From Octopus vulgaris (Eukaryota): DNA of 64,000 nucleotides. Each line of letters opens with the position of its first letter. Within the stretch, counting starts at the first letter, position 1. The position numbers and the translations under genes are program-made. Positions 1-64,000 of this stretch are shown in pieces. The notes below the pieces were generated by a model, which saw only the letters and a program-made list of their open reading frames with translations, searched no databases and was not told the origin of the DNA. Where the stretch lies: positions 15,314,001 through 15,378,000 of the forward strand of contig OX597838.1 in NCBI GenBank assembly GCA_951406725.2, read 5' to 3'.

Positions 1-310
1 TACGATTCTTTATGCTTGAAGGAAAAAAAGATTGTCACTGCAGCTGGAACACCTTTCCACAGTTTAAGTGGGGTTAAGGAAAAGTGACCGCGGCTAAAAT
101 AAATTAAGAAAGAGAGGGCATCTGGTTACACAATAAGTAATTCACATATTCCAACAAGAAAACTGCAGCGCAAATATAATTTTTGCCTCCTCCTCAAAGT
201 TTCGCTTTTCACCAAAACAATTCCGTGTTTTATATTTTCGCTTCAGTTTGACACTCACATATAATAGATATTCATAGAAAAGATAGGAACTTAAGAAGAA
301 AATAAGGCAT

Positions 311-1110
311 AGTTTCGGTTGTAGTAGCACAGATTTCCGTCGATTTCCGTAAAAAACTTTTATTTTTTTACATAAGTAATGAGAGCGAAAGAGACTAAGA
401 GGAAGCGATTTTACGACGAGAAGGTTTCACTTTGAAGTCGGCCTGTGTGTGTTTGATGGGGTGTGGGAGACAGACAGTATGTTGTGTAAGTGAAGTGCTT
501 CTGTTAGTGTGTGTGAAGAGACAGACATACATATACACATACACCGAGTAAAAAATTACTATGAATCGGCCATACATACATACATACACACACACACATA
601 CATAGATACATACACACACACACATACATACATACATACACACACACATACTTACACACACACACACACATAGATACATACACACACACACACATACATG
701 CAGACATACATATACACATACACCGAGTAAAAAATTACGATGAATCGGCCATACATACATACATACACACACATACTTACACACACACACATACATAGAT
801 ACATACACACACACACACACACATACATGCCTACATACATATACACATACACCGAGTAAAAAATCAGTTATCTCTCTCTTTCACACATTACTCTCTCTGT
901 CTCTTCGCACACACTAACAGAAGCACTTCACTTACACAACATACTGTCTGTCTCCCACACCCCATCAAACACACACAGGCCGACTTCAAAGTGAAACCTT
1001 CTCGTCGTAAAATCGCTTCCTCTTAGTCTCTTTCGCTCTCATTACTTATGTAAAAAAATAAAAGTTTTTTACGGAAATCGACGGAAATCTGATCTACGAC
1101 ATGCGAAACT
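311..1110. repeat. Long inverted repeat (~195-bp near-perfect arms 330-525 / 897-1091, degenerate extension to 311/1110) around a CA/CATA-rich tandem spacer
   Basis: CAGATTTCCGTCGATTTCCGTAAAAAAC...GAAGAGACAGA is the reverse complement of TCTGTCTCTTC...GTTTTTTACGGAAATCGACGGAAATCTG. The spacer holds three copies of CATATACACATACACCGAGTAAAAAAT. Confidence 0.9.
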
Positions 1111-2748
1111 TCGCCGAAAATAATTTTAGAGTAAGAATTGATAAAGATGAAGGCGGCTCACAAGCAAAGAAGAATTCATCTAAAAATCGCTAGCTCAGAT
1201 GAAAGTATGCTTCAGGTTGAAGCATACAATAGCCGAGACATCACATATTAACATCGATCAGAAGTCCGAAACTTGTGATAGGGAGCAGCAGATATGATCT
1301 GTTATAGATGCTCAACAAAGAATTACATTTTTGCGTTTAACATAGCAAATGTAACACCTAGAAAGAAATCTGGCAAATTCTTGATTGATTCTATTTGTTG
1401 TGCTTCAGGTGCTGATTAATTTAAGGATTGTTCCTGTGAATGATCAAACATAAACATAGAGAATTTTTAAAAAGGGATTATATGATTTGCAACTAATTCT
1501 GACAGGTCAGGCGAACTTGAAGTTTTGTAATTAATTATTAAAGGGTCGCAGAACGAAAACTAAAACAAAAAAGGTAAGAAAAAAAGTAGGCGGAAGTGCG
1601 AAAAAGTGAAATTAAGTGTCGGGCGAAAAGCAATTGATTTGGGCGAAGTGCGGGACAGTATTAGATTTTAAATTACAATGTATAGAGACAAACCTAGGAT
1701 CGAAATGTTTATTGATCGAAGACTCGATGCGTCGGTTTCATGATCTATAAATCTAAAATCTAACTATAAATCTATAAATCTAACTGTAAAAACAACAAAG
1801 TATAAAGACCCACAAATAAACAGAACAATTATGTCTTTCGCTTGAAAGAAGCGATGGATGTAGACAGGAGAAAAAAAAATTACCAAAGAAGAAGTAAAGT
1901 TGATAGTTGATGGAATACTGAATACCTACATTTTCAGGGAAATTTTAATTAAAACAAAAACTGAAGCAATCAAGAAATTAAAAGAAAGTTGAAAATGTCA
2001 AAAAAGATTAAAATGTCGAAATAGAATTAAAGGAAAGATAACTCATTTGGCCCATGTAAGTGTGTGTGTATGTGTGTATGTATATGTGTACGTCGAGTGT
2101 TGCGTGCAAATGTGTATATATATATATGTGTGTGTGTGTGTGTACTTATATTGCAGTATGAGTTAGAAATGGTGTAAAGAAACGTATCAAAAAGCTTTAT
2201 ATATGACAGACTGCAGTTCCGCGCGTTATATTATTTACCTGTGTGTCGTTCTGGCAGGCAGAGCTATTCTTCAACCTTTGGTCAAATAGACACACACATA
2301 TGGAGAGAGAGAGAGAGAAAGAATGAGCGTGTGGATGTTTAACGTTGAGTCTTTCAAAGGTTTTTCACTTGTTTACGCAAACGAACGAAGATGAAAGCAA
2401 AAATACGAATTCGTCAAAACATATTTTTCCCCCATTCCCACCATCAACCGTTTTAATGTTGGAGCGAAGAGTGGGAATAGTAAGAGAGAGAGGTGAAGTA
2501 GAGGGAGTTTAAACATAGAGAAAGGAGCAATGATCGTGAGTGAGTGAATGAGTGAGATAGAAAAAGAGGGAGTGGAGCTAGTAGTGAAAGTGATTGGGTT
2601 TTGATAGATGGATTATGGAAAAAAAGTGGAGTGTGAGAGAGATGGAAGGGATAAAGCGAAGGGGGAAAAAAATCGGAGGATGAAAAGAAAATGTAAAAAC
2701 AGAAGTAGAGCATGTGGCAAGAGGGAGGGATGAAGGAGAAAAGAACGA

Positions 2749-2991
2749 GGTACTACAAGCGAAAAGTGGTCCCGGTGCGCGCACTTGCGCGTCCTCGCTA
2801 GCTAGTTGTAAAGTAGTCGATCCTACAATTTTTAAAACTAAGTAAATAAATTAATTATTTTTATAAACAAACTAGGGTTAGGGTTAAAAAATTAGGGTTA
2901 GGTTTAGGGTTAAAATGTCGTTGTAGGATCGACTACTTACGACTAGCTAGCGCGAGTGCGCACACCGGGACCAATGTTCGCTAGTAGTACC
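2749..2991. mobile_element. Mutator(MULE)-like MITE with ~75-bp TIRs, 9-bp TSD and internal TTAGGG repeats
   Basis: TIRs GGTACTACAAGCGAA...GATCCTACAA and TTGTAGGATC...TTCGCTAGTAGTACC. AAAGAACGA occurs at both 2740-2748 and 2992-3000. Confidence 0.8.
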
Positions 2992-3488
2992 AAAGAACGA
3001 TAACTATCACACAGTTTTATTTGTTTCTCAGAGACGACTTGTCTTTCTATAAGACGAGAAGGAATTAACTTCTTAGTGCAGTCGTTGTCCGAGACGTCCA
3101 GTTTCGCATAGCACTTCCGCCAGTTGTCATTTTTTTTTTTTTCTTTTTGTTCAAAAGTACGATTAATGTGTGTGTTTTTTGAAATGCTTAAGTATCACAA
3201 CTTCTCTCGTTTCTTTCATTTTTCCCACAACACCCACATAATAAATTTTCTGAAGTTTCGTGTCTATATAAGGAGATACAAAAGTTAGTGGAGTGGAAGA
3301 ATAAAATAGTGTCAGTGTTGAGTTACGGCCCTTCACATTTTGAGTTCAAATACTTTTGGTTTTCAGCCTTGCAGGGTGGATAAAAATATAACACGAGTCA
3401 AGCAGTGTGAGGTCGATTTAATCGATCATACACCCTACCCACAAAATTTGCAGCGATCTGCTAATGTTTGAAATCTATAGATGTTAAT

Positions 3489-3692
3489 TTAATGATTAAC
3501 TTTTTCAGTCTTATACATCCCATGGGATGGGTTATAATACAAATTACGAATTTGATCAAGCATACTCTGAGATATCAGGAGACTCTTTGATCCGGGTACA
3601 ATGGACCCGCCCTCTTGCAGGTCTTGCACGATAACAGTATCACATTTTTTTCTCAACCTTAGTACTTCATTTAATTCTTCTCTCACCATCAT
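3489..3692 (-). CDS. Candidate coding exon of an unidentified gene (MMVREELNEVLRLRKKCDTV...)
   Basis: Non-repetitive 67-aa ORF with protein-like composition. No family recognised and splice signals are weak. Confidence 0.25.
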   Translation of the reverse strand: MMVREELNEVLRLRKKCDTVIVQDLQEGGSIVPGSKSLLISQSMLDQIRNLYYNPSHGMYKTEKVNH

Positions 3693-4713
3693 GACACAAA
3701 AACAACGGTGACATTATTTAAAATAGTTATTTATATATGTGTGTAAACTTGTGGACGTGTGCACACACGCACTAACACATTTGATCTAACACGCTATCGT
3801 AAAGATGTCATTTGGAAGATGACTAGAGCTTATATATAGTTGTTATTCAATGTATATTTTTTTCATGGGAGATAGAAGGTAAATAGCAAAATATATCTTT
3901 TATTCCACCTCCATATTGGTTCTTAATATATATGAAGGTGGAATATTAAACTTTACACCACATTACCTGAAAAATCATGTCATGGCAAAAACTAATAGTT
4001 GTAATATAAAAACAGAATATTTCCTTATTAATTATGAGTAGATCTATATACATATATGCATACATACTTAATACAGACAACATATACTCAATATAAAACA
4101 CAGGAGAAAACTGCCTAAATATACACTATTTTGTATTGAGAATATGTTGTCTATTGACTTTTTATACATGCTAGGCCACTACCCTATATTTACATAAATA
4201 ATTTAGGTAGTTAGGATAAATCCCAGCTATTTCTTCTTGAAGCACATTTTATTCAATTATTACAATCCAATATGTGGTGACAGCTGCTGCTTTATATTAG
4301 TTAAAATTACATATTAAAATTGAGAATTATGGAAATATTATTTGACGAGTTATTGTATAACTATACAGGGAAAGTGGAAATATTTTGGTATTTGTTCTTC
4401 TCTATTACATATCTTTCATTTGCTAATAGGAATTTAAAAGTTTTACATATTAGATAGCAACATATGTGTTTGCTTGTATATCTCTCTTTCTCTTTCCTTC
4501 ACCTGGATTATTTGCATTGCTCCTGATTGCTATAAACACTGCATCCAAATGTAAAATTTATATCATAATTTTTTTCTCTGTCTGAAAAATGTTTAATAGG
4601 AAATTCCTTCTATATCTATCTAACATGTAAAACTTTGGAATTCCTATTAGTAAATGATATTTGTGTAATGGAGAATAAATAATACCAAAAAATTTCCACT
4701 TTCCTGTTTTGTG

Positions 4714-4786
<73 letters not shown>

Positions 4787-4810
4787 ATATATATATATAT
4801 ATGTGTATGT

Positions 4811-5198
4811 AGGAGTGGCTGTGTGGTAAGTAGCTTGCTTACCAACCACATGGTTCCGTGTTCAGTCCCACTGCGTGGCACCTTGGGCAAGTGTCTTCTA
4901 CTATGGCCTAAGGCCGACCAAAGCCTTGTGAGTGGATTTGGTAGACAGAAACTGAAAGAAGCCCATCGTATATATGTATGTGTGTGTATATGTTTCTGTG
5001 TCTGTGTTTGACCCCCGCCCCAACATCGCCTGACAACCGATGCCGGTGTGTTTACGTCCCCATAAATTAGCGGTTCGGCAAAAGTGACCGATAGAATAAG
5101 TACTAGGCTCACAAAGAATAAGTCCTGAGGTAGATTTGCACTACTTAAGGCGGTGCTCCAGCATGGCCATAGTCACATGACTGAAACAAGTAAAAGAG
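4811..5198 (+). mobile_element. SINE family A (~390 bp, tRNA-like head, central TA/TG tract, AAAGAGT tail)
   Basis: Starts AGGAGTGGCTGTGTGGTAAG and ends CTGAAACAAGTAAAAGAG. At least 9 related copies in the window. Confidence 0.85.
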
Positions 5199-6069
5199 CA
5201 GTGAGAATATTCTACAATCACCAAAGTCGCAATTCACTGGAATGTTGCCCACATGATCAATGAATCTGACCAATTGCGACTTCACCTGGAAGAAATATTA
5301 CCCATGTGATCAACAAATCTGGCCAATCACATGTAGAATAGGCTCCAGCGACCAATATCAACTTTTGGCACCTTCCTTTCTAAACCTCTCAATCGATATA
5401 AAATGACACACGCATGCAACACCAAGCAGAGATATTTGCAATGTACGAAGACAATACATATTTCTTTATTACCCACAAGGGGCTACAAAGACAATACAGC
5501 AGACAGATTTCCAGTGACAGCAACACAGAGCTGAATTTCAACACAATGAGCTATCCACTGCAAGACAACGACCAGCAGCAACTTTGCAAATACTATTATA
5601 ATAGCATCCAAATTCTCTCACTGTTTATTGTAATACTATTTCAATGACATCCAAACTCTCCCAAAATTTGTCCTAATATTATGACAATAACATTCAAATT
5701 CACTCAGCAAGACACAAAATTACAACAGATTTTGTCATTTTCTTCTATGTACAACTGTTGACTCCCAGTGCTAGAAATAACAGCCAGCTTGCAACATCAG
5801 CAGTCATATACAACTTCTAGCAGTTATCAAATCAGCTCAAGTACAACTGATATCAACATGTTTAGCAACCGAAAAATCAAAGGAAGGCCATTGGAAAACC
5901 AATTATAGCAACGATTCCATCAATTCCTAGGGATATCTGAAGAAGAAATTTTATTCCGAAATATATCAGACTATGAAAGATTAAATTACAACAGTTATTA
6001 TAGTGCATTGTTGTGTCATTCAAAATATTTTATTCTTTATATATATATGTATGTGTGTGTATGTAAATA

Positions 6070-6275
6070 GTTGTTGTGACCCCCTTCGGTCATGAATGAC
6101 CATGGGATTGCACCTAGAAAGTTACCTTCTGAGGCACAAGTCTGGGCAAGGTTGTTTATGGAAGACCAGCAGTTGCCCATGCATACCAGCCTTCCCTGTC
6201 TACGCCACCGATGTTATCTAAGGGAAAGACAAAGGCCGATACAGCTTGGCACCAGTGACGTCACAGCTCATTTAT
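6070..6275 (-). mobile_element. 3' body and tail of a cephalopod SINE (Ceph-domain-like)
   Basis: Minus strand reads CACTGGTGCCAAGCTGTATCGGCC...CCCATGGTCATTCATGACCGAAGGGGGTCACAACAAC. Recognised from memory of cephalopod repeats. Confidence 0.55.
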
Positions 6276-6279
6276 TAAC

Positions 6280-6894
6280 ATGCAAGTGGCTGAACACTCC
6301 ACAGACATGTGTACCCTTAACAGGGAGATTCAGCGTGACACAAAGTGTGACAAGGCTGGCCCTTTGAAATACAGGTACAACAGAAACAGGAAGAAAGAGT
6401 GAGAGAAAGTTGTGGTTTCTATTGTTTGTTCCTTCTGGAGTCACACCTGGCTCTTGAGAGCCGGTTTCCTGGTTTCCTTCGCATATAGGGTCCCCATCTG
6501 GACGGGACGCCAGTCCATCGCAGGTGAGCTGCAAGATGCAGGAGGAAAGAGTGAGAGAAGGCTGTGGTGAAAGAGTCAGCAGAAGTTCACCATTACCTTC
6601 TGCTGGAGCCATGTGGAGCTTAGGTGTTTCGCTCATAAACACACACATCGCCCGGTTTGAGATTCGAATCCACGATCCGTCGACCGCGAGTCTGCTGCTC
6701 TAACCACTAGGCCATGTACCTCCGCTAGAAAGTTGTGGTGAAAGAGTACAGAAGGATTCACAACCAACCCCTGCCGGAGCCTTGTGGAGCTTTAGGTGTT
6801 TTTGCTCAATAAACACAATGCCCGGTCTGGGAATCAAAACCGTGATCCTACAACCACGAGCCCACTGCCCTAACCACTGGGCCATTGCACCTTC
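6280..6894 (-). mobile_element. Cluster of three SINE family B pieces, including a copy (6421-6723) with a V-domain-like tail
   Basis: Shared GGCCCAGTGGTTAG tRNA-like head and CACCACAACTTTCTCTCACTC body. The tail contains CTGCGATGGACTGGCGTCCCGTCCAG. Confidence 0.75.
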
Positions 6895-7301
6895 ACATAC
6901 ATGAGGATGTAGAAATGGTTTGAGATGACAGAAGTAATGGGGTAGGAGGATTGCCATTTGCAAAATGAAAGTGGTGTACAGGTGAAAGGGGTGTTCAGTG
7001 AAAAATAAGGAGGTGAGGGATGATATTGAAAGTGAGTGAGAAAAATGAAATCGTTCCAGAAGGGTGGGCTGTAGAGGTAGGGAATGAAGTATGTGCAGTT
7101 CCATTCTCATAATTACAACAGCAGAGTGAGTAGTATCATGGTTAGGAGAGTAATGGAGGGATGAGTGTTAGGAAGATGAGTTGTGGGACAGACTGGGTGT
7201 TAAGAAGTGGGATGCTGGAGATGGAAAGTTTGTGAAGGACAGATTGAGTGCAGGGTCATAGATGTACGGAACATGTTTTTAGGGCCATATTTTGCTTAGA
7301 T

Positions 7302-8006
7302 CAGTGGTTCTCAACCACTTTTCCCTATGGACTCCTTTGATTATTATTCTACTCTGGTGGACCCCCAAAGCCATTCAATGTCTAAAAATTATTATTTTGC
7401 TCTTCACACGTGTGTAGGTTGATCTATGTAAAAAAAGGTTAGAGAAAGAAAACTAACTGTTTCTTGCAATAAATACATCCTAAGTCAAATTTTGTTTTCA
7501 AGGACCCTTACAATACTACTGTAGGTCCCAAATTTACTATTTTGCTTGTGTGGACCCTCAAAAATCTTTTATGGATCCCCAGATGTTATGGAAATGGAAG
7601 CACTCCGTCGATTATGACGATGAGGGTTCCGGTTGATCCGAATCAACGGAACAGCCTGCTCATGAAATTAACGTGTAAGTGGCTGAGCACTCCACAGACA
7701 CGTGTACCCTTAATGTAGTTCTCGGGGATATTCAGCGTGACACAGAGAGTGACAAGGCCAGCCCCTTGAAATACAGGTACAACAGAAACAGGAAGTAAGA
7801 GTGAGAGAAAGTTGTGGTGAAAGAGTACAGCAGGGATCACCACCATCCCCTGCCGGAGCCTCGTGGAGCTGTTTAGGTGTTTTCGCTCAATAAACACTCA
7901 CAACGCCTGGTCTGGGAATCGAAACCTCGATCCTATGACCACGAGTCTGCTGCTCTAACCACTGGGCCATTGCACCTCCACTCCCAGATGCTATATAGAA
8001 CCACTG
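7302..8006. mobile_element. hAT (Charlie-like) non-autonomous element interrupted by a SINE
   Basis: Termini CAGTGGTTCT...AGAACCACTG. The 8-bp flanks GCTTAGAT/GCTTGAAT match 6/8. Related partial copies at ~53135-53460 and ~42533. Confidence 0.75.
7590..7980 (-). mobile_element. Full-length SINE family B nested in the hAT element
   Basis: Head GGAGGTGCAATGGCCCAGTGGTTAG and tail ...GACGGAGTGCTTCCA. Flanked by CCCAGATG(T/C)TAT duplication. Confidence 0.85.
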
Positions 8007-8104
8007 GCTTGAATAAAGTTAACCACCAATCATTGTAGTCTTTTGTCATCTCCCCATGGAGCTCAACAGTCACATGTTACTACTTCATTACACATCTACA
8101 TGTT

Positions 8105-8272
8105 TCATCCACATTTAGTGATGGGCACTTCTTTATGTGCTGTCCTCATCCATGTGCATCACATGACCACACCAGTACAGTCTTCTCTCTTACACACTAC
8201 ATCAGATGTCTCTTATGCCTAATTTTTCTTTCAACACACTTGCACTTTGACATACAAGCACACTGACATATG
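8105..8272 (-). mobile_element. Degenerate RTE-clade LINE fragment
   Basis: Minus-strand translation SASVLKEKLGIRDI*CSV*ERRLYWCGHVMHMDED matches the RTE C-terminal RRLxWxGHV motif. Confidence 0.7.
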
Positions 8273-8329
8273 ACTGTTTGTGCGCATATTCATACACACC
8301 CCACCTACACACACTCTCTCTCCCGCATG

Positions 8330-8537
8330 ACCCTTCTGTCTGGCATTCGCCACAATAGATCGCTAGCCACTACACATTCTTTATTTTCTCTCCTTGTTTC
8401 TTTCTGTGTTCCTTTCTGTGGAAGAGCGTAGGCTCGAAACGTTAAAGACTTTTTTCACTTCCCGAGTGTTATAATAATACATCTGTTTGTTGTCCACACT
8501 ACATGTCTTCATCTTTTGTTTTTTTTGTGACTTACCC

Positions 8538-8583
<46 letters not shown>

Positions 8584-8745
8584 GGAAAGTTTACGAAAAT
8601 AAACAAAAGACGAAGGCAGGTGGAGTACAAACAAACAAATGTATTATTATAGTATAGCGCTCAGGAATAGAAAAAGTCTTTAACGTTTCAAGCCTACGCT
8701 CTTCGACAGAAAAATACACAGAAAAAAACAAGGCGAGAAAAAAAA
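8330..8745. mobile_element. Inverted pair of family F (Penelope-terminal-repeat-like) elements around (TA)n
   Basis: + copy 8330-8540 and - copy 8581-8745 share GAAGAGCGTAGGCT(C/T)GAAACGTTAAAGACTTT. Further copies at 10930-11075(-), 43490-43640(-) and 43790-43910(+). Confidence 0.7.
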
Positions 8746-9934
8746 TATATATATACATACGTATGCACATACACACACACATTCACACTCACACACATAC
8801 TACAATAATCTATATCATATCTTAATACGATATTATATAATTTATTATTACTCATACGTACACATGCATACGTATTCATACATGTATACTTATGTGTGAA
8901 CGCATGTGTGTGTATGTGTGCAAATCATTTTTTGCTTCTGTTCATATACTTATTTTATAACACACACATACACACACACATATTGACTTGTGGATGGAAC
9001 AAACATAATGAAGTGACATGTGACTACTAAAGACGTCTTTCAGTCGAAGTAACTCAAGCTTAACATAATCTGAAGAATTTATGTATTAGAATATTTTGAT
9101 GAAAGCATCTGTAACAGACCATAACTGGTTGTCAGTGTGAGTTATGGAAGGACAATGGCGCAGCATTTTCTTTCTTCTATTTATGGCTTTTTTAAAAATT
9201 ATTTTTTTATTTTCTTTTATGTTAATAAAGTCAGTACACTTGGAAAAAAAAACATACTTTGTATATTTGTTAAGTTTGTTATGCATACACCAGCAGTAGT
9301 ATTAGTAGTGGTTATTGTTCAGTACTAGGTCAAACCCGGTCAAACAGATCTATGATCCAACTGTGAACATCCCATCTATTCTTTATGCCCAGTAAAATCA
9401 TGACCACATTACCCAATGTCTTTTTCTATAACTGTAGAGTGTGACTTGAGAAAGATTTGGTTGCTATTTCTAACAGTCAACCAACTACTTCTGGTACTTC
9501 AAGTATCGTTGGCTTGAAATACCAACAGTTGTAATATAAAGTAGAAAAAGAAAGCAATGGTCCTATATGAGAGTCATGATATGCTAGAAATAGAAGTCAA
9601 AACTCCTTGAAAACCCACTGAAATTCAGGCACCAAATGGTCAAGTGTTGCTATTGTTGTTAAACCCTAAGTATAAATAAACCAATGTGAGAGCTTCAACA
9701 TGCTAGAAATAGCAGTAAAAAGCCATGAAATCAAACCAAAAATACAGGTGCCAGAGGATCAAGTGTTGTTATTGTTTTTGTTTAATCCACAAGTGAAATA
9801 TGATCTTTGGATGTGGAGTTTCACAGCGGTAGTGACAAGTGACCAAGTCTGTTGGCGATTTGCTGGGCTTGAGAAGGCATGTCAAGCTTAGTGAAATCGT
9901 AATTGTGACTAGTGCTGATGCCATGTTAAAGGCA

Positions 9935-10092
9935 CATTATTTACATTATTTACATTAGATGGATATGCATCCTCATCTTCTTTGTTGTTTACCACAATGT
10001 TTCGGCTGATTTACTATCCAGCCTTCATCAGGTGTCCGGGTAGAATTTTGAACTCAATCCTGGGTTCTCATTCCTAAGGAATTTTTTGCTGA

Positions 10093-10126
<34 letters not shown>

Positions 10127-10190
10127 TATTGAAGGCACTGCCTGGAATTGAGCTCGGAATCTTGGGGTTAGTAACCCGTGCTCTTAACCA
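9935..10190 (-). mobile_element. tRNA-headed SINE-like element carrying a minimal hammerhead motif
   Basis: Minus strand: TGGTTAAGAGC (A-box part), GAGCTCAATTCC (B-box-like), (AAT)n, then CTGATGA-A-GGCTG...CAGCC-GAAAC, and tail (AATGTAAAT)n. The same head occurs at 13255-13330(+). Confidence 0.65.
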
Positions 10191-10883
10191 TTTCATAGTG
10201 GTTAAGAGCACAGGCTACTAACCCCAAGTTTGAATCTTTAGTGCCTGAATTTCAGTGTGTTTTCAAGGAGTTTTGACTGCTACTTCTAGCAAATTGTATT
10301 GTTCTAAGAAGCCATTGTGATGTGAAATTTGAAGTTAAATAGCTGCAATTGGGAACTGAAACTGGATAGTTAGCACAACTTTCTCTGAGAGACTAACTTT
10401 GTTCTGCTGAAAGTTCTTTTGTTGAGCTCTAATCTAACAGACCCATGATCAAAGGCATTCCACCCATGACCATCACTTTTTATTTCAGATATAGTTTGTC
10501 TTAGACTGTTATCTGATATGCACCTACCCAACATTTTTTTTTTAAATTTAAGGACAATAGTGTGATTTGGCTACTATTCCTAGCAGGTCATGTGATTGCT
10601 TAGTGGATTCACCATTGGTCTCTATGCTACTAAACTATCAGTTGTTCCTCTTCATAAAACAAATGTGTTAGTGACTGAGTATTCCAACAGACATGTGTAT
10701 CCCTAGCATAACTCCCAGGTCAAATTAGTGTGATACAATGCAACACAGAGCCGGACCTTTAAAATACAGGTTGAATCCAGAGACAGAGAGACAGAGAGAA
10801 GAAGCAACTCCCTAGTAGTGACTGGGACTTCAATTATTGATCCCCAAAAGAGGCAAAAGGCAATTTGAAGTCATAAGTATATA

Positions 10884-10931
<48 letters not shown>

Positions 10932-11074
10932 ATGAAGATAGATGTGTAAACAACAAACAGGTGTATTAGTTTAATGCTCAGGAAGGTGAGAAAGTCTTTT
11001 ACATTTCGAGTCTATGCTCTTCAACAGAAAGGAACATGAAAAAAAGAAAGCTTTAGTAGCTAGCGGTCAATCAA

Positions 11075-11116
<42 letters not shown>

Positions 11117-11349
11117 TCGTGTGTGTGTGTGAGAGTTTGTGTGTGCCCTTATTTTGATACCATATGATGATTGTAAATGAATATTGTTTGCTTCCAGTCT
11201 GCCATGGAAATCTTGCCTGGCCATCAGGGAAACACTACCTTGCTAGGAAACAAGCAAGGTTTGGCAACAAGAAGGGCATTCAACCTTGGAAAAATATGCC
11301 TCAACAAATTCCATATGAGTTGTGCAAGCACAGAAAGTGAACACTAGAA

Positions 11350-11745
11350 GATGATGATGATGATGGCGATGATGATGATGATGATGTCAGTGACACTGAT
11401 AATGATAATGATGATGGTGATGATTATGATGACAACAATGACAATGATGATGATGATGACAATGATGATGATGATGATGATGATGATGATAATGGTGATG
11501 ATGATGATGATGATGACAGTAATGAAGATGACGACAATGATGATGATGTTGATAATGATGATGATTATGGCAGTGATGATAATGGTGATGATGATGATGA
11601 TGATGATGACTATAAAGACAATGATGATGATGATGATGATGATGATGACAATGATGATCACAATGATGATGATGATGACAACAATGATATTGATGGTGTT
11701 GACGACGACGACGATGGTGATGATGATGATCGCGATTATGATGAT
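11350..11745. repeat. Degenerate (ATG)n microsatellite
   Basis: Directly visible. It explains the poly-M/H/I ORFs. Confidence 0.95.
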
Positions 11746-11991
11746 CGCACGCACACACACACACACACACAGAATGCTGTATGGTGTAGGATACGATAGT
11801 GTTATGTAATGTAGTTAGACTGCACTATTAAAGAGCACTATAGCATCATGTGATATAATATTGTGTAGAGCTTTGTAGGGGAGTCTTGTAGTGAAATATA
11901 GAACGGTGTATTACAGATTAGACACAGTGTAATGTATTGTTTTGCAATGTATTGTAATCTAATGTAAGGTTGTGCAATCTAGTGTAGAGTC

Positions 11992-12292
11992 GTGCTGCTG
12001 ACAGTGTTGCTGGTGTTGATGCTGCTGACGCTGATGATGCTGACTGCTGCTGTTGCTGCTGCTGTTCCTATTGTTGTTAACATTGTTGCTACTATTGTTG
12101 TTGCTGTTGTTATTGTCATAGTTGTAGGTCAACTGTTGTCATTGTTGGTTGCTGCTGATGCAGCCGTTGTTGCGGCTGCTGCTGAAGCTGAAACTGATGG
12201 TGTTGTTGTTGTTACTGCTGCTGCATCTGTTGCTGTCATTACTGTTGCTACTGCTGCTACCGTTGCTGCTGCTGCTGCTGCTATTGTTGCTG
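11992..12292. repeat. Degenerate (GCT/GTT)n low-complexity tract
   Basis: Directly visible. Confidence 0.9.
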
Positions 12293-12359
12293 TGTAAATG
12301 AAGTCCCCACATCATCAGTGATTCCCTACTGGTTTTTGCCAGTAGACCCTTTCGGTTCC

Positions 12360-12582
12360 TATTTCTTTACTACCCACAAGGGGCTAAACACAGAGGGGAC
12401 AAACAAGGACAGACAAACGGATTAAGTCGATTATATCGACCCCAGTGCGTAACTGGTACTTATTTAATCGACCCCCGAAAGGATGAAAGGCAAACTCGAC
12501 CTTGGCGGAATTTGAACTCAGAATGTAGCGGCAGACGAAATACCGCTAAGCATTTCGCCCACGTGCTAACGATTCTGCCAGC
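12360..12582 (-). mobile_element. SINE family D (young subtype)
   Basis: Minus strand CTGGCAGAATCGTTAGCAC...GAGTTCAAATTCCGCC...CCCCTTGTGGGTAGTAAAGAAAT. Near-identical copies at 33778-34004, 37003-37236 and 47557-47765. Confidence 0.85.
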
Positions 12583-12589
12583 AATGTAA

Positions 12590-12858
12590 TCATCATCATC
12601 ATCATCATCATTTAGCATCCACTTTCCATGCTAGCATGGGTTGGACGGTTCAACTGGGGTCTAGGAAGCCAGAAGGCTGCACCAGGCCCAGTCTGATCTG
12701 GCAGTGTTTCTACGGCTGGATGCCCTTCCTAACGCCAACCACTCCGTGAGTGTAGTGGGTGCTTTTTACGTGCCACTTGCACAGGTGCCAGATGGGGCTG
12801 GCAATGGCCACAATCGGATGGTGCTCGTGGCCGTTGCCAGCCTTGCCTGGCCCCCGTG
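12590..12858 (-). mobile_element. SINE-like family C with (GAT)n tail
   Basis: Body GGTTGGCGTTAGGAAGGGCATCCAGCCGTAGAAAC, ending CCATGCTAGCATGGAAAG...(GAT)n. Confidence 0.85.
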
Positions 12859-13045
12859 TAATGCATGTGAATAAGGACAGTTGCATCAAGTGGTGTGGAT
12901 CTCTAATTGCAGAGGGAACATGTGGAAGGGGTAGGCTAAGGAAGACGTGGAACAAAGTGGTGAGAAAGGATCACAGAGGGGATGACAGGGGATGGAGACT
13001 CCTGGCTGTTTGCTGTGCTTGAAAAGACACATCAAGCTACTTAAA
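12858..13045 (+). mobile_element. RTE-clade LINE 3' fragment
   Basis: VMHVNKDSCIKWCGSLIAEGTCGRGRLRKTWNKVVRKD contains the RTE GxRGRPxKTW motif. Confidence 0.75.
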
Positions 13046-13352
13046 AGCATGGTTGCTCTTGCATACAGGCTCATCCCAGGCAACCCTCTCCAGCTGAGGA
13101 TCCCTAATCTTGCAGGCTCATATGTGCTAGTACCATGTAAAAGGCACCCATACTGGTGCATGTAAAAACACCCAGTACACTCTGTAAAGGGGTTGGCATT
13201 AGGAAGGGAATCAGGCCATAGAAACCATACCAAAACAGACATGGAACCTGAAAAGCATATGGTGGAGTGGTTAAGAGTGTAGGCTATTAACCCCAAGATT
13301 CCAAGTTCGATTCCAGGCAGTGACCTGAATAATAATAATAATGATAATGATG

Positions 13353-13400
<48 letters not shown>

Positions 13401-13406
13401 TAATAA

Positions 13407-13838
13407 GACATGAGTATTCCCTGTGATCACAATATAGTGGCGAAAGAATTTGACAAGATCAGTAAATATAAAGACCTGCTTATAGAAATTGAAAAAATGT
13501 GGCATCTCAAGACGACTATAGTACCAGTGATTGTAAGATCTCTAGGAATGATAAAAAAAGGCACTGAAACCTATTTGAAAATGATTCCAGGCTTACCATC
13601 CCTACAGGAAGTGCAAAAAATCGTATTAACTGGAACGGCTCATGTACTGAGAAGAGCACTATCGCTGTGAAAATAACATCCATCCATGAATTTATTTATT
13701 TATTAATTTTTAAATACATATTTTATCTGTGAATTTGCGCGTGTAATCTAGGAATGCATACAATACCCTACTCTGCCCTACGTGTATGGAAAAAACTCGG
13801 CGAGAAACGGAAGAAAATTTGAAGAAAGAAGGAAAAAA
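13407..13838 (+). mobile_element. 5'-truncated R4/Dong-clade non-LTR retrotransposon inserted in (TAA)n
   Basis: DMSIPCDHNIVAKEFDKISKYKDLLIEIEKMW...PVIVRSLG...VQKIVLTGTAHVLRR is a restriction-like endonuclease C-terminus. (AAT)n tracts lie on both sides. Confidence 0.85.
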
Positions 13839-14486
13839 CATAATAATGATAATAATAATAATAATAATAATAATATCACACCAACACAGGCTGTCAAGCA
13901 GTAGTAGGGAACAAACACAGACACACACATATATGATGGGCTTCTTTCAGTTTCCATCTACCAAATTCACAAAGCTTTGGTTGGCTTGAGGCTATAGTAG
14001 AAGACACTTGCCTAAAGCTTCTTACCACACATCCATGCCACACATGCCTTTTTGTGTCAATTTATCAGATAAGATATATTAAGGAGTTGAAGGATGATAA
14101 ACTGACAAAAGCATTTGATAGCTTAACAGTATTAAAGCTATTACTTGCATAGACACTGGCACCTGTTTACAGCTAAGTGGACTGCACCATTTGAGAGTTA
14201 GATAACTTGATTGAGGAGATACCTGAATGATTTCTGGCCTGAGTGGTTGTCTAGCAACACTAATAACTTTGCTCCCTAACTATGTTTGCCAGGGTATTTA
14301 TTCAAAACTGCACCTCATGATCAGGATGTCATTGCTGATTGCCCTGCATAGATAACATGGAGATACAAAAATCTTTAGCTGGTGTCCCAATGAATGACTT
14401 ATGACACTTATCATTGCTCTCCTAGTTACCACAGCCTGAGTAATTTTTATAAATAACATTTATTCAGTATTAACAAAAATAATACT

Positions 14487-14489
<3 letters not shown>

Positions 14490-14528
<39 letters not shown>

Positions 14529-14990
14529 TGTGTACAGTGCTCAGGTGCACTACAACTCATCTAAAGTGTATATATAATCAGGTGTAGTTTCGGCAGATTT
14601 CGGAAAGCATGAGGGCCTTAAAAGATGCAGTGTCATGGCAGTCAACAACTGACGCAGGCAGTTTATTCCATGCTTCAGCAACTCTGAGCGTGAAAAAATG
14701 TTTCCGAAAGTCATGGGAGCTGTATTGTTTTCTGACTTTGTAGGCATGTCCACGTGTGTTAGACACATGGAGATCAAAAAGGTGTTCAGTGTTGTTGTTG
14801 GTGAGGTGGTTGATAACTTTGTGGGTGTTTACCAAGTCCGTCGCCAAACGCCGGAGCTTCAGTGAATCCATGCCCAGGGAAACAAGGCGCTCAGAATATG
14901 GTAGGTGTCTGATGGAGGGTATGCGTTTGGTTGCACGTCTCTGGACAGATTCCAGGAGGTCAATGTTCTGTGCAAGATAGGGGTTCCAGA
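14490..14990 (-). mobile_element. CR1-clade LINE 3' fragment with (ATT)n tail
   Basis: WNPYL..IDLLESVQRRATKRIP...YSERL...RRLATDL...TRGH...FFTLRVAEAWNKLP. Confidence 0.9.
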
Positions 14991-15040
14991 GTAGAAGCTT
15001 TTGCAAAGTAGCACATTCTATCACAACAGCCACGATACAG

Positions 15041-15240
15041 CACGGAATTTTGTCAGTGAACAGGTTGCGATCTCAAAGTGACGAAAATATTTTGGCAAAT
15101 TAAATTTAAATGCTGAAGTGAATCTAACGGTTTTTGTGTGTTTCTTAAATGGCTTATAAACACCTTCCACGCTGCAATTGTTTTCATTCCAGCACACGAT
15201 CTCAGATCAGGTCACTTGCTATGCAAGTACATCTCTGTAA
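15041..15240 (-). mobile_element. One-ended Tc1/mariner-like fragment between 13-bp direct repeats
   Basis: Minus strand begins TA|CAGAGATGTACTTGC. AGCCACGATACAG occurs at 15028-15040 and 15241-15253. Confidence 0.5.
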
Positions 15241-15350
15241 AGCCACGATACAGTACTTATAATAATCAGTATTTCATCATGTAACAAAAAAGCAAATCTG
15301 TCTGTCGGTCTGTCTATGTATCTATCTATACACACACACACATATTTAAT

Positions 15351-15482
15351 ATTCTTATACAAGAATGTTGTTGACATTGACTTCGAAGTCATGGCCTGCT
15401 AAGACATCATCAGACAGCCCGGACAATGTCTTAGCTGGCTGAAACTAGTAATTCAATGTCAGCAACATTCTTGTTTAAGAAT
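15351..15482. repeat. Fold-back palindrome with hammerhead-like remnants
   Basis: Outer arms ATTCTTATACAAGAATGTTGTTGACATTGA and TCAATGTCAGCAACATTCTTGTTTAAGAAT. Inner GCTAAGACAT/ATGTCTTAGC. Confidence 0.75.
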
Positions 15483-15725
15483 GATAAAATAACCGTCTAA
15501 GGAATAGAAGTATCCATTGCACTACCAGCATATTACTTATGTTTAACCACAGACATACATATGCAAACATATTATGTTCATAAGTTATAAGTAAAGACAA
15601 AGATAAACACGGGTTTATCAAGAATCAAAATTGACTGCAGTCTACTTGCATTGAATTAATAAATAATAATTGGTGTAAGTTGTTCACCAGTACTTGTCCA
15701 TTTTCTGTTTTCTTTATATATATAT

Positions 15726-16135
15726 ATCATCATCATCGTTGAGCGTCCGCTTTCCATGCTGGCATGGGTTGGATGGTTCAACTGGGGTCTGGGAAGCCAG
15801 AAGGCTGCACCAGGCCCAGTCTGATCTGACAATGTTTCTACGGCTGGATGCCCTTCCTAACGCCAACCACTCCATGAGTGTAGTGGGTGCTTTTTACGTG
15901 CTAGTGGCACAGGTGCCAGACGAGGCTGGCAAACGGCCACGATCGGATGGTGCTTTTTACGTGCCACCGGCATGAAGGCCAGGCCAGGCTGGCAATGGCC
16001 ACGATCGGATGGTGCTTTTTACATGCCACTGGCACAGAAGCCAGTCGGGGCAGCGCTGGCAACGGCCACGTTTGGATGATTCTCTTATGTGCCACCGGCA
16101 TTGGTATCACAGCTACAATTTCCATTGATGTTGAT
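15726..16135 (-). mobile_element. SINE-like family C with three to four internal tandem units
   Basis: Same body as 12590-12858, with repeated GGTGCTTTTTACGTGCCACCGGCA units. Confidence 0.85.
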
Positions 16136-16682
16136 TGATTTTGATTTTGATTATATATTTTGATTATATATATATATATATATATAGTCAGGTCACCATA
16201 TGTAATGTATGAATATTAGGTCCTCATGTCTGAGGTAGCAATCATATTGTACAGATGAGTAGTTACTTGATGTAGAAATAGCGCTTCTGGTTCTGTGTCG
16301 GGTTGCGATATGTTGATAGTCAAAAGTATGGTGAAACAGTGTCATAACAACATCAAAGAGAAAAGAATGATATTCACAGATTTATTTACCCGCAGTGGTT
16401 AGTAAGATATTCGTAGTAGTAATGGACAATGGTAATGATTTGTTGGTTGCTCACTGTAGTGTGTGTGTGTGTGTGTGTGTGGAAGCCAATTCTACTATTC
16501 TGTAGACAGAGAGGAAGGGTTAAGGATTATGTTGTCCCTTGATATTCAGCTGATTCTTGCTAGTTGTAGGTCTGCTAACCAAAGAGATCAATGGAGTGAC
16601 AGATGCCCTCAGTTATGTAAGGTATAGCCAGGACAGGAAATAGGTCAAATCTAAAACAATGGAATGATCCTTACCTACCAAG

Positions 16683-16715
<33 letters not shown>

Positions 16716-16880
16716 GTATATATATGTATGTATATATATATACATATGTATATATATGTATGTATATATATATATATACATAATATACATATATATAATA
16801 CATACATACATATATATACATACAAACATATATATATATATACATACATATATATCATCGATGATGATATATATATACAT

Positions 16881-16913
<33 letters not shown>

Positions 16914-17006
16914 CTTACATACATATATATATATACACATATATATACATGCATACATACATACATACATACATACATAAATACATACACATATAAGCTA
17001 TATATA

Positions 17007-17257
17007 TGTAAGGTATGGACACATAAGAGGTGCAGCACCATCAAAGGAAAATTAACCGACAAGATAGCTTTCGTGTGCGGCAGATGCACAGAGGCAATAG
17101 ACACCATTGATACTTAGAAAACAGATTCCATCACACTCCTGGGGGAGAAACTAGAAATAGTTGATAGTTTCCGCTACCTAGGTGACCAAGTTAGTAGTGG
17201 GGGTGGATGCTCACAGTGTGTTACCACTAGAATAAGAATAGCCTGGGTAAAGATTCC
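17007..17257 (+). mobile_element. RTE-clade LINE fragment (Cys/His finger inserted in the RT region)
   Basis: [27 protein letters not shown]...GEKLEIVDSFRYLGDQVSSGGGCSQCVTTRIRIAW, with one internal stop. Confidence 0.85.
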
Positions 17258-17305
17258 TTGACCGCGAGTGAGCTGCTCTAACGACAAGTCCATGTGCCTC
17301 CACAC

Positions 17306-17372
<67 letters not shown>

Positions 17373-17374
<2 letters not shown>

Positions 17375-17680
17375 GAGGCGCAATGGCCTAGTGGTTAGGG
17401 CAGCGGACTCGCGGTCGTAGTATTGCGGTTTCGATTCCCAGACCGGGCGTTGTGAGTGTTTAGAGAGCGAAAACACCTAAAAGCTAGACGAGGCTCCGGC
17501 AGGGGGTGGTGGCGATCCCTACTGTACTCTTTCGCCGCAACTTTCTCTCACTCGTTCTTCTGTTGGCCTGCTCGCTTAGCCAGCGGGGTGGCGTCATCTG
17601 AAGGTTAAAACAATGCGAAGCGCATTGTGACCAGCGATATATAGCAACATCTGATAGCCTGGTCGGTGACGTGATCACAT
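17373..17680 (+). mobile_element. SINE family B, alternative tail
   Basis: B head followed by TGTTGGCCTGCTCGCTTAGCCAG...AAGCGCATTGTGACC. Twin copy at 63192-63490. Confidence 0.85.
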
Positions 17681-17756
17681 GATATATATATATATATATA
17701 TATAAGTCACATAGCACACCCAATGTGGTATCTCTGTATCTTTCCAATATATAATG

Positions 17757-17945
17757 CAGGTGGCACATAAAAAACACCCACTACACTCGCGGAGTGGTTG
17801 GCGTTAGGAAGGGCATCCAGCCGTAGAAACATTGCCAGATAAGACTGGGCCTGACGAAGCCTTCCAGCTTCACAGACCCCAGTTGACCCGTCCAACCCAT
17901 GCTAGCATGGAAAGCAGACGCTAAACGATGATGATGATGATGATG
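17757..17945 (+). mobile_element. SINE-like family C
   Basis: Family C body and (GAT)n tail. Confidence 0.85.
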
Positions 17946-18321
17946 AATGCATCACCAGAGTGTTCAATAGTACTATGTAAATATCATACAGTTATATATT
18001 CAAATATACTGGGGAATAACAGTCTATGTCCATCACCATCCTCATTATCATCATCAGCAACAGCTTCGTTTTTAAAGCTTCCTTTTAAATGCTTGCACCA
18101 CCACAGTATCACAGCACTTGTCCCATGCTTTTGTCTTCTTTGCGAAGCCCAGTATCCTGAGATCCATATGTTCCACTTTCGTTCATGTTTTCCTTAGTCT
18201 TCTGTGCTTCCTTCCACATTGACCTCCTTGTGGCTCAACTCTTTACCTATCTGTCATCATCTATATGCATTACATGTTCGCCAGCAGTGTCTTTTTCTCT
18301 TGAACATTGAACACCTTTTCA

Positions 18322-18688
18322 CTTACAAACAATAACTCTGAGCACCTTTTCAAACTCCACCTCTCTAACACCTGTGGACATATTTACAAAGTCAGAAAAC
18401 AGCACAGCTCCCATGACTTTAGGAAACATTTTTTCACGCTAAGAGTTGCTGAAGCATGGGACAAACTACCTGCATCAGTTGTTAGTTGTCGGAGCACTGC
18501 ATCCTTCAAAACTTCTATGCTTTCTGAAATTCGCCAACACGACACCTGAGTTTCTCCCCTCCATACACACACAAGCATGTATCTGACTCATGCATTGTTC
18601 ACTTTCCAGACATTTGTACATTACTGCATGTACTTTATACGCACTTTCTGACAAGTTGTGGTGCACCTGAGCACTGTATACAATAATT

Positions 18689-18720
<32 letters not shown>
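18322..18720 (+). mobile_element. CR1-clade LINE 3' fragment
   Basis: TNNNSEHLFKLHLSNTCGHIYKVRKQHSSHDFRKHFFTLRVAEAWDKLP is paralogous to 14490-14990. (ATT)n tail. Confidence 0.9.
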
Positions 18721-18722
<2 letters not shown>

Positions 18723-19119
18723 CTATTAAAATTACTTCAGGATTTATCCTAAAATATTATGTGCTTGCCATGATAATTGGTGGAATAAAGGGTTATTAGA
18801 AGTGCAAAACCATTATTTAGAGTAGCTTAGGCTTTTATGAATCTCAAAGACAAAGATAAAACAACTCATCATTTAGCTATAAAGCAAAGAAAGGAAATTC
18901 TAAGTGACTGAAAAATACACAATCTAATTGTTTAATCATGGAATCTGCCAGAGGAATAACTGTAAAGGATAACTCCCTGCCCCTTGTGTAACACCATTTA
19001 AGTTTTGGCTGATTGAAATTTCTGGAGTTCTTTCCCTTGCCACTACTGAGAAGAAAATTTTCAATAATGCTAATGACTTTTCTACTCATTAGGGTTATAA
19101 TTTCAAGTAATTATTGATT

Positions 19120-20530
19120 TTAAATTTTAGCATAAGGCCAGTAACTTTGGGGAAGTGGAAAGTTGATTACATTGACCCCCACTACTCAACTGGTACTTAT
19201 TTTATCAACCGCAAAAGGATGTAAGGTAAAGTTAACCATCTGCGGAATTTGAACTCAGAAAGTGAGGGCAGACAAAATGCCACTAAGCATTTTGGGGTGG
19301 TGTGCTAACGATTCTGCCAGCTTGCCACCTTGTTTCAAATAATTATTTAAATCATTTTCACCACACCAGCTCAAGTATGATAGCCTGTACTTAAAATATT
19401 CTGCAGAGAGAAGGTACATTTTTGAAATTATTGTATGTCAATATATCGTATCTTTTATCTTTTACTCGTTTCAGTCATTGGACTGTGGCCATGCTGGGGC
19501 ATCACCTTGAGGACATTTGGTCAAGCAGCATTGGGGGACAAACACAAAAACATACACACACATGACACGTTTTTTTCAGTTTCCATGTACCAAATCCACT
19601 AGCAAGGCCTTGGTCGGCCTGAGGCTATAGTAAAAAACACTTGTCCAAAGTGCCACACAATGGGACTTGAACCTGGAGCTATGTGGTTGGTAAGCAAACT
19701 TCAAACCACACAGCCATGTATTTCGATGTTTTTGTGTGTTTGAGAATGTAATGTGTCTGCATGCATCCGTGTGTGTGGTGCATGTAGCCTGATACATATA
19801 AAGATATGTATAGCTCTGTGTGTGAGTGTGTGTGTGTATTCATGCAAATATGTGTGAATAAGAATGTGCGAGTGTGTGTGAATGTGTATGCGTGTGCCCT
19901 CGGGGACACATCTCTTGACACCAAGTGATGGTTACCCTTCCTAATGGCAACCACTTTATAGTGTTTGTTCTGAGTGTGTTTTTGTACCACTTGCAAGCAA
20001 GTTAGAGAAGGGAAGGAAAAAGCAACAGCAAACTGAGTGAAAAGATGCACACACACACACACACACACATTTACAAATACAGGTTCATGTAAGTGTGAAT
20101 GGCAATACAGTGAGAAAAGAACTGAATACTGTTAAGCAGAGAGGGATATTATAGGTTCCAAATTTAGGCACAAGGTCAGCATTTTCGGGAGAGGGGTAAG
20201 TCAATTACAATGACCCCAGTGTTCAACTGGTACTTACTTTATCGACCTAGGAAGGATGAAAGGCAGGGTCAATGTTGGCGAAATTTGAACTCAGAATACA
20301 AAGATGGATGAAATGCTGCCTTAGAGAGGAATAATATTTATACATTCAAAATGCTTAGTGAAGACATTTCGTCTGTCTTTATGTTCTGAGTTGAAATGCT
20401 GCTGGGATCAACTTTGCCTGTCATCCTTTTGGGGTTGATAAAATTAGTACCAGTTTAGCACTGGAGACGATGTCATTGACTTACTCTCTTTCCTGAAGTT
20501 GCTGGCCTCGTGCCAAAATTTGAAACCAAT
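19120..20530. mobile_element. Cluster of older SINEs: family D 19120-19330(-), 20155-20320(-), 20345-20530(+); family A 19451-19717(-)
   Basis: Diverged matches to the family bodies. Confidence 0.7.
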
Positions 20531-20905
20531 ATAAATGTAAATCAATGTCATTTGTGATAGCACAGCTTACCTTTGATTTAATAAAATAATAGTTAGAGAA
20601 ATCATCAACAATTAAATAAAGTTTTTATTGCTTTAATAAAACAATTTAATAAAACGCTATATATATATATATAAAACTTGCTCTCATATTTAATTCTCTT
20701 TGGATTCAATCCTTCAAAGTAGTTTCCATAAGGTAATCATTCCTTATGTACAAGTTTTATATAAAATATTTGGAATGTATTTTTTATCTTGTTGCATTTA
20801 GCCCGTCTTACAATCTTTTCACGGCACGGGTATACTAGTATGTGTGTGTGTGTGTGTGTGAATACATATGTATACATGTGTTTGTATACCTATCTATCTT
20901 TATAC

Positions 20906-20972
<67 letters not shown>

Positions 20973-21796
20973 ATCTTTTCTTTTTGAAAGCCAGATTTTT
21001 CAGATTTTTCTAGTTAACTAAATAATTTGAAACTTCGTATACTGGTAGAATGTGTCAAAAGAAATATACATATATATATATTACAATATTTTCACGGCAC
21101 GGGTATACTAGTATATATGTGTGTGTGTGAGTGAATACATATGTATGTATGTGTTTGTATACCTATATATCTTTATACATTATATATATATATATATATA
21201 TTTGTGTTAGTATGTCTGTTTGCGTCCGATTTCCTGGTAATGCGACTCAACCTTTCTAGCGTTTCTGTGGAGATTGGATTAAGAAAAATACAACTCACTT
21301 AGGTGAGCAGTTGTGTGATGATAAGCAGACAGGTACACACACACACACACACACACACACGTACACGCGCACACCACACACACGCACAGATCTCATCCAT
21401 CTATTTATACACGTAGAGTATCTGATACATTCAAAGAGGAAGAAAGTCGGAGAAAAATGAGCACACATCGTGTCAAGGCAACGGGCGTGTAGATAGGTGT
21501 GTGGTGTGTGTGTGTGTCTGTGTGTGTGCGCGCGTATGTATTTATAATACATTTATGCGTGTGTGTGTGTGTGTGTACGAGACGGGAGGGCATGGATTAT
21601 GGGGGGATGTTTATAGAAGATATAAAGGCGGGGGGAAAAAATATGCACCTACCCTGCACTTGCGCTAAAACACATCCACATGGATATGTAGATTATACAT
21701 TTTTTTTTTCTTACTTCAAATGTTTATTTATCTGTGTATCCATCTATCCACTTACCTACCTACCTACTTATTTATCTATCTACGCATGTTCGTACG

Positions 21797-22132
<336 letters not shown>

Positions 22133-22311
22133 ACACACCTACACAGATACACACAGGCATATTCCTACAAACATAGACCTTCGAGAATACGCATATGCCT
22201 ACAAGTTATAAATCCACCTACACGTACAGACATAACTATGCATATCCAAACTACACAATCACAAGCATATATAGGCACTTGTGTGTACGGTATATAGTTA
22301 CAGATATACAT

Positions 22312-22349
<38 letters not shown>

Positions 22350-23713
22350 CTCACACACATACATGTGTATGCGTCTACTGAGAGAATGAAAGAGAGAGAG
22401 AGAGAGAAAGGGAAAGAGAGATAAACGTAGATTGTTCGTGCGAGCTCGAACTGTTGCACACAAACACATTTTTCATAGTCTAATTCACAATTTTATACAC
22501 ACACAGACACATATACGAATTTGTTATTCACTGAGTCACAATGACATCCAGTTACGACTGAACACACTCATACATAGCTACAATATTAACTGAAATGTAC
22601 ACAAACATATAGGTTCTACTATATATAATACATTCACACAACACATAAGAGGTGTATACTCTTATATACACTCACAGAGAAACACTCGTATCCATAAGTA
22701 TATGAATACGTTCACTTATGTTACAGTAATGGTTAGACCTTGATTTGCACACCTAAATACATACACATAGTTTATGGAAATTCACACAAGCTCACACACA
22801 TTGACATTTACTCATTCATTCACATATATATATACAGTCATTATTCCTTCTCACTGTTGCTATTAATGTTGTTTAGCCCCAGGGTCAGTCGTGATTAAAG
22901 CATTCCAGCCGTGTTCATTCTGTACTATTCGGGGTTCCTAGCGCTAGGTTAACCAACGTGTCCTTTTTTTTTTTTTTTTTGAAGACGGTAGGTTTAATTT
23001 CAAGAAAATTTGGCTACTATTTCTAGCAGACTGAGCGACTGCGTAACTGTTATCTTGCTGAGTCGTAACGCACACATACAGACACACACACACGTTAAGC
23101 TCCAAGTAAGCCCTGATCAAAGACCAGCCTGTCCTTTTTTATTTTATGGAGGTGTGCTTTCTCTAATTATTATCATTTGAGGTAGATTGATTACTGTTTC
23201 AAGCTACTGGAGTGACCACATCTTGAATGTCTGTGTATGCAGATTCATACACACACTAATTCATTGACTCACAAAAACACACGATCTTAAATCAAACCAA
23301 CACTTTTCCATATTAACGTTTACAGTCACAATTTGTGAGAACGTAGTAGCCAGCTTGTTATCTTCATATACTTTCTCTTTTATAGCTTCTCATCTACTGT
23401 CACACCATCTATGGCGCAATTTTTGTTTACTACAACACAACAAGAGTTTGATTCGCATTCGCACACACACACACTCACAAAATCATATAGTTTTAAATCA
23501 CATACATACATATACATAAACATAGATACAGTTTGAAGCAGCCGCACGATCAAGTTCGGTAGATTTAAGATATTCGCACACATCTATTTGTCTGGTTATA
23601 CACTACTAATGCAGCTACAAGTAAGCCCATACATATATCTACAGCTACAAGTAGATGCAGAAATGTACACACGCTCACAGAAATACATATACACACAGGA
23701 AGAGAGATAGATG

Positions 23714-23744
<31 letters not shown>

Positions 23745-23994
23745 ATATAGAAAGAAAGAGATGGCGAAAAGCTCAAGAAATATAAATACAAATAAACGAT
23801 TATAAAACACAAGAAAAGCATGAGGGGAAATTGATGTAAAAGAAAAAGGTAAAGACAAACAAATAAATATACAGAGAGAGAGACAAACAAACAAATATAC
23901 AGAGAGAGAGAAATGAAAGAGAGGGAGTTAACACATATAACTAGACGATAGAGACAGACTAATTAAGAGGGAGGGTGACAAATACATCGATATA

Positions 23995-24205
23995 ACGAGG
24001 GAGCCTCTATGTGATTACTCGATCTTCTAGAAATAATAGCCAAATCTCCCTTATATATATATATATATATATACTCTGTCGTCTTATAAAGAAAAGGATA
24101 CGTTGAAAAATACAATTTCCTGACACAAAAGGACGGAATGGTTTTGCTGGAACGCTTCTGATCATAGATTTACTCAATCAGAGTAGACCTGGGGCTAAGC
24201 AACTA
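23995..24205 (+). mobile_element. Family E interspersed repeat (~190 bp, SINE-like, AAC tail)
   Basis: GAGGGAGCCTCTATGTG...CTAGAAATA...GACCTGGGGCTAAGCAAC. More than 12 diverged copies in both orientations, e.g. 10420, 22870, 25920, 26490, 30870, 32350, 41600, 49620, 53590, 59985. Confidence 0.7.
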
Positions 24206-24424
24206 AACGAATGCGCGTACGCACGCACACACAGACACACGCACACAACACACAAACACATACGTATGAGTGAGAGATGGCGAAATAAACATACGCATAG
24301 CAGACACACAGAGAAAAAGATATCGAGAGGGAGAAAAACCATGGTCACAGTCACACACGCTATATAAACAAACACGATCAAGACACACATACATACATAC
24401 ATTCACGTGAAAGAGAGAGAGTAG

Positions 24425-24790
24425 AAAGGGGGAGACAACTACACAGTTACAGGCACACGTTATATAGAGCAAGTTCATACACACACAATCACATCAAGAC
24501 ACACAGTGATACACGTAATACATGTGTACACACAGACAGAGAGGGGGAGACAACTACAGTCATAAGTACACATCGTTTTATATATATATATATATATAAC
24601 GACGGAAATACATGCACACTGACATAATTAAACACACACACGCACACACACTGATAGAAAGGGGGAGACAACCACAGTCATAAGTACACATGGTTATATA
24701 TAAACGACGGAAATACATGCACACTGACATAATTAAACACACGCACACACTGATAGAAAGGGGGAGACAACCACAGTCAAGGCACAACCT
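24425..24790. repeat. Degenerate ~100-120-bp tandem repeat upstream of striatin
   Basis: AGGGGGAGACAAC(T/C)ACAGTCA recurs near 24425, 24540, 24657 and 24756. Two units share ACGACGGAAATACATGCACACTGACATAATTAAAC. Confidence 0.8.
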
Positions 24791-25024
24791 CTGTAACAAC
24801 GAAAACGCGCACACATGTATTAAGATAGGAACGCACTCATACGCAGACAGGAAGAGAGAAAGGTAGAGAGTATAAGGGAGAAGAGAGAGAGAGGGAAACA
24901 TGCTCGATCGTACAGCTTTATAACGTACGTACACTATTTACAGTAAGAGAACTATAATAACTAAAATAACAACAACAGACGAAATACTCCGTTTAGTCAC
25001 ACACACAAATACACAGCGAGAGAG

Positions 25025-25032
25025 TGACGTCA
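25025..25032. promoter_or_regulatory. Palindromic CRE (CREB/ATF) site in the putative striatin promoter
   Basis: TGACGTCA lies 79 bp upstream of the ATG, in CpG-containing, repeat-free sequence. Confidence 0.5.
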
Positions 25033-25110
25033 TTGCAAAGTAAAGCCGCCGAGTAAGTAGCAGGAAGGAAAGGAAAGGAAAGCCAGTGTAATGGCGGCGG
25101 TCATGGTAAG

Positions 25111-25491
25111 ATGATTGAAGACGGCCCCGGATCACAACACGGAGGAGGCAGTAGTAGTAGTATTGGTGGTGGTGGTGGTGGCCAGGTAGTAGGAGGTGGT
25201 AGTATCAGCAGCAGCAGCAGCAGCAGCAACAACAACAACAACGGCGCTAGTCCAGTCATCTTTTCCGCCGTCAACAACAGCAATAGTGTTGGTAGTAGTA
25301 GTAGTTGTGGTGGTTGTAGTGGTGTTGTTGGTGGACTTGGTGCTGCTGGAATGGTTACCAAACAACAAGCCGATGAATCGAGCCAAAGGCCTCAGTATTC
25401 TATGCCGGGAATTTTACATTTCTTACAAACGGAATGGGCAAGATTCGAGATGGAACGGTCGCAATGGGAGGTGGAGAGAGCAGAACTTCAA
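25111..25491 (+). CDS. STRN3: Striatin-family protein (STRN/STRN3/Cka; STRIPAK scaffold), first coding exon
   Basis: QYSMPGILHFLQTEWARFEMERSQWEVERAELQ is the striatin caveolin-binding/coiled-coil N-terminus. It is followed by a phase-0 GTAAGT donor at 25492, the junction I recall for vertebrate striatins (AELQ|ARIAFLQ). Invertebrates typically have a single orthologue, so the symbol is approximate. Confidence 0.95.
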
Positions 25492-26812
25492 GTAAGTCTT
25501 TGGTCGATTTCAACATTTACCTCTCATTCTGTTGTTGTTCTTGTTATTATTATTAGTATTATTAGTCTTATTAGTATTACCATTAGTATAAGATACCGAC
25601 GATAGACATTATCTTTCATCGTCGTCTCACACTCATCACTCAGCAACACTGTTTCGCCCTCTGCTATATTCTACATCTATCATAAGTACAACCATCCACC
25701 ACACACACCACTACTGCTTCGTTACTTCACACTCACAGCAACTATTACACCCATTCAAACAAGCACCAAATCTCCGCTCTACACCGCACCAACACTGCCA
25801 TTACAGTCACTTAATAAAATACTACAGCACCTTCACTATATACTACATCACAACTTCCACTACCCTCCTCCACTATGCTACATCACAACTTCCACTACCC
25901 TTCCTCTCGGCCACACCGGGAGGCCTTCCACTCGGTTCATCGACCTGCTAGAAATAGAAGCGAAATAACGCCTTAAAAAAAAAAGATAAAAGCGCGCATT
26001 ACGTATAATAAAGTGTAATGGTCATGCATGGAATGGTTTTGATCGCAGCTCTGCTCGATAAAGCTGAACTGGAGTTGAACAACTTGGCCACTAGTCCACA
26101 GCATCGTTCCATTCCACTCCATTCAAACATCACATCATATCATCAACTTCTACTACATCATATCCACCATCACACACAGTTACAGCACCTCTGCATTCAC
26201 TCAGACATCACACACTAGCATTTCATATTACCCCTAAACACTTGGATGGCCATGACTTGATCCGTTACCAATTTTTTAACCCCCACCCTTGGGTGTACAT
26301 TTAACGGTATTCAGAGGGGGTCTTTTTTTTTATAAGCAAGTATCCGGGGGGGGGGGGTCAGGTCTCAATTCAAACGGTCATAGGTGCTGTGCTGCCCTTC
26401 ATTCTGTCCATCTCCATGACTGGACAAGAAAAACCACACAAAACCACACAGTACTTCTTTAACAGAGGGACGGACCATGAATCACCATTCCGTGGTCACG
26501 AGAAATAGAAGCCAAATCTCCTTCACATCATGCCCTACTGTCTTTAAAAAAAAGATAAATGATATGTAAAACATTGGATAATGTAGTTTGATTGAATAAA
26601 GGGACGGGATGGTCAGAGCAGGAACGCTTTGCTGACCGAGGGCCGATTAATAACTCTACTACTTTACACCACCAACTGGATTTTCCTGTCGGCTATTATA
26701 TTATCTTTATATAGTATTAATTATTATTATATATTAAATTGAAGCTTTTACGATAAAGCTTGTTTGAACGAAACACCAGGCTTCACTCCAACCTCTACTC
26801 CAACACCAGTTC

Positions 26813-26864
26813 TCACTCAAAGCTCTGTCATTATTTTTCATTTCTCTTTCCCAAACACACACAT

Positions 26865-26931
<67 letters not shown>

Positions 26932-27111
26932 GTGTGTGTGTGTGTGTGTGTTATGTGTGTGTGTGTGTGTGTGTGTATTATGTGTGTGTGTGTGTTATAT
27001 ATGTGTGTGTGTGTGTGTTATATATATATGTGTGTGTGTGTTATTATATGTGTGTGTGTGTGTTATATATATGTGTGTGTGTGTGTGTTATATATATGTG
27101 TGTGTGTGTGT

Positions 27112-27166
<55 letters not shown>

Positions 27167-27334
27167 GTGTGTGTGTGTGTTATATATATGTGTGTGTGTG
27201 TGTGTGTTATATATATGTGTGTGTGTGTTATATATGTGTGTGTGTGTTATATATATGTGTGTGTGTGTGTGTGTGTTATATATATGTGTGTGTTTAGGAA
27301 AGAGAAATGAAAAATAATGACAGAGCTTTGAGTG

Positions 27335-27335
<1 letters not shown>
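26813..27335. repeat. ~55-bp inverted repeat enclosing a compound (TG)n/TTATATA microsatellite
   Basis: TCACTCAAAGCTCTGTCATTATTTTTCATTTCTCTTTCC and GGAAAGAGAAATGAAAAATAATGACAGAGCTTTGAGTGA. Confidence 0.9.
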
Positions 27336-27375
<40 letters not shown>

Positions 27376-28341
27376 CATACATACATAAACCCATTCGTAC
27401 ATAAACATACGTATACATACCATCTATAACTTCATACAGCACACACGCTCACTATATATTATTATATATATATATATATAGTTAAATATTCATGTATTTA
27501 TACTTACCTTATATACACCCAAATAGACACAAGTAATCTCAATCATTTGATTTGAGATTTGTGAATAGTGGAAGAAATAGTATACAATGTGTGTGTGTTT
27601 GCATTTTGTCTGTGTGTGTGTGTGTATGTATTATAGTCAGTGATTGACATATATATGTATATACACACACATACACTGTCTATGTGTTACTAAGCTTCAA
27701 ATTCTTGACGCTAAACCAAATCGTAAAACGACGTTAAGTTCAACGTATATACTAAATAATAATTGGGAAATAATAGTTATAATTATAATAATAATTACTG
27801 GTTTATATTTTCAGATTCCTCTTCTTAATTTAGGTTCAGTGTTAAAAAACTTAAGGACTATCGTATTTATGATATCTATAATTCATTAGTATCATTATTT
27901 ATCGCAGTTTCGTTTTATTTTCTGACTATTGGCTATTTTTTTTCTCTTCTGGTTTCTTTTTAAATAGCATTTTTTTTTCTCTCCAGAAGTGAGGGTCCAG
28001 TTTTGAGTAGAAAGAGCTACATAAACTGATCCCCCCTACTTACCTACCTTCTACTACATGGCGCGCTGTTGTTAAAACGAAGTCACTGCTTTCTATATAT
28101 TTCTCATTGCCTTTGAATATATGTTTATTAATTTTCTTCCCTGTCTTTTTTTTTTGTTGTTCTCTCTCTACAAAACTAAACAAAACTTTCTCGATCTAAA
28201 AACAACAAACAGAAACCAAAACATTTTAAACTTTATATATGAGTCTGCTTCATACATATTTGTAAAGGAGGGTATGTATACGCATAGATGATATTGGTTA
28301 GTGTTTCATTATATGCTAACATCTCTTCGCAATATTCATAC

Positions 28342-28392
<51 letters not shown>

Positions 28393-29787
28393 GATATGTA
28401 AAAGCTTGTTGTTTTCGTTTGTATACATGGTGTGTATATGTGCAAAGATACACACACATTATAAAGTATTATAGGTATATGTTTATTATATATTCAAACT
28501 TCTGTAAAAATACCTTGTGTATTTACCTGGCTAGTAATAATATTCTGGTGTACACGCACTACTTATGCACCGTATGTGTATAATAGTATGACATAAATAC
28601 TACCGTATATTCTAGGCACTCAAATAATTCTATCCTCACACATCAGTTCATGTGTGAGTGTGTGTGTATATATATATGTATATATATATATATAAAAAGA
28701 CAAACACACACACACACGTGTGTATGTGTGTGCGTGATGCAGTCGCCTGTACTAAATGCATTTTCCTCGAACGGGAACCATTTTAGATGCTGTAAAATAT
28801 TTGTCCGGCGGAATCCTTACGATATAATGGTTTAATGAGCCCCTGATACTTCAAGTCCTCATTGGAGGTGGGTTGGGGAGAGAAATAAGATAAAAATTAA
28901 AAAAACCCTAATACTAGGGGCCTCGTAGTTGTTCTGGCAGGGGGGTTTATAGCGATGTGATTAATACTTAGGGGCCTCGTTAGAAACAAGGTTGTAAGTA
29001 ATGGTGGTGGTGTGAGTCTAATGATGTGAAAATTATACAGGCTTTGATACTACAGGTAATCTATGAAAACAGGGCTTGGTAGTAGTGGATCTCGTAATGA
29101 GAGGATTATACAGGACTTGATACCAGAAGGGTTAGTAGTGGTAGTGGACTAGACTTGGAGATGTGAGATTTTCGTTCTTATGCCACGCCTTTTTTTCTCT
29201 AAATACAATGTTATAAAATGTAACTTAAAGGAGCAAGTGATCTCTATCGAACATGAAATTGAAAGTAATATATATGTATATATATAATATATATATGTTA
29301 CGCTAAAGCACATTCGTATAAGTAATGTAGTCTTCATTAATGAAATTAAGCAATAATTTACTTTTAAAAATCAACTTTTCGTGAATGACTGACGGAATCA
29401 GTTGGACCTTCTGGGTTCAAATCTAGTCGATGTCTTATTTGCTTTATCATCGTCCTGCTGTTGCTGAAATAAAATACTTGGCCCAGTACTGTGTCGGGTA
29501 AGGTGTGGCACTTACTACTCGGTAATCGTTTTTGATAAAGACGTTAAGGCCTGGCATTTTGAGAGAGGAAGAGTCGAGTCGATTACAACAACGCCTCCTG
29601 TAATTGACACATACTTTATTTTTCGACCCATGCAGGATGGATGAAAGGCAATAATGTACCTCGGTAAGATTTGAACTCAGATCTTAAGAGAGTCGGAACG
29701 AAAGTTGCAAAGCATTTTTTTTGTTTTTCGGAAAATAATTTGACACTTCTGATATTTCGTTTATCCTTTGCGTCTTACTATATTACT

Positions 29788-30005
29788 ACACATGTAGTCT
29801 AAGTGATTATTAACTGAGATTACCCATGCAGTTAGCTGACAAAAACTCCCTCCAAAGAGCTTAAAATTTAAAATGGGGAAATCACTAATAATTCGTCTTA
29901 CTATATTAGTGATTTCCCATTTTAAATTTTAAGCTCTTTGGAGGGAGTTTTTGTCAGCCAACTGCATAGGTAATCTCAGTTAATAATCACTTAGACTACA
30001 TGTGT
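29788..30005. repeat. Near-perfect palindrome (~102-bp arms, 13-nt loop)
   Basis: 29788-29890 is the reverse complement of 29904-30005 with very few mismatches. Confidence 0.95.
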
Positions 30006-30415
30006 GAGAGACACCACCACCGTATGTGAGGGTGTTTGCTCTGATGTACTCTGTTACTGCTCCGAGTTTCGTCACGATCGCTACTCGTTAATATCTCGTT
30101 CCACTACAAACTTGTAACATCCATTCATTCATTAGCTTACTTTAAACTCTCTCTCCTCTAAAGTTGTACTCTCTGCTCCAATCAACACCTTTATTTTTTA
30201 ATTTTTTCTCCCCCCTATTTCGTCAATTAGTCTCCACTAATTAGTATTTAATGATGTCCCTGCAAACCGCCTTTCCCTTATCCACCGATTCGTATAATCT
30301 ATCTCGTCAGTTCTGGTAACATTTTGACCGTGGTGGTTGTCGTTGTATTGCAACTATTTTAAGTCAAATTGACCGATTTACTATTACTACTACTACTACT
30401 ACTACTACTGCTGCT

Positions 30416-30745
30416 GCGCGTGGCTTGGTGGTTAGGACATTCGGCTCTTGGTCGTAAGATCGCGGGTTCGTTACCCGGCGTCGCGTTATGTCCTTGACGA
30501 AGACATTTTATTTCATGTTGCTCTCTTGTCCATTCAGCTGGCAAAAATGAGTAGTACCTGTAATTCAAAAGGGGCCAGCCTTGTCATATTCTGTGTCACG
30601 CTGAACCCCCCCCCCCCCCGAAAACTATATTAAAGGTATTTGTGTCCTGTGGAGTGCCCAGTCACTTGTACGTTAATTTCACGAACAGGCTGTTTCGTTG
30701 ATCGGAACAAGTGGAGTTCTCGTCGTCGCAACCGACGGAATGCCA
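30416..30745 (+). mobile_element. SINE with a different tRNA-like head and the family B tail
   Basis: GCGCGTGGCTTGGTGGTTAGG head. The tail GGGCCAGCCTTGTCA...CGTCGTCGCAACCGACGGAATGCC matches the 7590 copy. Confidence 0.75.
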
Positions 30746-31478
30746 ATTGTACTACTAATATTACCACGACTGATGTCCCGTGTCACAGTTTGTTGCTCGA
30801 TATACCCATCCACCCGTTCATGCTCCAACCAATTCTCTCTCTCTCTCCTACTTTTTTTTAGCAGCAGGTTTTGCTATGATCCTTCAGGCCCATGATCAAA
30901 CGCGATCCTGTTGTGACCATCCTGACTTTTAATATAATATCTGTAAAGCTATAATATTCAGAGTGTCCTTCCTTTGTTTAAAGATGGTGGCAGGGCACAC
31001 GATTTGAGGGATATATTGACTGCTATTTCTAACCGCACGTGACCCCTTCTCCCCTTAGAGAGAAATACAATTTTCTTGCTACCTACCCGTTCACTAGTGT
31101 TTCTCATCTCACGTTTGTTGACAATAAATTTTATATCTTATTTAGTTCTAGTTATTTTTGTATCATGATCCTCCTCATTCCGTTAGAGTGCTTCTATATC
31201 TGCGAGGAACAATCGCCTGTCTTTTTAATTCTTTAGTTTCAAGCCTCACTCAAACTCACACTCCACACTCCACACACACACACTGCGAATTCAGCTTTGA
31301 ATTCTGTGTCAAGTATTCGATGTTTTAAGCATATCGAAAGAAGTACAGTATGATGACTGAGTCTGGCGAAGCAGAAACAAACGTTCTGAGTTCAAAAGTT
31401 GACTTGCCTTTCATCGATTTGGAATCGTTAAAAGAAGAATAGGTGAATTTTCATAAGTGCACATCGAAATTTACCGAA

Positions 31479-31547
<69 letters not shown>

Positions 31548-31550
31548 CTA

Positions 31551-31631
<81 letters not shown>

Positions 31632-32846
31632 GTTAAACATCTAATTATGAAAGTGGAAAAATTATGAGAAAAGCCATTTCTATTCATATATAAATGTATA
31701 TATATATATATATATATATGGGGGGTGGGGTGTATACACACACACACACACAGGTCTTTTATTTTATCCTGGGATGATGAAAGAAAAATTTGACTCGAGT
31801 TGGATTTGAACTCAAAACGTATAGAGCCAAGGCGTTTTGCCGGACACTAAGAATTCTGTCAAAAAAAAAAAAACTTTATAATTTAGACACATTTTTGAAG
31901 GGAGGGGTTGGTTGACATCATCGACCTCCTAAATTTTGACTGATTCTTATTTTATCTACCTCGGAGGGATGAAAAGCAAATTTGACGTAGGCGGCGTTTG
32001 AACTCATGAATGTAAATGCCGCAAGGTCTTTTTTTTTTTTTTTTTTTTCCAATGCTCTAACGATTCTGCCAGCTCGCTACCGTAATAATAATATTTTCCT
32101 GAGGCTGTCATAAGACCTGTTGAATGGTATGACGGCGATATATGGTCAATACAAATGAGCTATTTATATAGTGGTGGTGGTGATTTCAGCTCGAGGGCAA
32201 CCCTGATGTTCACACCTATGTGTGGATAATATAAACTTTATTTTGTATATTGGCAACTATAAAGACAGAGGTTGTGATTTTAGTGAAATTTAATTAATTT
32301 CTAGCAGATCGAGCGACTTCGTACTGGAGTCTTCTTCGTTGAAAAAGTTATTGTTTAGCTTTAGGTTAGCCCTGATCACCCTATTCTATGATCAAAAAGC
32401 ATTCCAACCACGACCATCCTATGTTTTTCTTATGTACAGAGAACCCAAGACCGTATGTATTCAATGTGTTCTTTTTTAAGACGGTGTGATTTAAGGGTGG
32501 TTGACTGTTATTTCTAGCGGCCATGGTGGGGCGCATTCGCTTTTTTTTTTTATCTGCGTTATTAAAGGAGAAATAACAGGAAAGTTAACTTTGCTGGAAA
32601 TCGAACTAGAACAAATATGAAACAACAAGAATGATTATAATAGTCCTTTCTGCTATAAGATACAAAGCCTGAATTTTTTGGGGGGGGACGGGAGCTAGCG
32701 AATTAGACCAACTCCAGTGCTCGACTGGTACTTATTTTATTGACCTCGAAGGGTTGAAAGGCAAAGTTGACTTCAGCGGAATTTGAACTCAGAACGTGAA
32801 GACGGACGAAATGCCGCTAAGCATTTTACCCTGTGTGCTTAATGAT

Positions 32847-33175
32847 TCTGCCAATAATGATGTTAATGGTTTCAAATTTTGACACAGGGCCAACAGCTTT
32901 TGAAGGGGGAGGGGGGAGGAAGTCGATTACATCGACCCCAGTACTTTACTGGTACTTTCTGCCAATAATGATGTTAATGGTTTCAAATTTTGACACAGGG
33001 CCAACAGTTTTTGAAGGGGGAGGGGAAGTCGATTACATCGACCCCAGTACTTTACTGGTACTTTCTGCCAATAATGATGTTAATGGTTTCAAATTTTGAC
33101 ACAGGGCCAACAGCTTTTGAAGGGAGGGGGGGGGAAGTCGATTACATCGACCCCCCAGTACTTTACTGGTACTTA
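32847..33175. repeat. Triple tandem duplication (~108 bp) of a family D SINE segment
   Basis: TCTGCCAATAATGATGTTAATGGTTTCAAATTTTGACACAGGGCC...TACTTTACTGGTACTT occurs three times. Confidence 0.9.
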
Positions 33176-33777
33176 TTTTATCGATCTCTAAACGATGAAA
33201 GGCAAAGTTGACTCTGGTGGTGTTTGAACTCAGAACAGTGAATCGGGAAAAAAATATCGTAAAGCATTTTGTTCGACGCGCTTACGATTCTATTCCCGCC
33301 ATCTTTGACTATTTCTTACATGAGTAACACAAAGTGACACATCTGCAGAGAAAGGAGGGAGAGAGAGGAAGGGCGGTGGCGGTGTTTGGAATATATCGAT
33401 CTCCTAGTTCTTGACTAAGTTCTCTATTTAGTGAAACACCGGAAAGATGAAATCAAGGTATTTGAACTTAGAATGCCATATAATACAATATTGTTCGGGT
33501 GGTTAGGGTGGTGGATTAGCAGATTCGTTAGAATGTCGGACAAAATACCTTGCAGTGTTCAGGTGACACCCTTTACGCTTCGAGTTCAAATACCGCTGAG
33601 TTCAGTCTTGCTTTTTATCCTCCTGGGCCCTTTATCCCTCTCCGGACAGTCAATGAAATTAAGCACTGGGCAAGTACTAAAATTAGTTTAATGGACTGAC
33701 CTCTTCAAAATTTCTGACCTTGTGTCTGTTTGTCTGTGTTAAGAATAATATAATGGCAGTGGGGATTAAAATATAAT

Positions 33778-34004
33778 ATTTCTTTACTACCCACAAGGGG
33801 CTAAATACAGAGGGGACAAACAAGGACAGACAAAGGGACTAAGTCAATTACATCGACCCCAGTGCGTAACTGGTACTTAATTTATCGACCCCGAAAGGAT
33901 GAAAGGCAAAGTCGACCTCGGCGGAATTTGAACTCAGAACGTAACGGCAGACGAAATACGACTACGCATTTCGTCCGGCGTGCTAACGTTTCTGCCAGCT
34001 CGCC
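33778..34004 (-). mobile_element. SINE family D (young subtype)
   Basis: Near-identical to 12360-12582. Confidence 0.88.
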
Positions 34005-34768
34005 AACTGTTGCTGGTGTCTTTACTTGATACAAGCATTGCTTATGTGTTTAAGAAGCTCGCGGACTCACTTCCACTTTGGGCAAGTGTCTTCTACGGCT
34101 GCCCCAGACCGACCAATGCCTTGTCAGTGAATTTAGTAGGCGGAAACTGTGGAACTCCGTCGTATTATATGTGTGTCGTGTGTGTTTGTATGTGTACCTT
34201 TGTGTTTGCCAGCGCTTGACAACCGGTGTTGGTTTGTTTACGTTCTTGTGACTTTGCAGTTCGGAAAACGAGAACGATAGATTGAATACCAGACTTGAAA
34301 ATCAGTTCGACTAAACTCTCCAAGGCGGTACTCCAACATGACCGCAATTCAATGAGTTAAACAAATGAAAGAAAAAAAAGCGTATCCCAATATATACAGA
34401 TTGGGAGCTTCTGTCTGGTCGTTCGATTGCTAGAAATAGCAGTCAAATTCCTTACAGTCTTAAACTACATTGACGTAGTCTTAGTTAAATTATTTCTGCG
34501 CTTCTGTTTGTGTTGTTTAGCATTCTTATGATCTTCAGGCTATGTTACTAATTTGCTGACTCAGATTCTACCTCCGAATTCAGATTCAAATAGATTAAAC
34601 ATTAACATACAATAGAAGAATGGTTACAGCTAGAATGTCTTTGATCATATCTACTGGCTGGATCAGAGTTGACCTGGGGCTAAACCAATAACACGAACAG
34701 CAATACTCAGGCAATCACTATTACTGGTTTTATCGATCTGAGAGAGATTCCAAATGGGAATGTAGAGT

Positions 34769-35395
34769 GGATTTAGCCATATTACTGGAAACAGTTGTGT
34801 CATTTCTGTTGTTGTTCAGCCCCCAGGTCAATCAGTCCTGCTAGTACAAATTCACTTATCATCAAAGGTCCGAGATGGGGGCAGAGCGACAGAGCCGTTC
34901 AACATGCACCCCTCGTTGAGTCCGAGTAATACTGACTTGTGGGGTTGTTGATGAGCCGATTTCCCATGTAGACTAGATCTGGCTATCAGTGGAGTCGATT
35001 GTGGGGATCGCACCGCCGCCTTCCTTTGAGCAGAGAAAAGACAGGGATTTAGCAATATTACTGGAAACAGTTGTGTCGTTTCTGTTGTTGTTCAGCCCCA
35101 GGTCAATCAGTCCTGCTAGTACAAATTCACTTATCATCAAAGGTCCGAGATGGGGGCAGAGCGACAGAGCCGTTCAACACGCACCCCTCGTTGAGTCCGA
35201 GTAATACTGACTTGTGGGGTTGTTTGATGAGCCGATTTCCTATGTAGACTAGATCTGGCTATCAGTGTAGTCGATTGTGGGGATCGCACCGCTGCCTTCC
35301 TTTGAGCAGAGAAAAGACGGACAATTTCCTTCTGTTTGATCACGAGGAAAGATGTTGATCGTAAGGTTAGAGGAGTTCTCAAAACCGGTTATGTC
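34769..35395 (+). mobile_element. Tandemly duplicated (~276 bp x2) L1/Tx1-like ORF2 C-terminal fragment
   Basis: Units 34769-35041 and 35045-35318. The translation GPRWGQSDRAVQHAPLV...LSVESIVGIAPPPSF resembles a decayed CxxC..ET..H..C finger region. Confidence 0.6.
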
Positions 35396-35994
35396 ATGCG
35401 ATTTAAATCGTGCCACACACACGGACACAGAGTTTTGTTTTTAGATCGTTGGGACTGGTTTAAATAGCGATTTGGTTATTATATATGCTTTACAAAGACG
35501 AGCAAGTTAATGGAGTATCAATAACAAGCTTGAATGACAGGTATCGATAACAGGCCAGGAAGAATGACAGCAAATGAGGCCCAGTCCCTATTGCATTCGA
35601 TATGTGAAAAGTAATAATCAAAATAAAAAGGAAATCGTTTTTAGTTAGGCCGTAGATAGCAAATCACATTGGCTAATATAGTCTTAGATATAATATATCC
35701 GAAGAAAATAAAAGCCCAACAAAAGAGCAAAACTAATAAATGAGATTGTAACGCTTAGAATGTCTTCGATCGTAGGTCTGCTTTATTAGAGCTGACCCAG
35801 ATTATGCTGCAACTTTCTGTTTCCGACTTTTTATTTTCGCATATACATTAAGTCAAAAGAACAATAACTCTCTATGTGGTTGCTTGTTGCTAAAAATAAC
35901 CACCAAGTTTCCTTCAAATCACAGTTTGTTTCCTCAAATTAGGACATTAGATAATGTAGCCTGAAAAAGGACATGAGATTGCCAAATCACAGAT

Positions 35995-36362
35995 TGAGAG
36001 GCGGTTGGATGGAACCTACACTCGCCTCCTTATGAGAGCTCAAAATCTCTCGTGGAAGCGCCATCCAACCAAAATGCAAATATATGGGAAACTACCACCT
36101 GTGTCATCTCTTGTGAAAGGTAGGAGAGTCCAGTTTGCTGGACATTGTTGTAGAGCTGAAAAAGAGGCAATTTCTACTCTTCTCCTCTGGAAGCCATCTA
36201 CTCGCAATACCAGAGGGCGCACACTCTCCTACCCTGATGTAATCTCCAGGGATACAGGCATCCAGCAACAGGACCTCCGTAATGCCATGATGGACCGTGA
36301 AGTCTGGCGTAGCATGGTAAATTCCATTGTCTCGACCACGGTCGAACAATGATGATGATGTG
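35995..36362 (+). mobile_element. RTE-clade LINE 3' end with uninterrupted ORF and (TGA)n tail
   Basis: LDGTYTRLLMRAQNLSWKRHPTKMQIYGKLPPVS...RRVQFAGHC...AMMDREVWR. Confidence 0.9.
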
Positions 36363-37002
36363 ACCACAGGTATACTTGATTAGAAAGAATACATCTAACA
36401 AACTTTTCTCCTTTTTATAATATATTTTGGTAATTTGAATAATCGCTAGAATTGTTTAGCTAATAATGCTAGCTGGAAATTCCCCTGAATAGCTTAAATC
36501 GATCTTTGTTGATTCCCAAACTCTCTTTCAAACTTCGTCGCTCTTGCCTTTCACCAACCCTCAAAAAATTGCAAAGGTCGACGAATTACCGGCAACACTG
36601 CTCGGTTTGTTAAGGGAACTGTGAGCGCCTGACAAGATTCTCGATTCTAGGCGCCCACCCTTCTTGGTCATCACATGATCCTCAGCTGCAGATCTGCCAA
36701 AGAGATGAGCTGCGGGAAAACGTACCTCACAAACGGCGTCCACGACTTATTAATGTCCAGAAGTTTCTGCAGACGCTGCAACTTGAACGCATGCTTGTGT
36801 ATCATTAGTCACAAAGTGAACCCTGCAGCAAGTGAGATCTTCTGTTGGCAGCAAATGGGATCTTCTCACTAGTGGAACGTATCTCTTTCACAAGAATCTA
36901 AAGTGTAGACATTCTAGTCTAGTCAGATAAAAACTGGAACAAGGTACGAGGATCAGGCAGTAATAAATAATGGAAGCGAGGCGATGTATCTGTTCACTAC
37001 TT

Positions 37003-37236
37003 CTTATTTCTTTATTGCCCACAAGGGGCTAAACATAGAGGGGACAAACAAGGACAGACAAAGGGATTAAGTCGATTGCATCGACCCCAGTGCGTAACTG
37101 GTACTTAATTTATCGACCCCGAAAGGATGAAAGGCAAAGTCGACCTCGGCGGAATTTGAACTCAGAACGTAACGGCAAACGAAATACGGCTACGCATTTC
37201 GCTCGGCGTGCCAACGATTCTGCCAGCTCGCCGCCT
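37003..37236 (-). mobile_element. SINE family D (young subtype)
   Basis: Full head AGGCGGCGAGCTGGCAGAATCG on the minus strand. Confidence 0.88.
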
Positions 37237-37515
37237 TTTCATTACTTTTATCCACTTGTATCCGATTTTTCGGATACACAGTTCTCTCAGCTCACTTCCG
37301 GATGAGACTGGATAACCCTACTCGTAACTTGATCCCAGTTTCTCTTCACATAGCGTTTTTGGCCTGAATCAGTCCCCAAGCATCTCAGCAGGAACTCTTT
37401 GGCGACACTCGATGCCAGTCGGCATGGATTTACTTTGCCAGGTGTCGAGGTGCAATCCCACAGACTTTTTCTTGGTTGTTACGTGCTCCTGTTACTGTTA
37501 CGTATTATTTCCATC

Positions 37516-37830
37516 GTGCCGGTGGCACGTAAAAAGCACCATCCAATCGTGGCCATTGCCAGCCTCCCCTGGGCCCCGTGCCGGTGGCACGTAAAAAGCA
37601 CCATCTGATCGTGGCCGTTTGCCAGCCCCGTCTGGCAGTTGTGCCGGTGGCACGTAAAAAGCATCCTCTACACTCACGGAGTGGTTGAAGTTAGGAAGGG
37701 CATCCAGCCGTAGAAACATTGCCAGATCAGACTGGGCCTGGTGCAGCCTTCTGGCTTCCCAGACCCCAGTTGAACCGTCCAACCCATGCTAGTATGGAAA
37801 ACGGACGTTAAATGATGATGATGATGATGA
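37516..37830 (+). mobile_element. SINE-like family C with three internal units
   Basis: GTGCCGGTGGCACGTAAAAAGCA occurs three times, then the body and (GAT)n. Confidence 0.88.
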
Positions 37831-38369
37831 ATGCTGTCCACCTCAGTTTCCGTAGTGTCCGACATCACGTCAGTGGAGTGCGACCAAGGGTACTGACGCA
37901 ACAGTCTATCTCCCCTCTTCGAGCATTATGCTCCATAAAACCTATCTTCTGCTGCAGTGATTCAAGAGCCAAAAACGTAGAGAAGCGATGAGAAGAGGAC
38001 ATTTCCGAGAGGTCGGAAAGTGCTTACACTGAGGTTAATAATAGTAATAATAATTTTTTTCAGATTTGGCACAAAACCGACAATTTTTTTTTTAAAGGTG
38101 ATCTAAAGGTGTTAGTCGATGACATCAGCCCCAATACTTAATTGGTTGCTTATTTCATCGATCTTGACGGAATAAAAATCAAAGTTGACCTCGGTGGTAT
38201 TTTAACTCTGAAGCTGGCAGAATCGTTAGCGCGTCGGACAAAATACGTAGCGGTATTTCTTACGATTCATTACGTCCAGAGTTCAAATTCCGCCGTGGCC
38301 AGCTTTGCCCTTGATTCTCTCTGGATTGATGAAATAAGTACCAGCCAAGAACTGGAGTCAACGTAATAT

Positions 38370-39800
<1,431 letters not shown>

Positions 39801-39913
39801 TATATATACACACACACACGCGTACACACGTTGATATACATTCACTGACAAGCACACAGTTTCATTTCATATAACTTATACATTTATAGAGAGAGGATTA
39901 TACACATACACTG

Positions 39914-39955
<42 letters not shown>

Positions 39956-40275
39956 TATAGAACGTACACGCATTCATATTATCTCACATTTTTTTCACAT
40001 CTAAATTGTGTGTAAAAGCTTTTACTTTCCTATTTCCGTTATGACTTTGTAATTTTTCTTTTTGGAGAATTTAAAAGCTTTTCCGCTTTTGTATTTTTAA
40101 AATTATATTTCGAAATATCCATATTAGGTTTAAGGAAGTTTTTTTCTTCGTTTTCTTATTATTATTGAGAAAAAAAAAAAATAAATGAAATGAAAAAAAA
40201 AAAATCAGAAGCAAACTAAATTTAATAGAAACAACCTTAGCAGATTAAAATACATACGCACCTGAATATATTTCT

Positions 40276-40637
40276 GTGCGTGTCTATACAAATGTTAGTA
40301 TATGTACTGCGTATGTGCGTGTCTATACAAATGTTAGTATATGTACTGCGTATGTGCGTGTCTATACAAATGTTAGTATATGTACTGCGTGTGTGCGTGT
40401 CTATACAAATGTTAGTATATGTACTGCGTGTGTGCGTGTCTATACAAATGTTAGTATATGTACTGCGTGTGTGCGTGTCTATACAAATGTTAGTAATATG
40501 TACAGCGTATGTGCGTGTCTATACAAATGTTAGTATATGTGCGTGTCTATACAAATGTTAGTATATGTGCTGCGTATGTGCGTGTCTATACAAATGTTAG
40601 TATATGTACTGCGTATGTGTGCGTGTCTATATAAATG
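40276..40637. repeat. 39-bp minisatellite, ~9 copies
   Basis: Unit TGTGCGTGTCTATACAAATGTTAGTATATGTACTGCGT(A/G). The ORF track shows the 13-aa periodicity. Confidence 0.95.
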
Positions 40638-43198
40638 TATCATACGAACTATATAATGTCATAGTTTATGTACTGTAAAGTCGAGTAGTAAGAAAAAGAA
40701 ATGAGTTATTGAAGCAAGACCATCGTCATCACACACACACACACACACACACACTTGATTATATAAAGACTAGCAATGATTTTTCTATTTAGTTTCACCT
40801 CGACTACAAATATGTTTGTTTATTTTTTTCCCTTCCTGACACAGTTTGCTAGATACAAAAACTCTTCCAAAAACGTCAGAGCCATACTTTTTTTAATCTT
40901 TTTTTTTTTTGTTTTTACTTTTTAATTTTTGTCTCAGACAAGGTAGTATATTTGTCACACGCACTTTTGAAACACACCCACATCTCACTACATACAAACA
41001 TATATATATATATATATATATATATACACTCATACACATATGGAATATTCAAGCTGGAATTGCAGAGTAAAATATGCGATTTTTTAAAACCTACTATTTA
41101 TATATATGTATATATATATTTTTTTTCCCCTGCTTTTTTTCTGATAGTCACCTGATATTTTTTTTCGTCATACATAGAGATGTAGAGGTAACCAATCAAT
41201 CTAGAGTTTATACATACATATATAAAGATCTATATATATATAAAGATAGAGATGTGGAGTGCGAGAGAGATGCGATTGTTGGGGAAGTGTGTGTGTATAT
41301 GTGTGCGCATACATACGTATAAAAGGTGTGCTACACAAATTTTGCATTATCTCCCTTTTCCTATATGCAAGAGGCTGGAATCCTGACTTGAATTGAGGGA
41401 TCATTATTAAGTAGTGTATAGTAATAAAACTGGTCCCTTATTTTGTGCCCGCTCGTAATTTTTTTTCTTCTCTTCTTTTTCTCACTCATTGTCATTTAGC
41501 CACCCCCAAAATGGCGTCTGTTTGTGATTTTACGTTTCGTATGTTTGAGTGTGTGTGCGCACGTATACACCTGAGTGATTCATTAAAGCTGTGTACATAT
41601 GAACGAGAGAGCCTCTATGGGATCGCTCGGCCTGCTAAGCAGCTCCAATCTCTCTTATACGCCACACCCTATTGTGTGGGTAAATAAAAGGCCAGATTTA
41701 GGACATCTTCGATTTATAGGTGAACTGGATCGGAACTGATCTGAAGCTAAACAACGAGAAGGATTAAAAAAACAAAAATAGTGTGTTTAGTATAAGAAAT
41801 AAGACAAAATAAATCAGTAAGTTACATAGTGATAATTGATGAATTTCTTAACGTCACAAGGCTAAAAATTTGTAGGGAAAGGCATTGGTCTGTTAAATCG
41901 CTGTTGGTATTTAACAAGAGAATAATAGTCGTTTTTCTAGCATAGAGACATAACAGTGGGGAGGGGGTGTAGTCAATACCATGGGCCTAAGTAGTTATTG
42001 GTATTTATTTTATCGACCTTGAAAGAATGAAAAGCAAAGTTGACCACACCTGGATTTGAACTATGAACGTAAAGAACCAGAAGAAATGTGGCAAAGTATT
42101 TTGTCCAACGTTCATCAATTTTGCTGATCTACTACTCTATAATAATAGTAATGATGGTAATTGTTTCTAATTTAGGGACATGGCGGGGGGGGGGGGTTAA
42201 GAGTTAGTTGATGCCACCAAGTCCAGAACTTGACCAGTGTTTTATTTTATTGAACTTAAGACGAAAGGCAAAGTTTACTGACTCTAGCGGGATTTGAACA
42301 TAGAATGTAGGGAGCCGAAAAAATACAGCGAAGCCTTTTTTTCCAAAATGTTAATGGTTCTGCAAATCCACTAACAATTTAAAAAAAAAAATTTGTACTG
42401 GTTTCTTTTATAATAATATAGTTTAGCATAGTCAGTACTTTGGAGGGAAAGGCCCTGGTACTTTATTTCATTGACCCTCAAATGATAGAAGGCAAAGTTG
42501 AACTTAGTGGGATTTGAACTGATAATGTAAACCAGTGGTTCTCAACCTGAGTCCATATGGTCCTTGGGGGGTGGGGTTTACATAATATTTTGTTGTTAAA
42601 ATTTATATACAATAAATTGATTCTACTTCCACAAACACAAAATATCAAAAAAAAAATTTATACAATTCCTAATAATATTTCATTACATAAATACAGCAAC
42701 GGGTCCTCCATACCACACTGACCAGGCTTAGCCTCTTTTGAACACCCTATACTGGAGTGAGAGAATCCCTACAGTTTAAACAGCACTCAGATAGCCCACA
42801 AATGTGGCTTCTTTGGGAGAGACTACCATTTATGCGTCAGACTGTTCGGCTTACAGCCAGTGCTGTTCCAGTGGGGTGGACGACGAGGACATTTATCCAT
42901 GGTCATTAATGACAGATCAAGGTCTCAAGAAATATATACATGTCTATACACACACACATAGAAAATAATATGAGGACTGGGCACAATATAAACTGCATAG
43001 GCAAACTGGAAGCATACTGTTGACAGTTCCCATTAGGATGAAACTTTGTACTCTAGTGTTCTAGCTTTGCTTCGCTTATGGGGCAGTTATCTACCCTGTC
43101 AGTATATATAAATGTGCTTTTATGCAGCTATGAATGGTTTGACTCTTATTTATAGCAATATATGCACATGTGGTCACAATTAGTGACTACTAAATTTT

Positions 43199-43236
<38 letters not shown>

Positions 43237-43295
43237 TCTGTAAAAAACATAAATCCGAAAGAAGCAGCACACTCTAAGATGTAGAGCAGTGTATT

Positions 43296-43388
43296 ATATT
43301 AAAAATGGGAAAGGCTGGGATTACCTTAGGTTTCCTTTTATGGATGGAAAACCTAAGGTAATCCCATAAACTGGCCTTCCCCATTTTT

Positions 43389-43394
<6 letters not shown>
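43296..43394. repeat. ~100-bp imperfect palindrome next to (TA)n
   Basis: TTAAAAATGGG..TGGGATTACCTTAGGTTT and AAACCTAAGGTAATCCCA..CCCATTTTTAA. Confidence 0.85.
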
Positions 43395-43431
<37 letters not shown>

Positions 43432-44180
43432 AATACAAATATATGCACACACACATATGCATGTATGTATATATGTAGTTCAAATTTACAGAAAACAAAA
43501 GACAGTAACTGGTGAAGGGATAAACAAGGAGGCGTAATTAGTTTGCCTCTCAGGAAGAATGGAAAAGACTTTCACATTTGGAGCCTATGCTCTTTAACAG
43601 AAAGGGCCAGCAGGAAAAAATGGAGAGAGAATGTAAAAAAGTTCAGAAACTTCTGAAGTTGTAGATTAGTGTGATATGTATTAAGAAAAGTAGCCAGTAA
43701 GATTCATGATTCTAGAGTCTGAATATATATGTGTGTGTGTATGGCCATGCTTGATTGCTAAATCCACAAGTTTTTTTTATTCTGTCTCTGTTTAATTTCT
43801 CTCATTCCTTTCTGTTGAAGAGCATAGGCTCAAAATGTAAAAGACTTTCTAACTTTCTTGAGCATCAAACTAATACAACTGCTTGTTATTCATTCACCTG
43901 TCTTCGTCATATATATGCATGTGTGTGTGTGTGTGTATGTATATATGTGTGTGTATATGTGTGTATGTATATGTATGTGTGTGTGTATGTATATATATGT
44001 ACATATGTGTATGTATGTGTCTGTATTTATATGTATATGTGAGTATGTATATATATATGTTTATATATGTCTGTGTTTATATATGTATATATGTGTCTAT
44101 ATATATATGTATGTGTATATATGTATGTATATGTGTATATATATGTATATATGTGTGTGTGTGTATATGTTTATATATAT

Positions 44181-44572
44181 GCAGAGGCAATACCGTGTGG
44201 TAGGAAGCTTGCTTCCCAATCACATGGTTCCGGGTTCAGTCCCAATGCATGGTACTTTGGCCAAGTATCTTCTATAACCTTGAACCAATCAAAGCCTTGT
44301 AAGTAAATTTGGTAGACAGAAACTGAATGAAGCCCAGTGTGTGAGTGTGTGTGTTGTTGTTCTGACTGATTGTCCCCCCATTCACTGCTTGACAACCGGT
44401 GTTGGTGTGCTTACGTCCCCATAACTCAGCACTTTAGCATAAGAAACTGAGAAAATAAGTACTAGGTTTTTAAAAAAAGTTAGTCCTGGGGTCCTTTTGT
44501 ATGACTAAAACCTCTCAAGATGGTGTTCTGGCATGGCCGCAGTCAAATGACTGAAACAAATAAAAGAATAAA
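44181..44572 (+). mobile_element. SINE family A (diverged)
   Basis: Matches 4811-5198. Confidence 0.8.
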
Positions 44573-45284
44573 GGATATATATGTACAGAGAGAGAGAGAG
44601 AGATAGAATCCTTGAACACAGGAGGGCTATGTAGACAGCTTAGAAAATCAGGTAAATACCCTTCAGAAGATGAACAGTGGCCAGAAAGCCTCCACAGAGA
44701 ATCGAACCCTGCACCACCCATACACATATAAATATCTGTTCTTTTTCTTAATGATTTGTCAACTTCACAGAAATTTAATTCTTGAGATTATCTCCCCTTT
44801 TTATATGGAGTTTTCTCAATTGCCAGTTTGCTTATTGTAAACACATCCCCTTGAGGCTGACATAATTTTTGAAAGATTCAAATGTTTATTTTGTATATCT
44901 GTCTGTATATCTACCTGTCTTTTAGTCTAAATGTGTGTGTGTCCGCATGCATGTGAATATTGATATACTACAATGAAACAGAAATGTGATGTTTCCACTG
45001 GTTGTTGACATCACTACCAGTAGCTTCCCATTTTGAAAGAGCTATGGAATAAAAAAAAAACATCCTTTATTTAGAAAACAGGTAACATTTAGTGGCAGGA
45101 AAGGCATCCACCAGTAAAATGTTGTCTAATTTAACTCCCTGTCAAGCTTAGTTAAGTTATGAACAATGGATGTTGAATGAAAGACCTTTACATAATCGCA
45201 TGCAGTTGTATCCCAATTGTTTCTGTAATCTTAATCCAACTTAGCAACATGACTTTTTCATCTTCTAGTGTGTCACACTAAGTT

Positions 45285-46440
45285 ATTGTGTTAATAAATC
45301 AAGTACACTTAGTGTGGTTTACTGTGTTAATAAGTCTAGTACAGTTGTTGTAGTTGGTTTTGTTAAAACTATTATTTCTGTGGTTTGTTACGTAAGTAAA
45401 CTTGTAATTATAGCAGCTTATAGTGTTAATAAACTCATACCTCATATATTATTAATGATAAACGTAGTATAATTATTTTGGCTTTTGCTGTTAATAAACT
45501 TGTAATTAACATGGTTTTATGTTAATAAACTTTGTATTATTGCAGTTTGTGTTGACAAACCTAGTATCATTACTGTAGTTTGTGTTAGTAGGCCTAGCAT
45601 CATTACTATGCCTTGTTAAAATACCTAGTATTATTATTATTATGGTTTGATACAGGTGGTCAGCTAACAGAATCATTAGCACTCCAGGCAAAATGCTTAG
45701 TGGCATTTCATCCATCCTTATGTTCTAAGTTCAAATTTCACTGAGGTCAACTTTACTTTCATCCTTTTGGGGTTGTTGGAATAAATACCAGTTGAACACT
45801 GGGGTTCATTTAATCCCTGAAATCACTGGCTTTTTGCCAAAATTTGAAACCATTGTTGTTGTTGTTGTTATTATTATTATTATTATTGTTAGGGTAGCAA
45901 CCTGGCAAGATCATTACTGTGCTGGACAGCAACATTTCATCTGTCTTCATGTTGAGTTCAAATTCCCTCAAGGTCAGCTTTGCCTTTCATCCTTTCAGGG
46001 TTGATGAAATAAGTACTGGTTATGCATTGGGGTCGATGTGATCGACTAACCCCTCTCCCAGAATTTCAGACCTTGTGCCTATAGTAAAAAGGATTATTAT
46101 GCTTTGTTAACAAGCCTATCACTAAAACTAGTGTAATGACTGTGGGGTGTTGTTTTAAACTTGTAACTGTGGTTTCTTGTGTTAATGTATCTATAATTGC
46201 TATAGTCTAGTATGTTAATAAACCTAGTATTTTTACTATGATTTCTTGTGTTGATATACCTAGTATTATTATTACTGTGGTTTGTTAATAAACCTATCAT
46301 TTCTTTTGTGCTAATACATCTAGTATAATTACTTTTGTTTGTGTTCATAAACCTAGTATGATTGTTGTAGTTTGTGATCTAAATAAGTATAATCACTTCT
46401 GTCTGTGGTGTTGATGAACCCATCATAATCACTGTGGTTG
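45285..46440. repeat. Degenerate ~31-bp minisatellite split by two family D SINEs (45655-45850, 45893-46100)
   Basis: Consensus ~GTTAATAAACCTAGTATTATTACTGTGGTTT at 45285-45645 and 46100-46440. Confidence 0.75.
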
Positions 46441-46507
46441 CTAATATGGAGCTTAAATGTTTAAACCAAATGTCATTTTATTCTCTGTACTACAAATTAT
46501 AATAATG

Positions 46508-46711
46508 ATTTCAAATTTTGGAACTAGGCCAGCAAGTTTAGGGGAGGGGATAAGGTGATTATGTCAACCCCAGTGATCAATTGGTACTTATTTTAGCGAC
46601 CCTGAAAGGATGAAAGGCAAAGGTGTCCCCAGTGGCATTTGAACTCAGAAGAGTTGGAAGAAATGTTGTTAAGCATTTTCCCCCGGCACACTAATGATTA
46701 TGCCAGCTCAC

Positions 46712-46744
<33 letters not shown>

Positions 46745-46918
46745 CCTTTCTATTATAGGCACAAGGCCTGAAATTTGGGGGAGATACTTAATTTATCGAC
46801 CCTGAAAGGATGAAAGGCAAAATCGACCTCAGCAGAATTTGAACTTAGAACATAACAACAGACAAAATACCGCTAAGCATTTTGTGTTGTATGCTAATGA
46901 TTCTGCCAGCTTGCCACC

Positions 46919-46956
<38 letters not shown>

Positions 46957-47765
46957 GGTCTGTATAATATATATAACAGTCAAGTAGGTGCAGGTGTGGC
47001 TGTGTGGTAAGAATCTTGCTTCCCAACTTGATGGTTCTGGTTTTAGTTCTACTGTATGGCACCTTGGTCAAGTAAGTGTCTTCTACTATAGCCTCGGGCT
47101 GACCAAAGCCTTGTGAGTGGATTTGGTAGGCAGAAACTGAAAGAAGCTTGTCATGTGTGTGTTTGTCTGTGTTTGTCTCCTACCACTGCTTGACAACTGG
47201 TGTAGGTTTGTTTTTTTTCCCTATAGCTTAGTGGTTCAGCAAAAGAGACTAATTGAATAAGTACCAGGCTTAAAAGAAAAAAAAGCTATTGGAGTTGGTT
47301 CATTTGGCTAAAAATTCTTCAAGGCAGTGCCCTAGCATGGCTGCAGTCTAATGAGTGAAACAAGTAAAAGATAAAAGATGTACTCTGGTTGAGTTAATAA
47401 AATGTGTCCTTCTCCAGAAGTTGTGGTCTTAGCCACAACATTAGGAATCATTATTGCTAAGACAGTGGTGGTAAAGCAGAAATGGTTAGCACAGTGGACT
47501 GAATGCTGTACAAATTGTAGTTTTAGATTCTCCTTTTACATTAAGTTCAAATAATATTTATTTCTTTATTGCCAACAGGGGGCTAAACATAGAGGGGACA
47601 AACAAGGACAGACAAAGAGATTAAGTCGATTACATCGACCCCAGTGTGTAACTGGTACTAATTTATCAACCCTGAAAGGATGAAAGGCAAAGTCAACCAC
47701 GGCGGAATATGAGCTCAGAACGTAAAGACAGACAAAATACCGCTAAGCATTTCATCCCGTGTGCT
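46508..47765. mobile_element. SINE cluster: D 46508-46718(-), D 46743-46920(-), A 46986-47378(+), D 47557-47765(-)
   Basis: Family bodies, with (AAT)n tracts between the first copies. Confidence 0.8.
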
Positions 47766-47877
47766 GATGGCAGTATATATGCTTCACCTCTAAATCTTCA
47801 AGGGCAGGAGGGGGGGCATATGAGCACGTATACACACACACATAGCTGCCCCCACTAGATGTTTGCTGTCTCCCTCC

Positions 47878-47909
<32 letters not shown>

Positions 47910-48125
47910 GGTTCCTTCCAAATGTAGGCCATAACAGCTGTCTAATTATAAATTATTACTAAACAAAACCTATCTGTTGAGAAATTAAAGGTCAGATGAA
48001 TGTTGTGTGTAATAATATTTATCATTTCTTCATACTAAACCAACCTCATCAAATTCATTATTCCACGGATGAGGGAATATGAAAAACTATTTTCTCATGA
48101 TTTCATTGATATCTCTTGTGAGCAG

Positions 48126-48166
<41 letters not shown>

Positions 48167-48924
48167 GAGTGTTTCATTTTCATTTCTGTTTCCTATGAAA
48201 CTTGGAAATTGCATTAAAAATGCATTGGATTTGATTATCCGTAACTGTTTATTGGATGATGAGGATTAACACCAAGTTAGCCTTGATTTGGAATTTCTAT
48301 TGCCAAAGGTACTGAAACCTTGATCATCCATGTTGTTTATATTTTTAAGGTATAATGTATTCAGGATTACTACTTCTTTAATCCCTAGTTGGAGAGGGAG
48401 GTTGTCCTCTTAAGCAATACATTGCTGTGGGTGTCACTAAATGATGGATTCTAGTGATGATGCTACTCCTCATTTTCCAATTCATGGCACTGGCCTTAGC
48501 ATGCCCGAGGTCAAAGTGCGGTGACTTTAGGTCTTCCTCAATTTGTTTTGCCCTTGTCTTCTTTGGTGCAACCACAAAAGTCGGTGTGGCAGTTTTGGTG
48601 ACATTGTTCTCAGATGTTGTTGTTTAAGATTAGAGAGACACCAAGGATCTGCTGAAGACACTGCATTTGAAATTACACTATCCAGGATGCATAGTGTCTC
48701 CTTTTCCATTTTTAAAACACTTTTGATGAGATTCAAAGGAAATTTGACTACCATTTCTACTAGGTTGAGCCATCATGTACAGATTCTTGCATTATTAGTA
48801 TGATCAGTGTGGTTGTGTATTATTGAGTCACTCTTGCTACACATTCCAACACACCTATCATTTTTTTATATGGTTGTTCATTGTCTTTTTAGCCCAGGTC
48901 AACTCTATGATTACAGCTATGGGG

Positions 48925-49205
48925 GGCCGTCTGCCAGCCTCGTCTGGCACCTGTGTCGGTGGCACATAAAAAAAACACCATCCGAGCGTGGCCGTCTGCC
49001 AGCCTCGTCTGGCACCTGTGTCGGTGGCACATAAAATCACCCACTACACTCTCGGAGTGGTTGGCGTTAGGAAAGGGCATCCAGCTGTAGAAACACTGCC
49101 AGATCTGACTGGCCTGGTGTAGCCTTCGGGCTTGCCAGACCCCAGTTGAACCGTCCAACCCATGCTAGCATGGAAAGCGGATGTTAAACGATGATGATGA
49201 TGATC
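48925..49205 (+). mobile_element. SINE-like family C
   Basis: Two internal units, body and (GAT)n. Further copies at 51072-51273(+) and, diverged, 50571-50880(-). Confidence 0.85.
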
Positions 49206-51462
49206 ATCATCATCATCAGTTCTTTTCTTTTGTGTGTGTTTTTATTAAACATAGTAGTCTAATCTACATTTGTGTGGTGTGGTAGAACATGGTGGTGGTG
49301 ATGTTTAACCGGCCATATCTGGCCCAAATATTTTACATGTTTTATGCTCAAACCATCTAGATCTGGCTTCTCACTCCTATCCTACTATGTCGTTCTAAAA
49401 ATGAATAATCACATCATCAAATTCTCAAAGCTGTAAGAGTATGCATGGTTAATTCAAAACAATGTGACTAAATAAGCTTTAGACTTGAATTCTAATAGGT
49501 TAACTACAAGTCTGCCCTGAAGCTGTAGCCTCCTGATCAAAGATGTTTCCCATACCATTAATTTAAAAGCAATCTTTTAAAGGTCATCACTATACCTCTT
49601 CCAGTAACAGTTGACATATCAACAAGAGAGCCTCCATGAGGCTGCTCAACCTGCAGAAAATAGCAAGAAAATTTTCTCAAACCACATCTTATTGTAATTA
49701 AAAAAGGTGGAACCAATTGGATAATCCAGTCTTCAATGTACTGCTTGAAATACAGACAAATTGGTAATGCCTGGAATACTTTTGATCTTAGGCCTATTAG
49801 ATAATGACTGATGGACTTAGAACTTAAACAGCAACAACATTTTGATAACTTTCTGAATTTCTTCTATCTCATTCCCATTTATTATTCCCTAGACACTGTA
49901 TGTACCCTTCTTCCAATACCTATTCAACCCACTTCTCTTTGTTAATGGTCCAACAAAGGGTCTGGCCTGAAATGTTACTCTTCCACTTTTTTTATGCACA
50001 CTTTATTCATTTCTTAATGTTTTTTAGAACAACCTCCTGATTTTGCTAAATTGAGGTCTGAAATAAGTATGGCCATGTGATTAAGAACTCTGCTTTGCAT
50101 CCACGATGTCTACTGTTGGTTTGGCTCGACCAATACTTTGTGAGTGGTATTTTGGTTGATGGAAACTATAAGGAAGACCATTGTGTATGTTTTTACCAAG
50201 CATAGTGATCTAGGTCTCAGAGACTGTCTTTATGGTAACACTGCTTAAAACCCAGTGCTGTTGGATATTTTCCATACATTAATGGTTTAACAAATAGATA
50301 TCAATATGGCAGCAGTCTTAAAGTTAAATGCTGGAGTCAAATCTGATTCACCCTGTTCCAGACTATATATATATATATGAGTGTATATGTGTGTGTGTGT
50401 GTATATAAAGGGTGTGATCTTTTGTATTAGGTACATATAATGGTGGACAACAAATTGAAAGGAAAATAACTGCCAAGTCATTATACAGTCAGATTTATCT
50501 TGCAATCCAAAATATCTCATTTCATGGAACATTAGCAAACCTTTTTCTTTCTGCTTCTCTCCATTCCATATCATCATCATCATCATTGTTTAACACCTGC
50601 CTTCCATGCTAGCTTGAGTAGGAAGGTTTCACAAGAGCTGGCCCGCAGAAATCTGCACTAGACTTTCTGTGACTGTTTTAGCAGGATTTTTACAGCTGGA
50701 TGCCCTAACACCAGCCACTCAACAGAGTGGACTTAGTGCTTTTTGTGTGGCACAAGCACAAGTGAGGTCAGTTTTGGCAAGGTTTTTTTTACAGCTGGAT
50801 GCCCTTCCGAACACCAACCACTTTACAGCGTGGAGTGGATGCTTTTAAGTGGCGCCTGCACTGACAGGATCACCAAGTACTTACAAGACAAAAAAAAAAG
50901 AAAATTTCAGGAGGGGAGGGGACATTGGAGGAGGTGATCTTGTGTTGGATGATGAAAGGTTATAGTGATATTTGTGTGTGTGTGTCTATGAATTTGTATA
51001 TGAATTACATAGTTGTCCCCATCATAATGGCTACTTACAACATCACACACTCTCATACATTAAGCACAGGTAGCCTCATCTGGCACCTGTGCCGGTGGCA
51101 CGTAAAAAGCACCCACTACACTCATGGAGTGGTTGGTGTTAGGAAGGGCATCCAGCCATAGAAACATTGCCAGATCAGACTGGGCCTGGTGCAGCCTTCT
51201 GGCTTCCCAGATCCCAGTTGAACCGTCCAACCCATGCCAGCATGGAAAGCGGACGCTAAATGATGATGATGATGTATGGAACTTTTAACAATCTCATCTC
51301 AGATTATTTTCAAGAGTTTACTTGGTACCATTATCACAAACATAAGGTTTGAGTGGATTTTCTACGAATTAAAGACTGGTTTTATTGTATAGTAGTTTGG
51401 CATATTTCTTTCCAATTTGTTGTGTATCAAATGAAAGATTGCTGAAAAGCCTGTAGACATGT

Positions 51463-51863
51463 AGAGGCAGGTGTGGCTGTGGTAAGAAGCTTGCTTCCCA
51501 ATCACATGATTCTCAGTTTTGTCTCACTGCATGGCACCTTAAGCAAGTGTTTTCTATTATAGCCTCTAGCTGACCAAAGCCTTGTGAGTGGATTTGGTTG
51601 ATGGAAACTAAAAGAAGCCCATTATCTATATATATTTACATGTGTGTGTCTGTGTTTGTTCCCCCTCCTCTGCTCATCACTTAACAACAAATGTTGGTGT
51701 GTTTACATTCCTGTAACTTAGCAGTTTGCCAAAAGAAATGAATAGAATAAGTACCAAGCTTCTGAAAAAGTGAGTCCTGGGGTGATTTATTCAACAAAGA
51801 CCTTTCAAGGTGTTAACCCAGCATGGCCACAGTCAAATGACTGAAACAGATGAAAGATAAAAG
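51463..51863 (+). mobile_element. SINE family A (diverged)
   Basis: Matches 4811-5198. Confidence 0.8.
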
Positions 51864-52806
51864 GCTTGTGCACATGTTTATATATGTGTGTGTGTGTGTT
51901 TTACCAATATATAAAGGTAAAATATGTAAACATTATAGAGAAACAGAAAAACTAGTACTGTCAAATAAAAATACCCTTGGTAATATTTGTTCCTAACCAA
52001 GTTCCACAGACAATCCCTTATCCCTCTCACTGTCAGTAATGTTATGAACTGATGACTAGTTCATTGGAAACCTGTAACCACCAACGCTATTGTTCACCAA
52101 ATACAATATATAAAATAATAGGGTTAAATAAAACGAGTCTTTTCTAAGTTAGTTGCTTATTATTAAATATTTATTGTATTTATGATTCATTAATCCATAT
52201 TGTCTCATTTAAACCAACCAATTAACCAACCACCTAACCACCCAGCCATACACGTTCATGGTTTCTAGTATTGTCCTCTCCACCTGAGTTTCAACTTTTG
52301 TTCTGCTGTTTTGCTCTAGATTAAGTTTTCTCTCATGAGAGCCGAATTGTCTATAAAATAAGAATAAAAAAAGTGTGTATATTGAGAAATCAGTCATTGG
52401 ATGAACTAAATCTAGAAATATTTACAAATATATATCTATAATATCTATTTTTTCTTTGTCATATAATTTTATTCTTTTGTGTTCCAGCCCAAATGTTGTG
52501 GCCATGCTAGAGCATATATATTATATGTATGTGTACGCACACGCACACACTCTCTCTCACATGTATTTATTATTTTTATACTAGAATGTTTCCATCGCTG
52601 CTCATTACTGCCATTACTTCATCTTCTGTTTTGTTGTTTCTGTTTGAGCTTTGGCTCCTTAGAATGGTTTAGCCTTGAGCTGTGTTTTACTGGGGTTATT
52701 TCTTTATTCAAATAATTTTTCTACAAACAAAACTTCAACCACTTAGTTATCATTATCATCAATATCACCTTCATCTACTTTATCTTTTATCTACTTATAT
52801 TAGTGA

Positions 52807-53128
52807 CTAGCAGCATAGCCCAGCGTTGCCCGGGTATGTAAGAACCTCTAGTAGGCAACGACTTGCGGCTGCAGCTGCGATCAGTAGAAGTATGCCAAGG
52901 TTATGTTGTCTGGTCATGTTTTGTCTCGTTGACTGCTTGAAGTGGTGGAATTTATACATTTTTTTCAGAACTGGGGGAGCATTTCAAAATTTTCGCTGCG
53001 TTAGTTTTGAATTATGACATTGGGCTATATGTGTGTCAAGTTTCATCAGAATCGGTTGAAAGCCGTGGTCAGGGTGAGGGTACAACCTGACAGACACACA
53101 GACAGACAACCTGCCTTTTATATATAGA
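52807..53128 (-). mobile_element. Non-autonomous Helitron
   Basis: Minus strand starts TCTATATATAAAAGG and ends with the hairpin CCCGGGCAACGCTGGG followed by CTAG|T. Confidence 0.75.
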
Positions 53129-53842
53129 GAAGATTCCCAGCCATTTTTTTTACCTACAGACCCTTTTGATTGCTATTTTCTTCTGGTGGAACCCCATAGC
53201 AATTCGATGTTTAAAAACTAGTTTTATAGATACTTACAAAATTCCTATTTTGCTGTTTATCCATTAACTTGTGTAGGTTGAACTATGTAAAACGTTAGAT
53301 AGAGAAAGAAATCTTGCTCTTTCTTGCAATAAATACATCTAAAGCAAAATTTTTTCATGGATCCTTAGAATATTTCTGCAGGTACCCAATTTACTATTTT
53401 GTTTGTGTGGACCCCAAAAATGTTGTATGGATCCCCAGGTGTCATAAGGACTCCCAGGTATCATATTGATTGGCACTTTTTATTTTATTGACCTTGGGGA
53501 GATGAAAGGCAAGTCTGACCTTAGCAAGATTTGAACTCAATGGAAAGAGCTAAATTTTTAACAAATCCTATAACAAGCAAGGGAATTGTCATATGGCTGC
53601 ATGATTTGCTAAAAGTAACTTCCTCATCTTCCTCAAATGACAACATACTATTGTGAGAAAGGAAGGACATGTTATGTAATATGGTTATATATATGTTATC
53701 TGACTAAAAGACAGGATGGTCATGACTGGACCATGTTTTTTTTTATCTGCTGGAGGACTAACCTGGAACTAAATAGCAACAATCATTGAAGCAAAACATT
53801 TAGACATGATTAATGATTCTGCAGTTAACCTGTAGATAAAGT

Positions 53843-54507
53843 GCAGGCATGGCTGTGTGGTAAGAAGTTTGCTTCCCAACCACATGGTTCTGGGTTCAGT
53901 CCCACTGTGTAGCACCTTGGGTAAGTCTTCTCCTGTAGCATTGGGTTGACCAAAGCCTTGTGAATAGATTTGGTTGATGAAGCTGAAAGAAGCCTGTCGT
54001 ATACTCTTTTACTCTTTTACTTGTTTCAGTCATTTGACTGCGGCCATGCTGGAGCACCGCCTTTAGTCGAGCAACTCGACCCCGGGACTTATTCTTTTGT
54101 AAGCCCAGTACTTATTCTATCGGTCTCTTTTGCCGAACCGCTAAGTGACGGGGACGTAAACACACCAGCATCGGTTGTCAAGCAATGCTAGGGGGACAAA
54201 CACAGACACACAAACATACATATATACGACAGGCTTCTTTCAGTTTCCGTCTACCAAATCCACTCACAAGGCATTGGTCGGCCCGGGGCTATAGCAGAAG
54301 ACACTTGCCCAAGATGCCACGCAGTGGGATTGAACCCGGAACCATGTGGTTGATAAGCAAGCTACTTACCACACAGCCACTCCTGCGCCTATGTATATGT
54401 ATAAATATGTGTGTGTTTGTGTTTGTCTCCCACCATTGCTTGACAACTGGTGTTGGTGTGTTATGACCCTGTAACTTAATGGTTTGGCGAAAGAAGTGAT
54501 AGAATAT
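53843..54507. mobile_element. Family A SINE (+) with a younger family A copy (54004-54390, -) nested in its central TA tract
   Basis: The host head ends GAAGCCTGTCGTATA and the host body resumes at 54391. Confidence 0.85.
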
Positions 54508-54717
54508 TTACCAAACAATTCATACTACATTAGCTCAATCTACCTAGCGACCTGGAATTTGTAATGAGATCACCATGGAAGGTTATCTGCAATAAGCCTA
54601 TGTTCTATCCAGTGTGTGTATGTGTGTGGTGGGGGAGCATTTACCTCATCTGCTTAACACTTTGAAATTCACAGGGGGCTTGAGAAGCATCTGTTAATTA
54701 TAAACACTCGTTCTTAG

Positions 54718-54938
54718 CCCTTTAGCATTCAGTTTTCCTTGTCAAATGTATTGCTTATTTATTCACATTGATTTGAATTAGTCAGTCATGCATTACCTTG
54801 CAGCTTTGAGAGTTCAATGATGTGATTGTTTATTTTCAGAATAATATTGTAGAAGTGTGAAAGGCCAGATCTGGCCAGTTTGAACATAAAATAGGTAGAA
54901 TATCTTGGCCAAATGTGGCTGGTTTAAATGCTAAAGGG
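54718..54938. mobile_element. piggyBac-like MITE
   Basis: TTAG|CCCTTTAGCATT...AATGCTAAAGGG|TTAA. Copies at 62426-62636 and, partial and reversed, 49305-49503. Confidence 0.8.
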
Positions 54939-55354
54939 TTAAAGACCTTTACACATTTAGGGAGCAAAAGTTCTAGATTGCTTAATTACTGTCTCCACAT
55001 TTAGAGGTAGGTTGTCATAAGCTGAGATTGCCTCTTGGGGTATTTATTAGTTCTTCATTAGCTGTTCAGGTTAATTGGATAAAGATAAAAATGGTGTAAC
55101 TCCTACAAGTATTAAGTTCTTTTCATTTGGCAAATGAAGAGGAACGGCTCCCATTACTGGGTTGGGGAGATGTGAGGATAACTGAAGGGGTAAAGTCGAT
55201 GTGATTAATTTTCAGTTTCAACTGTCCGATGAACGGTCATCTATATAATTATATTGTTCTGTTAGTCATGACATGTCTTGTCATTGGAGTGTTATGCTTT
55301 ACACCATTTTAACTTGTGGAGTGAAACTGAAGACTCACTCAAAATCTTTAACAT

Positions 55355-55756
55355 ACTCTTTACTCTTTTACTTGTTTCCCTCATTTGACTGCGGCCATGC
55401 TGAAGCACCACCTTTATTCGAGCAGCTCGACCCCGGGACTTATTCTTTTGTAAGCCCAGTACTTATTCTGTCGGTCTCTTTTGCCGAACCGCTAAGTAAT
55501 GGGGACATAAACACACCAGCATTGGTTGTCAAGCAATGCTAGGGAAACAAACACAGACACACAAACACACACACGCACATATATACATATATACGACGGG
55601 CTTCTTTCAGTTTCCGTCTACCAAATCCACTCACAAGGCTTTGGTCGGCCCGAGGCTATAGTAGAAGACACTTGCCCAAGGTGCCACGCAGTGGGACTGA
55701 ACCCGGAACCATGTGGTTGGTTAGCAAGCTATTTACCACACAGCCACTCCTGCGCC
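55355..55756 (-). mobile_element. SINE family A (young)
   Basis: Nearly identical to 54004-54390. Confidence 0.88.
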
Positions 55757-55759
55757 ATA

Positions 55760-56770
55760 CTTAATATTTCTTCTGGCTCTTTTATGTTCTGAGTTCAAGT
55801 CTTGTTGAGGTCAACTTGGCCTTCCATCCTTTTAGGGTTAATAAGATAAAAGTATCTGTCAAATACTGGGGGACAATGTAATTGACAACCTTCTCCCCCT
55901 AAAATTACTGGCTTTGTGTCAAAATTTAAAGCAATTATCAATATCATTATTATTATTATGGTGGTGAGCTAGCAAAATCGTTAGCATCCTGTGTGAAATG
56001 CTTTGTGGTATTCCATCTGCTGCTACATTCTGAGTTCAAATCCCACCGAGGTTGACTTTGCCTTTCATCCTTTCAGGGTTGATAAATTAAGTACCAGTCA
56101 AACTGGTAGAATTGTTAGCATGCCAGGCAAAATGGTAGCATTTCGGCCATCTTCATGCTCTGAGCTCAAATTTCACTGAAGTTGACTTTGTCTTTTATCC
56201 TTTCGAGGTCGATAAAATAGGTACCAGTTGAGTGCTGGGGGGTGTCAATGTAGTTACTTACTTCCTCCCACAAAACTGCTGGCCTTGTGCCAAAATTTGA
56301 AATCATTATTATTGTGATTATTATTATTATTATTATTATTATTAAGGTCATACACTGGCAGAATCATTAGCATACCGGGCAAAATGCTTAGCGGTATTTT
56401 GCTGATCCCTTATGTACTGAGTTCAAATTCAGCCAAGGTCGACTTTGCCTTTCGTCCGTTCAGGGTCGATAAATTAAGTACTGGTTGAGTACTGGGGTTG
56501 ATGTAATTGCCTTAACCCTTCCCCCCCAAATTCTAAGCCTTAAGCCTATAGTAGAAAGAATTATTATTATTATTAAGGTGGTGAGCTGGTAGAACTGTTA
56601 GTATGCCAGGCAAACTGCTGTCATTTCGTCTGCTTTTAATTTTGAACTTTTCATATTTTGCCAAAATTGACTTTGCTTTTCATCTTTTGGTTGATAAAAT
56701 AATTTCCATTTCAGTGCTAGTCCCCTCCCACCAAATTACAGACCTTGTGTCTTTAGGTGAAAGGATTATT
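55760..56770 (+). mobile_element. Head-to-tail array of five family D SINEs, mostly separated by (ATT)n
   Basis: Copies begin near 55760, 55960, 56103, 56345 and 56575. Confidence 0.8.
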
Positions 56771-56777
56771 ATTATTA

Positions 56778-57142
56778 TTACCTCCGCCTTAGTGAAGGCA
56801 GAGGTATTGTTTTCAATCGTGTATGCTTGTTTGTCCGTGGACAAGATATCTCAAGAACTGCTGGATGGATTTGGATGAAACTTTCAGGGATGTTTGGCCT
56901 CATAACTGGCATGGACTGATTAGATTTTGGGATGAATCCGGTACTGTACAAGGATTCTGGATTATTTTTCCATTTTTTTTACTTAATTATTGAGAGTGGT
57001 AGGATTCATTTTTAGTATTCTTATTTGTGAGAGCAGTTGAGTTTATTTCAGATATTCTCATTTTAAAAATCATCTCCAGCTGATCGTTGAGAGGATATTG
57101 GTGTTCCTTGGCAGAGGTTTGCGCTCTCCGAGTGCTCTTGTT
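56778..57142 (+). mobile_element. Helentron-associated (HINE/DINE-like) non-autonomous element
   Basis: 5' ACCTCCGCC..GGCAGAGGT stem, 3' subterminal GGCAGAGGT plus GCGCTCTCCGAGTGC hairpin, T-rich flanks. Confidence 0.65.
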
Positions 57143-57602
57143 ATTATTAACATTATTACTGTTAATATCATTACTGTTATTGCTGTTTCAGACGATAAAT
57201 ATGGGCGGATTGCCAAATTGTGAAAAAAGAAAAAAGAAAAATCCTTCCTCCCCTCCATGTATACAAGCAAACAATAAAAAATATTTAGCTCATAACATGG
57301 AGTTGAACCTGTTTTGCTTGCTTGTCAAACAAGTTAGCCACCTTTTTATAGGGTACGCTTGCATTGACATCTCTCTCTGTCTCTCTCTCTCTTTGGATTT
57401 TTAGTCACTCTTCCAGAATGCTTTATAAGAAAGAAAAACAAACTGAATGTGTTCCATTTCTATAGAACCAAATAATGGCATGGTTACAACCTTTAGTCAA
57501 TAAAAACTATATGGGCAGTAAAAAAAAAATAATAATAATAATTGACAGTAAAGAAACAAATTAGCTTTTGCTGTTTACTTTTTGTCAGTTAAATTTTATG
57601 TA

Positions 57603-57821
57603 CAAGTGAGTGCTGAAAAGTTCCTGGGTTTCGGTAAAAGAAAACACAGGAGGATCAGTTAATTATGATTTTATTCAACATATTCCCCTCTCAGATCCAC
57701 AGACATATTGCTATGGCCCTTCAGTTTTTTTAAGCCCTATAAAAGAATGTGAAAAATTGGACCTCCAACCAGGCCTGTAATGATACCCTTAAAACCGGGA
57801 ACTTTCCGGCACCCACTCTTG
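57603..57821. mobile_element. mariner-like MITE
   Basis: TA|CAAGTGAGTGCTGAAAAGTTCCTGG and CCGGGAACTTTCCGGCACCCACTCTTG form imperfect TIRs. Confidence 0.7.
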
Positions 57822-58649
57822 AATAAAACAACTGTTTTACTAGAAATTGCCATCATGAAGGGTCGTTCGTTATGTTACTTGTCTTGTTTTTCCATTTGTT
57901 TCTTTCGTTGTTGCAAAAAAAAAAAAAACGTTCATATTCCATGTATTCGTATTTCGTATCTAATGTTTTCATTTTTTTATGGTCTTTACGTTCTGTGATG
58001 TCCTCTGCGCACATTTGCATATGTATATATGTATAGATATAAATATGTAAACATAGGTGTGTGTGTGTGTATATATGTATGTAAGGAGCTGAACCCTAAT
58101 TATAATTATGTGGATAATTTTACCTGTAAAGGTTATTTTAACGTACCGATCTACTTGGTAAAATTGTTAATTAATTAATTAATTGATTGATTAATTTGAT
58201 TAATAAATTTTACCCTTCTATTATATGTATGTATGTATATATATGTATATATATGTGGGTGGAAGCTTTTCAGGGCAAAATGGACAGTATTGGGTTTGAA
58301 GTGAAACAATTATAGGCAAATTCTCAATTTTACAACCTGAAGGCAGAAGTATAGTCATCACTAAAGTGATTAAGGGCCCTAATCAGTACCAGTGCTTTTT
58401 GTGGCTATTGATTTCTTTTGGCTCTCGTTTCTAACAATACTGATTAGTACCCTTAGTCACTTTAGTGATGTCTATACACACACACACATGTATGTGTGTC
58501 TTTTAATATTTTGCTTATGCATTGTGATACTAATAGCTTGGTGTAGAACTCAATGTATGTATGCTTCTGAATGAAGAGTTAGCCAAGTACAGAGTGGTAA
58601 TGAGAAAAGAGATGATAAAGGAATAGACAATTATCTTATGAACTTCATT

Positions 58650-58734
58650 AGCTTACAGCTGTTTCCACCATAAGACATGGTGCGCTCATAATTGAGTGCC
58701 TGAGTAACTAACACCTTACAGTTTCATCAGAGCC
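58650..58734 (-). ncRNA. Candidate minimal type-I hammerhead ribozyme
   Basis: Minus strand GGCT-CTGATGA-stem II-GAAAC-AGCT-GTA-AGCT. Stem I is 4 bp. Confidence 0.55.
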
Positions 58735-58765
58735 TCAAAAAAAAAAATGTGCACTTCATATTTGA

Positions 58766-58846
58766 GGGTCTGATGAAACTTTAAGGTGTTACTCAGGCAC
58801 TCACTTATGAGTCTACCATATCTTATAGTTGAAACAGCTGTAAGCT
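58766..58846 (+). ncRNA. Candidate minimal type-I hammerhead ribozyme
   Basis: CTGATGA 58770-58776, stem II AACTTTAAGGT/ATCTTATAGTT (10 of 11 pairs), GAAAC 58831-58835, palindromic AGCT, GTA 58840-58842. Confidence 0.55.
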
Positions 58847-58890
58847 AATGAAAATCACTCGATAATCTTTTATGCCTTTGTCATCTCTTT

Positions 58891-58936
<46 letters not shown>

Positions 58937-61900
58937 GACATTACACATCTCTGACAATATCATAGAATGTTCTAATGTGTCTTCTTTTGAAATGATAGGA
59001 TTTGATTTGACAGATTCGGTCACTTTTCTCTGGCAAGTATAGCTGCCCCTCATTATCTCTCTCTACTACTATGTCGGTCAGTTTCATTGAGATACCTGTC
59101 ACCTCTCGCCTGCATTACTTTTCTATCTTTTCATATTTCTACATATTCAGAAAACAGGTAAAAGAGAAATGATTAAAAAAATTGTCTGCATTTTTGTTTT
59201 GATTCTCTGTCATTACTCCACTGAGAGCGAGCGAGTCAAGGAGTCTGTCTGCGTGGCTCAGAGGTGGGGAATTAACTGACATTTTTTGCCAGGAATGTGG
59301 CACACGTGAATCCTGTGAACCTGTCTTTGGCAATGCGACAGTTAAACATAATGATGATAATTGCTGTTTGCAAATACTCTGTACTCCTCCGCAGCCACCT
59401 GCTTGTTCTACCCCTTTCCCCTACCCCAGTTAAGAAGCAGTTAATTGATTTGTACTAGACCGCCTGAGAATGTAAATACCCTCTCTTCACTTCTATAACC
59501 GCATTCCCTCTGTCCCAACACCATCCGTTTCTGTCCGCTTTGCTAAAATGACATGACTCAGTGACACACATTTTTCAGCTTTACACTTGGTTACCTAACC
59601 TACAACAGATCTTCTTTGGCATCCTCTTCCATTTCCATAAAGGGTAGTCCCACAATGGAAAAGATGCTGTGCACGCACCATTGGTTGGTTCACTTTCTCC
59701 ATCAGTTGACCAGCCAATCTCTATCTAGTGACAAGGTTTCCAGCTTTGTTAACAGTAATATTGCATCTGGTTAGATCTGCATTTATTTTAAAACATATGT
59801 CTTTTGCAAAGTTCCTCCAAATGAATTAGGCTCTGTCACTTTCCTTGTGATTGGTGGTATATTTGGTCTTCCCAAAGCTTGTCCAATTAAAATTCAATCT
59901 CTTTGAATGTAAAATGCAGTCATCTGAGAAAGTCTACGCTTGTGCGATTAGCCATTCAAGAGGTCTGTGAGGCAGTGTAAGTGCCTTTATGTGGTTGCTT
60001 AACCAGCTTGAAATAGCAACCAATTCTTAGGTAAATGATACTTTATACCGTCTTCGAAAAGGAACGACCTGTTTGATAGTGTAACCCTAGATATACTATG
60101 TATAAAGAGATCATCACAGCTACAATGCCTTCGATTATAGGTCTGCTTGATCAGTGCTATTCTAGATCTGAGCAACAGGGAGCTAACTACTGAAATATGG
60201 TGATTTTAAATAGATTGCCACTGATCCATCAAAGTCATCGGTAGAGTCCTTCTTCCTTCTTTTTCAAAATATTCCATTTCCTTCAGTCTGAAAATTCAAA
60301 GAAGTGCTCTTTCACTCTGAAGTTCCAGCTTTGGTTGTCAATTTTACCCACTTTGCATTAGTATAAGGTACATTATTAATAGTGATTTTTAATAGATTTA
60401 TGGATGTAGTTCACCCATCTCTATAGCTGCTCAATGCGAGGTAGGCTTAGCCTGCTATTGTGTTGAACATTAGACCTTACTGGAGATGTTATCTTATGGA
60501 AATTTCAACACCCTAATAGAGAATGAAGATTACTCAGGTACATAAACTGAGCTGTTGCGATGATTGTAGTGTTTAGACCTAGATCACATTTGTCCACTTC
60601 CAGTCAGGGAAAATATATGATAAATGATGTTCAAACAGTGACTAATCCATTTTACAGATATGTCAGAGTCACACTATCCTGGCTTACGCATGGTAGTGTG
60701 TGATTTGAAGGATATCTAGCTACTGTTTCTATTTGTTATGGTTGCATGGGTTTTTTTGTTTTTTTTGCTTCTGCTATCAGAAATGTCACCACCATGTAAT
60801 AGTGCAAGTTTTACCTGTCACTTCCTTTCAGCTGTGTGCATGTGTGTTTGCTTCATGTTGTTATCTCTTTTCGCTCACATTTCTCTGGTTCATCTAATCT
60901 AATTTAATCTAATATTGGTTGGCAGACTGCTGTTATGGTGTTGGCATAAATTGTTGAGGAACTAGTGTTTCTACCATGGAAACCTGCTGCTGGTAATGTT
61001 CGTAGTAGTAGTAGTATTAGTGGTAGTAACAAAAGTAGTAGTAGTAGCAGCAGCAGCAACAGCAGCAAATAGTTGATTCATAGACAAGTAATCTCAACCA
61101 GTCTTGTGGTGTGGCATCAACATTTCCTGATATCAGATACTATTAACAAATTTCTTATTCTTTTATTTATACTAAGACATTTTATTCCTTTAGACTTAGA
61201 TATTTACTTCTACTTTATCTTGAAACTTACTTATTTTCTTCTGTTTTCATCGTTCAAACTCAGTAATTTTGATTCCTTCAATTTTGGCCATCTTGATTCC
61301 TTCAGTCTGGGTAATTTTCATTTCTTGAAACACATTTATTTTCCTCCTTCAAACTTAGCTATTTTCTCCTAATTCTTGTTTTCAACTGAATAATCTATTT
61401 AGAATTATTTATAGATAAAAAAACAAAACAAATTGAAATGAACAAAATAAATAGGTTTTATACCAGGCAGCTTAAAGAGGTGATGGTTTTATGTTATTCT
61501 TTATAGAAATATTTTATATTTTGATACTTACTGCAGGTTTGATGGTTATAATACTCTATTAATGAATAAATACATTTTCAATTATCCACAAGTCAATAGA
61601 ATTAGTCAATAGAGTAGGACCAGTGATCCTCAATAAACTCTGCACAGTCTTTGAAATGATGTCTAAGATACCATATGCTGTCGGTTTATAGTACAACTGT
61701 TGTCTTACATTATTGCTTCTTAAGCTGGGCAGTGGTGCCCTCTTGAAAAATTTGTTGAGTTTATAAAGAGGCATTAAATGACATGATACACTATGTACAG
61801 CACGTTCATAAAGTCATTTGACAAATGGAAAAATTTATTAAAATTGCAATGGAAACTGAATAACATAAACATTAATAAAACTATTAATATCATTCAAAAA

Positions 61901-62425
61901 CACTTTAATTATAATATATTAGTATTCAAGAAAAATTTAGTTGTCACCTCTTCTAAGATTTTGTAATGATTTTCTGGACACTCTGTATGATTTTTCTTAG
62001 AAATAAAATTTTTAACCCAGATACAATACTTACATTTTAAACATATTAAGAGAAAAAAAAAATCTTTTTCAAGATGAAAGTATGAACAGTACTTTTACCA
62101 GTGAGCTGTGTCAAGGTTTATTACAGTCTTTTTATACAAGTATTCACATTCTTTAGTAAATATTTAACACAGAAGGCAGTAGACCATGCAAATATCTAAA
62201 ATAAAAAAAAGTGGAACAGACTGGATCGGATATTATATTAATATATGAACAATAAACTGCTGGATCCTTTTGATTGAAATAATGTTTTATTTTCTTCAAA
62301 ACATAACAAGGGAGTATTTATAAAATGTTTCATTTATGTATTAGTTTTGCAAGATTTCTGATGTGAAGTCATGTGTTGAAACAGAAATTGTTTTATTTGG
62401 GGATGGTCATGTTTTTACAAGTTAA

Positions 62426-62636
62426 CTCTTTAGTATTCATATATCTGTCAAATGTAATGTTTGTTTATTTATATTGTTTTGAATTCATTATGCACTATCT
62501 TGTAGTTGAAAGACTTCGATAGGATTGTTTAGTTTTAGAATGACATAGGGATGACATGAAAGGCCGAATCTGGCCAGTTTCAACATAAACAAATTGAATA
62601 TTTTGGCCAGATAAGGCCAGTTTGAATGCTAAAGGG
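62426..62636. mobile_element. piggyBac-like MITE with intact TTAA TSD
   Basis: TTAA at 62422-62425 and 62637-62640. The body matches 54718-54938. Confidence 0.8.
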
Positions 62637-63127
62637 TTAAACACGTGCACTATATACTTGGTCTTCATTTCAGCTTTAGTATTTTTAGTTTAAATTATAA
62701 TAATAAAGCTGAAGTGAAAACCAAGTATTGGCAAAAATCTTTTTCAAGATGAAAGTAGGAATAGGAGTTATTTATAAAATGCTATTCCATGAAAGTGGGT
62801 ATTGAGCCATAAAAGATTAAGAACCATTGTTTTACACGAACTGTCTGTATATGAATAATATGACATATTATGAGGACACTTGATGAGTCAGTGGCGGAAG
62901 CGAGTGATCAATGAAAGTGTGACTGGAGAGAACAGCATTAATGGATGAAGAGTGGATAACCAGTGAAATGGTTCTGTGTGGTAAGAAGAATAAGTGGTAT
63001 CAAGGAAGAGCTGTGGTTAGGGAGGTGACAGGGGTATTTTGATGAGGAAACAAATTGGATGAATGCTCCAGTTGTGTATATTTATATGTACAGTCAAAAC
63101 TAGTTTCACTGAGGCAGGCAGGTCTTG

Positions 63128-63158
<31 letters not shown>

Positions 63159-63191
63159 ATATATATATATATATATATAAAGTGTGTGTGT

Positions 63192-63490
63192 GGAGGCGCA
63201 ATGGCCCAGTGGTTAGGGCAGCGGACTTGCATTTGTAGGATCGCGGTTTCAATTCCCAGACCGGGTGTTGTGAGTGTTTATTGAGCGAAAACACCTAAAG
63301 CTCCACAAGGCTCCAGCAGGGGGTGGTGGCGATCCCTACTGTACTCTTTCGCCACAACTTTCTCTCACTCTTTCTTCTGTTGGCCTGCTCGCTTAGCCAG
63401 TGGGGTGGCATCATATGGAGGCTAAAACAATGTGAAGCGCATTGTGACCAGCGATGTGTAGCAACATCTGATAGCCTGGTCAGTCACGGT
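63192..63490 (+). mobile_element. SINE family B, alternative tail
   Basis: Matches 17373-17680. Confidence 0.85.
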
Positions 63491-63600
63491 GGTTATATGT
63501 ATATGTGTGTGTGTGTTTGTGTATTAGTATGTTACTGTTAGAACAAGAGAATAAAAACTATATAAAAGAACTCAACAGCAGCTTAAATAGAGTAAAGGAA

Positions 63601-63753
63601 ATTTATTGACTTCTATGTTTTTACATGTGTAGGTGTGTTTCAGTCCTTAGAGAGATTCTTAAAACACTTCTGTAAAGGTCAAACTTTTAACTAGTACTTT
63701 GAGAATCTCCCTAAAGAGTGAAACACAATGTGTCAACACAGAAGTCAATAAAT
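63601..63753. repeat. Fold-back palindrome with a decayed hammerhead motif
   Basis: ATTTATTGACTTCT/AGAAGTCAATAAAT and GTGTTTCAGTCCTTAGAGAGATTCTTAAA/TTTGAGAATCTCCCTAAAGAGTGAAACAC. Confidence 0.8.
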
Positions 63754-64000
63754 TCATATGCATATAAGTGTATGTGAAATATCAGTTCCATAGCATAGTT
63801 TTAGTAAAACAAAGTAACTAAAGATAATATATATTTTTTATATTCTTACTGTTTTGTCATTTGGCTGTGGTCATGCTGCATTTTCTCCTGTTTTATTGGT
63901 TATATCAATCTCCATCTTATTTCAGTTTGGCACCACTTTATTGATGTCTGTCAAACTTCAAAGGAGCACAATTCATTGAAGCAAATTTCATCAGTACACA

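Follow-up and report, generated by a model that had tools for sequence, protein, structure and literature searches.

Insertions of Penelope-like elements (PLEs) often contain an inverted, 5'-truncated copy together with a tail of 30-40 bp at one end, as stated in the legend of Fig. 2 of PMC8557442 and in the sections of PMC3846280 consulted here. With regard to the minimal type I hammerheads of metazoan PLEs, the consulted sections of PMC4209133 (published in 2014) report motif pairs on opposite strands at distances of 100-700 bp, next to mostly single motifs that derive from truncated PLEs, and a low in vitro activity of these ribozymes even as dimers. At AT-rich sites, a purified Penelope-like protein, Poseidon of Anolis (PAc), introduces nicks into both DNA strands and extends them, and its reverse transcription (RT) begins at two internal RNA sites bounding the tail; the PAc hammerhead cleaved only with the help of protein, and insertion did not depend on it (PMC11167929). 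Non-LTR retrozymes, according to the consulted part of the preprint (bioRxiv 10.64898/2026.07.22.740005), are non-coding and PLE-related, possess a type I hammerhead and consist of head-to-tail tandem units.

We analysed 64,000 nucleotides of Octopus vulgaris (assembly GCA_951406725.2, contig OX597838.1, positions 15,314,001 to 15,378,000 of the forward strand). This whole stretch is referred to as the window, and positions are counted from its first nucleotide. A first-pass annotation had described a long hairpin with two back-to-back hammerheads at 58603..58893 and had interpreted it as a non-autonomous fold-back derivative of a Penelope-like element. In our analysis, the hairpin very probably consists of two 5'-truncated 3' ends of one repeat family, joined head to head, and is likely the dead product of one Penelope-like insertion. 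The Penelope-like origin is supported by the insertion anatomy (inverted truncated copy, one-sided tail, microsatellite target) and by the ribozyme type, and since no RT-endonuclease ORF could be linked to the family, the membership in this group rests on these two kinds of evidence.

As far as the insertion unit of endonuclease-positive PLEs is described in the consulted sections of PMC3846280 and PMC8557442, it shares with the octopus insertion the head-to-head inverted 5'-truncated copy, the one-ended tail, the strong 5' truncation, the microsatellite targets, the palindromes at some junctions and the hammerhead near the 3' end. However, there are also differences. The tail in octopus has a length of approximately 95 nt, there is no clear target-site duplication, and the window copy contains neither an ORF nor a direct pLTR pair, a cognate ORF not having been found in our searches.

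The inverted repeat at 58603-58893 is real. Watson-Crick pairs are formed at 114 of the 133 aligned positions, next to one 4-nt indel (84% arm identity), and none of 100 shuffled sequences was as stable as the hairpin with its minimum free energy of -168.6 kcal/mol (z = -24). The span of the first-pass annotation describes the hairpin correctly, but not the full insertion. Since the left arm carries the tail of approximately 95 nt and the right arm lacks it, the insertion starts about 100 nt further left, at ~58501-58506. Judged by profile matches and by boundaries in the sequence, the whole insertion, that is both truncated 3' ends of the retroelement family, spans 58501..58896. Its left arm (58600..58739, minus strand) is the inverted 5'-truncated copy and belongs to a long-end class; attached to it is the previously overlooked one-sided tail (58501..58599, minus strand), which is common to other long-end copies. 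The right arm (58742..58896, plus strand) is a 5'-truncated copy of a short-end class without tail. Counted from the GAAA box, the left arm (minus strand) covers positions -84 to +189 of the family profile and the right arm (plus strand) positions -89 to +64. The junction (58737..58754) comprises an A-run (58737-58747) beside the 6-nt palindrome GTGCAC of the family (58749-58754). A (TA)n microsatellite (58896..58930) forms the right boundary and a (CA)n/(TG)n tract (58474-58499) the left one, and both are likely to represent the target site.

Among the 19 of 133 arm positions without Watson-Crick pairing there are four G.U and five A.C appositions on the plus strand. Since G.U is not favoured over A.C, nothing indicates selection on the duplex, and the two arms have likely drifted apart neutrally since the insertion. 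The window contains further local inverted repeats at 306-1115 (220-nt arms, 96%) and at 38421-39691 (174-nt arms, 92%).

Each strand of the hairpin possesses one type I minimal hammerhead core. A descriptor scan of the full 64 kb on both strands returned exactly these two matches (plus-strand core from 58770, minus-strand core from 58730), and a Rfam scan of the window gave no match at gathering thresholds. The plus-strand motif (58766..58846) has its core box at 58770-58776 and its GAAA box at 58831-58834, and the minus-strand motif (58650..58734) has them at 58730-58724 and 58665-58662. Cleavage is predicted after 58842 and 58654, respectively, as had been proposed before. The earlier designation as a full canonical core applies to the core nucleotides CUGANGA, GAAA and UH, which are present in both arms. 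It does not apply to the pairing, as A-U replaces the G10.1-C11.1 pair in both arms and stem I of the plus arm forms only 3 of 4 pairs due to a G.G mismatch. Stem II of this arm has 10 of 11 pairs; the minus arm forms 4/4 pairs in stem I and 11/11 in stem II, of which five are G.U, and has an A.G apposition at the base of stem II. The inner ACTC/GAGT hairpin noted in the first-pass annotation forms once the ribozyme helices are enforced in the folding.

In the 2.8-Gb assembly, an 18-mer taken from the core (3' half) matches exactly at 1,007 positions (496 + 511), and its reversed control at none. Our sample comprises the first 90 retrieved 18-mer positions in genomic order, two of which represent one locus, resulting in 89 loci (10 of the 100 positions listed were left out). 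From 20 copies, we built a family profile and mapped it onto all 89 loci. An adjacent head-to-head copy is present at 32 loci, a distant one at 2 and none at 55. The copies are thus not usually palindromic, since 57 of the 89 motif-anchored loci have no adjacent inverted partner. Tiny second arms were searched for at these 57 loci, and none exceeded the 99% level of a null distribution that is itself inflated by microsatellite letters; one locus (L037) is suggestive only. Few of the 89 loci show pairs of arms on the same strand (for instance L046 and L070). The window copy resembles the non-LTR retrozymes as described in the consulted part of that preprint, in that it is non-coding, PLE-related and equipped with a type I hammerhead. 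However, in contrast to their tandem units, the octopus copies occur singly or head to head, and an assignment of the window copy to the retrozymes was rejected because of its head-to-head arrangement and the rarity of same-strand pairs. Among the papers listed in literature searches, none deals with this family.

At the 89 loci, the 3' ends are bimodal, with maxima near +55-70 and +165-190, and 29 of the 30 classifiable fold-backs combine one short and one long end, so that the tail is one-sided; one is short/short, none is long/long, and 2 of the 32 could not be classified. With independent ends, a short/long combination would be expected in approximately 46% of the cases (p ~4e-9). The 5' ends are scattered, ranging from -225 to -1 in the anchored arms and from -178 to +116 in the partner arms, with only a modest rise just before the ribozyme (29/89 in -80..-51). 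A microsatellite lies within -12 to +30 nt of the 3' end at 59 of the 89 loci, compared to 17 of 89 control sites. In a search for target-site duplications, words common to both flanks were mostly simple repeats, and no clear duplication emerged. The two arms of one locus have a median identity of 82% (40 pairs) and the medians of the single arms to other copies are 64-81%, the former value exceeding the latter for each arm in all but 4 of the 40 pairs. Arms of the same locus are therefore closer to each other than to other copies and yet far from identical, which fits one insertion from RNA of the same subfamily followed by long decay.

Across 120 core-spanning arms, the majority fold combines a helix I of 4 bp with a helix II of 11 bp whose closing pair is G-C. 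One extra A follows A9 and another unpaired base precedes G12, helix III is palindromic, and cleavage is predicted at GUA. This agrees with the earlier assignment as a minimal hammerhead with palindromic stem III. According to the consulted sections of PMC4209133, the 4-bp helix I, the long helix II, the extra nucleotide after A9 and the palindromic helix III are shared with the metazoan PLE hammerheads, whereas the inner hairpin within the 11-bp helix II and the second extra base before G12 distinguish the octopus family, as do the A-U at G10.1-C11.1 in the window arms and the CCGAUGA box (U4C) of many family copies. The G10.1-C11.1 pair itself is present in 72 of 115 family arms, and helix I is intact in the family majority. 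All core nucleotides are retained in 38 of the 120 core-spanning arms, a set that is biased towards an intact 3' half. At the positions U4-G5, these arms have TG in 63 cases, CG in 27 and CA in 21. Judging from these letters, a large share of the source elements might have carried CCGAUGA, and CpG decay would have created some of the cores that look canonical today. Covariation in the helices is weak: one of 21 pairs is in excess, namely the first pair of helix II (9 double changes versus 3.8 expected), with a p of 0.0025 that is uncorrected and ignores relatedness, and with two positions that vary between G and A against U.

The first-pass annotation had also pointed to the same layout in unrelated sequence at 15351 and 63601. 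For the former site this is correct insofar as a second hammerhead-bearing family is present. The stretch 15340-15495 is a decayed fold-back of this family, which is unrelated to the family at 58603, and neither of its arms in the window has an intact core. Of 1,051 candidates, 40 were scored. The majority sequence contains a hammerhead whose helix I has 6 bp; loop III is a 6-nt palindrome, and the long one-sided tail is specific to this second family. In the alignment, inspected by eye, the tail is one-sided at 13 of 16 loci, present on both sides at 1 and not recognised at 2; a crude motif check gives 11, 2 and 3, respectively. One core passing the descriptor is present at 4 of the 16 loci and two at none. 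For 63601, the claim could not be confirmed. The sequence at 63596-63760 forms an inverted repeat whose arms are 72% identical; the plus arm has a GAAAC...GTC-like half, and the repeat contains no recognisable CUGANGA box. At the sensitivity of the search, a genome search with this repeat found only the repeat itself. A microsatellite is present on its left side only, at a distance of approximately 75 nt of non-repeat sequence. The recurrence of the layout, which is real for one of the two sites, is explained by a common insertion mechanism. A new general class of inverted-hammerhead hairpin elements, as had been suggested, is not supported, since the inverted layout is already known from Penelope-like insertions.

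We infer that the head-to-head copies arise from two primings, one per DNA strand and one per RNA start site, and from subsequent joining of the truncated ends. In this mechanism, the element protein would place nicks in both strands of its target, an AT-rich microsatellite, and reverse transcription would begin at two sites of the element RNA that are about 95 nt apart, one for each strand. Both cDNAs would stop early, and their truncated ends would be joined, often via a short self-complementary sequence. In the case of the window copy, both cDNAs would have run 10-25 nt beyond the hammerhead in the terminal repeat, and a core is present on each strand because both passed it. The PAc in vitro system resembles this scheme in the two RT start sites bounding the tail, the priming on both strands and the AT-rich targets. 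However, the main text of PMC11167929 stops short of explaining the inverted-repeat layout by the two sites, and this step is our own. The short/long pairing in 29 of 30 fold-backs is genomic support for linking the two RT start sites with head-to-head inverted copies, and the model of two-strand priming is testable in the existing in vitro system. The window locus as such is of little importance, since it is a decayed insertion stump; the data on its family are of modest value.

Taken further, all stumps might be read as records of Penelope integration, in which a protein dimer would prime both strands from two fixed RNA sites that are unusually far apart (~95 nt, with a comparable tail in the second family), always giving one long and one short end, in which stem II and palindromes would be preferred joining points, and in which many source elements would have spread with a U4C core, suggesting that their cleavage was altered or dispensable. 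We regard the chances of this joint reading being right in all its parts as evenly balanced.

The junctions also leave room for a different origin of the inversion. The element would still be Penelope-like, and the nascent strand would snap back at a native palindrome and prime itself instead of being joined to the product of an independent priming. Self-priming from palindromes at inverted junctions, on an antisense template, has been proposed in the consulted part of PMC3846280. Both arms end inside stem II/loop II (-55..-22) in 7 of the 32 fold-backs, and some other junctions lie at short native palindromes, which is in line with such a process. However, the junction positions vary from copy to copy, and many unite unrelated positions without any symmetry, for instance -159/+49 and -69/+116. 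Furthermore, snap-back alone does not explain the strict short/long pairing. Self-priming is thus rather unlikely as the general origin of the inverted copies, and remains a rival to two independent primings for part of the junctions.

Much less probable is the interpretation of the first-pass annotation, according to which the hairpin is a dedicated non-autonomous fold-back element that is replicated in its entirety, with both ribozymes as part of its design. It draws on the 16 other distinct best BLAST loci obtained with the hairpin as query. Most of them are full hairpins; several have their junction close to the same 6-nt palindrome, and two intact cores are present at 3 of the 16. In the 15351 family as well, a few junction types recur, and several copies join at the core start. 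However, the 16 loci were selected by their likeness to the hairpin query. The motif-anchored sample contains 57 single arms among 89 loci and widely varying junctions; the core is spanned on both arms at 4 loci and intact on both at none. The difference between 3/16 and 0/89 indicates that the hairpin-query search is biased. With U4 required, one core is intact at 15 of the 89 loci, and 28 have one if U4C is allowed. In addition, a single priming event on a hairpin RNA would hardly yield two outer ends that are both precise and unlike each other. Palindromic hammerhead hairpins in animal genomes can therefore be annotation traps, as a hairpin query returns hairpins and thereby mimics a fixed element.

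Apart from its origin, the copy could have been co-opted, either for a regulatory double-stranded RNA (a substrate for editing or small RNAs) or, within a host transcript, for a switchable ribozyme. Whichever strand is transcribed, the ribozyme comes after its own antisense arm, and a duplex of approximately 135 bp is predicted. As the first-pass annotation had assumed, the folding predicts a sequestered ribozyme (-165.8 versus -74.6 kcal/mol with the ribozyme fold enforced), the cost of enforcing it in the full transcript being about 91 kcal/mol. Single arms also favour another fold (-23.7 versus -8.8 and -24.9 versus -11.2) in an energy model that scores neither tertiary contacts nor the dimer helix. 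According to this model, the ribozymes would be trapped in the duplex of any read-through transcript and would not cleave. For a single arm, the fold of lowest predicted energy is an alternative hairpin of the core box with loop II sequence; it is located at 58765-58800 and in the matching stretch of the minus arm, and its pairing letters are also present in the family majority. Both window cores keep all core nucleotides, compared to 38 of the 120 core-spanning arms, and this could be taken as a sign of a retained function. Against co-option speak the 19 arm positions without Watson-Crick pairing, the balance of G.U and A.C among them, the broken stem I of the plus arm and the fact that no host gene is established. 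Contigs of three presumed RNA runs touch the flanks of the hairpin at a depth of ~4-6, none of the listed pieces spanning it, and contigs as such cannot show cleavage, strand or editing. A Cys-rich open stretch at 59292-59430 (plus strand), which follows an acceptor-like site at 59292, was considered as a host exon; it gave no Pfam match, and no donor was found. The host intron assumed in the first-pass annotation is thus only putative. All in all, co-option is about as improbable as the fold-back element. A miniature inverted-repeat DNA transposon (MITE) with a captured ribozyme can practically be dismissed: the insertion is short, palindromic and flanked by AT-rich sequence, but its outer ends differ by the ~95-nt tail, the lengths are variable, and single arms, whose 5' ends are ragged, predominate among the copies, without a fixed terminal inverted repeat or target duplication.

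An RT/GIY-YIG gene was sought for the insertion family of the window by walking upstream with three DNA searches and one pattern search, which reached about -600 without linking such a gene. Beyond this position there were only low-complexity matches, and the family unit was present in 0 of 20 loci of the last upstream search. At one locus (L148:2250-4990), a copy of the window family is arranged head to head with an ORF that is almost complete but broken. We take its motifs to be Penelope-like and RT-endonuclease-like, and its fragments gave no match to Pfam. This ORF was rejected as the autonomous partner, since it belongs to a different, younger family and the unit of the window family is found downstream of it in 0 of 30 loci. 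The 30 best 3'-end loci of the ORF family are 81-92% alike (the locus of the query set aside) and end at two sites of their own. There are 1,814 candidates for this family, whose two 3' ends are ~50 nt apart, whose majority 3' end is without a canonical CUGANGA box and which forms fold-backs, for example at L169, L173 and L184. At L143, as at L148, a copy of the window family stands head to head with the younger family. These pairs are likely the result of nested insertion, and it is also possible that they reflect priming on two different element RNAs. Another hammerhead-like motif was observed at L141 (~800-935); it shares the palindromic helix III, its box reads CCGAAGA, and its loop II contains a long insertion.
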